From assembly GCA_041288095.1 (NCBI GenBank), contig JBGGMJ010000030.1:1-10943 (forward strand): a DNA stretch of 10,943 nt, in the 5' to 3' direction. Position numbers and translations under genes: made by a program. The notes beneath the pieces were generated by a model. That model did not search any database. It was not told where the DNA came from and was given only the letters and a program-made list of their open reading frames with translations. Below are positions 1 to 10,943 of this stretch, in pieces (the stretch's first letter is position 1; each line of letters opens with the position of its first letter). The stretch comes from Myxococcota bacterium. GTDB taxonomy: Bacteria > Myxococcota > XYA12-FULL-58-9 > JALHOP01.

Positions 1-444
1 GTATCCGTTTTCGCGGAGCTTGGCTTGGTACACCTCACGTGAAGCAAGCGCGGCATCGCGCTGCGAAGGCGTGTGCCAGTAGATGGCGCTGCGGTACTGC
101 GAGCCGACGTCGTTACCTTGGCGCATGCCTTGGGTCGGATCGTGGTTCTCCCAGAAGACCTTGAGCAGCGCGTCGACGCTTACCTTGTTCGGGTCGTAGA
201 CGATGCGCACGGTCTCGGCGTGGCCGGTGCCGCCGCCGCAGACCTCCCTGTAGCTGGGGTTCGGTGTAGTGCCGCCCTGGTAACCGACCCAGGTGCTGTA
301 AACGCCCGGCACTTGCCAGAACTTGCGTTCGACGCCCCAGAAACAACCCATGCCGACGTCGAGCACCTCGTGCCCGGGCGGCACCGTACCGAGCGGCATG
401 CCGTTGACGAAGTGAGTGGCGGGAAGAGCGATAGCCGTAGCCAT
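1..444 (-). CDS. msrA: Peptide methionine sulfoxide reductase A (3' end beyond the left edge)
   Basis: Manual minus-strand translation from ATG at 444: [15 protein letters not shown]...[55 protein letters not shown]...[26 protein letters not shown]. Contains the MsrA hallmarks GCFWG, GHAE and HDPTQxxRQGNDxGxQYRS. GAGGA SD just upstream. Open to position 1. Confidence 0.97.
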
Positions 445-504
445 GATGGTCCTCGTTCGAGGTCTATACGCTAGCGCACACACCATGCGAAGGTCGCCCG
501 GCGC

Positions 505-1389
505 ATGCGGCTCGCGGTCGTTACCTCTGAAGAATATGCACAGCTGATGCCCGCTGATCGGGCGCTTGCCGAGGCCTTGAAGGCCCACGGCATCGACGCG
601 GCACCGGCTGTGTGGAGCAATACGGCGGTACCCTGGCAAGGTTTCCAGGCCGCGCTCATTCGATCGCCCTGGGACTACTACTTGCGAGCCGCCGAGTTCG
701 AAGCCTGGCTCGATCGCATCGAAGCTTTGCGGCTGTCCCTCTGGAATCCCGTCCGCACGGTGCGCTGGAACATGCACAAGGGGTACCTTTCGGAGCTCGC
801 CGAGGCAGGCGCGCCTTTGCCGGGGACGGTCGTCGTGCGCGGCGATGCGCTGGCTCCATCACTGTCGGCGATCTTCACCGAGCGCGGCTGGCCAGCCTTG
901 GTGATGAAGCCGGCGGTGTCCGGCGGCGCCTTCGAGACCTACAAGGTCGAGCGCGACGATGCCGCCGCTTTCGAGGAGCGCTATCGCGGCATTCACATGC
1001 GCGGCGACGTCATCGTCCAGGAGTACTGCCCGCGGATCGAAACCAGCGGCGAGCTCTCGCTCATCTACGTGGGCGGCGTCTTCACGCACGCCTGCCGCAA
1101 GGTGCCCAAGGACGCCGACTTCCGCGTCCAAGAACGCTTTGGCGGACGGAACCTACGGCATACGCCCACGGCCCTCGAGCACCACGCAGCCGAGCGCGTG
1201 CTCGAAGCGACGAAGAAGCTCGGATACGAGCACGCCTACGCGCGCGTCGACCTGGTCCACCACGCCAATGATCTCGTGCTCATGGAGCTCGAGGTCATCG
1301 AGCCCTGGCTCTTCCTCGACACCGTGCCCGAGGCGACGGAGCAGGTGGCGGAGTTGCTGGCGCGGCGGCTAGTGAATTCGCAGACCTAG
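505..1389 (+). CDS. ATP-grasp enzyme, RimK/glutathione-synthetase-like, DcsG-like subfamily; substrate unknown
   Basis: Motifs [49 protein letters not shown] and [12 protein letters not shown] match the ATP-grasp family containing DcsG (recognised from memory). GC3-rich codon usage. SD is weak. Confidence 0.85.
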
Positions 1390-3135
1390 CGGCAGCATCA
1401 TCATCACGCCTTCTTCATCGAGCAGGCGCCGCTGCACCCGCACCGCTTCGCGACCGATGTCATTGTCCAGCAAAGCGGACAACAGGCTGGCTCTGGCGCC
1501 GCCCCCGAAGAGCGATTTCACCACTTCGAGCGGCGTCTTGGTGGCCGGGAAGTCGAGCAGCTGCACGTTCTTCGCGTCGGCTACGTTGGCGCGCTCGCGC
1601 AAGCGCGTCAGCGCGAGCTCCATGCCGCCGAGCTCGTCGACGAGCCCACGCTCGAGAGCGGCGCGGCCACTCCACACGCGACCCTTGGCGATGGCGTCGA
1701 TAGCGGACACGTCTTTTTTGCGGCGCGCCGCCACCTTGCCGATGAAGTCCTGGTAGACGTGATCGGCGCCGGCCTTGAGCACGGCGATGCGGCGTTCGTC
1801 GAGCGGCTCAGTCGCGGCGAAGGCCCCCGAGTTCGGCGTCGACTCGTAGGCGTCGACAGTGATGCCGAGCCACTTGGCGAGGGCTTCACGGATGGCGAAG
1901 GCGCCGGCGTAGACGCCGATGCTCCCGGTGATGGTAGCGGGCTCGGCGACGATGTAATCGCCGTCCATGGCGATGAAGTAGCCGCCGGAGGCCGCGAGCG
2001 AGCCCATCGACACCACCACCGGTATGCCCGCCGCGCGCGTCACCTCGACTTCACGGCGCGCCACGTCACTCGCGATGTACGAGCCGCCGGGGCTATCGAT
2101 GCGCAGCAAGACGCCCTTCACCTTTTGCTCGCGCGCCTCGCGTAGCCCGCGCGCGATGTATTCCGAGCTCACGTCGTCCCGCCCGACCCCGTCGGGCGCC
2201 TCGCCGCGCACGATGGCGCCCGCCACCGTGACGACCGCGATCTCTGGTCCGCTTTGGTGGAGCTGTCCGTCGTTCCAGTACGTGTCGACGCCGAAGAGAT
2301 GGTCCGGCCCGCCGGTGAGCTCGTCGACGTCCTTCTCGACCTCGTCCCAGTAGGCGAGTCGATCGATCAGCTTCTGCTCGAGGGCCGAAGCCCCGAGGAA
2401 CGGGCCGCCGCGCACCCATTTCCAAGCGGTCGCTTCGTCGACTCTGCGGCGCGCCGCGATGTGGCGCACGAGGTCGGCTTGCAGATCGTCGACCAAGGCT
2501 TTCAGCGACTCGCGGTGTGCCGCAGTGAAAGCGCGCTCGGTGAACATGTTGGCGGCGTTCTTGTATTCGTAGCGTTGCTCGAAGTGCGCTTTCACCTCGA
2601 GCTTGTCGAGCAAGCCGGCGAAGAACATCGCTTCGGCGCGCAGACCGACGAGGTTCACGTCGCCGGGCGGCGCCATCACCACCTTGTCCGCTAAAATGGC
2701 CGCCGCGTAAGCCGCGTTGCCCCGGTCGCCGTCGCCGGCGGTCTCGAGGAAGGCACAGCTCCACTTGCCGCTTGCGCGGAAGGCCGCCATCGCTTCTTCG
2801 AGCTCCTGCAGCTGCGCCAAGCCGAGCTCGGGGTCGACGACTTCGAAGAGCACGCCGACGACACGATCGTCCGACGCGGCGCGTCGTAGACTCTCGGTCA
2901 CGCCGCGCAAGGTCATGGGCAGGGGGTCACCGAGGAAGCTCTTGAGGCTGATCTCGGCGCGCTCCACCAATGGCCCGGCGAGCTTCACGTGCATGACGCC
3001 GCGCTTCGGCACCGTCGGACCACGGTTCGAGAACAACGCGATCACGAAGATGAGCAGGGAGAGGAGGAAAAAGGCCGCCGCGGCGGCCCTGATCATCATC
3101 CCAAGAGTCCCGAAAAAACCGCGACGTTCACGCAT
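1369..3135 (-). CDS. sppA: Signal peptide peptidase SppA, 67-kDa type (protease IV, peptidase S49)
   Basis: N-terminal TM segment and two S49 domains. YEYKNA (general-base Lys), LRIDSPGGS, VVVSMGSLAASGGY (nucleophile Ser), TITGSIGV, GRVWSG..A...GLVDELGG. Overlaps the ATP-grasp gene 3' end by 21 bp. Confidence 0.96.
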   Translation of the reverse strand: MRERRGFFGTLGMMIRAAAAAFFLLSLLIFVIALFSNRGPTVPKRGVMHVKLAGPLVERAEISLKSFLGDPLPMTLRGVTESLRRAASDDRVVGVLFEVVDPELGLAQLQELEEAMAAFRASGKWSCAFLETAGDGDRGNAAYAAAILADKVVMAPPGDVNLVGLRAEAMFFAGLLDKLEVKAHFEQRYEYKNAANMFTERAFTAAHRESLKALVDDLQADLVRHIAARRRVDEATAWKWVRGGPFLGASALEQKLIDRLAYWDEVEKDVDELTGGPDHLFGVDTYWNDGQLHQSGPEIAVVTVAGAIVRGEAPDGVGRDDVSSEYIARGLREAREQKVKGVLLRIDSPGGSYIASDVARREVEVTRAAGIPVVVSMGSLAASGGYFIAMDGDYIVAEPATITGSIGVYAGAFAIREALAKWLGITVDAYESTPNSGAFAATEPLDERRIAVLKAGADHVYQDFIGKVAARRKKDVSAIDAIAKGRVWSGRAALERGLVDELGGMELALTRLRERANVADAKNVQLLDFPATKTPLEVVKSLFGGGARASLLSALLDNDIGREAVRVQRRLLDEEGVMMMLPLGLRIH

Positions 3136-3266
3136 GAGGCCCCCAAGACGCGCCGGCCCCGGGGTAGCACATATTAATAGGTCCGTGACAGCCGTCGGAA
3201 ATCACCGACTTGACATACTGCGTCACGAATCTTACTCATCTAGACAGTGAAAAGACATGGGGTCGT

Positions 3267-3295
3267 TTGACACACGGAACGAGCGTTCCTATGTT
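3267..3295 (+). promoter_or_regulatory. Sigma70-type promoter for the TPR-ton-oar cluster
   Basis: TTGACA (3267-3272), 17-nt spacer, TATGTT (3290-3295), in an AT-richer intergenic tract of a GC-rich sequence. Confidence 0.7.
3276..3289. promoter_or_regulatory. Palindromic candidate operator inside the promoter spacer
   Basis: GGAACG-AG-CGTTCC is a perfect 6-bp inverted repeat abutting the -10 hexamer. Confidence 0.5.
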
Positions 3296-3344
3296 CTTTC
3301 CACTTTTTTCACTTTCTCGGGAACCACAAAGCCTCGGGTGGCGT

Positions 3345-4160
3345 TTGAAACCTAGGGTCGTTGTAGCTCTACTGGCGTTTGCGTCGCTCTTTGGCACCGC
3401 AGGGTGCACTGAGCTCGATGCCCACATCGCCGCCAATGAGGGCTTCAAGGCCTACAAGGCACGCGACTACGAGAAGGCTGTCGCGAAGTACGACGAGGCG
3501 CTCAAGGGCAAACCCGGGAACGCGCTCCTGCAGAAGAACCTCGCCTACGCGCACATGGCCTCGGCACGAAACGGCAGCGGGGACCGGGCGACCTTCGACG
3601 CGCACATGACGGCGGCCATCGCCGTCCTCACGCCGATGGTGCAGGCCGACCACTCGGACAAGGAGGCCATCGAGCAGCTCTTCTCCGCCTGGACCGAAGC
3701 GGGGCGTCTCGATCAAGCCGCTGCCTTCTTCATCAATTGGGCGAACGCCGATGACAGCGACGAGGCATGGCGCCTGGTGGCGCAGGTCGAAGCGCAGCGC
3801 GCCAACTATCCGGCCGCGCTCGCCGCCTTCAAAAAACGTATCCAGAAAAACCCGAATGACCCCTCGCTCAAGCTGGCCATCGGCACGCTGAGCTGGGAGT
3901 GGCTCCGCCAAGGCGGACCGATCGACAACGAAGAGGCGCTTCGTGTGGCGACAGCGGCCTACGAGTCGACACTCGAAGCAGACAAGGCAGGGCAAGCGAA
4001 CGCCATGACCTACGCCGGTCTCTTGCTGAGAGAGCGGGCGAAACGTCAGGCGACAGAAGTCGATGCACAAGCTGATTTGAAACGTGCCGAGGAGATCGCC
4101 GCGTTGTTGCGCACGCGAGAGCCCGACACCAGCGCGACTGCTCAAAAAGCACCGCACTGA
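3345..4160 (+). CDS. TPR-repeat lipoprotein associated with the Ton cluster
   Basis: In-frame TTG at 3345 gives MKPRVVVALLAFASLFGTAG-C, a typical signal peptide II with lipobox. It is followed by helical TPR-like segments (EGFKAYKARDYEKAVAKYDEALKGKPGNALLQKNLAYAH; EAWRLVAQVEAQRANYPAALAAFKKRIQKNPND). The start is inferred; the ORF track begins at 3210. Confidence 0.8.
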   Translation: MKPRVVVALLAFASLFGTAGCTELDAHIAANEGFKAYKARDYEKAVAKYDEALKGKPGNALLQKNLAYAHMASARNGSGDRATFDAHMTAAIAVLTPMVQADHSDKEAIEQLFSAWTEAGRLDQAAAFFINWANADDSDEAWRLVAQVEAQRANYPAALAAFKKRIQKNPNDPSLKLAIGTLSWEWLRQGGPIDNEEALRVATAAYESTLEADKAGQANAMTYAGLLLRERAKRQATEVDAQADLKRAEEIAALLRTREPDTSATAQKAPH

Positions 4161-4206
4161 AAGCCTACGTCAGGCCGCTTTAGCGGTCGGGCGAGGGAGT
4201 AGGCTT
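4161..4206 (+). promoter_or_regulatory. Intergenic RNA hairpin overlapping the tonB translation initiation region
   Basis: AAGCCTAC (4161-4168) pairs perfectly with GTAGGCTT (4199-4206). Inner stem GGCCGCT (4173-4179) / AGCGGTC (4182-4188). SD GAGGGAG at 4193-4199, ATG at 4209. Confidence 0.55.
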
Positions 4207-4208
4207 AG

Positions 4209-4940
4209 ATGTTCGAGTCGTACGTCGAAGCACAGCGCAGTCCTGTTTTGCGGCGCACCACGTTTTTCTCCGTGGCGGCGGCGTTGCACGGCGCGTTGAT
4301 TATCGGCCTCATCATCGCGCCCATCATCCGCTTGCAGGCAGTCGAGCCGCCCTCGATGAGCGTCGAGCTCTTCGAGACCGCGCCTCCGCCTCCGCCGCCT
4401 CCACCACCACCTCCGCCCGGTGGCGGCAAGTCGAAGCCGAAGGTCGAGAAGATCGAGCCCAAGGAAGAGCCCAAGACGCCGACCAACGAGATCATCGAGA
4501 AGCCGGAGATCAAGGAACCGGAGCCCACCAAGGAAGAAGACGGCGGCCAAGAGGGCGGGGTCGAGGGTGGTGTGAAAGGTGGCGTCGTCGGCGGCACCGT
4601 TGGTGGTGTCGTGGGCGGAGTCATCGGCGGGACACTGGGTGGTACGGGTAACGCGCCAGCGAAGATGATCGCGAGACCGCCGACGCGGATTGGCGGCCGC
4701 GACCCGATCCCTCCCGCGGCGGCGAGCAACATCAACCTCATCCACGCGTCGAAGGTTTGCATCGACATCAACGGCAACGTGACCTCGGTGACCATCCTGC
4801 GCGGCGCTCCCGGGTTCGACGAGGCCGTCAAGGACGCGTCGAAGACTTGGAAGTACGAGCCGAATCGGGTGGGCGGGATTCCCACGCCTGCGTGTTTCCC
4901 ACTGACCGTGAACTTCAAGGCAAGCACGACGAGAAACTGA
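4209..4940 (+). CDS. tonB: Energy transducer TonB
   Basis: N-terminal TM with conserved His (SVAAALHGALII), poly-Pro and EPK-rich linker, (GGxx)n tract, and a TonB_C-like domain (VCIDINGNVTSV...FDEAVKDASKTWKYEP...PLTVNF). Adjacent to exbB/exbD. Confidence 0.92.
   Translation: MFESYVEAQRSPVLRRTTFFSVAAALHGALIIGLIIAPIIRLQAVEPPSMSVELFETAPPPPPPPPPPPPGGGKSKPKVEKIEPKEEPKTPTNEIIEKPEIKEPEPTKEEDGGQEGGVEGGVKGGVVGGTVGGVVGGVIGGTLGGTGNAPAKMIARPPTRIGGRDPIPPAAASNINLIHASKVCIDINGNVTSVTILRGAPGFDEAVKDASKTWKYEPNRVGGIPTPACFPLTVNFKASTTRN
4383..4418 (+). repeat. CCN tract encoding 12 consecutive prolines in TonB
   Basis: cct ccg cct ccg ccg cct cca cca cca cct ccg ccc. Confidence 0.95.
4542..4649 (+). repeat. Degenerate 12-bp tandem repeat encoding (GGxx)9 in the TonB linker
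   Basis: GGQE GGVE GGVK GGVV GGTV GGVV GGVI GGTL GGTG. Synonymous codons vary, so conservation is at the protein level. Confidence 0.9.
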
Positions 4941-5002
4941 CGTTCGTCATAGCGAACTATCGCATCAGCGTCCGGGGCAGCTCGGGCAAAGGACAATGAC
5001 TC

Positions 5003-5680
5003 ATGCAATTTACCTTCAGTGAGCTCTGGGCCTCGATGGGCGTCGGCGCGCGAGCCGTCGTCTTCGTTCTCGGCGTCATGTCGGTGTACGTCGTCGGCAT
5101 CACCATCGAGCGCTATATCCACTTCGCCCGCGCGCGCAGGGCTTCGAGCCGCTTCATGGAGCAGCTGCGCCAGGCAGTCCGCGACCGCGCGACGCTGGCT
5201 GCCGCGACGACCATCGCGGCGGAGCATCCCAAGGCGCCGCTCGCTCACGTCGTGCAGGCCGCCGCGGTCGTCGTCAGCCGAGGTGCTGGCCGAGAGCCGA
5301 TGGAGCTCGTCCTCGGGATGAACCGCGCCATCGAGCGCGTCACCTCGCGTGAGACCTCGTACTTGAAGCGCGGCCTCGGCGGCCTCGCGACTATCGCTTC
5401 GACCGCGCCGTTCGTCGGCCTCTTTGGCACCGTCTTGGGCATCATCAACGCCTTCCAGCTCATGGCGGCGTCGGGCTCGGGTGGTCTCGCGACGGTCAGC
5501 GCCGGTATCTCCGAAGCGCTCATCACCACGGCGTTCGGCCTCTTGGTGGCCATTCCCGCCGTCGGCCTGTTCAATCTCTTCAACGGCAACGTCGAGACCT
5601 TCACCGTCGACATGGAAGAAGTCGGCAGCGAGCTCGTCGAGACCGTGGTCGTGGGCGGCGGGAACGCCCGCGCGGCCTGA
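5003..5680 (+). CDS. exbB: MotA/TolQ/ExbB family proton channel
   Basis: Three TM segments. Motifs LATIASTAPFVGLFGTVLGIINAF and VSAGISEALITTAFGLLVAIPA. AAGGA SD upstream. Called exbB rather than tolQ from the tonB/TBDT context. Confidence 0.95.
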   Translation: MQFTFSELWASMGVGARAVVFVLGVMSVYVVGITIERYIHFARARRASSRFMEQLRQAVRDRATLAAATTIAAEHPKAPLAHVVQAAAVVVSRGAGREPMELVLGMNRAIERVTSRETSYLKRGLGGLATIASTAPFVGLFGTVLGIINAFQLMAASGSGGLATVSAGISEALITTAFGLLVAIPAVGLFNLFNGNVETFTVDMEEVGSELVETVVVGGGNARAA

Positions 5681-6171
5681 TGAGTAACGTGCAGGGAACG
5701 CCACCGCCGGCGCCGCCGAACCTGTCCGCGGCGCGCGTCATTCGCTACTTGCCGCTCTTCGACGGCAAGAAGCACCGCCATGGCGGTCAAGAGGCAAAAG
5801 CGGACATCAACATCACGCCGCTCGTCGACGTCGTGTTGGTGCTGCTCATCATCTTCATGGTGGTCACGCCGTTGCTCGAGCGGGCCATCAAGCTGCCCGA
5901 GGTCGATCAGCCCGAGGCGTGGAAGACCGGCGAAGAAGATCTCAACGTGGCGATCGACAAGTCCGGCAAGGTCATGGTCGACACTGACACGGTGACGGTC
6001 GAGATGCTGCCGCAGAAGCTGGCACAGGCGCTCAGTCGCAACGTGAACCGCCAGATCTACTTGGAGATCGATCGCACGGTGAAGTTCGGAACCGTGCGGC
6101 CAGTGCTCAAGGCGCTCGCCGACTCGGGTGCGTCGAACGTCGGACTCGGCAGCGCGCCGCAAAAAAAGTGA
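5680..6171 (+). CDS. exbD: ExbD/TolR family protein, copy 1
   Basis: ADINITPLVDVVLVLLIIFMVVTP with the essential TM Asp, and a periplasmic domain (IYLEIDRTVKFGTV...GASNVGL). TGATG overlap with the exbB stop. Confidence 0.95.
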   Translation: MSNVQGTPPPAPPNLSAARVIRYLPLFDGKKHRHGGQEAKADINITPLVDVVLVLLIIFMVVTPLLERAIKLPEVDQPEAWKTGEEDLNVAIDKSGKVMVDTDTVTVEMLPQKLAQALSRNVNRQIYLEIDRTVKFGTVRPVLKALADSGASNVGLGSAPQKK

Positions 6172-6190
6172 CAGTCGCGATCGAAAAATT

Positions 6191-6215
6191 GGAACTAGAT
6201 CGTCGATTCCGCGTT
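6191..6215 (+). promoter_or_regulatory. Candidate ECF-sigma promoter internal to the cluster
   Basis: GGAAC (6191-6195), N16, CGTT (6212-6215), preceded by AAAAATT, within the 157-bp exbD1-exbD2 spacer. Confidence 0.45.
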
Positions 6216-6328
6216 GTGCGTGGATCGACTTGGTGTAAACAGACCCACAGTAACGTACGCGCACCCGTGTGCGTCGTTGCTGTCGTAGATGGACAAGAGT
6301 CGCCCGGAGACTTTTGGGGGAGCCATCA

Positions 6329-6775
6329 ATGGCAATGAACGTCGGTGGAAGTAATGCCGGACCACGCGCGGACATCAACGTCACGCCGCTCGTGGACGTC
6401 GTGCTGGTGCTGTTGATCATCTTTTTGGTGGTCAGTCCGGCCGCGACCTTCCAGGTGCCCAATGCGCTGCCGCGGACCGGCACCGTGACTACCGCGGCGC
6501 TGACCGCCGAGCAGGTGGCCGTCGAGCTCCGCGATGACGGACAAATCTACTTCATGGGCGAGCTGACGACGGGGCCGAGCCTGCCGCAGCAGCTGCGCGG
6601 CGCCCTGCAAGATCGACTCGAGCGTACCGTTTTTTTCGTGGCTGGGGACGAAGTTGACTATGGAAGTGTCGTCCGCTGGATGGCCGTGGCCAAGCGCGAA
6701 GGGGCAACCACCGTCGCGCTGCAGGTCAAGCCACCGGCAGCGACTACTGAACCAGGAGCGGGAGCAAATCCATGA
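6329..6775 (+). CDS. exbD: ExbD/TolR family protein, copy 2
   Basis: MAMNVGG...ADINVTPLVDVVLVLLIIFLVVSP...VFFVAGDEVDYGSVVRWMAVAKREGATTVAL. ATG at 6329 follows a GGGGGAG SD and is preferred over the ORF-track start at 6269. Confidence 0.95.
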   Translation: MAMNVGGSNAGPRADINVTPLVDVVLVLLIIFLVVSPAATFQVPNALPRTGTVTTAALTAEQVAVELRDDGQIYFMGELTTGPSLPQQLRGALQDRLERTVFFVAGDEVDYGSVVRWMAVAKREGATTVALQVKPPAATTEPGAGANP

Positions 6776-7956
6776 GATGGCTTTTCGGGCGAGCTGATTT
6801 CGACACGATTGCACGCGCTGGTGTGCTGTCCGTTTTGGCGGCAACCGCGGCCTGCGGTAACGACGACGTGGCGTCACCGGGCATCATCGGTGGGCAGTGG
6901 TTCGACGCGGCGGTCGCCGAAGATGTCGTGTCGCCGCTCGATCTCTTCCCGGCGGGGTTCGTGGTCGACGGCGCCGGCGCGCCAATCGCGTCCGCTGATG
7001 CGGTCGATCTCACGGGCGCCAACGCGGGTCTCGGCGCGCACACCTCGGTGGCTACCAACGTCGGGAACCTCCAGGTGCTCTTCAACGAGCCGCTGAACCC
7101 CGACGTCATCCAGGACTTGGTCATCAACAGTGACCGTCCGGTCGACCTCGAGAATGGGCCGTTCAATCGCCAGTCCGAGTTCAACCCCGGCATCGAGGAC
7201 ATCGTGCCGCGCACGGGTCTCGTCGATATCGTTCGCGTCTCGACGGGCGAGCACTTCGCGGTCGAGTCCTTCTATCTCGACAACATCCGCCGCAACGTCT
7301 CCGAGGTCACGCCCGACGTCGGCCTGCAGCTCTTCCCGCTCGACGTTCTGCCGTCCAACGAAGAGTTTCAAATCCGCGTCTACGCGGGCGTCATCGAGGA
7401 TCGTGACGGCAACAAGGTGCAAGGCGCGCCTCGCCAATCCTTGCCTGGTGGTGTCGGTCGTCCCGAGACCGTCGGTGTCGTCACCGAGTCCGATGGCCGG
7501 CCGATCGCGGCTGTGCTCGGCTTCCTGACCGATGCGATTGAGGTGGCGGCGGTCGCGTTCCCAGTGTTGCCGGTCGATGATGACGGCGTGCCGACTTCGC
7601 TCGTCACCGAGGACGATCCGGAGACCTTTGAAAACGAGACCGCCCTGGTGGTCGACTTCAACACCCCGGTCGAGCCCGCTGGCGTCGAGGGCGCTTTCAT
7701 TCTCACCGCGGTCGGCGACCCGGCGACGCCAATCCCGTTCACGGTGATCCCGTACGAAACCGGCTCGACCGTCGACGAGAACGGCGACCCGGATCCGGAG
7801 GCCGAAGCGGAGGCGCACCCGACCTCGGTGCAGATCGTTCCCACGGTGCCGCTCGCCGAGGGTGATTACGAGCTCCGAATCGACCCGACCTACGAGGACA
7901 CCTACGGCAGCGCGGCCGTCGGCGTCGTCCAGGTCGAGCCGTTCACCGTCGAATAA
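6772..7956 (+). CDS. Acidic lipoprotein with two putative Ig-like (Big_5/SbsA-type) domains
   Basis: ATGA overlap with exbD2. Signal peptide II ending VLAATAA-C28. Two copies of a Big_5-like pattern: LQVLFNEPLNP...LFPLDVLPSNEEFQIRV...IEDRDGN and LVVDFNTPVEP...IVPTVPLAEGDYELRI...YEDTYGS. Domain call is by eye. Confidence 0.75.
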   Translation: MRWLFGRADFDTIARAGVLSVLAATAACGNDDVASPGIIGGQWFDAAVAEDVVSPLDLFPAGFVVDGAGAPIASADAVDLTGANAGLGAHTSVATNVGNLQVLFNEPLNPDVIQDLVINSDRPVDLENGPFNRQSEFNPGIEDIVPRTGLVDIVRVSTGEHFAVESFYLDNIRRNVSEVTPDVGLQLFPLDVLPSNEEFQIRVYAGVIEDRDGNKVQGAPRQSLPGGVGRPETVGVVTESDGRPIAAVLGFLTDAIEVAAVAFPVLPVDDDGVPTSLVTEDDPETFENETALVVDFNTPVEPAGVEGAFILTAVGDPATPIPFTVIPYETGSTVDENGDPDPEAEAEAHPTSVQIVPTVPLAEGDYELRIDPTYEDTYGSAAVGVVQVEPFTVE

Positions 7957-7996
7957 GTCCTGACAGAACACTGAACGCACGAAGGAACGACGAAAG

Positions 7997-10943
7997 ATGA
8001 AATCGAGAATCCTCGCAGCAGCAGTCGCGTTCGTGGGTCTGTCGGCGACGACAGCCTACGCACAACAAACCACCGGCACCTTACGCGGTGTGGTCACCGA
8101 TCCGGACAACAACAACCAACCGCTCGCGGGCGCGACGGTCGTCGCGACCTCGCCGCAGTTGCAGGGTGAAGAAGTCGCGCTCACCGATGAAGGTGGCCGT
8201 TACGTCATCACCAACCTGCCTGCCGGTGAATACCGCGTGAACTTTTCGTTCGCGGGTGTCGCCGTCGAGCGCACTGGTATCCGCGTCCTCGCGTCGCAAT
8301 ACGTGACCATCGACATGAAGCTGTCGACCTCGCAGGCGCAGGGTGAGGTCCTCACCGTCGAGGCACCGGCGCCTTCGGTCGACGTCGCGTCGACGACAGT
8401 CGGCACCACGGTCACGCGTGAGATGATCCAGAACGTGCCACTCGGCCGCACCCGCGACGTCTCGAGCGCGGTCAACGTGCTCCCGTCGGCGACGGCGGAC
8501 GACTTTGGTGTCTCCATCGGCGGTACGACCTCGCCCGAAAACCAGTTCATGGTCGATGGCTTGTCGATCAACGACATCGGCTACGGCTTGCAAGGTCAGC
8601 GCCTCATCCTCGAGTTCGTCGAGCAGGTGAACATCAAGGAAGGCGGTTATCTTCCCGAATTCGGTCGCGCCACCGGCGGCTATGTCGAAGCCATCACCAA
8701 GGGCGGTGGTAACGAGTTCCACGGCTCGGTGTTCGCCTACTGGCGGCCTGGGTTCTTGCAGACCGACCCCAAGGAAATCATCCGCGCTGGTGAGTCGATC
8801 TCGTCACAGCAGAAGCTCGGCCACTACGTGAACGCGGGCGCCGAGATCGGAGGCTACATCATCAAAGACAAGCTGTGGTTTCACGCGGGTTACGCGCCGG
8901 AGTATCAGCTCGACCGCTGGACCCGCACCTTGAACGCGCGTGTACCCGACGCGGCCAACAATCAGGTACTCGACCCTGACGGCAACTACGTGACGACGCC
9001 GATCGCCGCTGATCGGTTCGACTCGAACGTTATCACGCACCACTTCACGGCGAAGCTGACGCACCTCATCAGTCAGAACCTCCGTCACTCGCTTTCGGTC
9101 ACGGGTGCGCCGACGTATTTCCACGGCATACGCGAAAACCCCTTCGACACGAACTCACCGAAGATGTCGATGAATTCGGATCCCCAGACGGCGCGCTTCG
9201 ATGAGAACCAGGGCAACGTTTCGGCGATCTACAAGATCACCGGCAAGTTCTTCGACAACAAGCTGCAGCTTGATGGCTCGATTGGCTGGTTCCACAACGA
9301 ACGCATCGTTCAGCCTCACTTGGGCGAGCAGACGCCGCTGTATGTGTACAACTACCCACGCGACTACACCGACATCGCGGCGCAATGGGGGCCCTCGTCT
9401 ACGCCCGGTGCGGATTTGTCCGAGTGCCAGCAGACCTTCAACGACGGCACGAGCCGCTGCGTGGTCGAAGGTTACCGCGTCAACGGCTTCAACATCGGCA
9501 ACGTCAACACGACGGTCGCGAACCGCTTCGCAGAGCGGTTCGCTATCACGCACATCGGCGATTTCGCGGGTTTGCACCAGTTCAAGTACGGTCTCGATTT
9601 CGAGCAAAACACCTACTACAACCGCCGCCGCTATCCTGGTGGTGGCTTCTACACCGCAGTTTCGCCGACATACGCCAACGGCGATGACCGCATTCGCCAA
9701 CAAGCGTACTTCCGCGCCAATGAAGACGGGACCGGCCGTCCCGATCCGCGCGGTGTCATTGGCGACACCGAGGGACGCACCTGGGCGCTGTTCGTTCAGG
9801 ATACGTGGAACCCGACTACCAACCTCACGGTCAACTACGGTGTCCGCTGGGAAGGACAGCAGCTCTATGGTCTCGATTACGCGGGAGAGATTGGTGACAA
9901 AGAGCAGGCATTGGCGATCTGGGACAACTGGGCGCCTCGTGTCGGCGCGGTCTGGGACTTCCTGGGTGGCGGCCGCTCCAAGCTCTTCGCCAACTGGGGC
10001 CGCTACTATGAGCAGATCCCGCTCGACATCACCGACCGTCAGTTCGGTGGCGAAGGCATCGCGCTCACCGACTACCGTCTCGGCGCCGCCGGCGGCGGTT
10101 TCCCCGGCTCGATCGGCACCGGTCGTTGCCCGGGCGTCGACATCAACAGCACCACCGACGTCGTCAGCGACTGCGGGCTGTACTATCGCCGCCAAGCGCT
10201 CGGCGCGACTTCGGGTCTCGTCGCGCCAGGCTTGAAGGGTCAGTACACCGAGGAAATCCAGCTAGGTGGCCAGTGGGAGTTCATCCCCAGCTGGGTCGGT
10301 GGCATCACCGGCATCTACCGCAACCTCGGCCGCGCCATCGAGGACATCTCGACGGACGGCGGTGTTACGTACCTCGTCGCCAACCCAGGTCAGTTCGACA
10401 TGAACGAGCTCGACAAGGTCGACAACGACATCGCGCGTGAGACCGATCCGCTCAAGCGCGGTCGCTTGGAGACGCTGCGCAACCGCTTGGCTGCGATCAA
10501 CAACTTTCCGAAGCCCATTCGTCGCTATCTTGCGGCGCAGTTCACCTTGGACAAGCGCTTCCGCAACGACTTCCAGATTCAGGCGTCGTACCTGTTGTCG
10601 TTCAGCCGCGGTAACTTCCCGGGTCTCTTCTCGGCGAACAACCAGCAGCTCGATCCGAACATCACGTCGACGTACGACCTGCCGACGCTGCTCGTGAATC
10701 GCTATGGTTGGCTGCCGCAGGACAACCGTCACCGCATCAAGGTCTTCGGCTTCTATCAGATCGACTTCCGCAAGATGGGGTCGATGCTGCCGATCACCAT
10801 CACGCCCGGTCTCGGAGTGAACATCCGCAGCGGCAAGCCGATCGACGCGCTCGGCGCCGACCCGGACTACGGTGAAGACGAAGCATTCCTCATCCGCCGC
10901 GGTTCGGCTGGTCGTACCCCTTGGATCTGGGCCGCCGACGTGC
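7997..10943 (+). CDS. oar: Oar-family TonB-dependent outer-membrane transporter (3' end beyond the right edge)
   Basis: Manual translation is open for 982 codons. Signal peptide MKSRILAAAVAFVGLSATTAYA-Q; carboxypeptidase-regulatory-like N-domain (TGTLRGVVTD...ATSPQLQGEE..LTDEGGRY...LPAGEY); TonB-box-like GEVLTVEA; plug GVSIGGTTSPENQFMVDGLS...EFVEQVNIKEGGYLPEFGRATGG...NEFHGSVF; barrel motifs ALFVQDTW...LTVNYGVRWE and WAPRVGAVWD...SKLFANWGRYYEQIPLD. These closely match my recollection of M. xanthus Oar; orthology is not proven. AAGGA SD upstream. Confidence 0.93.
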   Translation, partial: MKSRILAAAVAFVGLSATTAYAQQTTGTLRGVVTDPDNNNQPLAGATVVATSPQLQGEEVALTDEGGRYVITNLPAGEYRVNFSFAGVAVERTGIRVLASQYVTIDMKLSTSQAQGEVLTVEAPAPSVDVASTTVGTTVTREMIQNVPLGRTRDVSSAVNVLPSATADDFGVSIGGTTSPENQFMVDGLSINDIGYGLQGQRLILEFVEQVNIKEGGYLPEFGRATGGYVEAITKGGGNEFHGSVFAYWRPGFLQTDPKEIIRAGESISSQQKLGHYVNAGAEIGGYIIKDKLWFHAGYAPEYQLDRWTRTLNARVPDAANNQVLDPDGNYVTTPIAADRFDSNVITHHFTAKLTHLISQNLRHSLSVTGAPTYFHGIRENPFDTNSPKMSMNSDPQTARFDENQGNVSAIYKITGKFFDNKLQLDGSIGWFHNERIVQPHLGEQTPLYVYNYPRDYTDIAAQWGPSSTPGADLSECQQTFNDGTSRCVVEGYRVNGFNIGNVNTTVANRFAERFAITHIGDFAGLHQFKYGLDFEQNTYYNRRRYPGGGFYTAVSPTYANGDDRIRQQAYFRANEDGTGRPDPRGVIGDTEGRTWALFVQDTWNPTTNLTVNYGVRWEGQQLYGLDYAGEIGDKEQALAIWDNWAPRVGAVWDFLGGGRSKLFANWGRYYEQIPLDITDRQFGGEGIALTDYRLGAAGGGFPGSIGTGRCPGVDINSTTDVVSDCGLYYRRQALGATSGLVAPGLKGQYTEEIQLGGQWEFIPSWVGGITGIYRNLGRAIEDISTDGGVTYLVANPGQFDMNELDKVDNDIARETDPLKRGRLETLRNRLAAINNFPKPIRRYLAAQFTLDKRFRNDFQIQASYLLSFSRGNFPGLFSANNQQLDPNITSTYDLPTLLVNRYGWLPQDNRHRIKVFGFYQIDFRKMGSMLPITITPGLGVNIRSGKPIDALGADPDYGEDEAFLIRRGSAGRTPWIWAADV

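Follow-up and report, generated by a model that had tools for sequence, protein, structure and literature searches.

What does a bacterium do with a complete Ton energiser encoded in one operon with two lipoproteins and a large TBDT: take a substrate in, send a protein out, or look after the envelope itself? This question is raised by an operon at 3345-10943 of the window, by which we mean the whole 10,943-nucleotide stretch of DNA that was analysed. Based on ORF calls, Pfam and NCBIfam, we identified seven genes, all on the + strand, in the order TPR lipoprotein, TonB, ExbB, ExbD1, ExbD2, Big_5/Ig-like lipoprotein and TBDT, preceded by a promoter-like site.

3267..3295, + strand: promoter-like site TTGACA-17-TATGTT, 10/12 consensus positions, 5' of the TPR lipoprotein gene
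3345-4160, + strand: TPR lipoprotein, 271 aa, first operon gene; Pfam TPR_19 and TPR_14 above cutoffs
4209-4940, + strand: TonB, 243 aa; PF03544 (TonB_C) 28.5 bits against 24.6
5003-5680, + strand: ExbB/TolQ-family proton channel subunit, 225 aa; PF01618 (MotA_ExbB) 105 bits
5680-6171, + strand: ExbD1, 163 aa; PF02472 85 bits
6329-6775, + strand: ExbD2, with the ORF open from 6269; PF02472 69 bits
6772-7956, + strand: tandem Ig-like (Big_5) lipoprotein, 394 aa, lipobox TAAC, Cys28
7997-10943, + strand: Oar-class TBDT (Pfam), first 982 residues, 3' end beyond the window

All seven co-oriented genes of the original prediction were thus present with ordered domain matches, and an ordered run of seven strong matches cannot be a chance pattern. 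The two overlapping stop/start junctions that it had described were also found: in TGATG (5678-5682), one base is shared by the ExbB stop and the ExbD1 start, and in ATGA (6772-6775) the ExbD2 stop overlaps the start of the Ig-like lipoprotein gene. Both overlaps point to translational coupling. The likely start of ExbD2 is the ATG at 6329, behind a ribosome-binding site, GGGGGAG; the counterpart ORF in L001, the nearest relative, was shorter (153 aa). The promoter-like site was the only one in 3000-10943 and is a consensus match only, as shuffled sequences gave a mean of 1.1, and its position is consistent with a TTG start at 3345. A search of the window for an E. coli-type Fur box with up to 3 mismatches gave no match, though this motif may not suit the phylum, and Pfam scans of 10 window proteins revealed no ABC-transporter or carbohydrate-enzyme domain, in line with what had been claimed. 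No Rfam family was matched in the window. Inner-membrane permeases, periplasmic binding proteins and substrate-processing enzymes were absent from the window, and none was conserved beside its relatives. This lack of import partners speaks against import.

We then asked whether the energiser is of the Ton or the Tol kind. The MotA/ExbB, ExbD and TonB_C domains were all above their Pfam cutoffs within one operon, and TonB also matched TIGR01352 of NCBIfam (28.1 against 27.1). The best NCBIfam matches of ExbB were TolQ (142 bits) and ExbB (108 bits), both under the equivalog cutoffs; for ExbB and both ExbD proteins, the TolQ/TolR models outscored the ExbB/ExbD models and every NCBIfam equivalog cutoff was missed. 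What favours Ton over Tol is the presence of a TonB_C domain and of a TBDT in the operon. The TonB protein consists of an N-terminal membrane anchor, a poly-Pro tract, a Lys/Glu-rich stretch, eight x-G-G-V repeats and TonB_C, an architecture that recurs throughout an alignment of 17 TonB proteins drawn from the two types of locus compared below. An alternative is that a core Ton/Tol-like motor and its TBDT-lipoprotein pair serve outer-membrane homeostasis and not nutrient capture. It could draw on the TolQ/TolR scores, though these lie under every cutoff, and on the TPR protein, which recalls CpoB, the TPR protein of Tol-Pal; against it, Pal, TolB and OmpA-like genes are missing, the TonB_C domain is a true one and the TBDT carries a TonB box, and we consider such a maintenance role unlikely.

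To see how far the cluster is conserved, we compared 79 related loci. The seven-gene order was found again in 10 of them: L001, L002 and eight that are mostly labelled Kofleriaceae or Haliangiales. Of these eight, two are labelled only Deltaproteobacteria or delta-proteobacterium, and one, L067, Acidobacteriota. L001 is near-identical to the window; its neighbour genes concern aromatic catabolism, and the gene 3' of its TBDT encodes a HAD hydrolase, not MlpA. Judging by ORF N-termini, the neighbours of the Kofleriaceae-type loci resemble what we take to be nadC, birA and a uvrD-like helicase. Such housekeeping-like neighbours suggest a core, vertically inherited system, which is a further point for outer-membrane maintenance, as are the deformed envelope of oar mutants (PMC3222651) and the Ton-linked TBDT MXAN_0821 of M. 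xanthus, which could not be deleted according to the part of PMC6434023 used here.

The first gene, which encodes the TPR lipoprotein, starts at the same site as the L001 ORF. From TTG 3345 the protein reads MKPRVVVALLAFASLFGTAGC, with a signal peptide ending in the lipobox GTAG|C, and its TPR_19 match (Pfam) scores 32 bits, the cutoff being 25. The lipobox Cys was kept in 9/9 aligned sequences. A homologue was the first gene in 10/10 co-oriented clusters, and no TPR gene was found across 16 divergent-type (oar-type) loci. Since the protein does not carry a +2 Lys, the inner-membrane retention mark in M. xanthus, it is probably anchored in the outer membrane. By analogy, we infer that it may be a TonB accessory comparable to TtpD2 of the Vibrio TonB2 system.

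The TBDT, truncated by the window, has relatives of about 1071-1076 aa and at least 800 homologues. It comprises a signal peptide (AYA|QQ), a CarboxypepD_reg extension, a TonB box, a plug and a barrel. The N-terminal extra domain that had been noticed is this extension, PF13620, which spans residues 28-109 (58.6 bits, cutoff 32.3). The 22-strand beta-barrel domain, which ends with the window at residue 982, matched OMP_b-brl_4 (PF25183, 104.6 against 30) and TonB_dep_Rec_b-barrel (PF00593, 31.2 against 27). With 21.0 bits, the Plug domain (PF07715) fell short of the 23.9 cutoff; the family profile locally matched the plug regions of YncD, PqqU, FepA and PfeA (E = 1.5e-6 to 1.7e-5). A TonB box, G116-EVLTVEA-123, lies ahead of the plug, in a stretch that is conserved in an alignment with 18 relatives; plug and barrel motifs are conserved among these too. 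Solved siderophore receptors shared only short local motifs with the window TBDT, and no SusC chain in PDB matched its profile. By sequence, the TBDT falls into the Oar class, apart from characterised siderophore and glycan importers, as the original prediction had held.

How close, then, is the system to that of Myxococcus? The M. xanthus oar locus consists of tonB1-exbB1-exbD1-exbD2, oar (MXAN_1450) and mlpA (MXAN_1451). Oar has the PF13620 N-terminal extension that defines its class, adjoins tonB1-exbB1-exbD1-exbD2 and is needed for PopC secretion, as given in part of PMC6434023; the earlier account of Oar, with its adjacent Ton set, two ExbD proteins and PopC secretion, agrees with that part of the source. 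Here L008 (Myxococcus sp.) stood for this locus: its TBDT has 80% identity to an M. xanthus protein, and the next gene is of the MlpA family. Window and oar locus have in common a TBDT with a CarboxypepD_reg extension, an OMP_b-brl_4 barrel and a TonB box. In both, a full Ton set including two ExbD genes lies next to the TBDT gene, TonB combines a poly-Pro tract with x-G-G-V repeats, which is an unusual design, and a gene for a lipoprotein directly adjoins that of the TBDT. The window TonB-box residues E117...V121 are in register, offset by one residue, with E118 and I122 of Oar, two TonB-box residues that were tested functionally (PMC6434023, in part). However, the Ton genes are co-oriented in the window and divergent in oar loci, the TPR lipoprotein gene of the window was not found in oar-type loci, and the lipoprotein partner is a Big_5 protein encoded upstream in the window but MlpA, encoded downstream, in oar loci. 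The window TBDT is about 34% identical over its full length to the oar-locus TBDTs, which lie on the opposite side of a split with 100% support (FastTree, 74 rows; IQ-TREE, 30 rows). The window system is a relative of the Oar system of Myxococcus and not a copy of it: of the label "Oar-type", the domain class stood and orthology did not, as the TBDT lies across this split and oar loci are built differently. A reading of the gene as an Oar orthologue (MXAN_1450-like) was rejected on its other branch, its co-oriented Ton genes and, judging by L001, the lack of a downstream MlpA.

The same split bears on whether the barrel could itself be a surface hydrolase, like the Corallococcus beta-1,6-glucanase GluM. 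GluM (P0162), described as an outer-membrane beta-barrel glucanase in part of a review (PMC10800785), is 73% identical to the L008 TBDT and therefore belongs to the same broad family. However, the window TBDT is about 34% identical to the GluM/Oar branch, across the main split, and Pfam revealed no glycoside-hydrolase domain in it, which makes an enzymatic role very improbable. Oar and GluM, the sole experimentally studied relatives, have non-import roles; this is a second observation that speaks against import.

To characterise the Ig-like lipoprotein, we combined profile and fold searches. The window protein scored 21.8 bits with Big_5 (PF13205), below the cutoff of 23.6, whereas homologues (P0004, 29.9 bits; P0006, 26.3 bits) and the positional equivalents in L041, L051, L061 and L067 (32-67 bits) were above it. 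Against the lipoproteins encoded upstream of Kofleriaceae TBDTs, profile-profile comparison gave 84% probability (E = 7.5e-6), for the C-terminal half only. Its AF2 model was all-beta (pLDDT 80.6, pTM 0.75), and the best folds in PDB were the S-layer protein SbsC (4uic, E = 1.1e-5) and the Ig domains of LdtMt2; the TM-scores were only about 0.2, which is not surprising for chains of several domains that are arranged differently. In the Atlas it lies nearest to Big_5 clusters (score 0.94). The homologue scores and the fold search identify it as a Big_5 bacterial Ig-like domain protein.

The distribution of this lipoprotein follows the TBDT. In 37/79 loci, many of them without Ton genes, the TBDT start is directly adjoined by a gene for a Big_5-family lipoprotein (29 by the first profiles and 8 by an iterated profile, L002 weakly at E = 0.0035), and all Big_5-paired loci present in the tree fall on the window side of the split. 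An MlpA lipoprotein gene lies directly 3' of the TBDT in 33/79 loci, only on the other branch. Lipoprotein pairing is therefore near-general in this TBDT family (70/79 loci). A synteny survey of the two lipoproteins had been proposed, and both proved to recur. The Ig-like lipoprotein had also been taken for an accessory of the Ton machine, a view that did not hold, as it travels with the TBDT even where the flank shows no Ton genes. In three MAGs (L051/L007, L075/L019 and L073/L028), a Ton-linked pair occurs together with a second pair that has no Ton genes in the flank examined, a pattern of several gates on one motor. These results indicate that the operon consists of two modules, a Ton energiser and a TBDT-lipoprotein gate, and that the new element is the TBDT-lipoprotein pair, docked on a Ton operon in the window. 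The adjoining genes suggest that the Ig-like lipoprotein is the partner of the TBDT and that both would form a complex at the outer membrane.

We next considered the direction of transport, for which all evidence is indirect. In an export machine, as favoured by the original prediction, the Ton-powered TBDT would move a periplasmic protein, or the Ig-like lipoprotein itself, outward, with the TPR protein as periplasmic adaptor. The window TonB, ExbB and ExbD scored at least as high against oar-type loci as against most Kofleriaceae-type loci (ExbB, 131-185 bits against 115-169; TonB, 78-123 bits against 76-103), which would fit export, as would the absence of import partners from the operon. 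The window lipoprotein also carries an Ala at +7, the position that in M. xanthus is linked to export of lipoproteins into the matrix (PMC3222651), but P0004, P0005 and P0006 do not have it. Moreover, the window TBDT lies outside the branch with the oar loci, no candidate cargo gene, protease or other, is conserved in the cluster, and the presence of several pairs in one genome is easier to explain by diversification of substrates than by a single dedicated route of secretion. We therefore regard export as improbable.

We infer, tentatively and at somewhat less than an even chance, that the operon serves TonB-driven uptake of a large non-iron substrate, with the lipoprotein as co-receptor or lid. 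ExbB and two different ExbD subunits would take up the proton motive force, and TonB would carry the energy across the periplasm to the TBDT, assisted from the outer membrane by the TPR lipoprotein. The gate would be formed by contacts between the Oar-class TBDT and the tandem Ig-like lipoprotein, complexed at the outer membrane; the lipoprotein, presumably exposed at the surface, would bind the substrate as co-receptor or cover the barrel as a lid. Candidate substrates are peptide, protein or polymer fragments.

A bolder and rather unlikely reading is that the Oar-class TBDTs of Myxococcota never act alone and that each needs its own lipoprotein as the second part of an obligate gate; this lipoprotein may be MlpA on the Oar branch and the tandem Big_5 protein on the window branch. 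The window would then hold a complete ancestral-style machine, in which the TPR lipoprotein tethers TonB to the outer membrane, and the gate would act on proteins; outward transport through it is conceivable, by analogy with Oar and PopC. If so, MlpA would be an overlooked partner in Oar-dependent secretion, and the Big_5 family a new class of TBDT co-receptor outside Bacteroidota.

Among other known systems, the characterised TBDT-lipoprotein pairs SusCD, RagAB and TbpAB are importers, which speaks for uptake. Vibrio TonB2 resembles the window in that an extra TPR protein is encoded within the Ton operon, although equivalents of TtpB and TtpC were not found in the window. TtpD2 is reported to be essential for TonB2-dependent iron transport; it has 425 aa, and its gene is the last of the operon, whereas the TPR gene of the window comes first. 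The part of PMC6957404 used here does not call it a lipoprotein. Big_5/SbsA-type proteins such as SbsC and LdtMt2 share the fold and the Big_5 motif with the Ig-like lipoprotein, and none of them is a TBDT partner. SusC/SusD loci of Bacteroidota differ in that their partner is the helical SusD, whereas that of the window is all-beta and Ig-like and encoded upstream; Pfam gave no SusD/RagB domain in any window protein scanned, and the window has no polysaccharide-utilisation enzymes. The likeness to SusC/SusD lies in a large TBDT (about 1000 aa or more) that bears a CarboxypepD_reg-type extension, an adjoining lipoprotein gene and several TBDT-lipoprotein pairs per genome, and SusC-type proteins and Oar share domain architecture according to part of PMC6434023.

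We analysed the operon by ORF listing and domain scans. The results showed seven co-oriented genes from 3345 to the window end, which are all the genes that the original prediction had named. The operon is real and conserved, and it comprises the following genes:

3345-4160, plus strand: TPR lipoprotein (ORF, domain scan)
4209-4940, plus strand: TonB (TonB_C 28.5 bits, cutoff 24.6)
5003-5680, plus strand: ExbB (105 bits)
5680-6171, plus strand: ExbD1 (85 bits)
open from 6269, plus strand: ExbD2, likely start ATG 6329, preceded by a GGGGGAG site
6772-7956, plus strand: Ig-like lipoprotein, 394 aa (ORF listing, domain scans)
7997-10943, plus strand: TonB-dependent transporter (TBDT), leaving the window at residue 982 (full-length relatives 1071-1076 aa)

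The ExbB/ExbD1 junction reads TGATG and the ExbD2/lipoprotein junction ATGA. A promoter-like site at 3267-3295, just 5' of the first gene, is the only such site in 3000-10943. The TTG start at 3345 was upheld: the ORF of the nearest relative, locus L001, begins at the same place, and the signal peptide leads into a lipobox. Within the otherwise tightly packed operon, an untranslated gap of 157 bases (6172-6328) separates exbD1 from exbD2; L001 has a comparable gap, and neither an Rfam family nor a promoter-like site was found in that of the window. As originally predicted, the window showed no match to a Fur box (E. coli motif) and no ABC-transporter or carbohydrate-enzyme domain in the domain scan; the Rfam scan of the window also returned no family. 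The genes 5' of the operon encode MsrA, an ATP-grasp enzyme and SppA, none of which lies on the operon's transcript. The 3' ends of the last two overlap by 21 bases:

505-1389: ATP-grasp enzyme (best model D-cycloserine synthetase DcsG, 152 bits, cutoff 360)
1369-3135, convergent to the ATP-grasp gene: SppA signal-peptide peptidase (303.5 bits, cutoff 311.45)

An 18-sequence alignment of window TBDT relatives was built, and one genome per species was scanned. The scan confirmed 597 relatives, and the best 80 of these gave 79 loci, whose record titles are mostly Myxococcota, Myxococcales or Deltaproteobacteria, with a few others. L001, 92% identical to the window, is labelled as an uncultured Bdellovibrionales MAG. 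When the window proteins were searched against all ORFs of the 79 loci, three layouts were found. Type A (10/79) has the window's own order of TPR, TonB, ExbB, ExbD, ExbD, a gap and TBDT. In type B (16/79, including Myxococcus, Corallococcus and Sorangium) the Ton genes are divergent from the TBDT. The remaining 53 loci have a TBDT without Ton genes in the flank covered, some of their contigs being short.

Type A loci: L001, L002, L041, L043, L044, L051, L054, L067, L073, L075
Type B loci: L003, L004, L008, L009, L016, L021, L032, L033, L034, L039, L040, L049, L055, L059, L060, L065

Type B is the oar layout, because the TBDT of L008, a Myxococcus sp. locus, shares 80% identity with an M. xanthus protein and 73% with Corallococcus sp. 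EGB GluM, the gene directly after it (L008 13238-13954) falls in the MlpA family (Atlas score 0.96, structure TM 0.75), and the outer-membrane proteome lists MXAN1451, which adjoins oar, as "putative lipoprotein MlpA" (PMC3222651, Table 4, partial text).

The window TBDT carries a signal peptide and a CarboxypepD_reg extension (58.6 bits), a weak Plug match (21.0 bits, cutoff 23.9) and a strong barrel match (PF25183, 104.6 bits). Its TonB box is E117-VLTV-EA, offset by one residue from the tested E118/I122 of Oar. In the partial text of PMC6434023, Oar (MXAN_1450) has a PF13620 extension, neighbours tonB1, exbB1, exbD1 and exbD2 and depends on its TonB box, and PopC secretion requires it, which agrees with the original account of Oar, its Ton genes and PopC. 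The same source gives the Oar-like domain architecture as 28% of all TBDTs (section 15), so "Oar-type" is a very wide class.

We then built a FastTree of 74 TBDT rows (the window, 71 loci with one row each and two extra L017 rows), leaving out eleven ORF pieces of <900 aa from 8 loci. The results showed two halves of 34 and 40 rows in this unrooted tree. All 14 type-B rows fell in the 34-row half, and the 40-row half contained one clade of the window, L001 and L002 (100% support), a Kofleriaceae-type type-A clade and other rows. The same split was recovered by IQ-TREE for a subset of 30 rows (SH-aLRT 100, unrooted). The predicted Oar type thus stands as a shared domain class only: lying in the other half of both trees, with ~34% identity, the window TBDT is, on sequence comparison, a class relative of Oar and not its orthologue. 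Nor is it close to any solved importer. A single-sequence PDB search gave nothing at E <= 0.01, and the family profile matched only short plug/barrel motifs of Cir, PqqU, YncD, FepA and PfeA (<=39 bits).

The window ExbB, TonB and ExbD scored at least as high against type-B proteins as against most Kofleriaceae-type type-A proteins (ExbB: 131-185 versus 115-169 bits); by these scores the kinship of the energiser seems to differ slightly from the TBDT tree. All 17 aligned TonB proteins share an unusual build of a poly-Pro tract, a Lys/Glu-rich stretch and x-G-G-V repeats. In the window, eight tandem repeats (EGGV EGGV KGGV VGGT...) at 4530-4640 (residues about 108-144) connect the Lys/Glu-rich stretch to the C-terminal domain, and several Gly and Val residues are invariant across the 17 proteins, from both locus types. 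At L037 (7208-7894), a lone TonB-like gene (119 bits to the window TonB) stands immediately 5' of a Big_5 lipoprotein-TBDT pair, with neither ExbB nor ExbD found alongside, and could be a TonB paralogue that serves this pair alone.

The original prediction had assigned the machine two dedicated accessory lipoproteins, and a synteny check was made on both. A TPR lipoprotein homologue stands first in 10/10 type-A clusters and was found in none of the 16 type-B loci, indicating that it goes with the co-oriented form of the Ton operon; the slot before the TBDT holds a lipoprotein gene in all ten type-A loci. The lipobox Cys of the TPR lipoprotein is invariant in 9/9 aligned homologues. Lys at +2 marks inner-membrane retention of M. 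xanthus lipoproteins (PMC3222651, partial text), and neither window lipoprotein carries it, which suggests that both reside in the outer membrane by a rule derived from another lineage. The TPR lipoproteins of five Kofleriaceae-type loci (L041, L044, L051, L067 and L073) contain an inserted Cys-rich segment, roughly 60 residues long, which those of the window, L001, L002 and L054 lack. Secreted TPR proteins 3' of Ton-less pairs were considered as a conserved partner and rejected, since they are canonical multi-repeat TPR proteins and the matches reflect generic TPR similarity.

The close family of the window Ig-like lipoprotein is small, with 6 proteins including the window's own in a word-based search, and a HMMER profile scan of 1.84 billion representatives returned 9 matches at E <= 0.001. 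Five of the new profile matches, P0127, P0129 and P0131-P0133, are all lipoproteins of 312-391 aa. Another match, P0128 (5690 aa), has 36 separate stretches that match the profile, all at the motif of query residues 185-216 (LP..EEFQIRVYAGVIEDRDGN), which shows that large surface proteins of the Ig-repeat kind use this motif as a repeat unit. Atlas feature search assigned the window lipoprotein to Big_5 (0.94), and the Kofleriaceae-type slot lipoproteins have a significant C-terminal Big_5 domain (32-42 bits). An 11-sequence profile of the window's family matched the Kofleriaceae-type family with 84% probability (E = 7.5e-6, 169 columns, C-terminal half only); an earlier 6-sequence profile had given no significant match (E = 0.027, 1.8% probability). 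After the lipobox Cys, the Kofleriaceae-type Big_5 lipoproteins carry eight invariant Cys that the window version lacks.

The fold run on 6 sequences was unusable (mean pLDDT 40.6), and the merged 18-sequence alignment gave pLDDT 80.6 and pTM 0.75. The resulting model predicts an all-beta protein, for which the top PDB structures were the S-layer protein SbsC and LdtMt2 Ig domains, with low TM-scores of about 0.2, as expected for multi-domain chains. CopC was dismissed as a relative: the profile matches to PDB were marginal (E >= 0.18) and represent generic Ig-like similarity. The mature protein starts CGNDDVAS (6853-6876, residues 28-35), with Ala at +7, as in the matrix-export signal described for M. 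xanthus lipoproteins (PMC3222651, partial text). This match is probably not meaningful, because P0004, P0005 and P0006 carry Ser there.

In 29 of the 79 loci (from the best 80 of 597 relatives), profiles of the two lipoprotein families matched an ORF that ends where the TBDT starts; this count takes in L026 and L068, whose TBDT ORFs were over-extended. An iterated profile added eight upstream loci (L007, L012, L031, L037, L069, L071, L072 and, weakly at E = 0.0035, L002), and in L066 another lipoprotein matches Big_5, by Pfam only. The Big_5-paired loci present in the tree are all on the window's half except L055, and most have no Ton genes in the flank covered. In three MAGs a Ton-linked pair coexists with one for which no Ton genes were detected (L051+L007, L075+L019 and L073+L028). 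By this distribution the Ig-like lipoprotein goes with the TBDT and not with the Ton genes, so that of the two predicted accessories the TPR lipoprotein is kept with the machine, and the Ig-like one follows the TBDT, often without Ton genes. L055, the deepest branch within the Oar half, mixes the two arrangements: a 701-aa protein bearing two Big_5 stretches (13171-15276, 95 bits) lies 3' of a type-B TBDT, at MlpA's usual place.

Starting from the MlpA-like protein of L008, three rounds of jackhmmer found an MlpA homologue directly after the TBDT in 33 of the 79 loci, all on the Oar half where they are in the tree. Together, one of two unrelated lipoprotein families abuts the TBDT gene in 70/79 loci (best 80 of 597 relatives), and those outside this count include several contigs ending close to the TBDT gene. 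Gene order thus indicates that nearly all members of this TBDT family are paired with a lipoprotein, which suggests that MlpA may be an overlooked partner of Oar; the Oar secretion paper (PMC6434023) does not mention MXAN_1451. The Big_5 partner family supplied by the window is previously undescribed. The partial texts of PMC1790865 and PMC3222651 contain no account of a TBDT-Big_5 lipoprotein pairing, and "TonB-dependent", "Big_5" and "lipoprotein" co-occur in a Prevotella intermedia O-glycosylation paper.

Downstream of the L001 TBDT (13302-21012) lie same-strand genes for a HAD hydrolase, a short-chain dehydrogenase, a luciferase-like monooxygenase, an asparaginase II-like protein, an aldehyde dehydrogenase, two LigB-type dioxygenase subunits and a cyclase, which look like an aromatic or aminophenol catabolic set. 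The set begins 77 bases after the TBDT stop and so may be co-transcribed with it. No aromatic-catabolism genes were found beside Kofleriaceae-type clusters, and the L001 genes were not counted as part of the system.

We tentatively favour import for the window operon, at slightly less than an even chance, because its gate, the TBDT, has every canonical part, TBDT-lipoprotein pairs are to our knowledge importers wherever characterised, such pairs are multiplied within genomes, and the cluster has no conserved cargo gene beside it. What speaks against import is that no uptake partners or enzymes lie nearby, and that the neighbours of Kofleriaceae-type clusters are what we take to be housekeeping genes (named from N-termini). 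The only studied relatives also differ from importers, with Oar reported to act in PopC secretion (PMC6434023, partial text) and GluM described as a glucanase in a review (PMC10800785, partial text). The rival readings of envelope maintenance and of export as in Oar are both unlikely, and an outer-membrane enzyme comparable to GluM is highly improbable. Import remains the reading that we prefer.

TBDT-lipoprotein pairs are well understood in Bacteroidota and Neisseria. For the Oar class outside Bacteroidota we know of almost no mechanistic data, although a protein-exporting role has been claimed for the member known best. The useful new point would be the near-universal lipoprotein pairing in this Oar-class family. 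The window operon, with its TPR lipoprotein, also offers a compact seven-gene unit for reconstitution. Among known systems, E. coli TonB has a proline-only linker, whereas the window TonB has a linker with x-G-G-V repeats. The Ton genes of the oar locus are divergent from the TBDT, whereas those of the window are co-oriented with it. A precedent for the TPR lipoprotein in a Ton operon is the 425-aa TPR protein TtpD2 of the Vibrio TonB2 operon, which is reported to be essential for transport (PMC6957404, partial text).
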